Shown here piece after piece: positions 1 through 64,000 of a stretch of DNA of 64,000 bases. Both the position numbers and the translations under genes were made by a program. Origin of the DNA: Bacillus subtilis subsp. subtilis str. 168 (GTDB taxonomy: Bacteria > Bacillota > Bacilli > Bacillales > Bacillaceae); contig NC_000964.3 in the NCBI RefSeq assembly GCF_000009045.1, forward strand, positions 2,666,001 to 2,730,000. Reading direction: 5' to 3'. The notes beneath the pieces were generated by a model, which was not told where the DNA came from, ran no database searches, and worked only from the letters and a program-made list of their open reading frames with translations. Positions within the stretch are counted from its first letter, which is position 1, and every line of letters begins with the position of its first letter.

Positions 1-796
1 CTTCTGATTTTCCTTTTGTGCTAGTGGCAAACGTTCCGTCATCCACTTTCTGCCCTCTAAGGGCTCTTTTTGTTCCCGATAAGGATTTACCCCAGAACTT
101 CAATTCACTTGTCTCAGCCGTCCCATAAACCTCAATGAGCAACGTTTTGAATGATCCAACGGTGAATGGGTTACCCTCACCTATGGTTTCTGTTTTATCG
201 TGAAAGACAATATCCATTGTTTTTGATTGAGTGTCTAATGAGCTAAGATTCAAGCCTTCAGTTTGAACTTTTAAACGACCATCATTAGTTAACCCGCTTT
301 TATCTAACTGGACTGAGAACGGAGCAACTGCTGTAATAGGAACAGTATGGTTAATGTTTATATCCTCTTCACCTGCGCCCAATGACTGGTAAAGTAAGAA
401 TTCAGATTGCTGCAGGTTACCATTTGCGTATCTGAAACGGAAATATCGTTTAGTTAAATGAATCCACTCAGTCTCGCCAAGCGTATTTGCTTTAACAACC
501 AATGAAGAGATTGTGGTCCATGAATTCATATCGTTACTTTCTTCAATGAATAAGGTACCTTCACGATCAGAATAAGCGTGACCTTTTACTTTTGAAATTA
601 AAACCTGACCTAATCGATCTTGTCCATATTGCGTGTAGACTTCAGTGGCTTTTAAAACTGCGTTCGTCAGCAGCTCTGAATTACCGGAGATTGAAGCTAC
701 CGGCACAACAAAATCTCTGTTTCCTTCTCTGTATGGCTTGGCTGCCCCCGGCTTACCAGTTGCATCTGTTGAAAATTGAAAACTATATGATGCCAT
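1..796 (-). CDS. yqxG: XepA-like phage lysis-region protein (3' end outside window)
   Basis: Not in the ORF track because it runs off the edge. ATG at 796 follows SD AAGGAGG. Hand translation MASYSFQFSTDATGKPGAAKPYREGNRDFVVPV...GQDRLGQVLISKVKGHAYSDREGTLFIEES...KRYFRFRYANGNLQQSEF resembles PBSX XepA. Confidence 0.88.
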   Translation of the reverse strand, partial: MASYSFQFSTDATGKPGAAKPYREGNRDFVVPVASISGNSELLTNAVLKATEVYTQYGQDRLGQVLISKVKGHAYSDREGTLFIEESNDMNSWTTISSLVVKANTLGETEWIHLTKRYFRFRYANGNLQQSEFLLYQSLGAGEEDININHTVPITAVAPFSVQLDKSGLTNDGRLKVQTEGLNLSSLDTQSKTMDIVFHDKTETIGEGNPFTVGSFKTLLIEVYGTAETSELKFWGKSLSGTKRALRGQKVDDGTFATSTKGKSE

Positions 797-869
797 TATA
801 AATCCTCCTTGCTATTGTAGATCATTAGTGGTGAGCATGGGTTTACAACGGAACCACCTCCTTTAAGGA

Positions 870-896
870 AAAATAAAAAAGCCCTAAATGGCTTCT
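870..896 (-). terminator. Intrinsic terminator at end of tail-fibre module
   Basis: Minus strand AAGCC-ATTTAG-GGCTT followed by TTTTATTTTT. Confidence 0.55.
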
Positions 897-1048
897 CCTG
901 TGATCTCTTTATACTGTTCAGCTGTAATGAGTTTTTTCTCTATTCCTTCCTGTAAATCTTCGGGCGAACAATCTTTGAGATGAATTGCCTGTTTCACCAT
1001 TTCAGAAGAAGCCCAGTTATAATGCAAAGCCAGCACCCAATAATTCAT
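884..1048 (-). CDS. yqcE: XkdX-family small phage protein (54 aa)
   Basis: Hand-read MNYWVLALHYNWASSEMVKQAIHLKDCSPEDLQEGIEKKLITAEQYKEITGEAI*; ATGA overlap with the yqcD stop; ITAEQYKEITGE is the XkdX-type C-terminus. Confidence 0.85.
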   Translation of the reverse strand: MNYWVLALHYNWASSEMVKQAIHLKDCSPEDLQEGIEKKLITAEQYKEITGEAI

Positions 1049-1380
1049 GAACCTTGCCCTCCTTGTAGAGTAAGCAGTTGCAACTTTATTTTTGAAAGCT
1101 CGCTTCCCAAAGTTTGGTTTAATTCTTCAAGCTGTTTACGAGCCAGTTTTTCCTGTGACAACTCTCTTGCAAGTAGATCCACTTGAACTGGTGGTTCATA
1201 TGCAGATGTACTCTGAAGCTCTTCCCACCAAGTTTTTAACTCTGCTTCCGTGGGTATAGGTGCCCTAATATTCCACTCTGCTATATATGAGGGAGTTCCA
1301 TCACCATTATTCTGGACAATAAAATCCTTTGTGGGATCAGCTGTTGGGTATTTAAAAAGAATAGCTTCACCTATATTCAT
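1045..1380 (-). CDS. yqcD: XkdW-like phage protein (probable tail-fibre chaperone)
   Basis: ORF track 111 aa; IAEWNIRAPIPTEAEL motif; position between fibre gene and xkdX homolog. Confidence 0.8.
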   Translation of the reverse strand: MNIGEAILFKYPTADPTKDFIVQNNGDGTPSYIAEWNIRAPIPTEAELKTWWEELQSTSAYEPPVQVDLLARELSQEKLARKQLEELNQTLGSELSKIKLQLLTLQGGQGS

Positions 1381-1389
1381 CGTTACCTC

Positions 1390-2490
1390 CTAAAATCTTG
1401 GATAGTTTCGGCCTCCAAGTTCTTGTATATCAAAAAAGTTAAATACACCATTTTTATCATCTACTGCCCTTTTCAGTGTTTCGTCTCCTCCGTAATTACA
1501 GTAGCACCAGATTTCAACGTAATCTCCTTTATTCATGGGTACAGTCGCATTGCCGTTTAAACCAAGATTCATCCCATTATCCTTTTCCTGAAAGTCTCCT
1601 CTTACATGGTGCAGTGTTTTATATGCTTTTCCATTTAGGTAAACCTTCAAATGAAAGTTTATATAAGATGTATAATTTAAGGTATATATACTTGCCCCGA
1701 TTAAGTACATTCCATCGTTCGGAGCAATAAATCGATTGTTTTTAGTATCAAAAGCATTATGGCTATCCTTGATGACCCTGTTAAATGCAATTTTAGTGTG
1801 ATCAATCTTTTTTAAATACTGAACACCTGTAGTTCCAATATTCGCATGAGCAAAACCTGATATCTTTTGCCACGGAGTCCAGCCTGAACCACTCCACCAG
1901 TGTCTAATCCAAACTCCTGTACTGTCATAGTAAGTCCCAGACTCATTCCCTGTTCCGTAAAAGTATTGAGTGAAACGGTAATTATTATATTTTTCATTTT
2001 TGACAATGCCATAACCCAAGGGGTAGCCTGTAGTATTTCCCTGCCCAATGTCCATTAAGGTCAGTCCTAAAGGATATTCTTCCCCTCCTGTTCTTGCATC
2101 TTGAATAGCATTGTCTCCAGTAATTAACGTCAGATTGTTATTTTTATAGTTGGTATCCACGTAATATTTTGCATCCGATAAAGCCTTATCCGCTTTTTCC
2201 TGAGCTCCGACAATTGTTTCTTTTGCATTCCAATTCTCCCGTTCCACTGGTGTAATGTGCCGTTGTAAATCATTACGATGCTCTTCAAATTCTTTTTTCG
2301 AAGCTTGCTGTACATTATCAACGTTCCCTAGCCCGATTTGCGCCTTTGTTGTATTGTGAGGGTTGTTCATGTCATTTTTATGTACAGCTAAATCTTTATG
2401 CGCATCTTGAATGCCTTTCTCCCAACGGTTCACATCATCTTCATTAATCGGATCGTCCGGGAGCCAATCTGTTTTTGCATCATAAGCCAT
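1390..2490 (-). CDS. yqcC: Tail fibre / receptor-binding protein with C-terminal C1q-like domain
   Basis: 366 aa; N-terminal KTDW...D.NRWE anchor; NPHNTTKAQIGLGNVDN tail repeat; C-terminal IAFNRVIKDSHNAFD...FIAPNDGMYLI C1q-like pattern. Confidence 0.8.
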   Translation of the reverse strand: MAYDAKTDWLPDDPINEDDVNRWEKGIQDAHKDLAVHKNDMNNPHNTTKAQIGLGNVDNVQQASKKEFEEHRNDLQRHITPVERENWNAKETIVGAQEKADKALSDAKYYVDTNYKNNNLTLITGDNAIQDARTGGEEYPLGLTLMDIGQGNTTGYPLGYGIVKNEKYNNYRFTQYFYGTGNESGTYYDSTGVWIRHWWSGSGWTPWQKISGFAHANIGTTGVQYLKKIDHTKIAFNRVIKDSHNAFDTKNNRFIAPNDGMYLIGASIYTLNYTSYINFHLKVYLNGKAYKTLHHVRGDFQEKDNGMNLGLNGNATVPMNKGDYVEIWCYCNYGGDETLKRAVDDKNGVFNFFDIQELGGRNYPRF

Positions 2491-2492
2491 TG

Positions 2493-2765
2493 TTAAACCA
2501 CCTCAAAAGTAATCCTAAAATCTAGCGTTCTATTATTACTAACGTCTAAATCTGTTGTTCTTTCCGTAATCACGTTGTTTTGATCATCAAGTATCTGAAC
2601 ACTCTTAATATGTTTGATGTCTTCCTCTCGTTGAGTAAGCACCGTGACAACGGCACCCTGAATGGTGAGTTCCACAATTTCTGTTTCATTTCCATTCAGC
2701 AGCACTTTCGATATTCTATTTTTCAAATCTGCAGCTGTACGCTCTCTATAAAGCTGTGTAATCAT
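2493..2765 (-). CDS. yqcB: Phage tail/baseplate-associated small protein
   Basis: 90 aa ORF coupled (ATGA) to the upstream gene in the baseplate operon. Confidence 0.75.
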
Positions 2766-3340
2766 ACAAGGACCACCTCGTTATTATTGAGCGTGACGGA
2801 ATAACCTACCTTTAGCTCACTTGCTTTTCGATACCTTCTGTTATTCAAAATGACAGTATCTTTTATTTGGAGTGGCTCATTCAAAGCAGCTCGCAAGGTA
2901 TATGCCAAATGAGCTGGCTTCATATTCTCCAATGTTTCTATGAGCTCGCTCATATGCTGCATATCATCTATATCAATATCAACCTTAAAACGGTACTCTC
3001 CGGGAAGCAGCCGAACCTGAGCTGACGGATTTTTCAGGAACCGGTTCAACGCGTGTTCAATGGCCCTATATGTTGCCGGCGGTATATTGGACATTTTAGA
3101 GATTAGGCGCAATCGGCGGATCTCATCGGTGTCACCTGATTCCCGCGGTACGTTCAAAATCTTTTCCCATCGTTCAAGCCCCCAGGTTGCCGTAGTAACA
3201 AACAGCTGATCTGTCAGATCAAAGATGCTGTTATTTTGCTTCTCAAATTCCGGAGCTTCCGCTTTAAGAAGTTCAGCCATTTCCTTTAACTTGGTAAGGA
3301 ACGGCGGCAGGTAAGCAGTCATTTCATCGAGTTTGCTCAA
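2762..3340 (-). CDS. yqcA: Baseplate wedge protein (XkdU / DUF2313-like)
   Basis: 192 aa; [15 protein letters not shown] motif; follows baseplate J. Confidence 0.85.
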
Positions 3341-4370
3341 TGATGTTCACCTGCCCCAATTTAGGGATTTCGACGGCACTCAGAACCAAATTTTCGGCCA
3401 CGCCGTTGATTTTAATATCTGCGTAATCACTTACTGAAGGTGAATTGTAGACGATATTATTAATCTGCGATAAACGGATGACGTTATCTTCAAAGGCAAT
3501 CTTTTTAAAAAGATTTAAAACACCTGATTCAATTTCTTGCTTTACCTGATCGATAGAGCTATTGACCTCGGGAAGTACCTCGGCTGAAATCTCAACCTCT
3601 TTCCATACCGCACTCTCCACTGTGACAAAGGCACCTATTGGCGCTTGTCCCTCACCTTGTCCGGGTTCAGGATCAATATAGTTTTTCACCTTTGATATTA
3701 AAATATCGGAAGCAGGTTCCAAGTTAGCATTGGTCACGACAATTTTGACTGTACCGTCCCCGTTCCAAAGCGGAAAGACCTTTACCTTCCCCACTCCGTC
3801 TACTTCTTCAGCCCATTGTTTATAGTGTGCTTTATTGGCACTGACAGCTTCTCGACGCACGCGGGTAAAATATCTAGCTCTTAAACTGTCATCATCCTCT
3901 TCTTCACGTCCAGGAATCAGAATCTCTTTCACAATCGCTTTTTGAAGCCCAGGTATAGTGTCTAATGACAATAGATTCTGACCGGATATGTTTGCGTTCC
4001 CTGCTTCCCCCGCTGTTTCACACTCCAACGTCCCGTCAGCTGTGTATTGAAAATAAAGATTATCAACATAAAAGCGAGACCCTACAGGAATGGTCACGCC
4101 TTCAGTAAACTCCCCTGCCCTGACTGCTTTTGTGGCAGCAGTCCGCTCAATGCCTGCTTCAGTAGCTCGTCGATCTAAAAATTCCCCTTGGGCCGTGTCT
4201 GAGAAGACAAGTTCCAGAACAGTATCGAGCCAAATATAAGACTTGGCCAATTCTGCGGCTACAGGAGCTAACGCGTTATAAATCACGCTGCCTTCCCTTT
4301 TATCAATGTCCGCTGAAATGCTGTTCAACATTCGATCCATAATCGATTCATAGGTTTGATCTTCAAACAT
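3324..4370 (-). CDS. yqbT: Baseplate J-like protein (XkdT-like)
   Basis: Start moved to ATG 4370 (MFEDQTYE); [14 protein letters not shown] and [13 protein letters not shown] motifs. Confidence 0.9.
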
Positions 4371-4788
4371 CCTCGCCAAGCACCTCCTCGATCTCCAATG
4401 TTCCTTCGTCAGTCTCGACTGTAAAGGAGACACGGAACGATTCGCCTTGTTTTTCTATTTCAAAATCTGTAACAGCAGAAATCCGATCGTCATAGATCAG
4501 TGCTTCCTCTATCAGCCGAGGGATCTCCATTTTCTTATATGCGTCTGTTGTTTCGTTATCTGCCAGCACGTCTTGAAGTTCATTTCCAATGTCATGACTG
4601 TAAACAGAATATGCGTATCGCTCAGTATGGAGAGACAAATATACAAACTGCTTGATCGCTTCAAGGCCTGTGATGATTTCATTTGTGATACGGCCATTTT
4701 CAAAATCTATTTTGTAGGTTTGCGAGGTCTCTATGACTTCGCTGTCATCTTCTATATCCTCAAACTCGATTTCCGGAGACAAAGCCAT
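4363..4788 (-). CDS. yqbS: Baseplate gp25-like sheath-initiator protein (XkdS / DUF2634)
   Basis: Start ATG 4788 after GGAGGTG; [18 protein letters not shown] and [10 protein letters not shown] motifs. Confidence 0.85.
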
Positions 4789-4800
4789 TCCAAACACCTC

Positions 4801-5064
4801 CTATATTTTGTCGAGAATAAAAAATGATTGCCCGCCTTTTAAGGAGACAATCATCACACGCTCACCTGTATTTAATGCTTCTTCACCGGCCCGCAGCCGC
4901 TTTGGAACAATAATCAAATCAGCAGGTATTATTAATTTGTCATTTTCATTAAGCCTTATTTCAACAGGGGAAACGGAAACCACTTCAGCCGGTAGAATAT
5001 CCACTGGCGACTCAGAATCAACTGCACGGACAGCCAAATGTTTGATTGCTTCACTTAATCTCAT
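4801..5064 (-). CDS. yqbR: Baseplate spike-like protein (XkdR / DUF2577)
   Basis: 87 aa; L..GERVMIVSLKGGQSFFILDKI C-terminus. Confidence 0.8.
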   Translation of the reverse strand: MRLSEAIKHLAVRAVDSESPVDILPAEVVSVSPVEIRLNENDKLIIPADLIIVPKRLRAGEEALNTGERVMIVSLKGGQSFFILDKI

Positions 5065-6041
5065 GAGGAAACACCATCAGGGATAGAATTTTTCTCAACC
5101 ACATCAATGGTCATCGTGTGTGTCGATCCTTTAAATTCGTGTTTGTCTGTATCGATCCAGTATGTTTTCTTAACCCCGACTTCCGGAATTGAGATATAGA
5201 TGGGCAACCCGCTCTGAAGATCCGGAATGCCAATCGCTTGAATACTCTTGAGTTCTTTTTTAACACCTTTTTTCTGTGCCTGTTTGACTTTCGCACGCTC
5301 CTGAAGCTGCGCCTGGTTAATGTTATCAGAAACCGTTTCGACATACTGAAGCACACCATATTTACTGATCCCTGAGCTGTCACTTGCAGTGGCTGTGTAT
5401 GTTTTATTGTCTTTCTGCCGGCGGAGCTTTACTTTTGTGGCCGTGTCATTAATTGAAGTGCTGTATTGATAGCCGGTGATGTTCACACCCGTCTCCAACA
5501 CCCATACTTCTGACAGATCTGGCCAAGCGCGAAGGCCAAGCTTCCCCTTCGCAGAATATAATTGATAATTCCTTCCGGTTTGGCTTTTCGTTTGTTTCAA
5601 GGCTTTTAGAATCATGTCATAAAGGCTCGTATCATCTTTAAACACTAATGATTTAATGGTGTAACCTGTATTTGCAATGGATGTAGTCGGAATCTGAAAA
5701 TCTCGCGCCAACCGTTTTATAATCTCGTCTGCACGTTGATTTGAGAAAACATAAACATCTTTGTTCTTGACCAAATATTGCAGCATATCATAAGCCGTAA
5801 AAGTCATCCAGTGTTCTTCCGGATTGCGAGAAAACACAATGCCCCGGAACAGTTCTTTGCCCTTCCACTTAAATAAAACTGTATCCCCTTCAGATACGCT
5901 GTAATATGAATGGGTTCCCTGTTTCGTAATGATCTTGGCCGTAATCGATCGCGGCGCCTGATACCGTTGCCCTTCGAGGGAAACACTTTCAGTTACCAGC
6001 TCAAGCCATTCCGTTTCTTTAATGACGAAAAGTTCTATCAT
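5061..6041 (-). CDS. yqbQ: Baseplate hub protein (XkdQ-like)
   Basis: 326 aa ORF; position and TAYDMLQYL motif. Confidence 0.85.
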   Translation of the reverse strand: MIELFVIKETEWLELVTESVSLEGQRYQAPRSITAKIITKQGTHSYYSVSEGDTVLFKWKGKELFRGIVFSRNPEEHWMTFTAYDMLQYLVKNKDVYVFSNQRADEIIKRLARDFQIPTTSIANTGYTIKSLVFKDDTSLYDMILKALKQTKSQTGRNYQLYSAKGKLGLRAWPDLSEVWVLETGVNITGYQYSTSINDTATKVKLRRQKDNKTYTATASDSSGISKYGVLQYVETVSDNINQAQLQERAKVKQAQKKGVKKELKSIQAIGIPDLQSGLPIYISIPEVGVKKTYWIDTDKHEFKGSTHTMTIDVVEKNSIPDGVSS

Positions 6042-6053
6042 GTCATCACCTGC

Positions 6054-6713
6054 TTACTGCGGTATTTTTAATTTTTGCCCAGGAAAGATCCAGTGTCCTG
6101 GCTGTCTTATATTCCGTTTGCTTCGTTTGATCATAGCCTTTTTATTGACTTTCCATATCTTGCGCCATTTTGTACTGTCTCCATAAAATTTGCCGGCAAG
6201 GTCCCACAGTGTATCGCCTTTCTTAACGGTGTATGTTTTAGGAGCTGATTTAGATGGCCGTTTCTTCTTCGTCTTTTTCTTCTGCTTGATCTTCCGCGGC
6301 GAAGCAGTTTTGTATTCCTTCAGCTTTATTTCATAATCACGATCACCTATATCTTTTTGGCCCTCTGTATAAGAAAAAACCTCGATACTGCAAGTTAAAT
6401 TAATTTTCGTTCCAGTAATTAAGAATTGAACCGGCTTTTTAGATTTCACCCATTTCTCGATCTTTGCAATAGCATTTTCAGGAGAAGGAAATCCCTTATA
6501 CTCAGCAAGCGGGCTGTGTTTCTTTGGAAAAAAAGAAGAGAACGAAATTTCTTTCGCTCCCGGTTTATCAATAAAAGTGATCTCCCCAAAACTAGCCACT
6601 TTTACTGATTCATTTTGAATTGTGTTGGATATATCAATTTGTTCAGGAAGGACCGGAAGCCGCAGCTTGTCCTTCCCTTGTGAAATCCAGAATTCATATA
6701 TGGATTTAGTCAA
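6054..6713 (-). CDS. yqbP: LysM-domain tail tube initiator (XkdP-like)
   Basis: Start TTG 6713 (219 aa); C-terminal Lys[14 protein letters not shown]...[10 protein letters not shown]. Confidence 0.88.
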
Positions 6714-9700
6714 AAGCAACGACTCCCTTCGTTCCAATGTTGATATCCTGTTCAAGCTCATCGACAAGGGCCTGCTTAATCTTAGCTACAAGACTGTTCA
6801 TGTCTTGGTCATTGTGAAAATGCTGATCGCCATTAAACTGAATAATGACCTCTTTGCCACCTGCAGCTTTAAACGTTGTTTGATTACGACCCGTTGTGGC
6901 AGCTGTTACCTGACCTGAAGATAATTCAGTTTGACCTTTTTCAGATGGGTCTGTGACTTCCATTCCGAGTGCCTTAGCTGCTTGGGCTAATAAATAACGT
7001 CCACGGATGCCTCGCTCCTCCGGAATGATCCATTCCCTTTTGTTTCCTTCACCGACACGGGCAATCTGCTCTTTGGTAATAAGTCCGCCGTTAGCGTAGC
7101 CAACATATGGACCTCCATGTCTCATGCTTCTAATGCCTGGTACATTATTAATTGATCCATATCTGCTTTTGATATAGCCAATCGCAGCAGCAGCGTTGTG
7201 AATCGGGTTAAGAATGTTATTCATGCCCGGCAATTTGTGTGCGTTGAAGGTACTTGGGATTGTCTGCATGAGCCCCTGAGATGGATGTCCTGCTTTCGCA
7301 TTACTATCCCATAAGTTGATTGCCTTCGGATTACCGCCTGACTCATGCTGAGCAATTGTCATCAGCCCTGGAAGCCAGCTCATCGGTGTCTTTGTAGCCA
7401 TGATAGCAGCCATGAGCCATTGCTTCACATTTCCGCTTACTGCGCCCATTCCAGAATAAGCGGCAGCTAGTGAGCCTGCTTGTTTTTCAGCAAACTTTTT
7501 TACATCAACAGAATCCAGACCTTTTACAATACCTATAGAGGCAAAACGCCCAAGACTCATCATGACACGGGAAGGTGAATGAATATCCAGCTCTTCACGA
7601 AATGCCTTCTCAACTTTTTTCGCCAGTTCCTTGGCAGCCTCATTGACTTCACTTGCCTTAGAAGTCATGCCTGAAACAAAATTACCGATCATACCGCTTC
7701 CCCATCCGTTTGATGATTCTTTAGAGCGGATAAACGGCTTGTTAATATGAGTGCTGACGTATTGATCAGTACCAGTTTGTGAGCTATTTTGTCCGGAAGC
7801 AAAACCTTTGATCGTTCCGCTTCCCCATGATGAAGATTTATTAACAGTGTTCTGAAATGGCATTTTAACCTTCGTCTGCAAGAAGCCATCTGTACCGGTC
7901 GAAGTGCTGTTTTGACCTTTAGCATAACCATTGACCACTTGCTTTCCGTAATTCGGAGAATAAGAGATTAAATTGTTCATTGGTTGTCCAACGTTTTTCT
8001 GTTTCCATGCTTCCATAGAAACAACATTATCTCTAATTCCTTGATCAAAGCTCTTCGTGAACTGTTGACCAAATGATGTTGCTTGTTCATCAAGACTGGA
8101 TGTGTCAATAATAGGAGATACAGAAGCAGTCACCGCCGCACTACGGACTAGCGGGGAAGTTGCCGGTTCACCTCCTGCAGATGAAGCAGACGCTATATCA
8201 TCAACCACACTCATCCCTAATTTCGAAGCAGCTTGAGAAAGGAGCATTTTGCCGCGACCTTTATTATTCTCAACAGGGATAACGAATTCTTTACCAGCTT
8301 CACCAATCCAAGATATTGTTGGCTTCGTAATGTAACCACCAGTAGCATGTTTCTTTGGCTTTTCTTTTCCCGAACCAAATAAATAATTTACGCCACTCTT
8401 CACATATCCCCACGCTTTACCAGCAGTTTTTTTCGCACTTGAAGCTACTTTACCACCAACTTCTTTTACCCCGCCTAAAATACTGCTTCCCAATTCCTTT
8501 ACACTCTGCCACTTTTCAGACCACCACTTCTTACTAAAAAGGGTTTCTGAGATGGAACTCTTAACACTTTTCCATATTGATTTAGCATTGTCCCATTTAT
8601 TTTTGGACCAGCTTTTTACACTTTCCCATTTTCCTGACCACCACTTCTCGCTAAATAGAGTGGATTTCAGCTTTCCTTTAACTGATTGCCAAACAGAAGA
8701 CGCGCTGTCCCACTTACTTTGAGCCCAACTTTTTACGCCTTCCCATTTACCTGACCACCACTTCTCACTAAACAAAGTGGATTTTATTTTTCCCTTTACG
8801 GACTCCCAAACAGATGATGCACTATTCCATTTGTTTTGTGCCCAGCTTTTAACGCCAGACCACTTTTCAGACCACCATTCACTATTAAATAAAGTGGACT
8901 TCACCTTTTCTTTTACATTAGACCATGTATCACTTAACCCATTGATGGAAGTCTTCGCATTACTCTTAATGCCTGACCATTTTTCAGACCACCATTTTTG
9001 ATCAAATAATGTACTGTTTAGTTTCTTCTTTACTTCTGAACCATCAAACGCTTTACCTAAACTTGAGCCGCCCATGGTGCCTGCTATACCACCAACTAAT
9101 CCACCAATAGCTGTTCCCACTCCTGGAATAACACTGCCAATAGCTGCTCCTGTAGCCGCTCCAGCAAGGCCACCGCCAGCTGATCCAATTTTTTCACCAA
9201 CATTATCTTTATTCATCCCAATTAAATCGGTTGCCGCTAACGCTGTTCCTAATAGAGGGACTCCCTTTGCAAACTTGCCAACACTTTTCAGAGGACTTAA
9301 GACTTTCCCGAACTTCGATGTACCGCCTGCAGCTCTACCAGCTGAGTATAGCTCCGATCTCGTAGTGATTATTGCTGATCTTGAATCTCTAGTTGGATTA
9401 GTACCTACAGTTCTACCGGAACGCCTTCTCTCCAACCGTTCAGATGACACAGCAATTGAACTATCAGAAGGGTTCATTCGGTTTGGATTACCGCGTCGAC
9501 CTAAAACTCTTTTCCCTCGTCTTCTACGAATGCGATCATTTTTACCTCCATCGCTACAACAGCAATATGTCAAGCTGCCGCTTCGAGGTAAACTCGTTGG
9601 ACCTGTGGCAGTTTTGGATTCTCTGCCCCTTGTGCTAGCATTACGATTACTGTTTCTATTCCTCCTTTCACTTTGCGTATTAGTACCAGCTTTAGGAGTA

Positions 9701-11463
9701 CGTTTTGGAATTAATTTTCGGATTACGCCTGCTGCATCACTTCCGACAGTACCTATGCCTTTTAACAGCGGACGAAGTATTTTCAAATAACCAATCAATC
9801 CAATTAAAGAGGGGATCACAACTTTAATCGCTGTTTTCAAATCATCCCAATGGTTGACGCTCCACTCAATGGCTACGTTTAACTTATCACCTATCTCCTC
9901 ACCTAGATCAGCAATATCTTTTTTGATCTCTTTAAGTTTTTCCTGACCTTCTTTACTGTTAATGAACGAGCTGATTTTATCAAAGGCCGGTCCTAATCCA
10001 GTTAGCAGAGAGGTTCCCATATCCTTAGATATGCTTTCAAAATCTCTCATGGCATCATTAACCGGTGTCATCGGGTTATTATCCCGAAGTTTCGTAAAGC
10101 TTCGTTCCAATTCACCGCTTGTTTTGGCACTTGTACCAATACCCTCAGCCATATCTAAAATAGGCTGCTTAAGGTCTTCATATTGTGTCCCGATAAGCTC
10201 AGTCGCAATAGCAGCCCGCTTTGTTTTGTCTTTCACTTTAGAAAGGGCTTTTGCCACCCTAAATAAACTTTCCTCTCCGCTTATTGAACCATCTTTGAAG
10301 CCCTTGAACATTTTCTTAGTTTCCTTGGCTCCGAACAGTGTTTTAAATGCGTCCACTTGACTATCAGACATTTCGGTTCGGCGGATGTTAAACTCACGCA
10401 TACTATCGGCTAGGTTATCGAAGTTTCTGGCTCCACCCTTTGTTCCTTTTATCATCGCGTTTGCAATTTGGCCGCCTGTGAGCTTCAAGTCTTTAAAGGT
10501 GGAACTGTATTCATTCATCGTGTCTAATAAATCATCAGCCTGGTCACCGGCATTCCGGTATACATAAGCAATTAAGTCTCCGCTTTGTTTCCCAGACAAT
10601 TTCAAGTTGTTATACATTGAACTGAAAGCACGATCTACCTCTGCCTGATCAGCATTCATAAGCTGGGCAATCTTACTTGATGACTCAGTCAATTCAGCCA
10701 GAGCTTTTTTAGACGCCCCTGTCTGTTGCGATAAGTTTCTTAGAGATAAACTGACTTCTTCCCGAGAACTGCCCGCTTTATTGTTGAAATAGATCTGATC
10801 CGTCATTTTTGCAACATCTTTCTTATTAACGTTTGAAGTTGCTGACACATAAGCATCCTGAGACATTGTGCTTTTACCAGAACCCATAATTGAACCTGCA
10901 GAAAAACCACCTGCAACTGCCAGAGTAATGGTAGCACCCTTCAAGCTGTCTATTTTCGCTTCAATAGCATCCAGAGCCGCTGAAGCTCTATCCTTAATAG
11001 AAACAGTTGGCTCTGCATGTTCGCTATCTACATCAGTCACATGACGACGGATCTCATCTAATTGGTTAGAAGCATGATCACGTACTGAAACAGTTGGCTC
11101 AGCGTGCGAGCTATTCAAATCAGTGAGACCTCCACGGATCAAACGAAAACGTGGTGTAGCTTGATCATTTACGGAAACCGTCACCTCATGACTGCCTTCG
11201 GTAAGATCCTCTGCTTGCTGGCGTATAGAATGTAAGCCATTCGAAACTCGATCATCTAAACCCATTTCAAGCAATCGAGCCCGAGCCGTCAAACGGTTGG
11301 CTGATCGATCAATTTGCCGCATAACTCTTTCAGTCCGGTCTTCAGCCTCAAAAATAAGAGGGCCATTAGCAGCCCTCTTAAGTCTTTCAGCATTGCCTTG
11401 TATCATTCGAAGCTTGCGGGAAATCTTATCATGTAATTCAAACGTGGCTGTTAGTTTAGCCAT
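6706..11463 (-). CDS. yqbO: Tail tape-measure protein with lytic transglycosylase (SLT) domain (XkdO-like)
   Basis: 1585 aa; helical and Trp-rich repeats; [17 protein letters not shown]...[15 protein letters not shown] motif. Confidence 0.92.
8490..9030 (-). repeat. 117-bp (39-aa) Trp-rich tandem repeats in tape measure, about 4.5 copies
   Basis: (S/E)TLF..KWWS.KW recurs five times at 117-bp spacing (about 8537, 8654, 8771, 8888, 9005). Confidence 0.9.
10930..11440 (-). repeat. 87-bp (29-aa) degenerate repeats at tape-measure N-terminus
   Basis: GAAACAGTTGGCTC at 11000 and 11087, related GAAACCGTCACCTC at 11174; D(R/Q/H) recurs every 29 residues over about 6 units. Confidence 0.75.
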
Positions 11464-11465
11464 AG

Positions 11466-11648
11466 TTAATTACCTCCCTTCTTCGCTTCTTTTTCTAACA
11501 GCTCAAGCTTAAAACCGATTAATCCATATAAGAGCGCCTTGAATGCTTTCGGAGCCTCATATAGTTCTCTTAATTCTGACGGGGCGTATTTGAGCTCATG
11601 CATAGCATAGTAAAGGTATACAGCCTCTTTGTCCCCGTCTTTTACTAG
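11466..11648 (-). CDS. -1 frame extension of tail assembly chaperone (gpGT-like product)
   Basis: Slippery A AAA AAC directly before the yqbN TAG; the -1 frame is open for 60 codons ([26 protein letters not shown]...KKGGN*) and ends 2 nt before the yqbO ATG. Confidence 0.8.
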
Positions 11649-12094
11649 TTTTTTGCTGCTTCTTCAAGGTCTTCGAGATCATCATCAAAACCGTTGATTT
11701 CAATTGCTTTGTTCAGCCAATTTGCATATTCACCGCCGACTGAAAGAACACGTTTGGCGACTTCCACTGGATCTTCTGTTTTGTAAGCCTCACGTAGTTC
11801 CTTAGCTTTAAAGTTCGGATAAACAGTCGTTTCAACCGCAATACGAGCATAAAAGCGTTGGCTGTCCAACTCCTTCACACGGCCGCGGCCTTTTACATTT
11901 TTGTAAGTGGTGTTCTCTTTCTCAAGTTCGTCAATTCGTTCAGTCGTAATTGCTTTGAAAATGAATGGAACAACATTGCCTTCTTTGTCTACAAACCGTT
12001 TAGAAATCGGAACTTCTACCTCTTCCGCTTCAATTGTTTGTCCTGGCATAAAGAATGAAAGATCGTATACTTTTTCGTTTTGTTTTTCACTCAT
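11645..12094 (-). CDS. yqbN: Tail assembly chaperone (XkdN-like)
   Basis: 149 aa; directly upstream of the tape measure; ends EEAAKN like other gpG-type chaperones. Confidence 0.88.
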   Translation of the reverse strand: MSEKQNEKVYDLSFFMPGQTIEAEEVEVPISKRFVDKEGNVVPFIFKAITTERIDELEKENTTYKNVKGRGRVKELDSQRFYARIAVETTVYPNFKAKELREAYKTEDPVEVAKRVLSVGGEYANWLNKAIEINGFDDDLEDLEEAAKN

Positions 12095-12131
12095 GTTTAT
12101 TAACTCCTTTTACTTTTTAGTTTTGGACAAG

Positions 12132-12166
12132 AAAAAAAGCACATTCATACTTTTTGAATGTGCTTT
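12132..12166 (-). terminator. Intrinsic terminator just upstream of yqbN
   Basis: 9-bp stem GCACATTCA/TGAATGTGC followed by T7 on the minus strand. Confidence 0.7.
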
Positions 12167-12239
12167 CCATATAATTCATGTATAATAGATTCTTGAAGCT
12201 ACCTTAGCTTATCCTCCGAATATGAAAGGAGGTGAAATT

Positions 12240-12419
12240 ATGTCGACCTATGAATCTCTAATGGTCATGATCGGCTTTGCCAATTTAATAGGCGGGATTA
12301 TGACATGGGTAATATCTCTTTTAACATTATTATTCATGCTTAGAAAAAAAGACACTCATCCTATTTACATTACTGTAAAGGAAAAGTGTCTACACGAGGA
12401 CCCTCCTATTAAAGGGTAG
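12240..12419 (+). CDS. txpA: Type I toxin TxpA (59 aa membrane peptide)
   Basis: AAAGGAGGTG SD then MSTYESLMVMIGFANLIGGIMTWVISLLTLLFMLRKKDTHPIYITVKEKCLHEDPPIKG; TATAAT at 12181-12186. Confidence 0.95.
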   Translation: MSTYESLMVMIGFANLIGGIMTWVISLLTLLFMLRKKDTHPIYITVKEKCLHEDPPIKG

Positions 12420-12564
12420 TTTCTTTTTTAAAAGCTAGAGTGCTGCCACACTCTGGCTTTTATATTTTAGCATTTCTCATGAAAGTAACACACATTAACA
12501 AGTGGTAATGTGGTAATGTGGTACCAACTATAAGCTTACGCCAGTAGTTGCAATACTTTTGCTT
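12344..12564 (-). ncRNA. ratA: RatA antisense antitoxin RNA (ends approximate)
   Basis: Extended -10 TGTTATAAT at 12579-12571; GACAC/GTGTC-closed hairpin plus T7 ending near 12344; implied length about 220 nt, convergent with the txpA 3' end, as known for RatA. Confidence 0.85.
12431..12468 (+). terminator. txpA terminator
   Basis: AAAGCTAGAGTG-CTGCCA-CACTCTGGCTTT followed by a T-rich run. Confidence 0.8.
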
Positions 12565-12798
12565 GGCACCATTATAACATGAATATATATTGATTATATA
12601 ATTATTTGTATCTTTTATTTGTTACTTTTTTTATCTATGAGTTCAAAATGACCTGATCATAGAAGCCTTAACCCTTTTTCTTTTATTAAAAACCCTCGGA
12701 TTATGAAAGTGTTATGGTACAATATGGTTTAGTATAAATGAATATTGGCTTTCAACATCTCAAGGGCGGTCTGGCTCACTCCCTCATGAAAGGGGGTG

Positions 12799-12888
12799 AT
12801 GCACGTGTCAACATTTCAAGCATTAATGCTTATGCTTGCTTTCGGGTCATTTATAATTGCCCTGTTGACTTATATAAAGAAGAAATAG
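12799..12888 (+). CDS. bsrH: Type I toxin BsrH (29 aa)
   Basis: Below the ORF-track cutoff; AAAGGGGGTG SD; MHVSTFQALMLMLAFGSFIIALLTYIKKK*; TGGTACAAT extended -10 at 12715-12723. Confidence 0.92.
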   Translation: MHVSTFQALMLMLAFGSFIIALLTYIKKK

Positions 12889-13075
12889 ACCCACCCCTTG
12901 AGCTCGGCAAAGTAAAAGGGTAAAGTCTATCCTAAATACTTTCATGAAGTTGTTAAGCCAGCCCTCTTGATGGGCCAACATTTATACTGACCCGGCGGCA
13001 ACCGGGTCTCTTTTATTTTATGCATTTCTTTTGAAAGAAATACATGTTTCCATTTGGTACGGTTGAATTACTTCT
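12878..13075 (-). ncRNA. as-bsrH: as-bsrH antisense antitoxin RNA (ends approximate)
   Basis: Extended -10 TGGTAAGAT at 13090-13082; ATAGAC/GTCTAT-closed hairpin near 12885-12930 followed by a pyrimidine run on the minus strand; convergent with bsrH. Confidence 0.7.
12989..13019 (+). terminator. bsrH terminator
   Basis: GACCCGG-CGGCAA-CCGGGTC followed by TCTTTTATTTT. Confidence 0.85.
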
Positions 13076-13141
13076 AAAGTAATCTTACCACATTTTTTCG
13101 TAAATATCTTCGTTAAAGTCGGCGATTTTTCGTGAAAGTGA

Positions 13142-13585
13142 TTAGAATGTGGATTTTAACTGTTCAGGCACATCAAAATCCTCAAAGGTAAACGGCACTT
13201 CTTCTTCCAATGCTTCAGAATCAACATCAAGCCCAGCGATTTTCGCAGAATCAAAGTTCACATCGTACAAGGTGACTCGTTCAGTCCCACGACCTGAAGA
13301 GGCGTCATCTAGAACAGCTTGTAAGGTGAAATAAGGATCACTTCCCTTTTTCACATAGTCCATCATAATAAGAACAAATTGAGAAGTCACTTTATAAAAA
13401 GTGGCTGTTCCCGTTCCATTTGCTCCGGTCGTTTTGTGCCCCGTCATCCGACGACCCATGATATTGACCTCGGATTTGTTTTTCTCTACATTGGCTTCAA
13501 ACGTTTTGATATGGGCCATTTCTTCTCCATCAAGAAACAACCTGCCCTCTTTACCTGAAATGGTGTTTTGCGCTTTTAATGCCAT
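13142..13585 (-). CDS. yqbM: Tail tube protein (XkdM)
   Basis: 147 aa; ISGKEGRLF and EEEVPFTFEDFD motifs. Confidence 0.92.
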   Translation of the reverse strand: MALKAQNTISGKEGRLFLDGEEMAHIKTFEANVEKNKSEVNIMGRRMTGHKTTGANGTGTATFYKVTSQFVLIMMDYVKKGSDPYFTLQAVLDDASSGRGTERVTLYDVNFDSAKIAGLDVDSEALEEEVPFTFEDFDVPEQLKSTF

Positions 13586-13587
13586 TC

Positions 13588-14988
13588 CTATTTCACCTCA
13601 ACATTAAAGTAGAATTTTTCAGCTGCATCCACCGGTTGAACTGCAAGATCAATCAGGAAGCCGTCACGATCATTATTCAGAGCAATTGTAATGTCATTCT
13701 CTGAATCAAAATCAGTAATGCCCTCGTTATCTTGAAGAACACTCAAGTATTGAGTAATTAGCGTTTTTACAAACTGCAGTCCGTCATTTGTAGCGGGAAC
13801 ATCACTGCCGCTCGCTTTTCGAGACTTGATCAATGCTTTCAATTGTGATGTCAGGTCATTATTGATTGCATCAAGTACACGGACAATTTTGTTTTTCTGG
13901 AACATCTTATTTTTCTCTGCTGTTAGGCTTGTGAGTGAATTAATGTCCTTTTCAACCGATACTGATTTATCACGAGAATCATAAGTAAACAAGAATTCCC
14001 CATTTGACAATCGTTCAACGATTTCGTCGTTGTCAATTCGGTTAAGGACATCTACAGCTCCCTCGTATTCTACAAATGTAAGTGATTGATTAAATGTAGC
14101 CCCCGCACTTGCACCGGCAACCCAAGCTGTAGCTTTTTCAGGAGTGATCTCCGTTCCATCCTCAAGTAGGACACCACCTGTTACATTGATAATACCCTCA
14201 TGGTCTCCCTTGTAATTTGAAAGAACACCTTGAACCTTTTGCCCTTGGTTGTCTCTCAGCCGTTTGATAAACGCAACAAACGTTGCTTTTAATTGCTCGT
14301 TATCCTCTACAGGTAAAGCGATTGTGTCAAAGTATTCCGTTTCAGCCGCTTCCAAGAAAGCTGTATAATCGGCATTTGTCGGTGTTTTGTCTGTTCCGCC
14401 TGACAAGCGGATTCCGGAAGTTGCAGGGAGAGCACCGCTAACATCTTCAGGGGCCGTACCGGTTAACGGAATAGTAACTGTTAAATCTCCTTTCCCCGTA
14501 AACGTGACATATTTATTCGGTTTAAGTTCTTCAGCTTTAGACACTGTTTGTTTATCCACTTCAGATTGATCAAGGTAGGTAGTGACATCAACTTTCGAAG
14601 AGTCAATAACGTTCTCCGTAATACTAATAATGATGTCATTACCTTTAGTGCCGCCATAAAGAGCAGTAGCCTTTACACCTTCGCTAATGTCTGCTGAAGC
14701 ACGAAGACCTTCCGTTAGGCGATAAAGCAAGACTGTATTCGCCTTCTTCATCGCCTCACGTAAAAGCAACAGCGAAGGATCATCAATGTTCAACCCCACT
14801 TTTTTATTCAAGTCCTCGATTGAAGAGATAGAAATGAATTTCTTAACCTCACCCCAGCTGGACGCTATCGGCAGCGCCACTGTTCCACGTTCTCCGGCAG
14901 AAACACGGTTCTCCGCGGTCGTTTTGAAGTTAAAGTAAATACCGGCACGCTCTTTTTCCTTGCCAGGTGTGAAAGTTCCGCCGTTCAT
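13588..14988 (-). CDS. yqbK: Contractile tail sheath protein (XkdK)
   Basis: 466 aa; K.RAGIYFNF start, ALYGGTKGNDI, KNKIVRVLD motifs. Confidence 0.92.
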   Translation of the reverse strand: MNGGTFTPGKEKERAGIYFNFKTTAENRVSAGERGTVALPIASSWGEVKKFISISSIEDLNKKVGLNIDDPSLLLLREAMKKANTVLLYRLTEGLRASADISEGVKATALYGGTKGNDIIISITENVIDSSKVDVTTYLDQSEVDKQTVSKAEELKPNKYVTFTGKGDLTVTIPLTGTAPEDVSGALPATSGIRLSGGTDKTPTNADYTAFLEAAETEYFDTIALPVEDNEQLKATFVAFIKRLRDNQGQKVQGVLSNYKGDHEGIINVTGGVLLEDGTEITPEKATAWVAGASAGATFNQSLTFVEYEGAVDVLNRIDNDEIVERLSNGEFLFTYDSRDKSVSVEKDINSLTSLTAEKNKMFQKNKIVRVLDAINNDLTSQLKALIKSRKASGSDVPATNDGLQFVKTLITQYLSVLQDNEGITDFDSENDITIALNNDRDGFLIDLAVQPVDAAEKFYFNVEVK

Positions 14989-15180
14989 CTATTTGACCTC
15001 CTTTTGAAGAAACTGAGAAATCAACTTCTTCGCTTCCGATTTTGTAATACTCATTTTATGAACATGAAAAAGAGCACCGTCAAACACCTCGGGTTTTACC
15101 CCAAAGAGCTCTCGACTGTGCTCTCGCAAATCCTTAATATAAAAAGCATTTTCTGCTTTCTCTTTTTTAGTGGCCATCAT
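14989..15180 (-). CDS. yqzN: Small phage protein upstream of sheath
   Basis: 63 aa; coupled to yqbJ (ATGA) and abutting the yqbK start. Confidence 0.7.
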   Translation of the reverse strand: MMATKKEKAENAFYIKDLREHSRELFGVKPEVFDGALFHVHKMSITKSEAKKLISQFLQKEVK

Positions 15181-15614
15181 TTCACCCCACTTTTAAATTT
15201 AAAACCATCTATTGAACGCTGATCTTCCCGCTCATACCAATAGCGGCTCGTCCAGTTTAAGACAATGGTCGCATAATCGTCTGATACCCGCGTTTCTATT
15301 CGAGATAGGCGAATAAAATCCCCAGTATCCTCGCCAGATTCTTGTATAAGCGGAATTATGCCTCTTCTGCTTCTAAGTGTATCCGCAATTCGTTCCGCTT
15401 CGTTATGAGCCTTCTGTACGTTTTCGTGAAAGAGTTTTACGTTTAAAACATATGCTTTCTGAAACGTGGATACTGTGTCCACCCCATCGACCGTGGAAGC
15501 CGGTGGAAAGTAAAGAGACGGAACAGCAAAGTCCTGCGGTATTTCTTCTTCATACACTTGAACAGGATACAGTTTGTATAGATAGCCCATAATTGAACCT
15601 ACTTCTTGATTCAT
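15177..15614 (-). CDS. yqbJ: Tail terminator/completion protein (XkdJ-like)
   Basis: 145 aa; VYEEEIPQDF.VPSLYFP motif. Confidence 0.8.
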   Translation of the reverse strand: MNQEVGSIMGYLYKLYPVQVYEEEIPQDFAVPSLYFPPASTVDGVDTVSTFQKAYVLNVKLFHENVQKAHNEAERIADTLRSRRGIIPLIQESGEDTGDFIRLSRIETRVSDDYATIVLNWTSRYWYEREDQRSIDGFKFKSGVK

Positions 15615-15626
15615 GGCAGCACCGCC

Positions 15627-16130
15627 TTAAAATTCTTCATAAATCCATTGCTGCAGCTTCCGCTCAAGGCTTCTCTCAAACATCAACTGAAAAATGGCCA
15701 TGGCGTTATCCCAAAACCCCGAACCGTCTACCCATCGGAACTTCAGCAGCATGCCGGAATTTTTTTCAGCAGGGTCATATTCGAAACGGTCGCCTTTCCA
15801 CCGACCTGGAACCCATCGTCTATCCTGATTTTTAGACGGATCGATAGTAAAGTGCCCGTCATTGACGTATGAGGCGTAATCCAGATTTGTTCCAACATCC
15901 AACTTTAAGCTGCCTTCTGTCATTGAAAAGATATTATCCTGGTCACCTTTCTGAAAGGAATTGAGCAAGCGGCGAGTGTCCACGGTCTTCGTCCTAATGA
16001 TCTCATCTTGGATGATATCTAAGAACTCAAAACCCATTGATTCAAGCCACTGCTCATATTTCCTCTTCAGTCCCCCACGAGAAGCCCGGTCTAATGATTG
16101 TATGAACTGATCGAGACCCCGAATTTTCAT
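15627..16130 (-). CDS. yqbI: HK97 gp10-like neck/tail component (XkdI-like)
   Basis: 167 aa; VDTRRLLNSF and VGTNLDYASYVNDGH motifs. Confidence 0.82.
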   Translation of the reverse strand: MKIRGLDQFIQSLDRASRGGLKRKYEQWLESMGFEFLDIIQDEIIRTKTVDTRRLLNSFQKGDQDNIFSMTEGSLKLDVGTNLDYASYVNDGHFTIDPSKNQDRRWVPGRWKGDRFEYDPAEKNSGMLLKFRWVDGSGFWDNAMAIFQLMFERSLERKLQQWIYEEF

Positions 16131-16489
16131 AAGTATTCAACCTCCCGTACTGCCGTCACTTCCCAATGATGATTCCTGATTTTGCGGGGCTTCTGTAATT
16201 TATAAGCAGTACCATCCCAAACCGCCCTGTCATTTACTCGAATATCAGCAGTAGCAGGGAAATGCACAAGGAAAGATTGATAAATAGATACATTTGACTC
16301 CTGTTGGATAATGGACTGACTCTTCTCTGTAAAATAACACGGCTGATTTTCTATGTCCGGCTCATCAGGGTACGAAAAAACCGGTTGAACATCTTCAACC
16401 GGCACCCCGAATTTTTGCTTTCTATTTTCTTTTTTCTCCTGCAGATGGTAAATGTCACATCTGTGAGTCAATAAGGATTGATAACTCAT
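16127..16489 (-). CDS. yqbH: Head-tail adaptor/closure protein (XkdH-like)
   Basis: 120 aa ORF in the neck module. Confidence 0.78.
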
Positions 16490-16881
16490 ATTGATCTCAT
16501 CCGCACTTTCGCTTCAATCCCTTCTAAATCAGGGTCAGCCGGTTTCACATAATCTTTTATTAATGCATACACATCAGGTTTTTGAAGAGAACTGCCATCC
16601 CCTAGAGTATAAGAATAGTCACCAATTTTTTCAGTTGTATATCCTTTAATAATTGACTCGTCGCCATTTATAAGAGCATAAAACTGAGACAACTTTAATA
16701 GAGCCAGTCGAACCGTTTCAGGCAAAGGGATATACTCTGCATCTGAAAAATCATGTCCAACTTTAAGAATGATATCGGCAGTTGCCTCAAGGATATCCTG
16801 TTTTAACAACTCGTCAGGTCTGGTCTTTACAGACTCAAAAACTGAATAACTCTTTAATTCATCGGGAGTGATTAACAGCAT
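16486..16881 (-). CDS. yqbG: Head-tail connector (YqbG / DUF3199)
   Basis: 131 aa; [11 protein letters not shown] connector motif. Confidence 0.8.
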
Positions 16882-16884
16882 AGG

Positions 16885-17196
16885 TCACTCCCCTTTGTTA
16901 TCTATTTGCTTAAGGATGTAGGCAATTCTTTCATCTGCGTTTTTGAAGTCAGACGGATTGCGACCAAGATTAGAAATAATGGATTCATGCTCTGCTTTAT
17001 TCATACCTTTCAATTCCGATTCAGTATAATTTATCGGATCATCCTTTTGATTATTAAGCTCTTGGGTTAGTATAAAATATGGATTTTCATTTAAATACTC
17101 ATAGAGCTTTTTCGGTACTGTTTGACTGACACCTGCTCGAAAGGTTATTCCCATCACATTGTATGTTTTGCCTTTAATAAGCTTTGCAGTAAACAC
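16885..17196 (-). CDS. yqbF: Small head-associated protein
   Basis: 103 aa ORF directly after the capsid gene. Confidence 0.75.
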   Translation of the reverse strand: MFTAKLIKGKTYNVMGITFRAGVSQTVPKKLYEYLNENPYFILTQELNNQKDDPINYTESELKGMNKAEHESIISNLGRNPSDFKNADERIAYILKQIDNKGE

Positions 17197-17206
17197 ACCA
17201 GACCAC

Positions 17207-18142
17207 CTACTCCTTCACTTTCACGATCTTGGCTACGGCGTCCTCTTCTTCAAAAACACTATCCAATTTCGCTGTCAAAACAATGATAAACATACGGCGA
17301 CGGATGTCCTTATCTACTTCAATCCGAATGTTACGAGAGAATCCGAGAATAATATTCTTCGGATGAGTTAGGATGATATCAGAAACATCGGCTGCAGTAT
17401 CTCCCTCTCCAATCGTATAAGGCTGTAAATTTGCAATACCTTTGATTGGAACACCAAAAGCAGATGAAAGGCCACCTTGAACAGCTGCATCCCCTAAATT
17501 TGTTTGACGATCAGCTACACGATCTTTCCATTCGACCTCAATACCAGGCGATGTATAGAAACGGAACTCCTGCGGAATTCGCAAATATTTAGGAGGTACA
17601 GCTTTGTATCCTCGTTTAAATGTTTGACGTGTCAGTTCCTCACCTGCAGCATCGACAATATGAGATGTAGCTTGTTTTCTGATGCCATCTAATTGTGCAA
17701 GATATGAGTCGGAGGAAGATGTATCCCCATTTACAAGCAACTCTTCAATATCAACCGCAGCACGCTCAGCTATCATTTGCATGATTGTATTCTGAAGGCC
17801 ATCTTTTTCGATGTTGTTTTCAAGTGTGTCATAGGTAATGTTAACTTCAGCAATTACTTCTTTTGTGCTTAAGTTAACTGTGCTAGTTGATGGAACTGAC
17901 TTTTGATCTTTAGTTAGCGCAACTCCCTCTTGGGCTGCCCTTAAAATACGCTGACCAAAACCGATCTTCTCGATTTTCTGTGTGTCATGGTCCATTTGAA
18001 TAACTCGCGCATCTCTTAAAATGGTTGGCGTATCTTGTACCATTCGAATAAAAGTTGAAGCCTGAGTAGGATTCATAATCCCGCCGCTCTCTAAAGTAGA
18101 AAGCGTCATTTCTGCTTTATTAATAACCTCTTGATTTCTCAT
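17207..18142 (-). CDS. yqbE: Major capsid protein (XkdG-like, HK97 fold)
   Basis: 311 aa; [16 protein letters not shown] and [10 protein letters not shown] motifs. Confidence 0.88.
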
Positions 18143-18160
18143 TCGTATCCTCCTTATCCA

Positions 18161-19129
18161 TTAAAACAACCCTGACCAGATTGATTTTTGAACTTGTTCG
18201 GAACCCGATTCTTCAGTTTGCTTAGATGTTCCGCGACTTTTTTCGATTGCTTCAATACGATCAGCGAGCGGTTGAACAGCTTCTGAAATTGCCTTTTTCA
18301 ACTTCTCGCCCTCTTTTTCAGTCTCTTCTTCTTTTTCTTTATCTTTCTTATTAAGCTCTTCCTCTTTTTCTAATGTCTCGAGCCGCTTCTTAATTGGCTC
18401 TAATGCTTCTTGAATGGATTTAGTTACTTCCTCCGAAGTCATTTCTTCTTCCCCCTCTTTTGTTTCTACCTGACTCAGTAAATTACCAAGGGCAGCATGA
18501 GCATTCTTAATTTCTTGCAGGTTTGAAGCGGAAAATTTTCTGCCCGCCTTTGCAACTGGCTCTTCATATGATTGCTGTTGTTTTCCAACAAAAAAGTTTT
18601 TGAGCAAATTAAATAGCCCTTTCTCATCTGTTTTCTCTTGAGAAACGGGCTTTTCTTGTTTTTCAATCGTCTCAGCAGTTCCTGCCATTGAATAACCGGT
18701 AATTTCGCCTTTTTTGATTTGCTCCCATACTTCCTCAGAAGCCTTTGTGACAAGGACCCATGATCCCTTTTTAATGGTTTCCCCATTCATTTCAAAGTCT
18801 GCCGGTGCGACATAGGACTCAACCACCTCACCAACACCACCCTGAAAGTCATGTTGCTTGTCGATTTGACGAGCATCTTTCAGGAATCCATGAGCGGCCT
18901 TTTCGATTTCTGCAGCTGTCATGAAATCTCCGTGGGCGTCCACTGTATCAGGTTCATACACGATACCGTAAACAAGTTTTTGCTCGTCTGCCTCTTTCGC
19001 AAGGATTCTGACTTCCTTTTGAAAATCAGGTTGTTTTTCTGATTTCACAATAAAGAACTGCTTTTGATTAGCAGCCTTATCCACATAAGAAACATGTGTG
19101 ATTTTTGCGTTCACCAATTCTCTTGGCAT
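18161..19129 (-). CDS. yqbD: XkdF-like putative prohead protease/scaffold
   Basis: Start ATG 19129 after AAGGAGGTG; LVYGIVYEPDTVDAHGD and GEITGYSMAG motifs; charged coiled-coil C-terminus. Confidence 0.85.
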   Translation of the reverse strand: MPRELVNAKITHVSYVDKAANQKQFFIVKSEKQPDFQKEVRILAKEADEQKLVYGIVYEPDTVDAHGDFMTAAEIEKAAHGFLKDARQIDKQHDFQGGVGEVVESYVAPADFEMNGETIKKGSWVLVTKASEEVWEQIKKGEITGYSMAGTAETIEKQEKPVSQEKTDEKGLFNLLKNFFVGKQQQSYEEPVAKAGRKFSASNLQEIKNAHAALGNLLSQVETKEGEEEMTSEEVTKSIQEALEPIKKRLETLEKEEELNKKDKEKEEETEKEGEKLKKAISEAVQPLADRIEAIEKSRGTSKQTEESGSEQVQKSIWSGLF

Positions 19130-19144
19130 GTTATTCACCTCCTT

Positions 19145-19175
19145 AAAATAAGAAAAGACTTCTAATTAGAAGTCT
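19145..19175 (-). terminator. yqbC terminator
   Basis: AGACTTCT-AATT-AGAAGTCT perfect stem followed by TTTCTTATTTT. Confidence 0.7.
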
Positions 19176-19815
19176 CACCAGCTGTATTCTCAGCAACATA
19201 ATTGCTTGTTATCTCCATTAACCTTTTTACACTCTTATCTACATTCCAGAAAAATTTATTCATAATGTAGCTTTGTGAAATATGACTTTTCTCTAAGTCA
19301 TGAACTATATTCATTATATCAAGTAAGCTTTCCGCAAATGAATCATTAAGAATTTTATGGCGTTTCAAATAATCAACCATGTATAACATGCCTATACCTT
19401 GAGATTTATCTGCCGCATCATCTTTTTCTGATACTTTTTCATAAAGATTTTTCACTGCTCCATATAAACGAATCATTTCCATTTTTAGTAGTAAGTCATT
19501 ATCCCCTTTAATGCTTGTCTTCTCATTATAATGGGAATGTGTTTCCTCAGTGATTTCAGAATTACTTTCTAAATTTAATGAATCTTTTAGATTTTGATCA
19601 TCAGTTCCATATTGATTCTCTTTATTCAATTGGAAACTAATCTTATCTAATTTTTGGTCAATAGTGAATTCAAATTCCCAATCCTTATATTTAATTTTCG
19701 CCAAGGTACTGATCAAATTTGAAACCGGTTGTTTTAATTTAAAAACCAAGATAATTATTGCTACCGGCCAAATGATTGATTTGACTATTGAAGAGATAAA
19801 CTCCATCCAATTCAT
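19162..19815 (-). CDS. yqbC: Moron: membrane-anchored protein of unknown function
   Basis: 217 aa; N-terminal hydrophobic segment ([12 protein letters not shown]); AT-rich; own promoter and terminator. Confidence 0.85.
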
Positions 19816-19844
19816 ATTTTCCCCACCTAATATGTAATGAGGAC

Positions 19845-19873
19845 ATTATACTATTTTATTCCATGTTTGCTAA
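19845..19873 (-). promoter_or_regulatory. SigA-like promoter for yqbC
   Basis: TTAGCA (19873-19868) - 17 bp - TATAAT (19850-19845). Confidence 0.65.
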
Positions 19874-20773
19874 GACTTCTCTTTGAATCTCTTCTTTTTC
19901 TTCGGGTGATAAGCCTAAAATCTTACTATCTACCACAGGCGATAGAACACAATGGCAGTTAACCCGCTCCCTTGTTGATAGTTTAGGATCCCTCGGAAAC
20001 ATGCAGGTTTCGCTACTGCCCGGTATCTGAAATTCTTCATCTACTCCAATGACTGTACCGTCAAGATCAATGTGATTTTCACGAGGATTGTTCTTCTTCC
20101 CTCCGCTGTGCCGCCATTTCTTTTTCTTTACTGCCGGCGATTGTGCATATGATTCATGCTGCGCGGCAGAGGAAGCGGCAAGCACTTCTGTGATGGCTGT
20201 GGTACGCGCCCGCTCCCTATCAAATTGTGGCATGTCTTTGAGAGTCAACTCAATGTCCTGGATTGATGAACCGTTCTCGATAGCATTAGTTAGCACGTCC
20301 TCCACCACTTCATGTGTGTTTAACTTCATGATCTCAGCCAGCTTCTTTGACCAATCCTTAATCCAATTAATCGTACGATTGGATAAGACTTTAAAAGGCA
20401 CCTCTGGATCTATTGAATCCATGATTACTTCAGCCATTTCTTCAATAGTCTGTTGCAGGAATCCCTCAGTCAGTTCCTGAAATTCTTCCTCGAAGTCATC
20501 CTCCGCGAATAGGTTCTGAGTAAAAAACACTAGAAGGGCTTTTAACGTCTCTTCTGAGTCTTTGCTTACAAAACCTTTGAGACCATCTAAAAACTTCTTA
20601 TGCTGGCGTCTGAGCAATCTGGCAATGCCTTTTTCATATTCCTCCACATATTTGGGGATATTAGATTTGCCAGGAAAGTCAGGTACCATCTCCCCCAATT
20701 GCTTATACTGATTTTCCTCGGCTTTTTGAATAAAGACATTTAAACTCTCCAATAGCTTATCCGTTTTGTTCAT
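19856..20773 (-). CDS. yqbB: Head morphogenesis protein (SPP1 gp7 / MuF-like)
   Basis: 305 aa; RARTTAITE, KKKWRH, RENH.DLDG and NCHC motifs. Confidence 0.88.
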   Translation of the reverse strand: MNKTDKLLESLNVFIQKAEENQYKQLGEMVPDFPGKSNIPKYVEEYEKGIARLLRRQHKKFLDGLKGFVSKDSEETLKALLVFFTQNLFAEDDFEEEFQELTEGFLQQTIEEMAEVIMDSIDPEVPFKVLSNRTINWIKDWSKKLAEIMKLNTHEVVEDVLTNAIENGSSIQDIELTLKDMPQFDRERARTTAITEVLAASSAAQHESYAQSPAVKKKKWRHSGGKKNNPRENHIDLDGTVIGVDEEFQIPGSSETCMFPRDPKLSTRERVNCHCVLSPVVDSKILGLSPEEKEEIQREVLANME

Positions 20774-22302
20774 CTCTTCAAATCCTCCAGAACATCCCGC
20801 ATATCTTTTAATAACCCGATCATATTAGGAGTACCGTTCTTAGATTTAAACAGTGCAGCCAAAGGATCGGAAACGGACGACTCGTTAGTTTTACCAAGCG
20901 GCCTGTTGTATTCTTCTTCTGGCCATTCTTCAAGCGTCTTACCAAGTACCCGTCCAGCCAAATCGCGTAAATCATTCGGAGAAACTGCACCTGCTGTTAT
21001 AAACGGTGTTAGAACCTTAGCAATTTCTAAAGGATCTCTAAAGTCTGGCCCTTTTAGTTGGAGTCGGACTTTATGAATTTCAAGATCATTTAGAAATAAA
21101 GCATTCAGTTTACCTGTGATTAATTTTCGTTCAGGCTGAAATACTTGTTCCTCAGTAATCTTTCTTGCTGTGTCAGCTGTCGCTCTGTTGTAATCTTGAG
21201 CTTCACCTGTATAAAGTGGGGGCAAACGAAAAGCCGATCTAATTTTATCTCGGTTCTTTTGGTCATATTCAAGAAACAAAGCATCTTCTTGAAGGATTTC
21301 AGCAAGTGACTTAATATCAACTTTCACTGGTGCAATCTCTTCATCACCATGAATGTTTTTCCCCTTCGCTATCCCTTCTGCTTCAAGTAATAGAAACTTA
21401 TGAGCGTTCTCCACTCCTTCAAGCCCATTCATGTAATCCTGCAATTGTGTGTATGAGTCCTCAGACAACATTCCATTTTCTATTGTGATGGCAGCGGGAA
21501 TATGTCTTCCTTGTTTGAAGTACATAAAGTTCAGCTCTTCAGCTTTACGAGCACCATACAAATTAACAATATGGCCAATCCATCGCGGTTTCCCATAAAT
21601 ACCGCTTCCTATTTTGAAATGGACCACTTCATTTGCTCGTTTCTCCAATGGGGTCTGTTCATCATATTGACCTGTCTCTAAATTTAAAGTGCGAGGATCA
21701 CCATATTCTTTAAAATAAACCATACGGCCGTCAATCATCTGAACATACTTTCGGAATCGTTTCTCTCTTTTGATTGATTTCATTTGTCCTTGTTCGAAGT
21801 ACGTAAAATCAACTTCGATTGGTTCAGACAGTTTGCAAACTCGTACATTTTGAACGTCCATGTATTCAATGCCGGCTGGCTTATTTTCACCGTTTCGAAT
21901 GACCTCAATAAAGCCATTGCCCGTCTTTTCTCTATCTTCAATAACAAATCCGAGTAAAGTCTCAGCTGACTCATCAAAGTGAAGATATTTAACGAACTCT
22001 TCAAGCTTTGTCCATTCACTTTCAGCTTCTGTTTTTTCTTCATTTGTCACATCTGGCGAATTCACATCAAAAGAATACTCGAAATCAAATCCAAAGCCCA
22101 CAATATTTGTCCTGTAGGCATCAACACATTGCTGTAAGATTGTTGAATACTCAGCAATCATTTTTAATTCCTTTAGGTTATACGGAGGAGGCAAAATATT
22201 GCTGTCATAGCTGTCAGCAAATTCATCTTCATAAATTTGTTTCGTTGATTCAGTAGGTGGAGAGGCTTTGATCACTCGTGCTTTAACAGATTTTTTTGAC
22301 AT
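20770..22302 (-). CDS. yqbA: Portal protein (XkdE-like)
   Basis: 510 aa; between terminase and head morphogenesis genes; SAFRLPP motif. Confidence 0.9.
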   Translation of the reverse strand: MSKKSVKARVIKASPPTESTKQIYEDEFADSYDSNILPPPYNLKELKMIAEYSTILQQCVDAYRTNIVGFGFDFEYSFDVNSPDVTNEEKTEAESEWTKLEEFVKYLHFDESAETLLGFVIEDREKTGNGFIEVIRNGENKPAGIEYMDVQNVRVCKLSEPIEVDFTYFEQGQMKSIKREKRFRKYVQMIDGRMVYFKEYGDPRTLNLETGQYDEQTPLEKRANEVVHFKIGSGIYGKPRWIGHIVNLYGARKAEELNFMYFKQGRHIPAAITIENGMLSEDSYTQLQDYMNGLEGVENAHKFLLLEAEGIAKGKNIHGDEEIAPVKVDIKSLAEILQEDALFLEYDQKNRDKIRSAFRLPPLYTGEAQDYNRATADTARKITEEQVFQPERKLITGKLNALFLNDLEIHKVRLQLKGPDFRDPLEIAKVLTPFITAGAVSPNDLRDLAGRVLGKTLEEWPEEEYNRPLGKTNESSVSDPLAALFKSKNGTPNMIGLLKDMRDVLEDLKR

Positions 22303-22305
22303 GCT

Positions 22306-23607
22306 TTACCTCCTTCCTGGTCTTGATCTTTGCGGTCTTCCTTTTGATTCTTCTTTCAAATCGGTTACCTCATAATCATCGAGAGCGTACCAGATAGCTG
22401 ACAGTGTATGCGGGTCTATGGTGAACTCGTCTTCTATGATGTTCCCCAGCTTATCGGTAGCATAAGCAAGCGGCTTAAGCTCATAAATCGTGTTCTCGCA
22501 ACGATCAGAGCAAATGATCTTCCTGAACCGCTTGATTTTCTTTGTATACTGAAGGCGTGATCCTTGATATTTACGGGCACCCACCATATTGAAACCGTGT
22601 TGCTGAAAATAACGGATTGTCTTTGGCTCTGCTGAATCCGCCTTGATTAATTCCTTAGTCTCTGCAAATTCCTTAAGTTCTTCGGCTGTCTTATCATCCG
22701 TTAATCCATTTTTGTAATACTCCCAGTAGATATAGAGATATTTCTTTTCATGATCCACAGCAACCCTAACGACGGCGTTATACGATTCCACAAAACCAAA
22801 GTCCATGCCAACCCGTTTAAGCGGGCGGTTAATATTAGAGATTGCAGTCATAACCTCTTCATGCGGTCGCTCTTCAAACTGCGGCAGAACCCGAATTCCA
22901 TTCACGCCAAAATGACCTTTCCGCGCAATTCGGTAAAGGTCTGGATCGTATTCCTTCAATTCTTCAAGTTGCTGGACATAGCTTTCTGGCAGGAAAAGAT
23001 TATCATCTGCCGTTGAGTGATGATAATAGGTGTCGTTGCTAACGATTATCCGCTTTTCATAAAGTTCCTTATCATCCAGTACAAAGCGCTTCTCCCTATC
23101 ATCCTTGAAGAAATGCTTAAAAGTCCAATTGTCCTCTCCAACTGGATTTGTTGAAAGTATCATGTGAAGCGGCAATGTCGGGTGACGAAGACGTCCAAGA
23201 AGCTCCTTGAACCCCTCATATTTTACTTCAGAGCATTCCTCAATCCAAATGAGGGAAATATTATTGATTGATTTCAGTTTGGCTGGCTTATCCATCCCTT
23301 TAAAGATGATTCTGCTGCCATTTGAAAATCGAATCTGCATCGGAGAAGATACACATCTAACGATATGATCTAATTTTAGATCACTTACAAGTTCATCAAA
23401 AAGTGAAAATGTTGAGTCCCTATGTGTGTCGTACACTTCTCTGATAACAAGTGCAGTACGCTTTTCTCTGAGCAATTTCAGAACAATCTTGAGCGCCACA
23501 TGATAGCTTTTGGATGATCCATAACCACCCACAAGAAACTGAAACTTTTGATTCCAGTCAAAGAGAAATTCTTTAAAATGTGGATTTACCTGTTTAATCA
23601 CTGTCAT
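22306..23607 (-). CDS. yqaT: Terminase large subunit (PBSX XtmB family)
   Basis: GGYGSSKS Walker A, WIEE Walker B, STNP, GMDFG nuclease motif; start could be 23601, 23607 or 23610. Confidence 0.93.
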
Positions 23608-24313
23608 CACCTTTGTTTACAATGGTGATCTCAAAAGGTTTATCTTCTTCTGTAAGTTCTTCGATCTCTATTTTTTTCTTGTTGATATTTAAGCGCATAT
23701 GCTCCAATTTAAGGCGTCGTTCGTCTTCCGAATGGGCTAATTCATCAAACTGTTTAATTAAATTCCTGAGCTCTGCCATTGCACGAGATTGAGCGTTCAA
23801 GAACGTTGCATGACGATCCCAAGAAAATTGAAATTCGAATTCTTCCTCTTCGACTTCGTTTGTCTCAGATAGCACAGACTTTTTCTTTTTCAGTTCTTTA
23901 ATCATTTCCTGCTTATCAGAAACGAACATGATCTTTTGCGCCCTTATTATTGCGGCATATTGGATCTGTATCTGATCCCATATCATATCGACAGGCGAAC
24001 GTTCTTGAATCCCTTCCATGATGGATAGCGTTTCTTCTGGCAGGAACTTAGAGAAGAATCCATGAGTCACAGCGTTTTGATTTCCCTTAGGTGCGCCGCC
24101 ATTATTACCTAACGCATTCTTGTTACCGAGTGGTGCACCTACTTTTTTTGTGTGCACACCTTTTTTTAAGGGTGCACCCTTTTTTCTTTGCCAACCATGG
24201 CGTTGTTTCCACGATTTAATGGTGTTCACAGATACCCCATATTTCTCGGCAAGGTCCTTGTATTTCATACCTTTGGCGTAATCCTTATACGCCTGTATGT
24301 GCTTATCAACCAT
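23594..24313 (-). CDS. yqaS: Terminase small subunit (XtmA-like)
   Basis: N-terminal HTH ([18 protein letters not shown]), GAPLGNKNA and GNQNAVTHG motifs. Confidence 0.92.
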
Positions 24314-24380
24314 CTACATTCACTGCCGCCTCCTTTTAGATTGAGTTGTTTTGAAAATAAAAAAGCTCCTCAAAAGAAGC

Positions 24381-24851
24381 TTAAATATGTTTTTTTATTA
24401 AATTAGTTATTTCATCAATCAACCGCTCAATATATTCTTGATTGAAGTTCACCTCAATTATTGGATCATCGTTCATAAAACCTCTTAATGCCACTTCAAC
24501 TTCTCTTAAATAATTTATATATTCCTGTAACTTGATATTCAGTTCTTTATCAAAGAGTATTGAAAATTTCTTAACAATCAGTTCAAATGCCGATAGCTCT
24601 TTAAAATAATCAGTATGTAATTTTTCTAAGTATCCTTCTGGGTGATTATAGAACGGTACAAAGGCAGCAGCGGTTTCAATTCTTTTATTGTTAATATTAT
24701 AAATCTCATCAATTAGTATATAGCCTTTTGTGAAAATTTCATTTCCTTTTCTATTCTTCTTTTGTAAAACATAATTAGTTCCACCTGTAAAAAAAACTGC
24801 TGTTATAGCACTAGTAATGACTGTACCAAAATCTATTTGAATCAATTTCAT
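24381..24851 (-). CDS. yqaR: Moron-like AT-rich protein of unknown function
   Basis: 154-156 aa; SD AAGGAGGGG; hairpin AAGCTTCT/AGGAGCTT plus T-run overlaps its stop. Confidence 0.8.
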   Translation of the reverse strand: MKLIQIDFGTVITSAITAVFFTGGTNYVLQKKNRKGNEIFTKGYILIDEIYNINNKRIETAAAFVPFYNHPEGYLEKLHTDYFKELSAFELIVKKFSILFDKELNIKLQEYINYLREVEVALRGFMNDDPIIEVNFNQEYIERLIDEITNLIKKHI

Positions 24852-24988
24852 CCCCTCCTTTTACTAATTATCGGCAAAAGAGAGCGATACAGGTACTATT
24901 CGCAAAATTTGTCGAACGAAACTGTTGTATAAAACCTAAATTTAGTGGTGACGCAGGAATAATTCGCCGCGCCGACCTGCCTCCCATT

Positions 24989-25444
24989 TTACACTACAGA
25001 TTTTTTCAGATTCAACAAACGCTCAAAGTGGCAATCTTGGCATAATTGGCTGATGAACTCATCTTTCATTTTGCGTACAGTTTCCCTTGAAATGCCAAGG
25101 TGAAGACTTATTGCGCGGTAGCTCATACCCTCCATCATGCAATCATAAATGACTTTATGCTGCTCACCATGGATCTTTTCAGCCCCTAATTCAACTGCAT
25201 ATACTCGCTCTTCATAATACTTAAGACGTTTGAAAAGACGTTCCTCTCTCATATCCATTTGCCTTAGCTCAGCCTGACTCTTCCCAGGACTTCCTTTTGG
25301 CATAGTAGCTTCTAATCCATATTGAGCAACACCCCAATTCTTCATGGGAATTACTGAACCATAGAGTACCCTTTGCAATCGACGAACCTCTTTCACCATC
25401 CAGTGATAGCTATTGATTAGATTTTCAATTTCTTTTCGATTCAT
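24989..25444 (-). CDS. yqaQ: Putative late-gene transcriptional activator (ArpU/RinA/Xpf-like, C-terminal sigma-region-4-type HTH)
   Basis: Start ATG 25444 after AAGGAGG; C-terminal MSYRAISLHLGISRETVRK HTH; position just before the packaging genes. Confidence 0.75.
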   Translation of the reverse strand: MNRKEIENLINSYHWMVKEVRRLQRVLYGSVIPMKNWGVAQYGLEATMPKGSPGKSQAELRQMDMREERLFKRLKYYEERVYAVELGAEKIHGEQHKVIYDCMMEGMSYRAISLHLGISRETVRKMKDEFISQLCQDCHFERLLNLKKSVV

Positions 25445-25584
25445 GAAAGTATCCTCCTTTTCAAAATAAAAACGGACACCAAACATACAGCGTAATACTG
25501 TAAGTTCAGTGTCCGCAGGCTTTCCGTCTTGGACTAACTGGATATTTTATGCTTTAATGAATTCACATTACCTAAGGAAAAAAA

Positions 25585-25613
25585 TTCAACTCCCTCCTTA
25601 AATATGGTAAAAT
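25585..25613 (+). promoter_or_regulatory. SigA-like promoter for yqaP
   Basis: TTCAAC - 17 bp - TG-G-TAAAAT. Confidence 0.6.
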
Positions 25614-25641
25614 TTTATTATAAAGTAGTGGAGGTTGTTAT

Positions 25642-26571
25642 ATGAGAGTTAGAGAAATAAAAAATTTACTCGACAATTATAATAAACAAATTGGAGTTAG
25701 TGTTTCGCACGTACCGCACAGCAACAGAAAGACTGTTCTTAATTTACAAAAGTCTTTAGATGCAATTAACGAGTTGTCTAAACTTGGTTTTTTAGATGAT
25801 GATATTGAGAGATTTAAAGATCTAGGAAGTATATATTATTCACGTGTACCTGAAGATAAGATTGAAGTGGATAATCACATCGCTAATCAAATTACTAATC
25901 ATATAAAAATTGTAAAAGAAAAATTACGTGGTTTTGGAATTTTAATTGATCAGTCAGTTTCTGATCAAAATGAGAACGTAATTAGCGTAAAACTCCCTCA
26001 ATACAACTCATTAGAAGAACTAGAAAAATTCATCAAAAAATTAAATAATGCATTTCAGAATGGTATTACCCTTGAGGAAATTAATGGACATTATAAATTA
26101 CAGGGTTTTGACACAGGTTCAATGTGGATTGACATCTTAGTAAACAGTTCAGCTGCAGTAATATTTGTTGGACAACTTATAGATGCAGCTATAAACATTT
26201 CAAAGCGATCTCAAGAATTACTCATTACTAAGGCAAACATCGAAAAGCTAGCTCTTCAAAATGAGCAATTAAAGCTACAAGTCGAAACTTCCAAAGCTTT
26301 GCTAGATGGAATTGAAAAGGGTATTGACACAATAACAGATGCCGAAATAAAAAATGTTACTGAAGGAGCAAATTATTCAACAGAATCAATAGGACATATA
26401 AAACAATCGGTTAAAATCTTTGCAGAATTACTCCATGAAGGTACCCAATTCCACCCATCTTTAGATGCACCTTCTGAAACAGTTGAAGCCTTTCCTGAAC
26501 CCCAAAAGAATTTAGAAGAGCCTCAACAATTATTAGAAACATTAGCTGACAATTTACCTGAACAGGAATAA
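25642..26571 (+). CDS. yqaP: Moron on opposite strand, unknown function (309 aa)
   Basis: ORF track; GGAGG SD; opposite to flanking operon; own promoter and terminator. Confidence 0.88.
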   Translation: MRVREIKNLLDNYNKQIGVSVSHVPHSNRKTVLNLQKSLDAINELSKLGFLDDDIERFKDLGSIYYSRVPEDKIEVDNHIANQITNHIKIVKEKLRGFGILIDQSVSDQNENVISVKLPQYNSLEELEKFIKKLNNAFQNGITLEEINGHYKLQGFDTGSMWIDILVNSSAAVIFVGQLIDAAINISKRSQELLITKANIEKLALQNEQLKLQVETSKALLDGIEKGIDTITDAEIKNVTEGANYSTESIGHIKQSVKIFAELLHEGTQFHPSLDAPSETVEAFPEPQKNLEEPQQLLETLADNLPEQE

Positions 26572-26588
26572 CCTGCACATCCAAGCCG

Positions 26589-26615
26589 AAGGAGGAGATA
26601 TCCTCCTTCTTGTTT
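26589..26615 (+). terminator. yqaP terminator
   Basis: AAGGAGGA-GATA-TCCTCCTT perfect 8-bp stem followed by CTTGTTT. Confidence 0.6.
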
Positions 26616-26644
26616 ACCTTTTTATAAAGTATTATATCTTCTTC

Positions 26645-26851
26645 TCATTTCACCTTAAACCCTATCTCATGATCAACCCTTGCAAAGCTGCCCTTTACAG
26701 TTTGAATCACTGTTTTGCCGTGCTCCGGAGCATCTAAAACATGTGCAGTTCCCTGATTCCCATCTAAAACAATGATCTGAACTTTTCCTGGGTCAATTTT
26801 CTGCTGAATAGTGAAGTCTTTTTTGATGTTTATTTCTCTTGGATTGTACAC
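26645..26851 (-). CDS. yqaO: XtrA/YqaO family protein
   Basis: 68 aa; IIVLDG..GTA...APEHGKT family motif. Confidence 0.85.
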   Translation of the reverse strand: MYNPREINIKKDFTIQQKIDPGKVQIIVLDGNQGTAHVLDAPEHGKTVIQTVKGSFARVDHEIGFKVK

Positions 26852-26932
26852 TCAAAGCGCCCCCTATGTTATGATAGAAGTACCAGTTCATATCAAGAAC
26901 ACTGAGGCTAAGCGCTTCGGTGTTTTTTATTT

Positions 26933-27361
26933 TTAGGCAGAAACCTCTCTTATCATGACTTCCACCCTTGGCTCTTCGCTATAAAACTTACTGACTTTCA
27001 AATCCACAACCTGACTATCATCTTTGTATATCAGATGATTCAAAGCATCTTTCACGCCCTTTACATAATTATCAACGTCGGGCTTTGTAGTCGGCCGCAG
27101 AAGGCCCTTTTCAGCTTTCTCTTTCTTCTTTTTTGAGTTTGAAACTGACTTAGGCATTGGTCTGTACACTTTGACATCCATTGAGACAGGACCAGTAATA
27201 ATTGTTTCTGGTCGATGCTGAGACGCAACCAATGCCACATACTGTTTGAAATACTTTGATTTCGCTGGATCACGCATATGCACCTTCCCATTTCGTATTG
27301 ATCCACGCGGCCTTCCTTGTGCGACTGGCTCACCATAAACAGTGAACTTAATGCAATCCAA
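26933..27361 (-). CDS. yqaN: RusA-family Holliday junction resolvase
   Basis: Start TTG 27361; GEPVAQGRPR and KPDVDNY.K...DAL....YKDDSQV motifs. Confidence 0.9.
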   Translation of the reverse strand: MDCIKFTVYGEPVAQGRPRGSIRNGKVHMRDPAKSKYFKQYVALVASQHRPETIITGPVSMDVKVYRPMPKSVSNSKKKKEKAEKGLLRPTTKPDVDNYVKGVKDALNHLIYKDDSQVVDLKVSKFYSEEPRVEVMIREVSA

Positions 27362-27368
27362 CTGTTCT

Positions 27369-27464
27369 TTACCTCCCGTCAAGCTGTTCCCATAACTTAA
27401 TTTCTTTTTCTATTCTCGGTGCAGAAAGTAAAATTATCAGCAGAGACACGACTGCTTTAAGCAC
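27369..27464 (-). CDS. Small 31-aa ORF with hydrophobic N-terminus
   Basis: GTG start overlaps the upstream stop; MLKAVVSLLIILLSAPRIEKEIKLWEQLDGR*; its end contains the yqaN SD. Confidence 0.5.
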   Translation of the reverse strand: MLKAVVSLLIILLSAPRIEKEIKLWEQLDGR

Positions 27465-27600
27465 TCAGCATCCGCTCCATTTGCTTTATTTTTTCCTCAA
27501 GTAAACGGATTGTTGGTGTAAGATCTTTACCTTCATTTCGATTTGAAGGGCCAAATATATAAAGTCCACCAGTTGCTTTTATATTCGTTTTCTTTTTCAT
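27457..27600 (-). CDS. yqzO: Small 47-49 aa phage protein
   Basis: ATGA overlap with yqaM stop; [47 protein letters not shown]; symbol from recall. Confidence 0.6.
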   Translation of the reverse strand: MKKKTNIKATGGLYIFGPSNRNEGKDLTPTIRLLEEKIKQMERMLSA

Positions 27601-28538
27601 TCCCAATCACCTAACCTATGATTTAATTGCATTCGATCGCCTCTAATAATCACTATGTAATCACGGCACATCTGGTGAATTCGTGAACCAAGAGCCTCGT
27701 CTATATCCAAAATCTCATCGATTGTTAACTCCGAAGAAATCAGCAAAGGTTTGTGATTTAAATACCGGTAGTTCAAGACTGACTGGATTTGTTCAACCTG
27801 CCAGTCTGTTGCCCTTGGTTGACCGTTTATTGGTTTAAATAAATCATCAATGAATAGAACTTCGACCTTTCTCATGGCATCGAGTTTTGCTTCTAAGTTA
27901 TCAAAGTTAGCTTTCAAATCACCCATGCCCTCTACATAAGGGAAATACATGCAGTGTACTGATTTTTTCTTGATCAGATTATTCATAATCGCCGTGAGCA
28001 AATGAGTTTTACCGCTACCTGGCTGTCCAAGTAATGCGATACTGTTTTGCCTTTCTCCTTTGATCTTTTGAAAATCTTTATAGTATTCCACTGCACACTC
28101 ATAAGCGTCCTTGATCATGTCTGGCTTACCGTCCGTTATGAAGTTACCAAAGAGAAGCTTTTCAAACTCTTCTGTAATGCCACTAGCTGCCATGAGTCTG
28201 GCAATTTTCTTTCGTCTTACACATTCACACTGTTTTGAATAAGTATCTTTCCATTCGCTAGCTTTATCCGGCGTACAAACCTTACCTAACAGAAAATCAT
28301 CTTCCGACACCATATCGTCCGGAACCATAAGGTCTAACTGTTCATCTAAATGCCAAGAAGTGTCCTTATGGACTCGATAAACGACAATTCCACGATCCTT
28401 ACAATAAGGACAATCAAATTCAGCCTTTTCTTCTGATACGGCCTGTTTTGTTCCCAAAAAGCGGGCTGACCTTTCCCGAAGTTCCTGCATGATCGTTTGA
28501 AATGCGGTGTCTATACTGACTGCTTTGTTTATAGCCAT
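27597..28538 (-). CDS. yqaM: DnaC/IstB-like helicase loader ATPase (XkdC-like)
   Basis: Start ATG 28538; CPYCKD..CEC Zn motif, GQPGSGKT Walker A, LFIDDL Walker B. Confidence 0.9.
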
Positions 28539-29130
28539 ATTGTTTCTCCTTTCTCTTTTGAGTGAATGGATTTGATAAGATGGCTTGAACATATGACAAA
28601 CTTGCAGCTTTCCCCTTTAATTGAAACGCTGTCTTGATAGCCTCCATCACTTTTTCCTCACCATAATCGTCGACCATGTAGCCGATCCGCTGTGCCTCCA
28701 TCGGGCCGACTGACCGAGCAACTTTGTTTTCATATAGCTCAAAGGCATTTTTCATTTTGTCATCGACCTCCTGATGTTCAATCTGAGCTGGTTCCAAAGC
28801 TTTGTTCTTCATGTAATTTCCTAGTTGTATGTAGTCTGCATAATGAAGTATGGTGACGATGAGCCCTCTTTTTTGTGGAAGACGGTGCAATTTGATATAT
28901 CCCTGTTTCTCCATTCGGTCTAGTGAGTATTTGATCTGTGCAGCTGACCAGTTAAAATCTTTTGCTAGTTCCACAACTTTGATAATGGTCTGCCCAAGTT
29001 CTAGCTCTTGATTTGGCCTGTATTCAGCTCTTTTGAACAAGTGATCATAAATTTTTTCATCCCTAAACTCTTTGAATGGTAGTCGGGGTATGACCACATA
29101 CCCCATTGCTTTTATGTCCAAGTCAATCAC
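28420..29130 (-). CDS. yqaL: Phage replication initiator with DnaD-like domain
   Basis: N-terminal winged helix, C-terminal AFELYEN...SLSYVQAIL DnaD-like domain; overlaps yqaM by 119 nt; alternative start 29106. Confidence 0.8.
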
Positions 29131-29172
29131 CTACTTCCTTTCACAGAGTGCAGTTATGTCAGAGATGCCGGC

Positions 29173-30027
29173 TCAATCAAACGGAAGTTCATCGTCTTTT
29201 ATATCTACAGGCTTGCCGTCAAAAGGATCGGTTTCTTGGGCGCTTGGTTTTTCCGTTTCATCTTTGTTTGAAGGCTCGGAATCGATAATTTCTGAACTGT
29301 CTGCCTCATTGGTAATGTCAATCCGTTCCCTTGTTTCATCTTCCTCAATAACTGCTTTTTGCATTTCAACAGAGAGAATCCCCCACTTGCTCAAAACTGC
29401 TTTTAATACAGTCTTAAGAGCCATCGCATCCCAGTCATTTTTCCATCCAAAATCAGACTTACTGAATTTCTTTTTGTGCTTCTCTACTTGTGCCTTTGTC
29501 CAGTACACTGTTTTTCGGAAGCCATTTATCAACTCAAAATAAGCTGCATAACCAATTACCGCGTCTGATTCTCGTTTTTCAAAATCAATCTCGATCTCCT
29601 CAGTCAACGGATTCCACTTCTGCAATTCGCCTTCATGAATCGGTATGCAATTGATGGATTTATATTGGCCTGTTCGTAAGGCTAGCTGGATATATCCTTT
29701 GTATCCAAGCTGAAATTGAGCCTTACCTCCGTAAGGAACAATCCAGGCATACCCTAAGTTTTTATCTATAGGTAAATCGAGTGTAGCTGCCACCATTGCT
29801 GAGGATATGACGCTCATAGGATCTGTTTTCTGTAGCATCTGCTCGCTGTTATAAAGGCTTAAGATAGAAGCAGTAAACTGTGTAGCCCTCTTCCCTAACA
29901 CTTCCTCAAATCGTTTAATAACAGATGGTGAGGAAAGTAGCCCTTTCATTGTTGCTCCTTGTTGTTGCACAGGTACGTTTTTTTGTTTCTTTTGGATGTT
30001 GTTTTTAATTGATTGATTAGTAGCCAT
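29173..30027 (-). CDS. yqaK: RecT-family single-strand annealing protein
   Basis: LGYAWIVPY...AQFQLGYKGYIQLALRTGQY and W...WDAMALKT motifs. Confidence 0.93.
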   Translation of the reverse strand: MATNQSIKNNIQKKQKNVPVQQQGATMKGLLSSPSVIKRFEEVLGKRATQFTASILSLYNSEQMLQKTDPMSVISSAMVAATLDLPIDKNLGYAWIVPYGGKAQFQLGYKGYIQLALRTGQYKSINCIPIHEGELQKWNPLTEEIEIDFEKRESDAVIGYAAYFELINGFRKTVYWTKAQVEKHKKKFSKSDFGWKNDWDAMALKTVLKAVLSKWGILSVEMQKAVIEEDETRERIDITNEADSSEIIDSEPSNKDETEKPSAQETDPFDGKPVDIKDDELPFD

Positions 30028-30029
30028 AA

Positions 30030-30989
30030 TCAGCTAACCTCCTTGATTCCAAAACGTCTGAAATGAGTTTCCTTTTTAACTTTCTCGTATACATCCGGAA
30101 ACTGGTCTTTGAGCTTTTTCGTGTCAATTCGATTTGAGACAACAGGCTTCCAGCAAGCTTGATAGTTACCGATAAACCCATACTCTGCATCCTTCATTTC
30201 ATGTTTGATTTGGTTCTCTAATTCTTTTGCCTGGCTTTGAAGCTCTGAGATCTGTTCTTTAATAAGCAAGTATTGTTGAATACGTTCTCGATTAGCCGCA
30301 GTTAAATCAATAGCTTTGTTATTTTCCGTTTCGGCATATCGTTTTTTGAGGTATTCCTCCGCAGCACTTGAACCATCTAAAGCAGGAGCTTGTCCACCTA
30401 AGACCTTGTCATTCCAGAACTCAATCTCTGCTTTAAAGATCATGTCAATTAACTCGTCGTCTCGCTCAATCTCTTTCCAGACAAATTTGTTCCCGCCAAT
30501 CAGCACAGCAAAATAAGCTTTCCGATATTCAGGTCCAAGCACACCCAGATAATGCTGGACCTGAACGATATAGCTCTCGGGGATTTCTTCGTCCTCCCAT
30601 TCTTTTAAGTTGTAGGCTGATGTTGTTTTACATTCAAGGATCGCTTTTTCACCAACGATCATTCGATCAACATTAGCCAAAATGAAATTATATTCTGGAT
30701 GTCTGAGTATTGCTTTTTTACGTCTAACCTTCTTGCCACTACGTATCTCAAATTCTTTTGCAACAATATCTTCTAGCAATGATCCAAAGTAAGCAGCTTC
30801 ACTTTGCGATTCACTAACAGGGACCTGTCCTGTTTTGTCTAACCATAATTCAAAAGGTGTCTTCCACTTGTTCAGCCCCAAGATAATGGATGCATCTGAG
30901 CCGCCAATTCCTTTTCTTCTTTCAATAAGCCATTCATCACGGCTCATTTCAGAATTCTTAGCAAGAACCTCAGCCCGTTTGCTTGTCAT
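30030..30989 (-). CDS. yqaJ: YqaJ viral recombinase / alkaline exonuclease
   Basis: RRKGIGGSDA, ANVDR, LECKT and QVQHY motifs. Confidence 0.95.
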   Translation of the reverse strand: MTSKRAEVLAKNSEMSRDEWLIERRKGIGGSDASIILGLNKWKTPFELWLDKTGQVPVSESQSEAAYFGSLLEDIVAKEFEIRSGKKVRRKKAILRHPEYNFILANVDRMIVGEKAILECKTTSAYNLKEWEDEEIPESYIVQVQHYLGVLGPEYRKAYFAVLIGGNKFVWKEIERDDELIDMIFKAEIEFWNDKVLGGQAPALDGSSAAEEYLKKRYAETENNKAIDLTAANRERIQQYLLIKEQISELQSQAKELENQIKHEMKDAEYGFIGNYQACWKPVVSNRIDTKKLKDQFPDVYEKVKKETHFRRFGIKEVS

Positions 30990-31094
30990 TCCACCTAACC
31001 CCCATTGTTTTTATTGAGGCTATCTGATAAAATATTTGCACATGAGTTTTTTTAGATAGCCTTTAAAGAAGTCCACTTTGCCGAGTGGGCTTTT

Positions 31095-31289
31095 TTATTG
31101 CGCGTTTTTAAATTCAAAACCAAGTTGCTCCCTTAGATACCTTTCCAAGTTCTCTCTGAGAATGATTTCGCCGCCATCAATTACATAATCATCAACTGGT
31201 GTTACTTCATCACCGTAAAAATCTATTTGTACATCCGTTTCAGTCAGCTTATCGTGCCAGTTGTTTATGACCATTGGATTTTCGACCAT
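31095..31289 (-). CDS. yqaI: YqaI family small phage protein
   Basis: Start ATG 31289 after GAGGAG; MVENPMVINNW. Confidence 0.8.
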   Translation of the reverse strand: MVENPMVINNWHDKLTETDVQIDFYGDEVTPVDDYVIDGGEIILRENLERYLREQLGFEFKNAQ

Positions 31290-31422
31290 TCTTATTCTCC
31301 TCTCTGAATTTGTCTGCACGTCTATCCCATAACAGATGGAATTCACTATTGTTACGAATCATCACACACCATTTACGAACTTCCAGAGCAGTTGCCGGTT
31401 TATGAACAAAATGAACCATCAT
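31249..31422 (-). CDS. Small phage ORF (57 aa)
   Basis: ATGA-coupled to the yqaH stop, SD GCAGGTG; [29 protein letters not shown]... Confidence 0.55.
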   Translation of the reverse strand: MMVHFVHKPATALEVRKWCVMIRNNSEFHLLWDRRADKFREENKNGRKSNGHKQLAR

Positions 31423-31676
31423 CCTATACACCTGCTCACTACAGTTAAGTTGATACCTTGCTGTTGCATTTTCAATGCCGTTTCATAAAGGCGTCCTTTG
31501 TTTGCAAGCCGGCTAATATCCTCAGTAAGAACCTTGATGCTTCCAGCAAGACTAATCGCTTCTTCATAATCACCATCACGTAATGCCTCTGACAGCATGA
31601 TTGATAGCTCTTCTGCTGATTCGATTTTTCTTTTTGCGATAGGAACATCTGCCTTCAAGAAATGATTAGTATTCAT
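31419..31676 (-). CDS. yqaH: YqaH, DnaA/Spo0A-interacting small protein
   Basis: 85 aa ORF in skin early operon; function is from the literature, not from this sequence. Confidence 0.85.
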
Positions 31677-32242
31677 ACTGAAACCGCCTGCCTTCCTTCT
31701 TGTTTTGCCATAGCAACTTGATCAACTAGAGCTTTCCGCGTCCATCTATCTGCAAGTTCCTGCATTTTCAACCCGTGAGTACGAACAAGTGAATAAATCA
31801 ATGTTTTGTTAGCCGCAATCAAATCAAAAATCTGCTTAATATCGGCCATCGGCAGCTCCTCTGTTTTACCTGGTCGGTTATCCGTGAGCCAACGGGCTAA
31901 ATGTTTGGTTGCTTGCAGTGCTTCCTCCAATTGGTGAACCATATTAATCACCGCATTACTTGCACATTCATTGAGTGCCGGATCAATAGGAGCAGCGGCT
32001 GTAGGATGAAGTTTGAATAAGTAATGTACAAGATCAATATGTTCATAGGCAGCGCACTTCTCAAACCATTTAATACATAACTCTGGAGTAAGCTTGGCAA
32101 GTCCATTTTCAACATCTGAAACATACCTTTGATCCTTACCTCCGATTAACTTGCCGATTTGGTATTGTGAAAGACCTGCAGCCTTACGGGCACTACGCAT
32201 AATCTGCGGTAAATTACGCATATTGTATGGGTTGTTCTCCAT
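31673..32242 (-). CDS. yqaG: XRE-family HTH protein
   Basis: N-terminal [17 protein letters not shown]...[11 protein letters not shown]. Confidence 0.85.
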
Positions 32243-32315
32243 ATGTTTGCCTCCTGTTATATTAGGTTTTTAGTTTTAAAATTGAAGTTGAAAGACCATG
32301 CTGTTTATAAATGAC

Positions 32316-32456
32316 TTAGGCTGATTCCTTTTTATTTTTTTGCGCAAGCTTCTCTTGGTGTTCATTCATACGCTGAACAAGTATGCCACTGAGGTATTTG
32401 TAGGCTTTGGCCTCTGCCTGTTCAAACAGTGGTCCTTTTTTCAAGATGACTTTCAT
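32316..32456 (-). CDS. yqdA: Small 46-aa protein
   Basis: AAAGGAGG SD; MKVILKKGPLFEQAEAKAYKYLSGILVQRMNEHQEKLAQKNKKESA*. Confidence 0.78.
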   Translation of the reverse strand: MKVILKKGPLFEQAEAKAYKYLSGILVQRMNEHQEKLAQKNKKESA

Positions 32457-32485
32457 AATTAAAAGGCCTCCTTTGTGAATTCTAA

Positions 32486-32716
32486 TCATGCTGAATCCTT
32501 AGAATTATGTTTCGTTTCGTTACATACATCCTCAAAAAAAATAGTCCAGTCAAAGCCTAATTTCTCTCCTATTTTTTTTGAGACAATAACACTAGGCTTC
32601 CTAGTACCATTTTCTATCATGGTGTAGTATGCTCTACCAATCTGTGCAGCTTTGGCAACTTCTTCTTGAGTAAACCCTTTTTCTAAGCGGTTTTTCTTAA
32701 GCCATTTTCTCATCAT
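32486..32716 (-). CDS. yqaF: Cro-like XRE HTH regulator, first gene of early operon
   Basis: 76 aa XRE HTH; divergent from the repressor. Confidence 0.9.
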   Translation of the reverse strand: MMRKWLKKNRLEKGFTQEEVAKAAQIGRAYYTMIENGTRKPSVIVSKKIGEKLGFDWTIFFEDVCNETKHNSKDSA

Positions 32717-32740
32717 TTTTCACCCCCTTAATCAGAAAAT

Positions 32741-32848
32741 GTAACGTTTCGTTACTTAGATAATAGTATCGATTCGTTACATTGTCAACACATTTTCATA
32801 AAAAAAGTATCGTTTTGTTACCAAAACTTATATGTAACCCTTTGTTAC
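32741..32848. promoter_or_regulatory. Four 15-bp imperfect palindromic operators (GTA(A/T)C-N5-GTTAC), likely SknR sites
   Basis: 32741 GTAACGTTTCGTTAC, 32766 GTATCGATTCGTTAC, 32807 GTATCGTTTTGTTAC, 32834 GTAACCCTTTGTTAC. Confidence 0.8.
32760..32788 (-). promoter_or_regulatory. SigA promoter of early (yqaF) operon
   Basis: TTGACA (32788-32783) - 17 bp - TATTAT (32765-32760). Confidence 0.85.
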
Positions 32849-32892
32849 GTTACAATGAGATATAGAATAAAAACAAAAGTCAGGTGATTAAT

Positions 32893-33243
32893 ATGTTCTC
32901 CGAGAACTTGAAAAAGTGCAGAAAACAAAAGAAACTAACCCAACAAAATATGGCTGATAAACTTGGAATTACTCGGCCTGCCTACACCGCCTATGAACTA
33001 GGTAGTCGTGAGCCTGACTATAAAACCTTAATTAATATTTCAAACATACTTGATGTTTCTTTGGATTATCTTCTTAAAGGAGAAAGCAATGAAAAAGTAT
33101 TTCAGGATGAAGCAAAAAAAGTGTTAAACGATCCTGAAACATTCCTTGCAGCAAAAGACGGTGAGGTAACAGATGAGATCTTACAGGCTGCTTTGGAGAT
33201 TATAACGGAGCAATTAAAAGAAAGACGGAAATCAGATAAATAA
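32893..33243 (+). CDS. sknR: skin repressor SknR (CI/Xre-like)
   Basis: 116 aa from ATG 32893; XRE HTH; divergent from yqaF with operators between. Confidence 0.92.
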   Translation: MFSENLKKCRKQKKLTQQNMADKLGITRPAYTAYELGSREPDYKTLINISNILDVSLDYLLKGESNEKVFQDEAKKVLNDPETFLAAKDGEVTDEILQAALEIITEQLKERRKSDK

Positions 33244-33367
33244 ACGCAGTTAGTTTATTATTATTTATTTCTGTTTATTATGTTTAATTCTGTTTACTAA
33301 TAAGATTTAGATTCTCATTTATATTTCATTCATACCCTCATTTAAAAAGTGATTTTGAATCCTTTAC

Positions 33368-33393
33368 AAACCCTTACGTGACAAGGGTTTTTG
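33368..33393 (+). terminator. Terminator downstream of sknR
   Basis: AAACCCTT-ACGTGAC-AAGGGTTT followed by TTGTTGTTTT. Confidence 0.65.
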
Positions 33394-33509
33394 TTGTTTT
33401 TCTCATTTATATTTTCATTTATGTTTCTTTTATATTCTCATGTAAAAAAATTGAGCGTTTATTGTGAGGGAAATTGCAGAGTATCGAAATGGGAAAAGAG
33501 GGCTTCTTG

Positions 33510-33677
33510 TTAAAAACCTTGCAAAGTGTATGTGAAAAAAATAAACAATACAATTATCGTAACAACAATAATTGTTTCTTTAATAAAATTTTTATTATCT
33601 TCATTCTTTTGTTTCTTTTTTTTAATCTCTTCTCTGTATTTTCTTTGAACCTCTTTCTTCTTATCATTATTTTTCAT
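33510..33677 (-). CDS. yqaD: Small basic protein with C-terminal transmembrane helix (55 aa)
   Basis: AAAGGAG SD; MKNNDKKKEVQRKYREEIKKKKQKNEDNKNFIKETIIVVTIIVLFIFFTYTLQGF*. Confidence 0.78.
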   Translation of the reverse strand: MKNNDKKKEVQRKYREEIKKKKQKNEDNKNFIKETIIVVTIIVLFIFFTYTLQGF

Positions 33678-34032
33678 GATTAAACTCCTTTGAAGTCCAT
33701 TTATTCCCTTGCCCCTATCATTTGCAATTGTAATAATTCACTAATGATTACACCAACAAAAAAGGATCGGCAAGTGCTTTTCACTCAATGGTAACCAACA
33801 TAAGCACTAGCTGGACAGGTTTTAGGATGTATCTAATCGTTGAGGTTCCATTTCCTGCAACTGATCCAAAAACTTCCTTATGAAGAACAATCTCTTCTCT
33901 GTTGTGGGGATGCTACCAAAAATAGTAGGCAAATTGATAGCGGTATTAAAAAAACAGCTCATTAAATGCCATACTGGAACTGTCTTTGATTTTTGGATTT
34001 ATTTTCTGATGCAGCTATTGCTATCCGTTAGT

Positions 34033-34569
34033 TTAATTAGAACTCAGATAATCCAAGACACGGTCAACTCTTTCATTGACTGAGCAGTCGTCTTCAATCT
34101 TTAACACTGGACAAGATAAATCTGCCATCCAATGTTCATGCAAAGCTCTACTTCTAACTTCCATTCCAGCATTATCATATAAAGAAGCCCACTCTAAAAA
34201 TGTTTTTGATTGTTCATATTTACTGCCACCGGCTAACACTTCGTTTCCATAACGCTGAAATTCCCTGTGCCTTAGTCTCTCAAGCCGTATATCTTGTGGA
34301 ATCCATAAGAAGACGACAAGGTCAAAATAACTTTTTAGATTATCGCCCCAGCCACACACTGCACCAGAAAGAATCCATTTTTCATTGATTGTTAAGTCTT
34401 TTTCAAGCAACTTTCTTCTTTCAGGAATTTCTCTTTTTTTAGTGAATTTGTCTAACCAATAGTAATTATCAGTATCAAGATGCGTATGAGGCAAACGCTT
34501 TGATAATGCAGCACCCAATGTTGAAGTTCCGACACCAGAGGCTCCCAATATGTGAATATTTTTTTTCAT
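34033..34569 (-). CDS. yqaC: P-loop nucleotide kinase-like (AAA / adenylate kinase family) protein
   Basis: IHILGASGVGTSTLG P-loop; HLDTDNYYW; WILSG. Confidence 0.85.
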   Translation of the reverse strand: MKKNIHILGASGVGTSTLGAALSKRLPHTHLDTDNYYWLDKFTKKREIPERRKLLEKDLTINEKWILSGAVCGWGDNLKSYFDLVVFLWIPQDIRLERLRHREFQRYGNEVLAGGSKYEQSKTFLEWASLYDNAGMEVRSRALHEHWMADLSCPVLKIEDDCSVNERVDRVLDYLSSN

Positions 34570-34837
34570 ACTTCCCCTCCTTATTAAGCAACCAAACTCC
34601 CTGTTTGTTGCATAACGTACTTACTATTATTTTGACATAAATCCCTAAAAGACCTTTACTTTTCGAGGGAAATCCAGATGCGTGTTAAAATCATAATACT
34701 TACGAAAACAGTCATGATTAAACGGATTCATATTCCATCTCCTTAGACGCATTTTCCTATGAAAAAAGTCTTGATTTCCATATAATATTTAAACGAATCC
34801 AATTTTTAGATTGTCGTCTTTAAGGAGGTTTTTCATC

Positions 34838-35356
34838 TTGAGGTATACAAACAGTCATTTAGAGGATTGGATTGAAAACTTATACAAGAAGATTGATATT
34901 ACAGAACCAGAACAAATTAATTTTGAACGGATTGCCGAGGCTTTAGATATCAGGCTTTCGTTTAAACCTGTTACAAGCTTCGCACTTAAACACAGCGGAA
35001 TTTATAATATATGCTTGGACAGCCGTAAAAGCCGAACTGAACAATGGTATGATTTTGCTCATGAATTTTGCCATATATATAGACATGAAGGCGATAAAAA
35101 AACAATGCCTGCAACTTGGACTGATTATTTGGATTGGCAGTCCAATTATTTTACATATCACTTTTGCATTCCAACTTGCATGTTGCGTAATATCAACCTT
35201 CCGTACATACAATCACATGCAATTGAAAATGTAGCTTGGTTATTTAAGGTATCCCCTTCATTCGCTAAGAAACGTTTAAGCATTTATTACAGGAAACTGA
35301 CTCAACATTTATTTAGTCAAACTGTTACGGGAAATTTATGCCCCCCCTTTTTGTAA
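34838..35356 (+). CDS. yqaB: ImmA/IrrE-family metallopeptidase (anti-repressor-like)
   Basis: TTG 34838 after AAGGAGG; FAHEFCH HExxH motif and E/D..(A/S)N.F pattern. Confidence 0.88.
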
Positions 35357-35390
35357 TGAATAATGAAATCCTCATGCATTTGCGCGCATT
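35341..35390. other. skin att junction (5-bp AATGA crossover core at 35362-35366)
   Basis: Sigma-factor coding sequence begins abruptly at AAT GAA ATC CTC ATG (NEILM); AATGA is the known skin crossover core; the left att is outside the window. Confidence 0.8.
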
Positions 35391-35754
35391 GAAAAAAACA
35401 AAAAAAGACGTCTCCCTTCACGATCCGATCGGGCAGGATAAGGAAGGGAATGAAATAAGCCTGATTGACGTTTTGAAATCAGAAAACGAAGACGTGATAG
35501 ATACGATCCAGCTCAATATGGAGCTTGAAAAAGTGAAACAATACATTGACATTTTAGATGACCGTGAGAAGGAAGTGATTGTCGGGCGGTTTGGACTTGA
35601 TTTGAAGAAGGAAAAAACGCAGCGAGAGATTGCCAAAGAACTCGGTATCTCACGCAGCTATGTATCGCGGATTGAAAAGCGGGCGCTGATGAAGATGTTT
35701 CATGAGTTTTATCGGGCAGAGAAGGAAAAGCGGAAGAAGGCGAAGGGGAAATAA
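35362..35754 (+). CDS. spoIIIC: 3' half of sigK (mother-cell sigma factor), joined to spoIVCB after skin excision
   Basis: Sigma regions 3-4: [19 protein letters not shown] and [24 protein letters not shown]; lacks N-terminal regions. Confidence 0.95.
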
Positions 35755-35762
35755 TGCAGAAG

Positions 35763-35792
35763 AAGCCGGATCTCATACTCCGGCTTTCTCTA
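35763..35792 (+). terminator. sigK/spoIIIC terminator
   Basis: AAGCCGGA-TCTCATAC-TCCGGCTT followed by TCTCTATTT. Confidence 0.7.
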
Positions 35793-35838
35793 TTTGAAAG
35801 AGTTATGAAAATCATTTTTTTCATCGCTGATAAGCTCT

Positions 35839-36049
35839 CCGAGAAAGACAGGCAGGATCGTAACAAATAACTTGACTTATAATCCTCCCGCAGGCATTCA
35901 AAGCCGGACGTTCTAAAAGCTCTCCTGAGAAAATCCTTAGATCGGTATACTTCAGTACATCTTTAGTCCCTGCTTTCTTTATACAGGCCTCGATCTGGCT
36001 GTCGATGCTCGATCCCTTGATCGCTTGTTCCACGATATATTGCTATCAC
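35839..36049 (-). pseudogene. Degenerate 5' fragment of a serine recombinase nearly identical to SpoIVCA (CisA)
   Basis: GTG 36049 gives MIAIY, then after a frameshifting deletion EQAIKGSSIDSQIEACIKKAGTKDVLKY..FSGELLERPALN...ISQVICYDP..LSR; the catalytic RVS motif is deleted and DRLSR is mutated. SpoIVCA sequence compared from memory. Confidence 0.8.
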
Positions 36050-36143
36050 CCTGGATCTCCTGCCTATAAAGTTTTATTAAATAATGATAGCAATCGTTCA
36101 TGCATTTGTCAGTTTGCAGTCCCTCGATGATTATTACCTTCAT
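35979..36143 (-). CDS. yrkS: 54-aa ORF overlapping the recombinase relic; resembles the skin RDF N-terminus
   Basis: SD AAGGGGTGA; MKVIIIEGLQTDKCMNDCYHYLIKLYRQEIQGDSNISWNKRSRDRASTARSRPV*. Confidence 0.65.
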   Translation of the reverse strand: MKVIIIEGLQTDKCMNDCYHYLIKLYRQEIQGDSNISWNKRSRDRASTARSRPV

Positions 36144-36687
36144 AAAATACATCACCCCTTGGGTAATGCTGCGTAATACCTGTTTGTCCTAATGAGGTGA
36201 TTTTCAATGAGTATGAAAACAAATAAAAAAACCGATGGTTTGTACCATCGATCTGTTTTCTATATCACTAGGCCCTCAATATAGTAAATCTAGCTCATTG
36301 GTTATGAAAGCTTATTTTCATTACACACTATATATTCATTTGTTATCATTTCTATACGTTTATATCAATTATGGTAAAAAATGGTTACAAAAACCCAATA
36401 AACGTCCAACCTAACTTTTTCATCTTATTTATTAAGAATTTTAACCTCTTCCTTGTGAAATAAAGAAGCGATTTTCATCTCCAAACAGTTAATGCTATTT
36501 CATCGGGACATGTCTGTTAAAGTAGCCAATAAATACATTCGGATATCCACTTACAACCACGATTCAATTTGATCCACTACAGATTTCTGAGCTGACATTA
36601 AACAGATAGAGTTATAAAAATCTGTACCAGTTCCCTTTCACAATTAGGACATTTCGGCGGCGTTTCGGCATAATGCGAACTAATTTA

Positions 36688-37107
36688 TTAATGTTCAACA
36701 ACAGAATTTCGTCTATTGGCAATAAAGAATCCACAAATCATTGCAAGAATGGCCATCGCCCACCAGAACGTTGAGATCGCCTGATCATGATCGATGATAA
36801 TCAAACGAATGACAGCTGTGATGCCAATATAAATGAAGTAGCGAAGCGGAAAATGAAAGTCTGATTTGAAGTATTTGATAATCAAAGCAATGAACTCAAA
36901 GTACATGAAGAATATAAGCAGTTCTCCAAGCATCTCATAATAGCTGTCCACTTTGTTGAACAGTGACTTGTATACGAATAGCACAATGTACCAAGTCTCG
37001 CTGATCAGAAGTGCGCTTAAGGCTAACGCCAGAAAGAACAGACAGACGTTGAGAAGCGCTTGTAACAGGTAAGGCACCTTTTTGAATTTGTTAGAAAATC
37101 TCATCAT
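36688..37107 (-). CDS. psiE: PsiE-family phosphate-starvation-inducible membrane protein
   Basis: FFMYFEFIALI.KYF...HFPLRYFIYIGITAVIRLIIIDH motif. Confidence 0.9.
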   Translation of the reverse strand: MMRFSNKFKKVPYLLQALLNVCLFFLALALSALLISETWYIVLFVYKSLFNKVDSYYEMLGELLIFFMYFEFIALIIKYFKSDFHFPLRYFIYIGITAVIRLIIIDHDQAISTFWWAMAILAMICGFFIANRRNSVVEH

Positions 37108-37149
37108 GTTGTCTCCTATTTCAATATATTCGTGGTTTTTATTCTCAGC

Positions 37150-38448
37150 CTACATCTTGGTGTTCCAAAATCGTAGCACAATGTAGTACTTAGAATTCTT
37201 TTGTATACTGTGAAACTGTCCCTGCATGCGGGACATCATTCGCGCAATGCTTCTTTCACCGAGTCCGTTGCTTTCCGGTGTTATATCTGCAAGTTTAATC
37301 GTATTGCTAACATGGATCTCAAATATCTCTTGATCCGATACAAACGTGATACTGATTTTTTCTTCCGGATCTGCGTATTTCAATAAGTTTGACATCACAT
37401 TATCAAATACACGACCAAGCTCCTCCAAATTCACGTTAATATAGGTTTCCGGCAGCTCGCCTGAAATATGGACCCGAAAATGCTCCTGATGAAGGATAGC
37501 AATCTGATCTGATATTAGATCGTAGATCACTTCTTTCACTGCAACGGTCTCCAGATCGGCCTCATATTCCTTGTTCAGCAGGAAATACGCAAACAGATTG
37601 TCAGACAAGCTTTTTAATTGCAGTGCTTTACCATAAGCATTGGCTACATACCGATCTTTGCTGGCACCCGCTTCGCCTCCCTCTTTTTTGGCAAACTCCA
37701 GATTCATGATCAGCGACGTCAGCGGTGTGCGCATATCGTGCGACATTTCGGTAACCAGGCTGCGGCTCTCAGCTTGCAATTCCTCGATAGCTTTAAGTTT
37801 ATCCAGGAAAGCTTTCCGCAGATCCTCAATGCTCTTTGCAATCATCGCTAATTCATCATGCCCTTTTATCGTCATCTCGTAGTCCAGTTCGCCCCCTTCA
37901 AGAATATGAATCTCTTGATGAATCGTTTTAAGGTAGCGAAGACTTTGGCGAATTCCGAAGAGAACAATGATTAAAAAGATGAGGGTTGCCCCGAGCAAAT
38001 CCAATGCAAAGGCCAGATCATAATATCGGGAAGAGTAGAAACCGTCGATAATGACTCGTCCTTCACCATCGCTAAACTTGACAGGATGTGAATGATTTTG
38101 AGCGTACTGAGTCAGCTTTTCCTTTCCATAATCCGATTCGGAATAAATAGAATCATATTGCAGCTCCTGATCCTTGAATATGGTGAGGTTAATGTAATTT
38201 TCTTTTTTGACCCACTCGCCAAACGCTTTTCTATCTGATGTAGACAACTCATTTTCTGAAACGTACTTGCTGAATTTTTGAATGTATCTTGCTGACTCCT
38301 CGTGATAATACTCTTCCGAACTCAGATATCCCTCGATCAGATCATCTGTGATCTTTTGCAACGTCAGAAAGATCACACCACTCACAATCGCAGCAACCAT
38401 TATCAGCAAAGCCAGTTTTTTGGTTAGCGTAAATTTAAGATGCGCCAA
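37150..38448 (-). CDS. yrkQ: Sensor histidine kinase
   Basis: Two TM segments, HAMP (GHDEL), H-box MSHDMRTPLT, N-box NVMSNLLKY, GLG. Confidence 0.92.
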   Translation of the reverse strand: MAHLKFTLTKKLALLIMVAAIVSGVIFLTLQKITDDLIEGYLSSEEYYHEESARYIQKFSKYVSENELSTSDRKAFGEWVKKENYINLTIFKDQELQYDSIYSESDYGKEKLTQYAQNHSHPVKFSDGEGRVIIDGFYSSRYYDLAFALDLLGATLIFLIIVLFGIRQSLRYLKTIHQEIHILEGGELDYEMTIKGHDELAMIAKSIEDLRKAFLDKLKAIEELQAESRSLVTEMSHDMRTPLTSLIMNLEFAKKEGGEAGASKDRYVANAYGKALQLKSLSDNLFAYFLLNKEYEADLETVAVKEVIYDLISDQIAILHQEHFRVHISGELPETYINVNLEELGRVFDNVMSNLLKYADPEEKISITFVSDQEIFEIHVSNTIKLADITPESNGLGERSIARMMSRMQGQFHSIQKNSKYYIVLRFWNTKM

Positions 38449-39130
38449 ATCGATATCCTCTTCCCCATTCAGTTTTTATATAAACCGGACGTGCCGGATC
38501 ATCCTCAATTTTGGAGCGCAGCTTCCGTATATGCACCATCACCGTATTGTTGGAACAGTAAAAGTAAGGCTGTCCCCACACACTCTCATATATATTTTGG
38601 GCAGAAAATATTTTGTTGCGTTTGTTCATCAGAAGTTTCAGGATACGATACTCCAGATCTGACAACTTGATTTGCTTCTCCTCTTTCCACACCTCATTAA
38701 ATTCTTCGCTCACTCTTAGTTTGCCCCCGATAAGAAATGTTTCTTCCTGTTCCTTCTTTTCCTGATAGATAGTATATCTGCGTAATTGAGCAATCACTCT
38801 AGCGTGAAGTTCCTCTTCCGAGAATGGTTTAGTCATATAATCATCGCCGCCGGCGAGTAATCCCTCAGTTTTATCGAGTGTACTCGATCTGGCCGTCAGA
38901 AACAGAATCGGGACGTTAGAGGATTTCCTGATGTGCTGACATGTTTCAATTCCCGAAATGCCTGGCATCATAATATCCAAAATAACCAAATCAAGCGAGT
39001 CATTCACAAGTTGCAATGCTCGCTTTCCATCCTTGGCTCTTAGCACCTCGTAACCTGCACGTGTAAGGGATTCCTCCAAAAGATCACCAATATCCTCATC
39101 ATCCTCTACGACTAATATTCGATAGGCCAT
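38435..39130 (-). CDS. yrkP: OmpR-family response regulator
   Basis: Receiver (VEDD, LDIMMP, LTA, KPF) plus winged helix (NTVMVHIRKLRSKIE, WGRGY). Confidence 0.94.
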   Translation of the reverse strand: MAYRILVVEDDEDIGDLLEESLTRAGYEVLRAKDGKRALQLVNDSLDLVILDIMMPGISGIETCQHIRKSSNVPILFLTARSSTLDKTEGLLAGGDDYMTKPFSEEELHARVIAQLRRYTIYQEKKEQEETFLIGGKLRVSEEFNEVWKEEKQIKLSDLEYRILKLLMNKRNKIFSAQNIYESVWGQPYFYCSNNTVMVHIRKLRSKIEDDPARPVYIKTEWGRGYRFGAS

Positions 39131-39222
39131 GTCTCTCTCACCTCATGATTCTTGTTGTTATTTCTCGTGTGTCCTTACTATATATCGTTCATAGTAATAA
39201 GTACGTTATAAGATACTACGTA

Positions 39223-39311
39223 AATCTTAACAATTTATGAAAGCTGATGCTCGCCACAAATTTGTCACATTTTCTAAAAAAAATGATGACTCTTCATAAA
39301 TTGTTAAGATT
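39223..39311. promoter_or_regulatory. Pair of inverted 19-bp boxes between divergent yrkP and yrkO
   Basis: AATCTTAACAATTTATGAA (39223-39241) and its exact reverse complement (39293-39311). Confidence 0.7.
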
Positions 39312-39397
39312 CGGTCTTTATATTTATCCATTGTAAGGCTCAAGTTTTTCAGATCCGCACTACACATTGCCGTGATAAATGGGAAAGGAGTATTGAT

Positions 39398-40615
39398 ATG
39401 ATTGTACAAAAAGAAGGACGCGGGCAACCGGTGAGTCTGCGGGAACGGGTTCATTTTCTGGACATCGTACGAGGATTTGCCTTGCTTGGCATTATTATTG
39501 TCAATTATTTTCTGATCGTAGATTCAGTAAAGGGATTCGAAATGGCCTCCGATGACGTACTGCATAAGCTGGTTTCCTGGTTTGCCGAAGGGAAATTCGT
39601 TACGTTATTCTCCTTCCTGTTCGGAGTCGGGTTTATGATCTTTATGGATCGAGCCGCGCAGAAGGTAGAGAGTCCCAACAAGCTGTTTGCCCGCAGGTTA
39701 TCTATCCTGTTGGGATTTGGCATTTTGCACATCACATTTGTTTGGGTCGGTGACATATTGGCCTTTTACGCCGTAAGTGGCTTCCTGTTACTCGCCTTCT
39801 ATAAACGCACGGCCAAAACGGTGCTTAGATGGATTATCGCACTTATCGTGTTTCAATTCCTGACTCCTGTTTTCACAATGTTGTACAATGTCATCAATAC
39901 TGCAGGGTCAAAAAACCCGAATTTTTCAGAGTTTACTTTGTTTAGCCACAGCAGCCTTACCTACATGGAATCCATCAGCACTCGGTGGACAGATATGGTC
40001 ACGATGGCTGCCGGCTCTTTCTCTATGATCTATTCCATGTTTCTCATGTTTCTGCTGGGCGTGTACTTTGTTAAGATGGAATTTTTCAAAGACATGGAAG
40101 CGAAAAAGCCTATATGGAAGCGTATCTGGATCATTAGCACAATCGCTTTTCTAATAACACAAAGCAGTATATTACTAGACATGTTTAATCTTTCTGAGAA
40201 TATGCTGTGGAAGGACATTTCCTCTGTCTTGGGTCAAAATGGCGGCTTAACCGGAAGTATGTTTTATATGAGCACTTTTGCAATGCTGTTTCTATACCTT
40301 CCTCAGCTGCGAGGCCCTATGATGATATTCACCAAAGTCGGACGGATGTCATTGACCTGTTATCTGCTTCACTCTATCATTGGAACAGTTCTGTTCCTCA
40401 GGTACGGATTCGGGCTTGCGGATCATATTCAATCCGCCGGCACGTTCATGTTCAGTCTGGCCGTGTACTTCGTTCTTATGAGCTTTAGTACATTGTGGTT
40501 GAAACGGTTTAGGTACGGTCCGATGGAATTAGTATGGCGCAAGCTGACGTACGGCAAAGTAAACGGGAGTCCCAAAGCAACTCCGCTGCATTCGGAAAAA
40601 TCTATTCAGAAATAA
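39398..40615 (+). CDS. yrkO: DUF418 integral membrane protein
   Basis: [29 protein letters not shown] and GPME motifs. Confidence 0.9.
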
Positions 40616-41126
40616 CCCCCTTGCACAGATTGCATGACTTCAAATTAGTGTTGTTGAATGAAGCGGGCATTAAACGGACAGATTTGATATATGGACTAGT
40701 TATTTTTATATCATTTAGGCTTCTTTGGGCTAATAAATCCACCAGAGTTTACTCAATGTGCATTGCTCATGATCGAATCTAAATTGAATCTTTTACGCAT
40801 GTTCATAGTCAAAGGCGCCTCATTCGACTATTTTTGTAACTTTTCGCAGGAAAAATTCGAGAATGATGACAAATCCCGCATACGACACTTAATACGGTAG
40901 TGAACAATAGTAAATTAGGGTTACATGCAGCTTGTTTTCCAATGAAACAAAGAAAAAGAATCATACAAAAAGACAGGAGAAAGCTTTTGAAGTATTTTAA
41001 CGCCAAATTTACCGCGGAAGAAAGAGCGATGGAATCACTTTTTTGTGAAAAGGCCTCGCAGAGCAGCTCGAATGTTTTACTGAACGACTGAACTCTATAT
41101 TTTAGCAACTGAGGGAGTGAACAATC

Positions 41127-41684
41127 ATGAAAACTAAAAATGAACCAAAAGTTATTCTGGAACTAGCAAAGGAATCTGATCTGCCAGAATTCCAAAAAAA
41201 ATTACAAGAAGCCTTTGCGATCGCCGTGATTGAAACGTTCGGTGATTGCGAAGATGGGCCGATTCCATCGGACAATGATGTTCAGGAGTCTTTCAATGCT
41301 CCCGGAGCAGTGGTATATCATATTCTTCAGGATGGTAAGAATGTCGGTGGTGCAGTAGTACGTATCAACAGCCAAACAAATCATAATTCGCTAGATTTAT
41401 TCTATGTATCTCCAGAATATCACAGCCAAGGGATTGGTCTTTCTGCTTGGAAAGCCATTGAAGCACAGTATCCGGATACTGTGCTTTGGGAAACCGTGAC
41501 ACCTTATTTCGAAAAGCGAAATATCAACTTCTATGTGAATAAGTGTGGATTTCATATCGTAGAGTTCTACAATGAACATCACTCTAATCCGCATATGCAT
41601 CGCAATGGACGTGAAGATGACAAGCCCCTACTGAATGATGATGACTTTTTCAGATTTGTAAAGATTATGAAAAAAAAGGACTAA
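41127..41684 (+). CDS. yrkN: GNAT-family acetyltransferase
   Basis: LFYVSPEYHSQGIG acetyl-CoA motif; NINFY..CGF. Confidence 0.88.
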   Translation: MKTKNEPKVILELAKESDLPEFQKKLQEAFAIAVIETFGDCEDGPIPSDNDVQESFNAPGAVVYHILQDGKNVGGAVVRINSQTNHNSLDLFYVSPEYHSQGIGLSAWKAIEAQYPDTVLWETVTPYFEKRNINFYVNKCGFHIVEFYNEHHSNPHMHRNGREDDKPLLNDDDFFRFVKIMKKKD

Positions 41685-42174
41685 ACAATTGAACACGGCG
41701 AGATGCCGCAGAGAGTTGCTGGTAACTTTTTTATATTTCATTATCAGAGGAAGGTAATAATGATGTTTAAAAGGTGTTTTGATCCCTGTCTCATAAACAG
41801 GGGTCAAAACACCTTTGAATCATCGGTTTCTTTTCTGACATATACCACGCCCACTAGTCCCTCAACATAGTAAAAACATATCATGAGTTACAAAAGCTTT
41901 TATTCAAAGCATATGTTTATTTTATTTATACTTATTTTCATCATTTTTCAGAATTCTGGACACAAATCGGGTACCTATTAGAGGCCAAGGAACTCTACAT
42001 TTCATTAAGAAATACGTACTCATTGCCCTGCTTTAATTAATTTTAAGCCCTCGCACTATGCCCCCCCCTGAATTAAGTATTTGATGTAACTTTGAAATTA
42101 AGTTTATGAAAATCTGTCACAAACCCTTATTTCATAACACATCATTTGTTTCAGCTTCCCTCGCGAATACCGGA

Positions 42175-42699
42175 TTAATGCTCGGCTTTAAGATAGTCAA
42201 CCAATCTCTCCGCACTGTTCTTAACATCTTCTTTTGAAAGATGAAGTGTCCCATATTGTGTAAACGCAGGAAGAAAACGCATTCCTATATAGTTAGCAGT
42301 GACTTGAAACGGTCTGATAAGCTCGCTGATCGTGATATTATATTCTCCGCCTGCTTGATAATCAGATTCCTGTGCGCCTAAGGAGATAGCTAAGAGTAGT
42401 TCTTTTCCATGCAATTTAGTTCCTCCAGTTCCATAAGCCCAGCCATGTGTTAACACATCATCTTCCCATTGTTTGAGTAACGCGGGACTGCTGTACCAAT
42501 ACATTGGGAACTGAAAAACGATACGCTCATGATCTAACAGGAGCTGCTGCTCTTTTTCTACATCAATGATAAAATTAGGGTATTCACCGTACAGGTCATG
42601 AACCGTAATGTCTTTCTCTTGCTTTAAACGATTCATCCAGGTTTTGTTGACAACAGACGTTTCCAAATTAGGATGTATAACGATAACTAATGTTTTCAT
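42175..42699 (-). CDS. yrkL: NAD(P)H oxidoreductase, flavodoxin-like fold (KefF/YabF family)
   Basis: VIHP, FQFPMYWYSSPALLKQWED motifs. Confidence 0.9.
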   Translation of the reverse strand: MKTLVIVIHPNLETSVVNKTWMNRLKQEKDITVHDLYGEYPNFIIDVEKEQQLLLDHERIVFQFPMYWYSSPALLKQWEDDVLTHGWAYGTGGTKLHGKELLLAISLGAQESDYQAGGEYNITISELIRPFQVTANYIGMRFLPAFTQYGTLHLSKEDVKNSAERLVDYLKAEH

Positions 42700-42942
42700 T
42701 AGACTGATTATCCTTTCTTTGCCAATTAGTTATTATTTTTTACGATAATGAATTGATTCTAATTTTAAAATAGCAACTTTATTTACACCTATTTTATCCT
42801 TTTTCATGAATTCAGGGCAACTAATTGGGCACCAAAATCAATGATGACTTAAGACATTGTTTTGTAGAAATCCGATATACAGAATAATCCATTATTTAGA
42901 AAATTTCTACCTTTTCCCTCAATCCTTACCAATTTAAACTCA

Positions 42943-43419
42943 TTAAGGAGATACTTTATCACCAACTTTAAATAATAATGGAATAAGTGCTAATAAAATA
43001 ATTCCTACAACCAACGTAGATATTATTAACTCCTTCCATACAATCAAATTCTTTAAAAACATTTGATAAATAACTAATGAGTTTACTGGAATGTTAAGCA
43101 ATAAGCCCGTAAGAAGTCCAGGTGCATACTTTTTCATTACAACAGTTGCGATAAGATGTGGAAAAATAGCGTTGATAACCATAGAACCTAGAAAGCCAAT
43201 GAAAATCCATTTTGCAATATCTGATTCTGGCATATATAAAAAACCAAATGCAGATAAATAAGCCAACATAGTTATAACAATGACAGCAAAATGAAATTCA
43301 TTTGAAGTTACTGGCTTTTGAAACTTTGAAGATTGTTGTGACCACTCAGGTAACCAAATAGCTTCCTCAATATTATGAAGTGTAATAGCAAAACAAAAAA
43401 ATGCTACGAAATAAACCAC
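42943..43419 (-). CDS. yrkK: HXXEE-domain membrane protein
   Basis: LHNIEE motif; YAPGLLTG. Confidence 0.85.
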   Translation of the reverse strand: MVYFVAFFCFAITLHNIEEAIWLPEWSQQSSKFQKPVTSNEFHFAVIVITMLAYLSAFGFLYMPESDIAKWIFIGFLGSMVINAIFPHLIATVVMKKYAPGLLTGLLLNIPVNSLVIYQMFLKNLIVWKELIISTLVVGIILLALIPLLFKVGDKVSP

Positions 43420-44001
43420 CTATCATTTCCTCCTCGGTGCCACAACCAATATGGTTTGGCAACATTATATTACATTTGAGGCTGATTGGATATGGTGTTA
43501 AAAGAGAGAAGAATCTGCCTTAGTAGTTGCTTCTTAATTATATGTGCAATAACGTGTTGTTACGTGGCATGTCATATTCAAATATAATAACTCTAAAGCA
43601 AACAAAGATACCTATATAGTTTGGCATCCTCTTTTTTAGTTCGAGTCCCTCTATTTATTTTGGGCACAAAATAGACATAATTTATATTGACTCATTATAC
43701 CCATCACATACCATACCCCTTAAACCAATCAGGATTAAAATGTTTTAAAAAAGGTGATCAAAGATTAAGTTATGGTCTCTTTTATTTTATGTATGCTGTC
43801 TTAATGCAAAACAACACTGGACACCACTAAGTCAAATGCATTTCATGGTACTATAGTCAAGACTTGTCCAAGTCACCATTATCAAAATGAATTTCATCAA
43901 ACACTTGAAACATTTATTGAACGCGGCCAAGTGTCATAACATTAATAAGAAACCAACGAGTGATGAATCTTTTAATCTTTCATTTTACCCGCTGGCTCAT
44001 A

Positions 44002-44787
44002 TCAAAGGAGCTCTAACCAAATTTTAATAGCTGTCGCACCTATTAATTGCGCTAAAACCCATTGCAGGAATTTTGTATTTACTTTTTGCCCAACTGATGC
44101 GCCAATAGGAGAAGCTATTAAACTAGTAATCATAAGAACCAGAGCTGGTACAAAAAGAACCTGGCCCGTGATTACTTTTCCAACTGTTGCGCCAATGGAT
44201 GAAAGAAATGTAATCGCAAGAGATGAAGCGACTGTGACTCTAACAGGAATATTTAAAATCGATAACATAATGGGGACTAGGATAAAGGCGCCGCCAGCTC
44301 CTAAAATACCTGATACGCCACCAATGATAAACGCTAAGGAAGAAGCCAACCATTTATTAAATATCACTTCCTTATCTTCGCTATGTTCTTGTCCTTTCTG
44401 TCCTTTTTTAGGTATAAACATTAAAATAACTGCTATAATAGCCAGAATTCCGTATATAAAGTTAATTCCTTTTTCAGATATATAATGAGAAAAGTAACTC
44501 CCCAATACACTCCCTAAAAGGATGCTGCTTCCCATGTAAATAATTAATGTTTTATTTATAAGACCACTCTTACGATAAGCCCAAACACCGCCGAGTGTCG
44601 CAAAAAAAACTTGAATAGCCCCTATCCCTGAAACTTCATGGGCAGTTAATGACATCACTCCCACTAAAGAAGGAATGTACAATAGCATTGGATAATTAAT
44701 AACTGCTCCGCCAATACCAATCATTCCGGAAATAAAGGCACCAATAAACCCTATAATGAAAAGAGTTGTGATAAAGGCAATATCCAT
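44002..44787 (-). CDS. yrkJ: TauE/SafE-family sulfite exporter
   Basis: Multi-TM; GMIGIGGA..P and [11 protein letters not shown] repeats. Confidence 0.9.
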
Positions 44788-44847
44788 TTTATTTGCCTCC
44801 TTTCATAGGAAAAGGGTATCTTTCTATTCGATACCCTTTCACATTCA

Positions 44848-45075
44848 TTAGCCTTTTTGAATCCAAAATTTCAATATATCGCCCTCGTCCGTTTGCTCTA
44901 AAAGGTCATGTCCGCCTGATTTAGACCAGGCTGTAAGATCATTTTTGGCTCCCTTATCTGTTGCATGCACTTCTAATATTTGACCTGATTCCAGTTCATT
45001 CATCGCTTTTTTTGTTCTGACAATTGGCATTGGGCATGCCAAGCCTTTTGCGTCTAATACTTTATCTGATTTCAT
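44848..45075 (-). CDS. yrkI: TusA-family sulfur carrier
   Basis: LDAKGLACPMP motif. Confidence 0.92.
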   Translation of the reverse strand: MKSDKVLDAKGLACPMPIVRTKKAMNELESGQILEVHATDKGAKNDLTAWSKSGGHDLLEQTDEGDILKFWIQKG

Positions 45076-45108
45076 GTTCTTCTCTCCTCTTTTTAGCAGA
45101 AACTTGTG

Positions 45109-46235
45109 TTACCGTATTGCACAGCGGTTTGGGCCAATCTCCATTTCACGCTGTTTTTCTTCATCTGGGCTGATTTTCCCCATGTTTGTTTCTCGAATCT
45201 CTTGGTATGCATTTGGTTGCGGAGGCAAATGATCTGTTACTAGGTGTCTAAATTCTGTTTCATCCGCAATGTTCAAACCATGGTTCTCGCTAAATAATGT
45301 ACTTAGTTGTTTACCAACACTTCCATTCTCATTTAGCTCGTCAATGATCATAAAGTGTGCCGGTAATACAATTAAATCCTTTGATAACGCTTTGTAACGG
45401 CTATAAAGCGTTTTTCTTAAATCTCCTACCCAATCTTCTGCCATACCGGCTAAGTCTGGTCTGCCGATTGAATCAATAAACAAGATATCACCTGAAAGAA
45501 GATACTGGTCATCGACAATGAAAGAAGTGGAGCCAATCGTGTGCCCCGGAGAATAAATCGGTTGAATTTTAATCGTTGTATTTCCAATAATAATGTCATT
45601 TCCTTCTTCCAACGGCTGATAATCGAATTCCACTTCTTCAGCATCTTTAGGCGGTAACCAGTAGGTTGCTTTTGTTTTTTCAGCAATGACTCTGCCGCCT
45701 GAAATATGGTCCGCGTGAAGATGTGTATCAAATACGTGAGTAATCGTTGCACCCTTCCCCTTCGCAAAATCTATAAAGAAATTCACCATACGTGTCGCAT
45801 CAATAATTGCTGCTTCACCATTGGAAATGACCATGTATGACAAGCAGCCTTTACCGATTCGAACAAACTGATACATCTCACCGCCATCTTTTAAATCCCC
45901 GACTTTTACCGGCTCTAAATGTTCGCTCCATGCTTTCATTCCACCCTTAAGGTAGGATACAGAATGACCTGCTTCAGAAAGCATTTCGGATACCATGACG
46001 GATGAACCTTCTTTTGCGCAAACGACCAGCACTTCTTTATCAGAAGGAATTTTCTCCAAGATATCTTCTACGCCATCTAAAAGATCAAAATAAGGAACAT
46101 TCAAATGGTCAAAGTCATGCCCTTCTATCTTCCAATCACTAAAATCATTTTCATTACGCACATCCAAAATAAATAAAGGTTCTTTGTTAAAGATTTTTTT
46201 GTCACTTCTTTTGGGGTCATTGCCTTTACGGTCAT
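45109..46235 (-). CDS. yrkH: Rhodanese plus metallo-beta-lactamase persulfide dioxygenase (CstB-like), frameshifted near its start
   Basis: HLHADH MBL motif, VCAKEGSS rhodanese loop; the SD-matched ATG 46235 is out of frame with the body because of an A7 run at 46194-46200. Confidence 0.85.
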
Positions 46236-46271
46236 GTTTCAATACCTCCTATATCAAATCTTTTAGCGGGA

Positions 46272-46556
46272 CTAAAACGTTAAGGATACATCAGCATCTT
46301 TCGTAAAACCAAAAAAGGTAACAGCCCCGCCTACTTCGATTCCTTCCATAAAATCATCTTTTGTTAAACCCATAACGTCCATCGTTATTTGACAACCAAA
46401 TCATGCAACTCCCATTTCAATCAGTTAAGAATAGAAGGCACATTTGCGTTCCTACAACCTTCTGCGACATGCTCTTTTCCTTGTCGCAATATTACAGACT
46501 TTATAAGCATCAAACAGACCGCTATTTGCCGCAATAATCGCTACTCTTGTACTCAT
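46272..46556 (-). pseudogene. Degraded DsrE/DsrF-like (peroxiredoxin-family) gene
   Basis: N-terminus MSTRVAIIAANSGLFDAYKVCNIAT and, in another frame, C-terminus GCQITMDVMGLTKDDFMEGIEVGGAVTFFGFTKDADVSLTF*, with stops and a missing middle. Confidence 0.75.
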
Positions 46557-46576
46557 CTGTTCATCATGCTTTTTAT

Positions 46577-47134
46577 TTATTCGGTTTTACCTGTCCAATC
46601 CCGCATACCCGGGACAACATTAATAACCTTTTTAAAACCTTGTTTTTTCATGGTGCGGGCCGCCATTTCACTCCTTCTTCCCGAATGGCAGATAATATAA
46701 ATTTCATCATTTTCGTTTAATTCGTTAGCGCGCTTTTCCACTTCACCAAGAGGGATATGCACAACTCCTGGGATATGAGCTTTTTCATATTCCTCTATCT
46801 CTCGAACATCTAAAATGTTAAGAGACTCGTCACTATCTACTTTCTGTTTGAAAGCTTCTAATGAAATCTCAGGAATTGAAGATGCATTTTCTGATGAATG
46901 CTCTCCTCCTTTTCGAAGAAAATGACGAAGTATTTCTCCCTCTGCTTCAGTACCCAGATATTCATGGCCTGTACTTTTTGCCCATGCTTCCAGATCTGCT
47001 GTAGAACCTTTATCTGTCGCATGAATTTCCAATACTTCACCAGCTTTTAAATCCTTCATTCTCTTCTTCGTTTTTACGATAGGCATTGGACACGCCAAAC
47101 CTTTAGCGTCTAGTACAATAGTTGCTTTCATCAT
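46577..47134 (-). CDS. yrkF: TusA-rhodanese fusion sulfurtransferase
   Basis: GLACPMP plus rhodanese ICHSGRRS active-site loop. Confidence 0.92.
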   Translation of the reverse strand: MMKATIVLDAKGLACPMPIVKTKKRMKDLKAGEVLEIHATDKGSTADLEAWAKSTGHEYLGTEAEGEILRHFLRKGGEHSSENASSIPEISLEAFKQKVDSDESLNILDVREIEEYEKAHIPGVVHIPLGEVEKRANELNENDEIYIICHSGRRSEMAARTMKKQGFKKVINVVPGMRDWTGKTE

Positions 47135-47319
47135 TTTTTCCTCCTTTTCTTATATAGGGGTGGGGGTATACAAATATACAAAAAGTTTCTCACTGTAAGT
47201 TAACACCATGTATTCATACCCCCTTTTATATTTGTGATGTTTTTAAATCCTTGTTTCTTCAATATTTTTACTTGCCTTTAAACTTCTCATTCCGCTTAGC
47301 AATGAGTAAATGAGTAACA

Positions 47320-47802
47320 TTAGATAAATAAGTTGACACTGCCTTCCTCAGCATCTGCCAAATAAGCTGCTACACCAGCATAGTCAATATCATCTAATAG
47401 TTCTTTTTCCTGTAAACCAAGAAGATCCATTGTCATCGTACAAGCTACGAGCTTTACCCCCTGTTCTTGAGCCATCTCAATCAACTGAGGTAAAGTAAGT
47501 ACATTATGCTTTTTCATCACATTTTTAATCATTTTAGGGCCCATACCTGCAAAGTTCATTTTAGATAAACCCATCTTATCAGCACCACGAGGCATCATCT
47601 TTCCAAACATTTTTTCAAGAAATCCTTTTTTCACTGGAATCAGCTCTTCTTTACGTAAAGCGTTAAATCCCCAAAAAGTATGGAAGATCGTCACTTCATG
47701 ATCGTAGGCAGCTGCACCATTTGCAATAATATAGGCTGCCATTGCTTTATCATAATCCCCGCTAAATAAAACAATTGTTGTGCGTTTTGTTTGTTCTGTC
47801 AT
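47320..47802 (-). CDS. yrkE: DsrE/DsrF/DrsH-like protein
   Basis: LFSGDYDKAMAA, FHTFWG and LVACTMTMDLLG motifs. Confidence 0.92.
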   Translation of the reverse strand: MTEQTKRTTIVLFSGDYDKAMAAYIIANGAAAYDHEVTIFHTFWGFNALRKEELIPVKKGFLEKMFGKMMPRGADKMGLSKMNFAGMGPKMIKNVMKKHNVLTLPQLIEMAQEQGVKLVACTMTMDLLGLQEKELLDDIDYAGVAAYLADAEEGSVNLFI

Positions 47803-47887
47803 GTTTATTCTCCTAACTAATTACCCCTGCGGGTATATTAAAGTCAAAAAATTTTTTCGAAAGATCTGCTTTTATTCAACTCTTTAA

Positions 47888-47930
47888 ATACCATAGGGGG
47901 TATAATATAACGCATATAAAAATTCGTCAA
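47888..47930 (-). promoter_or_regulatory. SigA promoter for yrkE with overlapping CstR-type operator
   Basis: TTGACG (47930-47925) - 17 bp - TATTAT (47907-47902); ATACCATAGGGGGTAT at 47888-47903. Confidence 0.7.
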
Positions 47931-47948
47931 CCTTAGGTTGATGAATTT

Positions 47949-48209
47949 TTATCGGCTCTTTACCAATAAGTCGACTGCTTCTTTTACTAAATTTTGTGTG
48001 TCTTCGCCTTTTTCTAAACTTTCACGAACACAATGTTCAAGGTTTGTGCTCACAATTAAACCCATCGCTCGATCGATCGCATTACGGGAAGCTGCTAATT
48101 GGGTCACAACCTCTCTACAATCTTTTCCTTGTTCCATCATAGTCAATACACCTTTAATTTGTCCTTCAATCCGTCGTAAGCGGTTTTTAATCTTTTGATC
48201 ATACTCCAT
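47949..48209 (-). CDS. yrkD: CsoR/RcnR-family repressor, CstR-type (Cys31, Cys60)
   Basis: RLRRIEGQIKG motif; C31 and C60 with Asn, not His, at position 56. Confidence 0.88.
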   Translation of the reverse strand: MEYDQKIKNRLRRIEGQIKGVLTMMEQGKDCREVVTQLAASRNAIDRAMGLIVSTNLEHCVRESLEKGEDTQNLVKEAVDLLVKSR

Positions 48210-48230
48210 ATATCAATGAAATCCTTTCTT

Positions 48231-48548
48231 TCATTTATTTTTACATTTACATGTTGCCAGTTCATAACTGTTTACATGGATACCTTTGCGCTTTAGAAAA
48301 CGCACTCCTAAATTTAATTCCACCCGGTCACGAGCTATTATGTGTATTTTATCACGTGGAATCTCTAAATAAAAACGTTTTAGATACGCATATGGGATGT
48401 TTAAAATAATATTATCCGAAAAATTGGCTACATCGTTATAATGACGAATATCTAATATTGTGATGTCCATAGCCTCTAATTTATCTTTATGGATACAAGA
48501 GATTCCGGTTATAGGATAATAACGTCTATACGTTGCAATGATAATCAC
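48231..48548 (-). CDS. Rhodanese-like small protein, start codon uncertain
   Basis: ILDIR...NIPYAYLKR rhodanese-like pattern; frame extends upstream through a hydrophobic stretch with no canonical start. Confidence 0.55.
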   Translation of the reverse strand: MIIIATYRRYYPITGISCIHKDKLEAMDITILDIRHYNDVANFSDNIILNIPYAYLKRFYLEIPRDKIHIIARDRVELNLGVRFLKRKGIHVNSYELATCKCKNK

Positions 48549-48628
48549 AAAAATAAGCAGGAATGCAATAACTAAATAATTGATACTATTTACACCACCT
48601 TATTAACTCTTTGTTTATTCACAAAACA

Positions 48629-48657
48629 ATAATATACCCCCATAGGTATATAGTCAA
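48629..48657 (-). promoter_or_regulatory. SigA promoter heading the yrkD cluster with CstR-type operator in its spacer
   Basis: TTGACT (48657-48652) - 17 bp - TATTAT (48634-48629); ATACCCCCATAGGTAT at 48634-48649. Confidence 0.75.
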
Positions 48658-48771
48658 GTGTGAAAGTTACTTTCTTTGAGCTGATAGATTCATTTCGATA
48701 TCCGCGGATTGAAAAAATACTTACATTCGATAATGCCAATTCTGCTAAAAGGAACTCGAATAAAGCAATAA

Positions 48772-48797
48772 GCCGATTTAATTTTAAATCGGCTTTA
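48772..48797. terminator. Hairpin downstream of yrkC
   Basis: AGCCGATTTAA/TTAAATCGGCT inverted repeat. Confidence 0.55.
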
Positions 48798-48932
48798 TTT
48801 ATCAATTACTTAAAATTAGCACAAGACACGCTGCTTGGATATTAAATGGGGTTTCATTAGCATGGTACTGGTTCCCCATGTTTCATGCTGGATGTGACTT
48901 TAATTATTCTAGAATTCTCCAGAATATCTGTG

Positions 48933-49493
48933 CTAATCTTCCGCAGCCACTGCATCTGCTTTGGTTTCATGAACTGTACCAAATGGATGGTTAGGAGGAG
49001 CATAAATGGAGTAAAGTTTTAATGGCGTATTTCCTGTATTAATTACGTTGTGCCAAGTGCCGGCAGGGACAACAATGGCAGAATCATCATAGACATTTCT
49101 TTGAAAGTTCAAATGATCTTTGCTCTTTCCCATTTTGACGATCCCACGCCCCTGCTCAATCCGTAAGAACTGGTCAACGTTAGGATGGATTTCCAAACCA
49201 ATGTCTTCTCCAATACCAAGACTCATCAAAGTAACTTGAAAATGCTTTCCTGTCCATAAAGCAGTACGGAACGTATTGTTTTGTTTTGTGGCTCTATTGA
49301 TATTTACAACAAATGGTTTTGGTCCATAATCCTTCAAAAGAAGGTTTCTATCTTCATATGAAGAGCGCAAATCGGCACCTCTGTGTACTTTCTCCATCTC
49401 ATTTGGAATAGTCCAATAAACAGATCTTCCATCATTATACATCGGCACAGTCACATAATAATAACATTGAGGCGAAAAAGGGTTATAGTACAT
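48933..49493 (-). CDS. yrkC: Cupin-domain protein
   Basis: GLEIHPNVDQFLRIEQG and VPAGTWHNVIN cupin motifs. Confidence 0.9.
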   Translation of the reverse strand: MYYNPFSPQCYYYVTVPMYNDGRSVYWTIPNEMEKVHRGADLRSSYEDRNLLLKDYGPKPFVVNINRATKQNNTFRTALWTGKHFQVTLMSLGIGEDIGLEIHPNVDQFLRIEQGRGIVKMGKSKDHLNFQRNVYDDSAIVVPAGTWHNVINTGNTPLKLYSIYAPPNHPFGTVHETKADAVAAED

Positions 49494-49509
49494 TTTTTGA
49501 TCCCCGCAA

Positions 49510-49722
49510 TTATAAATTTTTGTGATAGTATCCTATGCATTTATTAAGGGAGTGTGCTAAATCAAGAAAACTCATATTAAACACAAAAATGAATGTTCGA
49601 TCACCGTTTGATTCATGGATGAATAATTTATCACCGACCTTGTAATCGTTTTCTAGATGTTGAATTTCACTAGCCTTTGTTAACAAGACATCGAATGACA
49701 CCTTTATATGATGGATTATCAA
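49510..49722 (-). pseudogene. Possible degenerate ASCH/DUF3850-like phage protein
   Basis: IHHIKV...NDYKVGDKLFIHE resembles DUF3850 motifs; C-terminus looks degraded. Confidence 0.35.
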
Positions 49723-50034
49723 AGGTCGACGATCCTAAATGGCTTTTGAACATTTACATAGCACAACAACAGAGTATACGGAATTCTGTTGTTTGTCCCC
49801 CCTATCCCAGCTCTTTTAGATTTATCTCTTTGGATGCGCCTTGATGGCCAGTTTTTCAGCAGCATAGAATTTATCCCCTCCTGAATCGTTATAGCATATT
49901 TCAACGCCGATAGACTTGCGGTTCCCAGTGCCGTTTGTACCGTCTCCTGTATGTGGGCTCGCTTTTAGTAAACCAGTTTATATTCTTTTTGGGCACACAA
50001 CAGAAACAATTTTCCATATGAAAATCTCGTAATT

Positions 50035-50856
50035 TTACACCTCTTTAACTTGAAGGAGGATTTTTGCATATGTATTTTCATACCCGTCAACTACCATCTC
50101 ATCCAGCATATATTCCTCATATGCATTTTCCCCTATTTGCATTCCATTTCTTTCAATGAACTCAATGATTCTCCGGTACGCCTCTTCAGTATTTCCGCCT
50201 ATTTCATATCCAACTGCATACAGGCCTTTTGGCCGTACATGATAATTTATGTTCTCTGCCCCATCTTTTACTTTTATATAAAAGTAACTGTAATTGTAGA
50301 AGTCTTTTTCTAAGATTTGTTCCCGTGCAAAGATTCCGCCTATCGGATATCCTTCATCTAATTCATATTGCTGAACTTCATGAATGAGTTCTGAAATGGC
50401 TGCCACATATTTTCGTTCTGGTAAGTTTAATGTTTTTCGGCTTAACATGAATGTTTCTTCATTTAAATATTCAAAAGAAATTGAGGAAAAATCAGTCTCA
50501 AGTGCTTGTTCTGTAAGCGTCACTTTTGTTTGTAAGATCGTTTGCAACTGCTTAAGCTCATTTATTTTTTTATCAATCTCAATAGACTTTTCTTTTAGAA
50601 CATGCAGGATCTTGTCTGGTGTTTTTCCTTTTATTAGACACTTTATTTCTTTTAATGGAACCCCAAGCTCTTTAAATAGACTGATGACTTGAAAAGTCTC
50701 AAATTGATGATAGGAATAATATCTATACCCATTTTCTTTTTTTATTTCCGGCGAGAAAAGACCAATCTCATCATAATGAAATAAAGTTTGTTTTTTTACA
50801 CGGCAGAGCTTCGAAAACTCCCCTGTTGTGAAATACTTCTTAACATCTTCGCTCAT
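50035..50856 (-). CDS. bltR: MerR-family activator BltR
   Basis: FTTGEFSKLC..KKQTLFHYDEIGLF.P....NGYRYY MerR HTH plus GyrI-like C-terminal domain. Confidence 0.96.
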   Translation of the reverse strand: MSEDVKKYFTTGEFSKLCRVKKQTLFHYDEIGLFSPEIKKENGYRYYSYHQFETFQVISLFKELGVPLKEIKCLIKGKTPDKILHVLKEKSIEIDKKINELKQLQTILQTKVTLTEQALETDFSSISFEYLNEETFMLSRKTLNLPERKYVAAISELIHEVQQYELDEGYPIGGIFAREQILEKDFYNYSYFYIKVKDGAENINYHVRPKGLYAVGYEIGGNTEEAYRRIIEFIERNGMQIGENAYEEYMLDEMVVDGYENTYAKILLQVKEV

Positions 50857-50866
50857 AAAAACCTCC

Positions 50867-50897
50867 TTGACTATACGGTAACCATATACCTTATGAT
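50867..50897 (+). promoter_or_regulatory. MerR-type blt promoter with 19-bp spacer and dyad
   Basis: TTGACT (50867-50872) - 19 bp - TATGAT (50892-50897); spacer contains the TATACGGT-A-ACCATATA dyad. Confidence 0.88.
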
Positions 50898-50972
50898 TTG
50901 ATTGTACTTGAAAAAAGCTTCAAGCGAAAAGGATAGGTAAAAAGGGTTCAATTGAGTAAAAGGGGAATTCAG

Positions 50973-52175
50973 ATGAAAAAATCAATAAATGAGCAAAAAA
51001 CGATATTCATTATACTATTAAGCAACATCTTCGTAGCATTTCTTGGTATCGGTTTAATCATTCCAGTTATGCCTTCTTTTATGAAAATCATGCATTTATC
51101 CGGCAGCACAATGGGTTATCTTGTTGCGGCTTTTGCCATTTCTCAGTTAATTACTTCACCTTTTGCAGGTAGGTGGGTTGACCGTTTCGGGAGAAAAAAA
51201 ATGATTATTCTCGGGTTGCTTATATTCAGTTTATCTGAGTTGATTTTCGGATTAGGGACCCATGTTTCAATATTTTATTTCTCGAGGATATTGGGTGGTG
51301 TAAGTGCGGCTTTTATCATGCCCGCGGTAACAGCATATGTAGCTGATATTACAACCCTAAAGGAAAGGTCAAAGGCTATGGGGTATGTTTCTGCTGCAAT
51401 TAGCACCGGCTTTATTATTGGACCTGGTGCGGGAGGATTTATTGCCGGCTTTGGTATCCGCATGCCGTTTTTCTTCGCCTCCGCCATCGCGTTAATAGCA
51501 GCTGTCACTTCCGTTTTTATACTAAAAGAGTCATTGTCGATAGAAGAACGCCATCAACTCTCATCTCATACAAAGGAATCAAATTTCATTAAAGACTTGA
51601 AGAGATCCATTCATCCTGTCTATTTCATTGCATTTATTATCGTCTTTGTAATGGCTTTTGGTTTATCAGCTTATGAAACGGTATTCAGCTTGTTTTCTGA
51701 TCATAAATTTGGCTTCACACCAAAAGATATTGCAGCCATTATTACGATTAGTTCCATTGTTGCGGTAGTTATTCAAGTTTTACTATTCGGGAAATTGGTC
51801 AACAAACTTGGAGAGAAAAGAATGATTCAGCTGTGCTTAATAACCGGTGCGATCTTGGCTTTCGTGTCTACTGTTATGTCAGGATTTTTAACTGTTTTGC
51901 TTGTAACTTGTTTTATTTTTCTGGCGTTCGATTTGCTACGTCCGGCCTTAACCGCTCATTTATCCAATATGGCCGGTAACCAGCAGGGTTTCGTAGCAGG
52001 CATGAACTCCACATACACCAGCCTGGGAAATATATTTGGACCTGCTCTAGGCGGTATACTATTTGATCTTAACATTCATTATCCTTTCCTTTTTGCAGGT
52101 TTCGTTATGATTGTCGGCCTTGGTCTTACAATGGTTTGGAAAGAAAAAAAGAATGATGCTGCAGCTTTGAATTAA
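50973..52175 (+). CDS. blt: MFS spermidine/multidrug efflux transporter Blt
   Basis: Start ATG 50973 (400 aa); GRWVDRFGRK MFS motif A. Confidence 0.96.
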   Translation: MKKSINEQKTIFIILLSNIFVAFLGIGLIIPVMPSFMKIMHLSGSTMGYLVAAFAISQLITSPFAGRWVDRFGRKKMIILGLLIFSLSELIFGLGTHVSIFYFSRILGGVSAAFIMPAVTAYVADITTLKERSKAMGYVSAAISTGFIIGPGAGGFIAGFGIRMPFFFASAIALIAAVTSVFILKESLSIEERHQLSSHTKESNFIKDLKRSIHPVYFIAFIIVFVMAFGLSAYETVFSLFSDHKFGFTPKDIAAIITISSIVAVVIQVLLFGKLVNKLGEKRMIQLCLITGAILAFVSTVMSGFLTVLLVTCFIFLAFDLLRPALTAHLSNMAGNQQGFVAGMNSTYTSLGNIFGPALGGILFDLNIHYPFLFAGFVMIVGLGLTMVWKEKKNDAAALN

Positions 52176-52343
52176 TTCATTTTCTATAAAGTTAAGTCAT
52201 TTGGATGCAGGGAATGCCCCTGGTTAGGCACAATAAGAAAAGGTACTTAATTTGATAGGCTACATGTTGCTTGACGTGAATATAGTATAAGCTGAGTTTT
52301 AGCAATATCAGGATACCGGGATAAGAAAAAAGGAGAATGTAGT

Positions 52344-52802
52344 ATGAGTATAAACATAAAAGCAGTAACTGATGATAATCGTGCTGCAATTCTTGATCTA
52401 CATGTCAGCCAGAATCAATTATCATATATTGAATCTACAAAAGTATGTTTAGAAGATGCAAAAGAATGTCACTATTATAAACCTGTCGGGCTTTACTATG
52501 AAGGAGATCTAGTCGGTTTTGCAATGTATGGATTGTTTCCCGAGTATGATGAAGATAATAAAAACGGACGAGTCTGGCTTGACCGATTTTTTATTGACGA
52601 ACGCTATCAGGGAAAAGGATTAGGGAAGAAAATGCTTAAAGCCCTCATTCAGCACCTTGCTGAGTTATATAAATGCAAGAGAATTTATTTAAGTATATTT
52701 GAAAATAATATTCATGCTATACGCCTTTATCAAAGGTTTGGTTTTCAATTTAATGGTGAACTCGACTTTAATGGTGAGAAGGTAATGGTAAAAGAGCTAT
52801 AG
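52344..52802 (+). CDS. bltD: Spermine/spermidine acetyltransferase BltD
   Basis: GNAT motif IDERYQGKGLG; downstream of blt. Confidence 0.95.
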   Translation: MSINIKAVTDDNRAAILDLHVSQNQLSYIESTKVCLEDAKECHYYKPVGLYYEGDLVGFAMYGLFPEYDEDNKNGRVWLDRFFIDERYQGKGLGKKMLKALIQHLAELYKCKRIYLSIFENNIHAIRLYQRFGFQFNGELDFNGEKVMVKEL

Positions 52803-52884
52803 ATATCCAAGCCTCCTTGTTTGCTGAGAAACGTTTGAACTTCGATAATGATTACCTACTTAAACTGCAAGATCATTGTTTAAA

Positions 52885-52920
52885 AAAGCCTGGATGAAAA
52901 TTTCATCTCAGGCTTTAAGC
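52885..52920. terminator. Terminator between convergent bltD and yrkA
   Basis: AAAAAAGCCTGGATGAAAATTTCATCTCAGGCTTT hairpin. Confidence 0.65.
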
Positions 52921-52958
52921 ATCTTATTAGTCAAAATCTCATGTGTTTTATCCAGATG

Positions 52959-54263
52959 TTATTCTTTTTTCCGGACAATTTCTAAATAATTAATATGCCG
53001 GCCAACTGTTTCGTGCACTTTAAAAATATACCCATCGGCTTCTATAACGGACCCAACTGCAGCGTCTATTTGTTGAGTCATAAACCAGCCGCCTATTGTA
53101 TCCACTTCGTCACTTGCTAACGTCGTTCCCAATAAATCATTTACATCTTCAATGAGCACTTTCGAATCTAAGATATAGTGATTATCATTTACTTTTCTAA
53201 TATTAGGCACTTCATCTTTATCAAATTCATCTCTGATTTCCCCGACAATTTCTTCAAGAATATCTTCAGCAGTGACTAAACCTGAAGTGCCGCCATATTC
53301 ATCCACAAGAATAGCGATATGTGTTCGCTCTTTTTGCATTTTTACCAATACATCATGAATTGGAACGGATTCAATAACATGGATAACAGGGTTGATATGA
53401 TTTTCTAACTTGAAATCCTCTTTTATCTTCTGGTCTGTGTCAATATAAGCTGACAAAAATTCTTTAGCATTGATAAAACCAATGATTGAATCTTTATCTC
53501 CATTTAGGACTGGGTACCTTGTATAGCTCTCTGTCTTAATGATCTTAACAATAGTTTCATAAGAATCCTCACTAGAAATCGCTACGATCTCTCTTCTCGG
53601 AATCATAATTTCTTTGGCGATTCTTTCATCAAATTCAAAAATATTATTTACATATTTCAACTCATTTTGATTGATTTCACCGCTCTTATAGCTTTCAGAC
53701 AGTAAGATGCGCAGTTCTTCTTCAGAATGAGCAAGTTCATGTTCTGATGCAGGTTTCAAACCGAAGAGTCCTACTATAAACCGGGCTGAACCATTTAAAA
53801 ACCATATAAAAGGGAACAGGATGCGGTAAAACCAAATAATTGGCTTTGCAGTCAAAAGAGTGATGGTTTCCGCTTTTTGGATAGCGAGTGTTTTAGGAGC
53901 AAGCTCTCCAACTACAACGTGCAAAAAAGTCGCCATCACAAAAGCAATCACTAAGATCAATACATGTGAGACTGTTTCACTTACATGAAAATGAGCAAAT
54001 AAGGGGTGCAAAATCACTTCAAAAGTCGATTCTCCGACCCAGCCAATTCCCAACGCTGTAACCGTGATCCCTAATTGACAAGCTGACAAATATTCGTCCA
54101 AATGAGTAATGACCTTTTTGGCTGATATGGCACCTTTTTTTCCCTCTAATATGAGTTGGTCAATTTTTGATGACCTGATCTTTACTATCGCAAATTCAGT
54201 CGCAACAAAAAATGCTGTTAAGACAATTAAAAGAGTAAAGATTATAAGGTTAATGGTTGTCAA
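52959..54263 (-). CDS. yrkA: CNNM/CorC (DUF21-CBS-CorC) hemolysin-family Mg2+ transporter-like protein
   Basis: [26 protein letters not shown] pair, CorC domain; TTG start. Confidence 0.92.
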
Positions 54264-54339
54264 TGATTTGCCTTACCTAGTAAGGCGTACACCTCCGATG
54301 TAAATATTTATTGAATAAACAAAAAACAGTATATATAAC

Positions 54340-54368
54340 ATTATAAGTTCAAAAGAACCTAAAATCAA
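54340..54368 (-). promoter_or_regulatory. SigA promoter for yrkA
   Basis: TTGATT (54368-54363) - 17 bp - TATAAT (54345-54340). Confidence 0.7.
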
Positions 54369-54525
54369 CTCTGAATGATGTAAATAATCATCTTTTTCCG
54401 TATGGAGAGTGGTTCCCATAGTCTTCAACTAACGATTAGTGGCGTTTTAAGGCTTAAAAAAGAAAGCAAAATAAAAACACACCTGAATTTTCTGGTGTGT
54501 TTCAATAATACCCAACCGTCTTGAT

Positions 54526-54669
54526 TTATTTAATGTCTTTATAAAGATTTTCTTTTAAAATTTGAATCAATTCGGCCTGTTGCTTTATATTTTTGCGGCC
54601 ATTTCTATTAATTGCAGCAAGTTCACAGACAATTCCAGCTGAAATGAAAAACAATAAACCTTCAAACAT
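54526..54669 (-). CDS. yrzO: YrzO-family small membrane protein (47 aa)
   Basis: GTGGGGG SD; MFEGLLFFISAGIVCELAAINRNGRKNIKQQAELIQILKENLYKDIK*. Confidence 0.75.
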   Translation of the reverse strand: MFEGLLFFISAGIVCELAAINRNGRKNIKQQAELIQILKENLYKDIK

Positions 54670-54686
54670 TTTAAATCCCCCACTGT

Positions 54687-55652
54687 CTAAGTGATAGTCA
54701 AATTTGTTTTTTCTTTTTGCAATACCTGCTTATAATCTTCCTTACGCTGATATATGTTATTTAAAATGAGTCCAATAATGACAAACAGTGTTCCTACTAT
54801 ATCAAAAGCAGTTATGTTATATCCTTTGATCACCATGATTAACAATGTAGTAATGGGGACAAAGTTAATAAATAAAATCCCATTAATGGATGATAGGATT
54901 TTAATGCCATAGTTCCAACTAAGGAGGGCTATGATACCTGGTAAAGTAATCATAAATAAAAAATCATACTTAATTGCTGCAATCACTTTAATACTCGGTA
55001 CCGACACGTAACCTTGCGCGGTAAGTATAGCTGTCATGATTCCTGTTATAGCTGTGCCGAATAAACATGTCAAAGTTGAATAACGAAGTGTGGACCACTC
55101 TCGGAATATCTGTCCCCCCATTGTGTAGACAACCCACCCTAAAACACCAATGAATATAAAGAGTATCGAGAATAGATGATCCCCTAATGAAAAAAAGAAA
55201 CTTATATTACCTTTGGTTATGACCATCGAAGCCCCCAAAAAGGCAATCAATATACTGATCATTGTGTATTTTTTAGGTTTCACATGTTTATATCCCCATA
55301 GAATAACAATTGAAAGCATCGGCATGAGTGCCTCGGCAATGGATGCTGTCATAATTCCAGACTTCCCCATCAACCTTTGACCTAAAAAAATAAGAACATT
55401 GTATATAGTAAACGCCATCACCCCAAATAAAATGATCCATTTTGCTTTACCCTCTAAATGAAATGATTTCTTTCCTTCTCTCACCAATAATAAAATCACT
55501 AACATAATCGTTACCACACCGTAGCGAATAAATGAAAAATAAAACGGATCAACAAATTCTAATGCATGATCTGCAACTGGAAACATCGCGCCCCAAGACA
55601 TACTTGCTACTAAACATGTAAGGGCACCAATGAATAATTGACCTTTTTTCAT
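54687..55652 (-). CDS. yrdR: EamA/DMT-family transporter
   Basis: Start ATG 55652 after AAGGAGGG; ten TM segments in two EamA repeats. Confidence 0.9.
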   Translation of the reverse strand: MKKGQLFIGALTCLVASMSWGAMFPVADHALEFVDPFYFSFIRYGVVTIMLVILLLVREGKKSFHLEGKAKWIILFGVMAFTIYNVLIFLGQRLMGKSGIMTASIAEALMPMLSIVILWGYKHVKPKKYTMISILIAFLGASMVITKGNISFFFSLGDHLFSILFIFIGVLGWVVYTMGGQIFREWSTLRYSTLTCLFGTAITGIMTAILTAQGYVSVPSIKVIAAIKYDFLFMITLPGIIALLSWNYGIKILSSINGILFINFVPITTLLIMVIKGYNITAFDIVGTLFVIIGLILNNIYQRKEDYKQVLQKEKTNLTIT

Positions 55653-55777
55653 TGAATTCCCCTCCTTTTCTTTAAAATTACAATGAGAATTATAAAAAGA
55701 AGTAAGCATCAAGTAAAATGAACAAAAGTGATGAAAAACATCATTGATAATGATACTTTAATGAAGGGGGGATCTTC

Positions 55778-56644
55778 ATGGAACTGCGAGACTTACAAAT
55801 TTTCAAATGCGTAGCCCATCACAAGAGTATTACCGGTGCTGCAAAAGAGTTAAATTATGTACAATCTAATGTAACTGCGCGGATTAAGCAATTAGAGAAT
55901 GAGCTCAAAACACCTCTTTTCAATCGCCATAAAAAAGGGGTTTCACTAAGCCCAGAGGGCCGAAAAATGATTGAATACGTTAACAAAATTTTGAAAGATG
56001 TTGAAGAACTGGAGCAAGTCTTTCTAGATACTGAAATACCGTCTGGAATATTAAAAATCGGTACAGTGGAAACAGTGAGGATACTGCCGACCATCATAGC
56101 TTCCTATTATAAAAAGTATCCTAATGTGGATTTATCATTGCAGGCTGGTCTAACAGAGGAACTTATTAAAAAGGTCATGAATCACGAATTAGACGGAGCT
56201 TTTATTTCAGGCCCCTTGAAACATTCTATTCTGGAACAGTATGATGTTTATACTGAAAAACTTACTCTTGTAACCAGTAACAAAACGTTTAATATAGAGG
56301 ATTTTTCAACGACTCCGATTCTTGTTTTTAACCAGGGGTGCGGGTATCGGTCTAGGCTTGAACAATGGCTCAAAGATGAAGGTGTGCTCCCAAACAGAAT
56401 GATGGAATTTAACATCCTAGAGACAATCTTAAATAGTGTTGCACTTGGACTCGGTATAACAGTGGTACCGGAATCTGCTGTTATGCATCTAGCTGTACAA
56501 GGTAAGGTTTATTGCCACCCATTGCCTGAGAAAGACAGCTGTATCTCAACAATTTTTATACGCCATAAAGATGCGTACCTGACAAATTCAATGCGCAGCC
56601 TCCTAAAGACCATTGTTGAACATAAAAATATGAGTATGGCTTAA
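55778..56644 (+). CDS. yrdQ: LysR-family regulator
   Basis: [26 protein letters not shown] LysR HTH; divergent from yrdR. Confidence 0.9.
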
Positions 56645-56766
56645 AGTGATTTTTCTCTTTCTATATTCTAACTTCTTAAATAAAAGAGAAGGCTCATCTC
56701 CACTTCGCTACCCTTATTCACGCAAAAAATAGAGCAGTAAACATGTGAGTTACTGCTCTGCTTCGT

Positions 56767-57804
56767 TTATTCACCGTTCATTTGTTTTACAATGTATTCA
56801 GCATCATTTCCTACGCCTTGAAGCAACGCTGAACCTCGCTTATGCTGCCAAGGCAAACCTATAAAGTACAATCCTTCTACAGGTGAAACACCTCTATGAT
56901 GTATGATTCGACCTTCTTGATCCAAAACACCTTTTATATTTATCCAACATAAGGGATTCCTGAAACCAGTAGCCCAAATAATATTGTTTACTTCTAATGT
57001 AGATGAATCTTTAAAAATGATTTCATTTTGCTTTGCGGCAATGACTCTTTTTTTTAAGATGATCTCCTTCTGTTTTATTGCATGTTTTAATTCATGCCCA
57101 AATACTGGATCACCTTTCTTTTGAATGAATTTGCCTACTATTGATGTATGACTTGCATGTAAAACTCCTAGTTTATCAAACCACCAAAAGATGCTTCTTT
57201 TTCCGATCATTAAAGGGAAATAAACAAGTTTATTACTACAAGCTAAATATGTAACTCTTTCTTTGGATAATTCAACAGCTATTTGAGCACCACTATTCCC
57301 ACCACCAACTACTAGTACATTTCCATATGCCAATTGTTTTGAATTCTTATATTGTGATGAGTGTAGTTGATTAATATTATCGGATAAATCCTTTGATATT
57401 GATGGAATATTAGGGGTATGAAAAGGCCCTGTAGCAATGACAAGATTCTTCGTTTGATATTCTTCCCGATTTGTTTTTATTAAGAAATAATTCTTTATTT
57501 TTAGGACACTTATTACTTCTGTCCGTAATTGGATTGGAATTTCAAATTTTTTAACATACTTCTTTAGATAAGCAACAATTTCATTTTTTGAAGGAAATCC
57601 ATGTTTTTCTCCTTCAAGATGCATTCCAGGCAAAGAGCTATACATTCGAGAAGTAAATAAAACTAATGAGTCATACCGATCTTTCCAGCTCTCCCCCACC
57701 TCATGACTTTTATCCAAAATGATAAACTTTTGATCGGACTGCTTAAGATAATATCCTATTGAGATCCCTGCTTGACCAGCCCCGATTACTATAGTGTCGT
57801 ACAC
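56767..57804 (-). CDS. czcO: Flavin-dependent oxidoreductase CzcO (also called TrkA/YrdP)
   Basis: VIGAGQAG FAD motif, VVGGGNSG NAD(P)H motif, FMO-like; follows czcD. Confidence 0.9.
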   Translation of the reverse strand: MYDTIVIGAGQAGISIGYYLKQSDQKFIILDKSHEVGESWKDRYDSLVLFTSRMYSSLPGMHLEGEKHGFPSKNEIVAYLKKYVKKFEIPIQLRTEVISVLKIKNYFLIKTNREEYQTKNLVIATGPFHTPNIPSISKDLSDNINQLHSSQYKNSKQLAYGNVLVVGGGNSGAQIAVELSKERVTYLACSNKLVYFPLMIGKRSIFWWFDKLGVLHASHTSIVGKFIQKKGDPVFGHELKHAIKQKEIILKKRVIAAKQNEIIFKDSSTLEVNNIIWATGFRNPLCWINIKGVLDQEGRIIHHRGVSPVEGLYFIGLPWQHKRGSALLQGVGNDAEYIVKQMNGE

Positions 57805-57891
57805 ATTATCACCCCGCCAATTTCAAATTGTCAGTAGACAGAATCTGCAAAATCCTAGTTGATCTCCTCACTATAAAGTTAGATAAAAAAT

Positions 57892-58827
57892 TTAATGGTG
57901 ATGGTGGTCACGCTGCTTCTCCATTTTGGGCTGACAAAGGATCGCATTGTCGTGGTTATGCGCTTCGGTTTCCATTTGAATGGTTACGTGCGTAATGCCT
58001 TTATGCTCAAGTTCATGTTCAATTTTGCGTAAAATATTTTCACTTTCTGAAATGGTCAGTTGATCGTCAACAACTGCGTGGCAAGAAAGAGCATTCAATC
58101 CGCTTGTGATAGACCATATGTGTAAATCATGAATGTTTTGAATTCCCTCTGTCCCTTCAATTGTACGAATGATATCAGAGACATCGATATTTTCTGGAGT
58201 TCCTTCCATTAAGATGTGAATGGAATCTTTAGTCACATTGTAACCGCTTCTTAGAACAAGAATAGCCACAATGATACTAGCCAATGGATCTGCCCAGCCC
58301 CATCCAAAGAAGATGATAAGTATGGCAGCTAAAATGGCACCTACAGAGCCGAGCATATCGCTTATTACATGTAAATAAGCTCCTCTTATATTCAGATTAT
58401 TCTTTGTATCTCCGCCACTCATCATAATCCAAGCGACCAATAGATTCACAACTAACCCGATGATACTAATTGTAAGCATGCCGGTTGTTGCTACTTTTGG
58501 TGGATTAGAGAAGCGTTCGATTGCTTCATAAATGATATAAAGAGAAATAAGAATTAAGGCAGCACCGTTTATCACAGCTGCAAGAATCTCAAATCGTTTA
58601 TAGCCGAATGTCTTATTGTGATTTGCCTTTTTTTCAGCTAATGTAAAAGCAATCAGGGCAACCATTAATGAAATTGAATCACTCAGCATATGGCCTGCAT
58701 CAGATAAAAGCGCCAGGCTATTTGTTAAAAATCCACCTATAGCTTCTATAATCATATAACCTGTAATCATGATAAAAGAGATCAATAAAACCTTTTTATT
58801 TGCTCCTTCATTATGATTGTGACCCAT
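57892..58827 (-). CDS. czcD: CDF-family Zn/Co/Cd efflux transporter CzcD
   Basis: Start ATG 58827; SLALLSDAGHMLSD, HVISD, HDLHIW motifs. Confidence 0.96.
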   Translation of the reverse strand: MGHNHNEGANKKVLLISFIMITGYMIIEAIGGFLTNSLALLSDAGHMLSDSISLMVALIAFTLAEKKANHNKTFGYKRFEILAAVINGAALILISLYIIYEAIERFSNPPKVATTGMLTISIIGLVVNLLVAWIMMSGGDTKNNLNIRGAYLHVISDMLGSVGAILAAILIIFFGWGWADPLASIIVAILVLRSGYNVTKDSIHILMEGTPENIDVSDIIRTIEGTEGIQNIHDLHIWSITSGLNALSCHAVVDDQLTISESENILRKIEHELEHKGITHVTIQMETEAHNHDNAILCQPKMEKQRDHHHH

Positions 58828-58920
58828 AAAAAACTCCTCCTTACCTAAAGTTTTTAATACATATGTATTTATTATTTCAAATCTGTTATGAAGCATTCTA
58901 ACATGATACAAATAATATTT

Positions 58921-58944
58921 ATATATGAGCATGTGTTCATATAT
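58921..58944. promoter_or_regulatory. ArsR/SmtB (CzrA) operator upstream of czcD
   Basis: ATATATGAGCA-TG-TGTTCATATAT 11-2-11 dyad. Confidence 0.85.
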
Positions 58945-59113
58945 AAATATATCTGCTCTTTACTGAAATGTCAAAATATTTTTATAGAAATCCACAATAC
59001 CTCCTTAATTATTCTTTTATAAACATAAAAAAGCGGAGCAAACACATGGTTTGCTCCGCTACCCTAGTTTCTCTATCCTTTTCTTCAATCAAGCATTTGA
59101 GGGTAGTATTCAA

Positions 59114-59503
59114 CTACAATTTACCTGTTAAAAATTGGGCCTCACCAAGTCCAAAACTCCAGTCAGCATTATCATTTTCAACAATAGATACAATTAAATC
59201 AGTTGATGCGATACCACACTCAGATTCCAGTCTTTCAGCTAACAGCCTGTAAAATTTTTGTTTCTTCTCTTCCGGTCGGGATTTACTTGTAACTGAAAGA
59301 ACAACAAGATTTTTAGTTCGGTTAAATCCTAACCCAGTATCCTCAATAATCATATGATTTTCTGGATGTTCATGAACAATTTGATAACGGTCTTGTTGAG
59401 GCACATCAAAAGCCTCTACTACAACATTGTGAGCGACATCTAAAAGTTTTTTCAAACTTGATTGATCTCGCCCTTCTATTAAGTCAAAACGAAGTAATGG
59501 CAT
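59114..59503 (-). CDS. yrdN: Tautomerase-family protein
   Basis: Start MPLLRFDL (N-terminal Pro after Met removal) after GGAGGGG. Confidence 0.88.
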
Positions 59504-59836
59504 AAAATCCCCTCCTTCTACTACAACAGTCTTTTTAATTTCATTCGTTAATGTGTCAGCTATTTCCAAGCAGCTGCTACATTTAGAAAATAAAGTAATT
59601 TCCCAATAACCCCTTCATTCTGGTGTTAGTCAAGCCTATGTTATGATGTGTATTTCCATAGGCAATATACAGAATCAACTTCGAGTAATTAACCATTTTT
59701 TGAAATAGCTTTATCACTTACTTTAGAAATCATTTATTCTTCTAAGCTTTAGTTTACATGAAGCTCTGCTATCATATATAATTCAAAATTAAGATGGAAG
59801 ACATCTCAAAATCAGATATCAACTATGGAGGACTAG

Positions 59837-60727
59837 ATGAATATTCAGTTGTTACAGGTTTTTCTCACTACTGCTCGTGAAGGCAGTATTTCCAAGGCTG
59901 CTCTGACTTTAAATTATGCACAATCGAATGTAACGAATAAGATACAACAACTAGAAAACGATTTACAGACAAAATTATTCTATCGTCATAGTCGAGGAAT
60001 CACACTTACTCCCCCAGGGCAAATTCTTGTTTCTTACTCAGAGAAAATTCTACATACTATTGAAGAAGCTAGAGCAGCCATGGGCGAATCATCCGCGCCT
60101 TCTGGGCCACTGCGTATAGGATCAATGGAAACAACAGCTGCAGTTTGGCTTCCTCAACTCCTTGCACATTATAATAACCTCTATCCAAATGTTGATTTGA
60201 ACCTAGTAACCGGCCCTACGGAACAACAAATACAAGCAGTTTTACATTATGAGTTAAACGGCGCTTTTATTTCAGGGCCTATTGAACACCCTGATTTAGT
60301 TCAAGAAAAGGTATTGGATGAAGAGATGGTTCTTGTTACAAGTGCTTCACACCCTGTGATTTCTTCCATTCAGGATGTTCAAACACAAACAATGCTTGTA
60401 TTCCGTAAAGGATGCTCATACAGAGCAAAGCTCAATCATATCCTGCAAGAAGAAGGTTTATTACCTATAAAATTAATGGAATTTGGCATACTTGAAGCGA
60501 TCATTGGCTGTGTAAGCGCCGGCTTGGGGATTTCACTGCTGCCTCGTTCAATCATTGCTTCGCATGAAAAAGAAGGCCGCATCCGCAGCCACACTATCTC
60601 TGACAAATATTCTTTTGTATCAACTATGTTTATAAGGCGGAAAGACACTTTAATTACCCCTGCTTTATCTGCTTTTTTAACGCATATGAGGGATCATTTT
60701 CAGATAAAGAGGCCAGATCAATCGTAA
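59837..60727 (+). CDS. gltR: LysR-family regulator GltR
   Basis: LysR HTH; position between yrdN and brnQ. Confidence 0.9.
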   Translation: MNIQLLQVFLTTAREGSISKAALTLNYAQSNVTNKIQQLENDLQTKLFYRHSRGITLTPPGQILVSYSEKILHTIEEARAAMGESSAPSGPLRIGSMETTAAVWLPQLLAHYNNLYPNVDLNLVTGPTEQQIQAVLHYELNGAFISGPIEHPDLVQEKVLDEEMVLVTSASHPVISSIQDVQTQTMLVFRKGCSYRAKLNHILQEEGLLPIKLMEFGILEAIIGCVSAGLGISLLPRSIIASHEKEGRIRSHTISDKYSFVSTMFIRRKDTLITPALSAFLTHMRDHFQIKRPDQS

Positions 60728-60884
60728 ATAAATGGATGGAAGGCATGCTTCGCCTCAAAATACCCCTGATCAGTTGTCTGATATAAAAATATAGGCGCAT
60801 CTCAATGTTTGTATAGAGCAAAAAAGCAAACTTCGGTATGTAGTTTGCTTTTTCTTCGTGATTTTGCACTCTGAATCGTGAAAC

Positions 60885-61202
60885 CTAGTCGATATTAGGA
60901 TGTAGATTTTCCTCATTCAAAGAATTTTGAACGAAGGTCATTGCCCTAGACACTTGGTTGCGTCTTGAAGTTAAAGGCTGACTATTTCCTAAAGCGTCAA
61001 TCGCTCTCACAACTATTAAATATTCACCTACAGATTTCGGGTGACAACGGGAAGATTGATATTTTCGGTTGGACAGGGGCAGAACATCCAATTGTAACAG
61101 TTGAAGTATCCACTGATGGAGGAGATCCTGCAGATCTGAGTGATATTGCTGTTGATTGATCAACTTGTTTTTGTTCGGAATATACTCAGTATATAGCCGC
61201 AT
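60885..61202 (-). pseudogene. yrdK: yrdK region: relic of a sulfite-oxidase-family (molybdopterin) C-terminal Ig-like domain
   Basis: Minus strand GEYLIVVRAIDALGNSQP and plus strand WTG...IVTVEVSTDGG are both typical of that domain. Confidence 0.5.
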
Positions 61203-62482
61203 ATTCCTCCTGCAATAGCTGGAATGAGCCACCCCAGCCCTATGTTATACATAGGAAGAATCTGAGTGAAAATACGATTCACAACTTCAATTTTTATTCC
61301 AGCCGCCTTCAAACCGTCAAATAGGCTGATGATGAATGCGAATAATAAACTGCCTTGATACACTTCTGTCTTCCCTTTAAATACAGAATGCAAAAACGTT
61401 AAAAATATTAAGGAAATCGCGATAGGATACATCGTCAGTAAGACAGGCATTGACACCTTAATGAGCTGGGTTAATCCTATATTTGCGACAAGCGTACTAA
61501 ACACTGATAAAACGACAGCAATTTTTTTATAAGAAATGTTCGGAAATAATTCATGAAAAAATGAAGAACACGCTGTGATCAGCCCGACACTTGTCGTCAG
61601 ACACGCCACTGTAATCATTAAGCCCAATAAGATTGAACCATAAGATCCAAAATAATAGGATGAAACCTTAGCCAAAACCTCTGCTCCATTTTCTAAAATC
61701 CCCAGTTCTTCAACGCTGGAAGCCCCCATATAGGAAAGGGCTGTATACATAACTGCTAAGAGTACAGCTGCAATCGCGGCTGCTTTTGCACAAACAACTA
61801 TCAGCTGTTTTTTGGTAGAAGCTCCTTGTTCTTTCAATGCATTCACGATGATAATTCCAAAAACAAATGCTACAAGGGCATCCAGAGTGAGGTATCCTTC
61901 CTGAAATCCTTTAAAAAACGCTTGTGATGTGTACCCTTTTGATGGTGCTTGAATGGTTCCAATTGGGCGAATAAGAGCTACGGCTACAAGCAATCCGATA
62001 AATGTCAGCTTAATTGGCGTCAAAAATTTACCAACTATATCAATGATTTTTGAAGGATTGAGTGATAACAAGCATGCCAATGCGAAAAATAATATTGTAA
62101 ATATGATCAATGAGACAGGGCTTGCATCATTTGATAAAAAAGGTTTTACCCCAATTTCAAACGATACGTTTCCTGATCTCGGGATAGCGAAAAAAGGCCC
62201 GATTGCCAAATAGAGAATCGTCGTAAATACAATGCCAAACACCGGGTGAACACGGCTGGCTAACGACTGTAAGTTTTGTTTACCCGAAAAAACAAATGCT
62301 GTTATAGCCAGTAATGGCAATCCAACTCCGGTCACTAAGAAACCTGCATTAGCGACCCATACATTTTTCCCGGCCAATTGACCAAGCATAGGCGGAAAAA
62401 TGAGATTTCCTGCTCCAAAAAACAATGCAAATAGCATTAATCCTATAATGATGATATAGGAAGCAGACACTTTTTTTGACAT
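61160..62482 (-). CDS. brnQ: Branched-chain amino acid transporter BrnQ
   Basis: Start ATG 62482; MLFALFFGAGNLIFPP and GYLTLDAL motifs. Confidence 0.96.
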   Translation of the reverse strand: MSKKVSASYIIIIGLMLFALFFGAGNLIFPPMLGQLAGKNVWVANAGFLVTGVGLPLLAITAFVFSGKQNLQSLASRVHPVFGIVFTTILYLAIGPFFAIPRSGNVSFEIGVKPFLSNDASPVSLIIFTILFFALACLLSLNPSKIIDIVGKFLTPIKLTFIGLLVAVALIRPIGTIQAPSKGYTSQAFFKGFQEGYLTLDALVAFVFGIIIVNALKEQGASTKKQLIVVCAKAAAIAAVLLAVMYTALSYMGASSVEELGILENGAEVLAKVSSYYFGSYGSILLGLMITVACLTTSVGLITACSSFFHELFPNISYKKIAVVLSVFSTLVANIGLTQLIKVSMPVLLTMYPIAISLIFLTFLHSVFKGKTEVYQGSLLFAFIISLFDGLKAAGIKIEVVNRIFTQILPMYNIGLGWLIPAIAGGICGYILSIFRTKTS

Positions 62483-62646
62483 TATATATCCTCCGATTAA
62501 AGTAGACACTTCTTGAATAGCCAGGAAACATTACAGATGCTATTTGCACTGGCACAGTGTTGATTCCAAAATAAGCTTGTGTCAGTTTTATATATTTTTA
62601 TCAAGTTAAATAAAAGCATGATCATTTTGATCGTTTCCGATATCGG

Positions 62647-62979
62647 TTAAAAAACCAATTGCACCAAAACCATATAAACAACGGTTCCCCCCGCTATGGA
62701 AAGAAGCATATTTTTCTTCCACAAGTGAAGCAGTACAACAGCAGCTGCTCCAACCAATTCAGGAATGCCATGACTTCCAGAAAGTAGACTCACATCTTTC
62801 AAACAATAAATGACTAAAAGCCCGATTACCGCTGATGGCAGCACTTTACCAAGATACTGTACATATTTCGGTGTCGGTTTGCCAGACGGGAAAATCATGA
62901 ATGGAAGGAACCGTGTCAGCATTGTTCCAAGCACGACCATTGCGATGGTGATCATTTGCTGCGTCATAGTCATCGTCAT
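62647..62979 (-). CDS. azlD: AzlD branched-chain amino acid export subunit
   Basis: TRFLPF...LPSAVIGLL motifs; coupled to azlC. Confidence 0.94.
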
Positions 62980-63740
62980 ACGGAAACCTCAGCTTTCTCC
63001 AATGGTTTTCTCAGAACAGTCAGTACCCCTAAAATGGCGAGCATAGCAGGAATAATAAATTGGTTTCCGCCAAAAAGGATAAGACTGGCTACTGAAAGTC
63101 CAAGTCCCGTGAGAGCACTGTAATGCTTTTTCTCTTTCATCCATTGTTCTATGAATATCACAATAAACAGAGCAGTCATCACAAAATCAAGCCCTTCGGT
63201 ATTAAACTTCACGTACGACCCAAAAATACCTCCTATCGCTGCCCCCGCGACCCAATATAAATGATTAAGCAGTGTCACAAAAAACATAAACCAGCCCTTA
63301 TCAACATTCGCCGGAACATTAGCGGTATAATTGATAGAAAATGATTCATCGCACATTCCGAAAATCAGATAAAGCTTTTTCTTTCCAGTCCCCCTGTACT
63401 TATCCAACATGGAAATTCCATAAAACAAATGCCGGGCATTGACCATTAACGTCAAAAAAAGAGCATTCATAGGGTTGAACGCACCAAGTAAAAAATTCGC
63501 TGCAACAAACTCCATTGAGCCCGCAAATATCATAAAACTCATGATGATTGGATAGATTGCGCTAAATCCCAAAGAATGCATAAAGATCCCATAAGCTATC
63601 CCCAAAAATAAAAACCCCGCAAAAATCGGAATGGTATATGGGAATGCAGAACGAAATGCAGCCCATATTTGACTTCTCTTATTCATATGAGTGTTTATAG
63701 CAGGAGAGCTTAAATGTAACGATTCTTTATTTTTATTCAA
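62976..63740 (-). CDS. azlC: AzlC branched-chain amino acid export subunit
   Basis: [23 protein letters not shown] motifs. Confidence 0.95.
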
Positions 63741-63752
63741 ATCAACAACCTC

Positions 63753-64000
63753 CTACATTTCATCAATTGGCACACTGACAGTTCTTTTTTCTGTACTCAT
63801 GACTATGCTTGTGTCAACTCCACTAATAGCAGGGTTCTGCATTAATGAATCAATGATAAAATTCCGATAACTCTCCATGTCCTTCGCCACAATCTTAAGC
63901 ATATAGTCATGGCTTCCTGTAAGTGTGTAGCATTCTTGAACCTGTGGGAATTTGTTTATATCCTCTAAAAATGAATGAATTGTCTCCCTATTTAAGGGTG
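63753..64000 (-). CDS. azlB: Lrp/AsnC-family repressor AzlB, 3' part (start outside window)
   Basis: Hand translation FPQVQECYTLTGSHDYMLKIVAKDMESY...TSIVMSTEK...* is an AsnC C-terminal domain. Confidence 0.9.
   Translation of the reverse strand, partial: PLNRETIHSFLEDINKFPQVQECYTLTGSHDYMLKIVAKDMESYRNFIIDSLMQNPAISGVDTSIVMSTEKRTVSVPIDEM

Follow-up and report, generated by a model that had tools for sequence, protein, structure and literature searches.

The window analysed here is a stretch of 64,000 nucleotides from the chromosome of Bacillus subtilis strain 168. It contains the right 35 kb of the skin element, then the 3' part of sigK and then the yrk region. The skin element as a whole has a size of 48 kb, which would place its live skr-spoIVCA module outside the window, at a distance of about 13 kb from its left end. 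The 3' segment of sigK (spoIIIC) begins at the attR junction, ends with the stop codon at 35752-35754, and shares 97.7% identity with residues 110-242 of the SigK encoded by an intact sigK. Between the sigK terminator and position 35820 the sequence is native sigK downstream DNA. From there to 36275 the minus strand is a decayed copy of the skin leader, of skr and of spoIVCA codons 1 to approximately 90, referred to here as the scar. Taken with the size of skin, the position of the scar means that it should form a direct repeat with the live module at a distance of roughly 46-48 kb, the live copy lying beyond the window. A search of Rfam over 35300-37200 gave no meaningful match. The features of this part of the window are as follows.

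~35340-35352, attR junction between the sigK 3' part and the right end of skin
35353..35754, plus strand, sigK 3' segment (spoIIIC) including the stop codon, within ORF 35338-35754
35762..35787, plus strand, sigK terminator hairpin (terminator scan)
terminator hairpin through 35820, native sigK downstream DNA, the flank common to all sigK-adjacent scars
35821..36049, minus strand, spoIVCA pseudogene fragment, codons 1 to ~90 (translations, alignments, tblastn, Pfam Resolvase E = 0.0014)
between 36034 and 36035, minus strand, site of a 14-nt deletion; SpoIVCA YVRVST codons gone, skr frame shifted past codon 36
35979..36143, minus strand, yrkS, a frameshifted skr copy of 54 aa, ATG at 36143, stop at 35979 (ORF list, alignment)
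36084..36112, minus strand, sigma-70-like promoter match in yrkS codons 11-20 (CTGACA, 17 nt, TATCAT, with TG before the second hexamer)
36144..36206, minus strand, leader with Shine-Dalgarno sequence, homologous to the leaders of all live skr copies, with 4 differences in 63 nt
36207..36275, minus strand, further upstream homology, common only to the live copies of loci L004, L006 and L007 and to other scars
36254-36229, minus strand, terminator-like hairpin, 85 nt upstream of yrkS

The broken copy of spoIVCA

The earlier note on this DNA had reported a SpoIVCA-like peptide on the minus strand 85 bp past the sigK stop codon, from which the catalytic RVS residues had been lost by deletion, and both observations were borne out. 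A GTG at 36049 on the minus strand opens the sequence MIAIY. One frame over, a 70-aa ORF (36033-35821, minus strand) reads MEQAIKGSSIDSQIEACIKKAGTKDVLKY..FSGELLERPALN..ISQVICYDP..LSR, with its N-terminal stretch also written out as EQAIKGSSIDSQIEACIKKAGTKDVLKY. The LSR codons end at 35839, which is 85 nt past the sigK stop. The SpoIVCA-like pieces were searched one by one, with no reading through stops. With a live SpoIVCA of 500 aa (from locus L006) as the tblastn query, residues 12-80 were matched at 77% identity (E = 2.6e-23). The match of the 70-aa piece to the Pfam Resolvase family (PF00239) is sub-threshold, at E = 0.0014 and 19.1 bits against a curated cut-off of 23.3.

As the live module of strain 168 is outside the window, Logan contig L001, which carries arsC, skr and spoIVCA, was used as a proxy. 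A scan of one genome per species provided 21 loci besides L001, of which nine have an intact skr and a spoIVCA of 500 aa, with the sigK 5' part coming next. In seven of these nine live copies sigK5'/attL lies within approximately 30-45 nt of the spoIVCA stop, and in the remaining two (L004 and L007) genes are inserted there. An exact-sequence look-up of two 64-aa Skr proteins found no contig. Compared with the consensus of the live copies over -63 to +270, the window copy differs at 24 of 319 aligned bases (92.5% identity), and on this basis the likeness is not due to chance. The homology runs from 35821 to 36206 against every live copy, and to approximately 36275 against the copies of L004, L006 and L007. 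It is therefore wider than the interval 35839-36143 given in the earlier note.

Four indels distinguish the window copy from the live copies: a 14-nt deletion, a 3-4-nt insertion, a 15-nt deletion and an 11-nt deletion. The 14-nt deletion, between 36034 and 36035, takes the YVRVST codons and is the reason why the catalytic-serine motif (YVRVSTEEQ) is absent from the fragment. The 15-nt deletion corresponds to the NRLRED codons, and the 11-nt deletion sits after the LSR codons. It is followed by a stretch matching codons 84-90, after which the sigK downstream DNA starts. The window copy contains no uninterrupted recombinase gene of approximately 500 codons with recombinase and zinc-ribbon/coiled-coil parts, its homology ending near codon 90 and the other three indels breaking its frame, whereas the live copies encode 500 aa. 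There is no attachment site at the 3' end of the fragment, the broken end being joined directly to sigK terminator DNA. Among the copies aligned, the exact 14-nt deletion was found only in the window, and it is absent from all fetched loci. Other B. subtilis proteins retrieved by a protein search with YrkS have different indels at the same site.

Scars and probable former cargo in related species

A scar adjoins sigK in at least eight relatives: Bacillus sp. N13C7 (L003), B. atrophaeus (L005), B. mexicanus (L008), B. rugosus (L010), B. spizizenii TU-B-10 (L011), B. inaquosorum (L012), B. spizizenii DV1-B-1 (L013) and B. halotolerans (L018). In L005, L008, L011 and L012 it lies beside an uninterrupted sigK of 242 codons, with no skin present. 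Being outside skin, the scar stays on the chromosome after excision, which explains its presence beside an intact sigK in lineages that have lost skin. The earlier note had proposed checking whether strains without skin keep the feature, and these four loci confirm that they do. All of the sigK-adjacent scars run into one common terminator flank of sigK. Seven copies (the window, L008, L010, L011, L012, L018 and the extra copy L002b) have both the 11-nt deletion and another one of approximately 28 nt, while L003 and L005b have less deleted forms of the same junction in which spoIVCA is kept to approximately codon 97. This shared junction and its graded deletions suggest a single origin, followed by lineage-specific erosion. 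Sequence L003 has a B. atrophaeus-type junction allele beside a subtilis-type sigK. Three decayed copies are present in B. inaquosorum, two of them with the sigK-terminator junction, and B. subtilis J27 has a rearrangement with its breakpoint inside the scar. In a tblastx synteny test, the right flanks past the scar were unrelated between species. An apparent divergence of approximately 24% in the spoIVCA-only part of L008 was discarded, as a deletion between two GAGAGCTT repeats had misled the alignment there.

To the right of the scar in the window is a block of genes, yrkR-yrkN, named here as in the strain 168 annotation. Its products, as identified with Pfam, are listed here.

36688..41684, mixed strands, yrkR-yrkN block, read as former skin cargo (Pfam, synteny with L004 and L018)
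36688-37107, minus strand, PsiE-family protein
37150-38448, minus strand, histidine kinase
38435-39130, minus strand, response regulator
39398-40615, plus strand, DUF418 membrane protein
41127-41684, plus strand, GNAT acetyltransferase

In B. tequilensis (L004), a live skr, a 500-aa spoIVCA and the sigK 5' part are contiguous with homologues of window positions 35838-40877 and 40990-41701 (92-94%), the yrkR-yrkN block having 91.9% identity. Beyond the yrk block of this species are an aldo-keto reductase, a MerR regulator and a skin-type LXG toxin with immunity genes, and part of this DNA matches the skin interior in L006 and L018. A walk from L004 towards the B. tequilensis sigK 3' end led only to a contig of 7.6 kb and did not reach that end. 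In B. halotolerans (L018), homologues of window 35967-41733 (93%) come after the scar, then two small skin fragments and, 7 kb past the scar, a second attR in direct orientation, consisting of the 3' end of yqaB joined to the first 70-100 nt of the sigK 3' part. The same three fragments, including the second attR, are found in direct orientation in B. atrophaeus (L005), 13 kb beyond sigK and the scar. Likewise, B. mexicanus (L017) has a decayed but near-complete yqaB'-attR-sigK3' copy approximately 23 kb from its intact sigK, encoding SigK residues 125-242. Between this intact sigK and the second sigK 3' copy lies a further decayed skr together with spoIVCA codons 1-202. In the 28 kb of the window to the right of 35800, blastn with 7-nt words and tblastn detected neither a second attR nor a second sigK 3' copy.

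The earlier note had proposed that the yrk genes to the right are the cargo arm of the element. This is supported for yrkR-yrkN (36.7-41.7 kb), in light of their contiguity with the live module in L004 and their bracketing by scar and second attR in L018. Nothing was found to extend it to the yrk genes right of approximately 41.8 kb.

The yrkS reading frame and conservation of its DNA

The open 54-aa ORF overlapping the spoIVCA-like start had been noted previously from the sequence, together with its strong Shine-Dalgarno sequence and its likeness to the N-terminus of Skr, and these points are correct. The Shine-Dalgarno sequence is AAGGGGTGA (36160-36152), with a spacing of 8 nt to the yrkS ATG, and the ORF (36143-35979) overlaps the GTG at 36049. 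Skr was identified in iScience in 2019 as a protein of 64 aa whose gene overlaps the start of spoIVCA by 101 nt (PMC6957869). The same overlap of 101 nt is seen in the fetched live copies, with skr at 10001-10195 and spoIVCA starting at 10095. Over residues 1-36, YrkS matches live Skr at 32 positions. The four replacements (P9L, A11T, I15M and K28Q) are all at variable positions. K28Q had been considered as a change at an invariant residue, which was dropped as position 28 is variable in the wider family. The remaining 18 residues of YrkS are an out-of-frame tail that is unrelated to Skr.

A protein search with YrkS found 20 small Bacillus proteins, including 64-aa forms with a C-terminus that corresponds to the third reading frame of the window. 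Neither Pfam nor PHROGs has a family for Skr or YrkS. The Skr-like family makes up 53 clusters at 50% identity in 1.84 billion proteins, and live Skr proteins range in length from 51 to 65 aa. The N-terminal positions that are conserved in the family are kept in YrkS (M1, V3, G8, D12-K13, C18-Y19, Y21-L22, Y26-R27, E29 and D33). The GIDRG stretch, from residue 37 to at least residue 49, is in frame in all 21 aligned family members, whereas YrkS loses the frame after codon 36. AlphaFold2 predicts a helix over residues 9-40 of Skr, with a pLDDT of 77-86 over residues 1-30 (moderate confidence) and disorder over residues 42-64. For YrkS it predicts a low-confidence helix. A Cys-x3-Cys zinc site in Skr was also considered and dropped, C14 not being conserved.

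In the live B. subtilis copy, the sigmaE promoter has been mapped to a site more than 200 bp ahead of the start of spoIVCA. The scar is homologous to the B. subtilis-type live copy only as far as 63 nt before the skr ATG, leaving the region of this promoter outside the copy. The 130 nt upstream of yrkS are instead in common with the live copies of L004, L006 and L007. The sigma-70-like match within yrkS scores 10/12 with TG and is directed to the sigK 3' end, although it is a consensus match only. Its bases are kept in most of the aligned copies.

The DNA of the leader and skr is more conserved than would be expected of a decayed copy. Between B. atrophaeus and the other scars it has 91-96% identity, against 59-62% at the third codon positions of sigK. 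In the window, L012, L018 and L005 its level of substitution is 4-7 times lower than that of the neighbouring part that belongs to spoIVCA alone, and the longest exact runs between scars and live copies measure 38-65 nt. Recent gene conversion within a genome was rejected as the cause, the scars being no closer to their own live copy. One explanation may be exchange of the scar region between species, for which the L003 allele can be compared.

It is unlikely that the conserved DNA itself matters and not the protein. The repeat of approximately 380 bp would in that case be an anchor for homologous recombination, permitting swaps of cargo or revival of the old copy, or else the sigma-70-like promoter would drive transcription towards the sigK 3' end. 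Conservation of -63 to +195 far above neutral and above the adjoining part, with no constraint at the level of the protein, is consistent with such a role, as are the exact runs to live copies, the three copies of B. inaquosorum with two of one junction, and the J27 breakpoint. Horizontal exchange between species would however give the same conservation, as illustrated by the L003 allele. The joining of a live module to the yrk block in B. tequilensis, where Skr has T11 and M15 in common with YrkS, is what a crossover within the repeat would give, yet it could equally well be the ancestral cargo order; the two shared residues fit either reading, and the arrangement may have arisen in either way. 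In a genome of the strain 168 type, a crossover between the repeats would delete the only sigK 3' end. The promoter, its 10/12 score with TG notwithstanding, is a match to a consensus.

YrkS itself probably lacks function. The decayed skr copies, taken over codons 1-31, have 7 synonymous to 22 nonsynonymous distinct changes, compared to 26:20 in the live copies (Fisher p = 0.008). Among the changes in the decayed copies are two nonsense codons and substitutions within the invariant NDCYHYLI motif, and the ratio of synonymous to nonsynonymous changes fits neutrality. Nonsense codons, frameshifts and mostly nonsynonymous changes in these copies indicate pseudogene-like evolution. The ORFs of the decayed copies are 17, 30, 32, 37, 54, 55, 55, 59, 64, 64 and 70 codons long. 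All four of the strain 168 changes are nonsynonymous.

These data make it very unlikely that YrkS is a working truncated paralogue of Skr which persists outside skin after excision, binds SpoIVCA through its N-terminal helix, and helps excision, competes with Skr or blocks re-integration. The open ORF, intact start codon and strong Shine-Dalgarno sequence in strain 168 would suit such a protein. So too would the retention of every family-conserved residue in positions 1-36, within the only part of Skr (residues 1-40) that AlphaFold2 models with moderate confidence, and live Skr lengths of 51-65 aa imply that the extreme C-terminus is dispensable. The scars of L008 and L013 still have a full skr of 64 codons. 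Against this, YrkS leaves the Skr frame at codon 37, ahead of the GIDRG stretch, and the 14-nt deletion and the tail that results from it are lineage-specific. The homology does not extend to the region of the mapped sigmaE promoter, and a terminator-like hairpin is just upstream. An array study lists yrkS with spoIVCA among the genes switched on late in sporulation media, although this signal is likely to be cross-hybridisation with the closely similar live skr-spoIVCA. Production of YrkS in the mother cell as a chromosomal modulator of SpoIVCA, which competes with Skr or prevents re-integration of the circle into the rebuilt sigK, is no likelier. The proposal in the earlier note that YrkS assists, competes with or polices excision is therefore not supported by its sequence evolution, given the 7:22 changes, the range of ORF lengths, the lineage-specific tail and the position of the mapped promoter region outside the homology.

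Origin of the scar and comparison with known systems

The scar is most probably (a probability of about 0.8) a non-functional remnant, the broken left end of an older copy of skin that once stood in tandem with the present one. Two observations make duplication the simplest history: the broken recombinase end abuts the sigK 3' flank, and the far end of the old copy carries a sigK 3' part. The earlier note had read the feature as the scar of an earlier or duplicated sigK-targeting element, in agreement with the shared junction in the relatives and with the second attR and sigK 3' copies of L018, L005 and L017. That it was left instead by an unrelated earlier phage with its own attachment site downstream of sigK is hardly credible: the region right of the scar is wholly different between species, as at an insertion hotspot, and no second attR is left in the window, but the break is within the recombinase gene instead of at the end of an element, no junction resembling an att site is present, the far ends in L018, L005 and L017 are sigK 3' joined to yqaB exactly as at attR, and the scar has the same orientation relative to sigK as the live module.

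The duplication of skin would go back to one ancestral event that joined a point approximately 70-100 nt past the sigK stop to a point near spoIVCA codon 97. As to its type, we infer either an unequal crossing-over that duplicated skin plus the sigK 3' end, or an imprecise excision with homologous re-insertion. The duplicated segment would have started at spoIVCA codon ~97, taken in skin and attR, and ended with the 3' part of sigK and its terminator. The product would have been, in order, sigK, its terminator, a truncated spoIVCA with skr, the cargo and the attR of the old skin, and a repeated sigK 3' end. Decay of the second skin copy would then have taken a different course in each lineage. 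Loss of the first copy by excision in the germ line would leave an intact sigK, the scar and the old copy, as in the species without skin, and retention of the first copy would lead to the state of strain 168. What remains in strain 168 is the leader, the frameshifted skr (yrkS), spoIVCA codons 1 to ~90 and yrkR-yrkN, and the old attR would have been lost. On this history yrkS would be open by chance and its product would not be needed for the excision of skin.

It follows that more than one generation of skin has probably occupied the sigK locus. The species that have an intact sigK with the scar (B. atrophaeus, B. inaquosorum, B. mexicanus and some B. spizizenii) would have had skin-bearing ancestors, or would have undergone exchange with skin-bearing lineages. 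The gene yrkS would be reassigned as an skr pseudogene, and yrkR-yrkN, which include the YrkPQ two-component system, as genes once carried by a prophage in place of 'chromosomal' ones. The repeat, which should be direct, could mediate deletion or exchange of cargo at a gene that is essential for development. Arrays, the mapping of short reads and PCR meant for skr or spoIVCA can likewise be misled by it. The scar reveals no new mechanism, and its informative part is the comparative history.

No account of the scar emerged from searches of the literature for yrkS, for pseudogenes or remnants of spoIVCA, and for skin together with the yrk genes, older subscription papers being outside the search. 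It is a real but ordinary pseudogene scar of a prophage integrase and its RDF, apparently undescribed before. It resembles the live skr-spoIVCA unit in its leader, its Shine-Dalgarno sequence, its overlap of a small RDF with a recombinase, its orientation to sigK and its identity of 92.5%. It differs from this unit in having codons 1 to ~90 only, no attL and a frameshifted skr, and in its position outside the excised segment. The same overlapping arrangement of the two genes is present in one sequenced phage, Bacillus phage PK1 (OM112209.1), where an unannotated Skr-like ORF overlaps the recombinase start by approximately 95 nt. Unlike the members of the Skr-like family, YrkS has no in-frame (G)IDRG continuation and no intact partner recombinase alongside. 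In the SprB-SprA pair of SPbeta and with the skin RDF of C. difficile, a small factor turns a large serine integrase to excision in the mother cell (PMC5499854, PMC5025042). Both of these are live systems, whereas the scar is a decayed copy, and they are compared here by description.

Cryptic prophage remnants and integrase pseudogenes beside attachment sites are a familiar kind of locus. The scar is like these remnants in its truncated integrase, its neutral decay, the variable cargo nearby and its presence in lineages without the element. It is unlike them in that its break meets the DNA flanking the target gene on the 3' side, and in that relatives keep a duplicated 3' end of this gene. The break at the 3' flank and the duplicated sigK 3' end together point to duplication of the element with the end of its target, rather than to erosion of one insertion.

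Deletions and rearrangement at the SpoIVCA start

The stretch that encodes the start of SpoIVCA and its catalytic-serine motif (window 36030-36045, with equivalents elsewhere) has undergone independent deletions of differing sizes. The scar in the window, a decayed skr-spoIVCA copy beside the 3' half of sigK (sigK3'), has lost 14 nt here. Copies in B. inaquosorum have deletions of 13, 18 and 50-59 nt, those in L003 (the scar beside sigK in Bacillus sp. N13C7) and L018 (B. halotolerans) are of 2 and 6 nt, and the B. subtilis proteins P0002, P0007, P0016 and P0017, found in a search with YrkS, add further sizes. The first 94 nt of skr have nearly no indels. The cluster could be a mutational hotspot at an AT-rich repeat, or could reflect selection against a truncated recombinase domain.

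A rearrangement at the scar is present in one strain:

L025 10001-13737: B. subtilis J27 (VLJL01000047.1)

Here codons 1-36 of YrkS, the product of the frameshifted skr copy, are fused to yqaB from codon 27 onwards in a single ORF of 82 aa. Mapping places one breakpoint at the ATATAT site of the scar (window 36036/36040) and the other within yqaB (window about 34890-34899). The intact sigK, along with the genes natively upstream of it, is in inverted orientation with respect to the yrk side.

A promoter match within skr

A consensus search feature lies inside the skr reading frame:

window 36084-36112, - strand: sigma-70-like promoter match, CTGACA, 17 nt, TATCAT, TG-extended, 10/12 (consensus match only)

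The match falls within skr codons 11-20, overlapping the invariant NDCYHYLI codons, and its bases are also found in most aligned skr copies. In the live element this putative promoter could be a source of spoIVCA transcripts that lack skr. In the scar the match, which is to the consensus only, is directed into sigK3'.

Layout of skin in related genomes

Two live copies have a gap between the spoIVCA stop and the 5' half of sigK (sigK5'):

L004 11782-13878: B. tequilensis, 2.3 kb, with genes for an MFS transporter and a MarR regulator
L007 11598-17896: Bacillus sp. N13C7, 6.3 kb

In the other 7 live copies sigK5' is within about 30-45 nt of spoIVCA. Given the two gaps, skin can therefore also carry cargo between the recombinase gene and attL.

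A different arrangement is found in Bacillus sp. WMMC1349 (NZ_JABJUQ010000007.1; L015 2423-11982):

10001-11597, + strand: live skr and spoIVCA, in the usual arrangement with sigK5'
11982-11632, - strand: sigK5', in the usual arrangement with skr-spoIVCA
2423-3157, + strand: yqaB 3' end, attR and sigK3'

As the yqaB-attR-sigK3' block is on the + strand, the two halves of sigK, and with them the att sites, are in mutually inverted orientation. Both att cores were found (AATGAGAT[A/T]TTAATG). With the att sites inverted, SpoIVCA and Skr would be predicted to invert the segment of ~8.9 kb instead of excising it, and would thereby rebuild sigK with no need for excision. This segment carries an LXG toxin gene and a lysin-like gene. 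The inverted layout may itself be an artefact of assembly.

Other pieces and relatives of the module

The last skin gene ahead of attR, and two isolated fragments in loci of related genomes, are as follows:

window 34811-35356: yqaB, IrrE/Peptidase_M78-type protein (Pfam E = 2e-24)
L013 161-265 (B. spizizenii DV1-B-1): skr leader and codons 1-19
L021 9952-10057: skr leader and codons 1-19

In B. halotolerans, B. atrophaeus and B. mexicanus, the duplicated piece consists of attR and the 3' end of this IrrE/Peptidase_M78-type gene. Each skr fragment is fused to a short stretch of DNA that several skin elements also have in their interior (L004 4235-4491). These fragments are additional small scars of the skr-spoIVCA module and lie about 10 kb away from the main scar.

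A relative of the module is found in a phage:

L024 3001-4585: Bacillus phage PK1 (OM112209.1)

It has an unannotated ORF of 63 codons with 44% identity to Skr; this ORF shares ~95 nt with the beginning of the annotated recombinase gene. The deposited genome of phage PK1 has the same RDF/integrase overlap as skr-spoIVCA.
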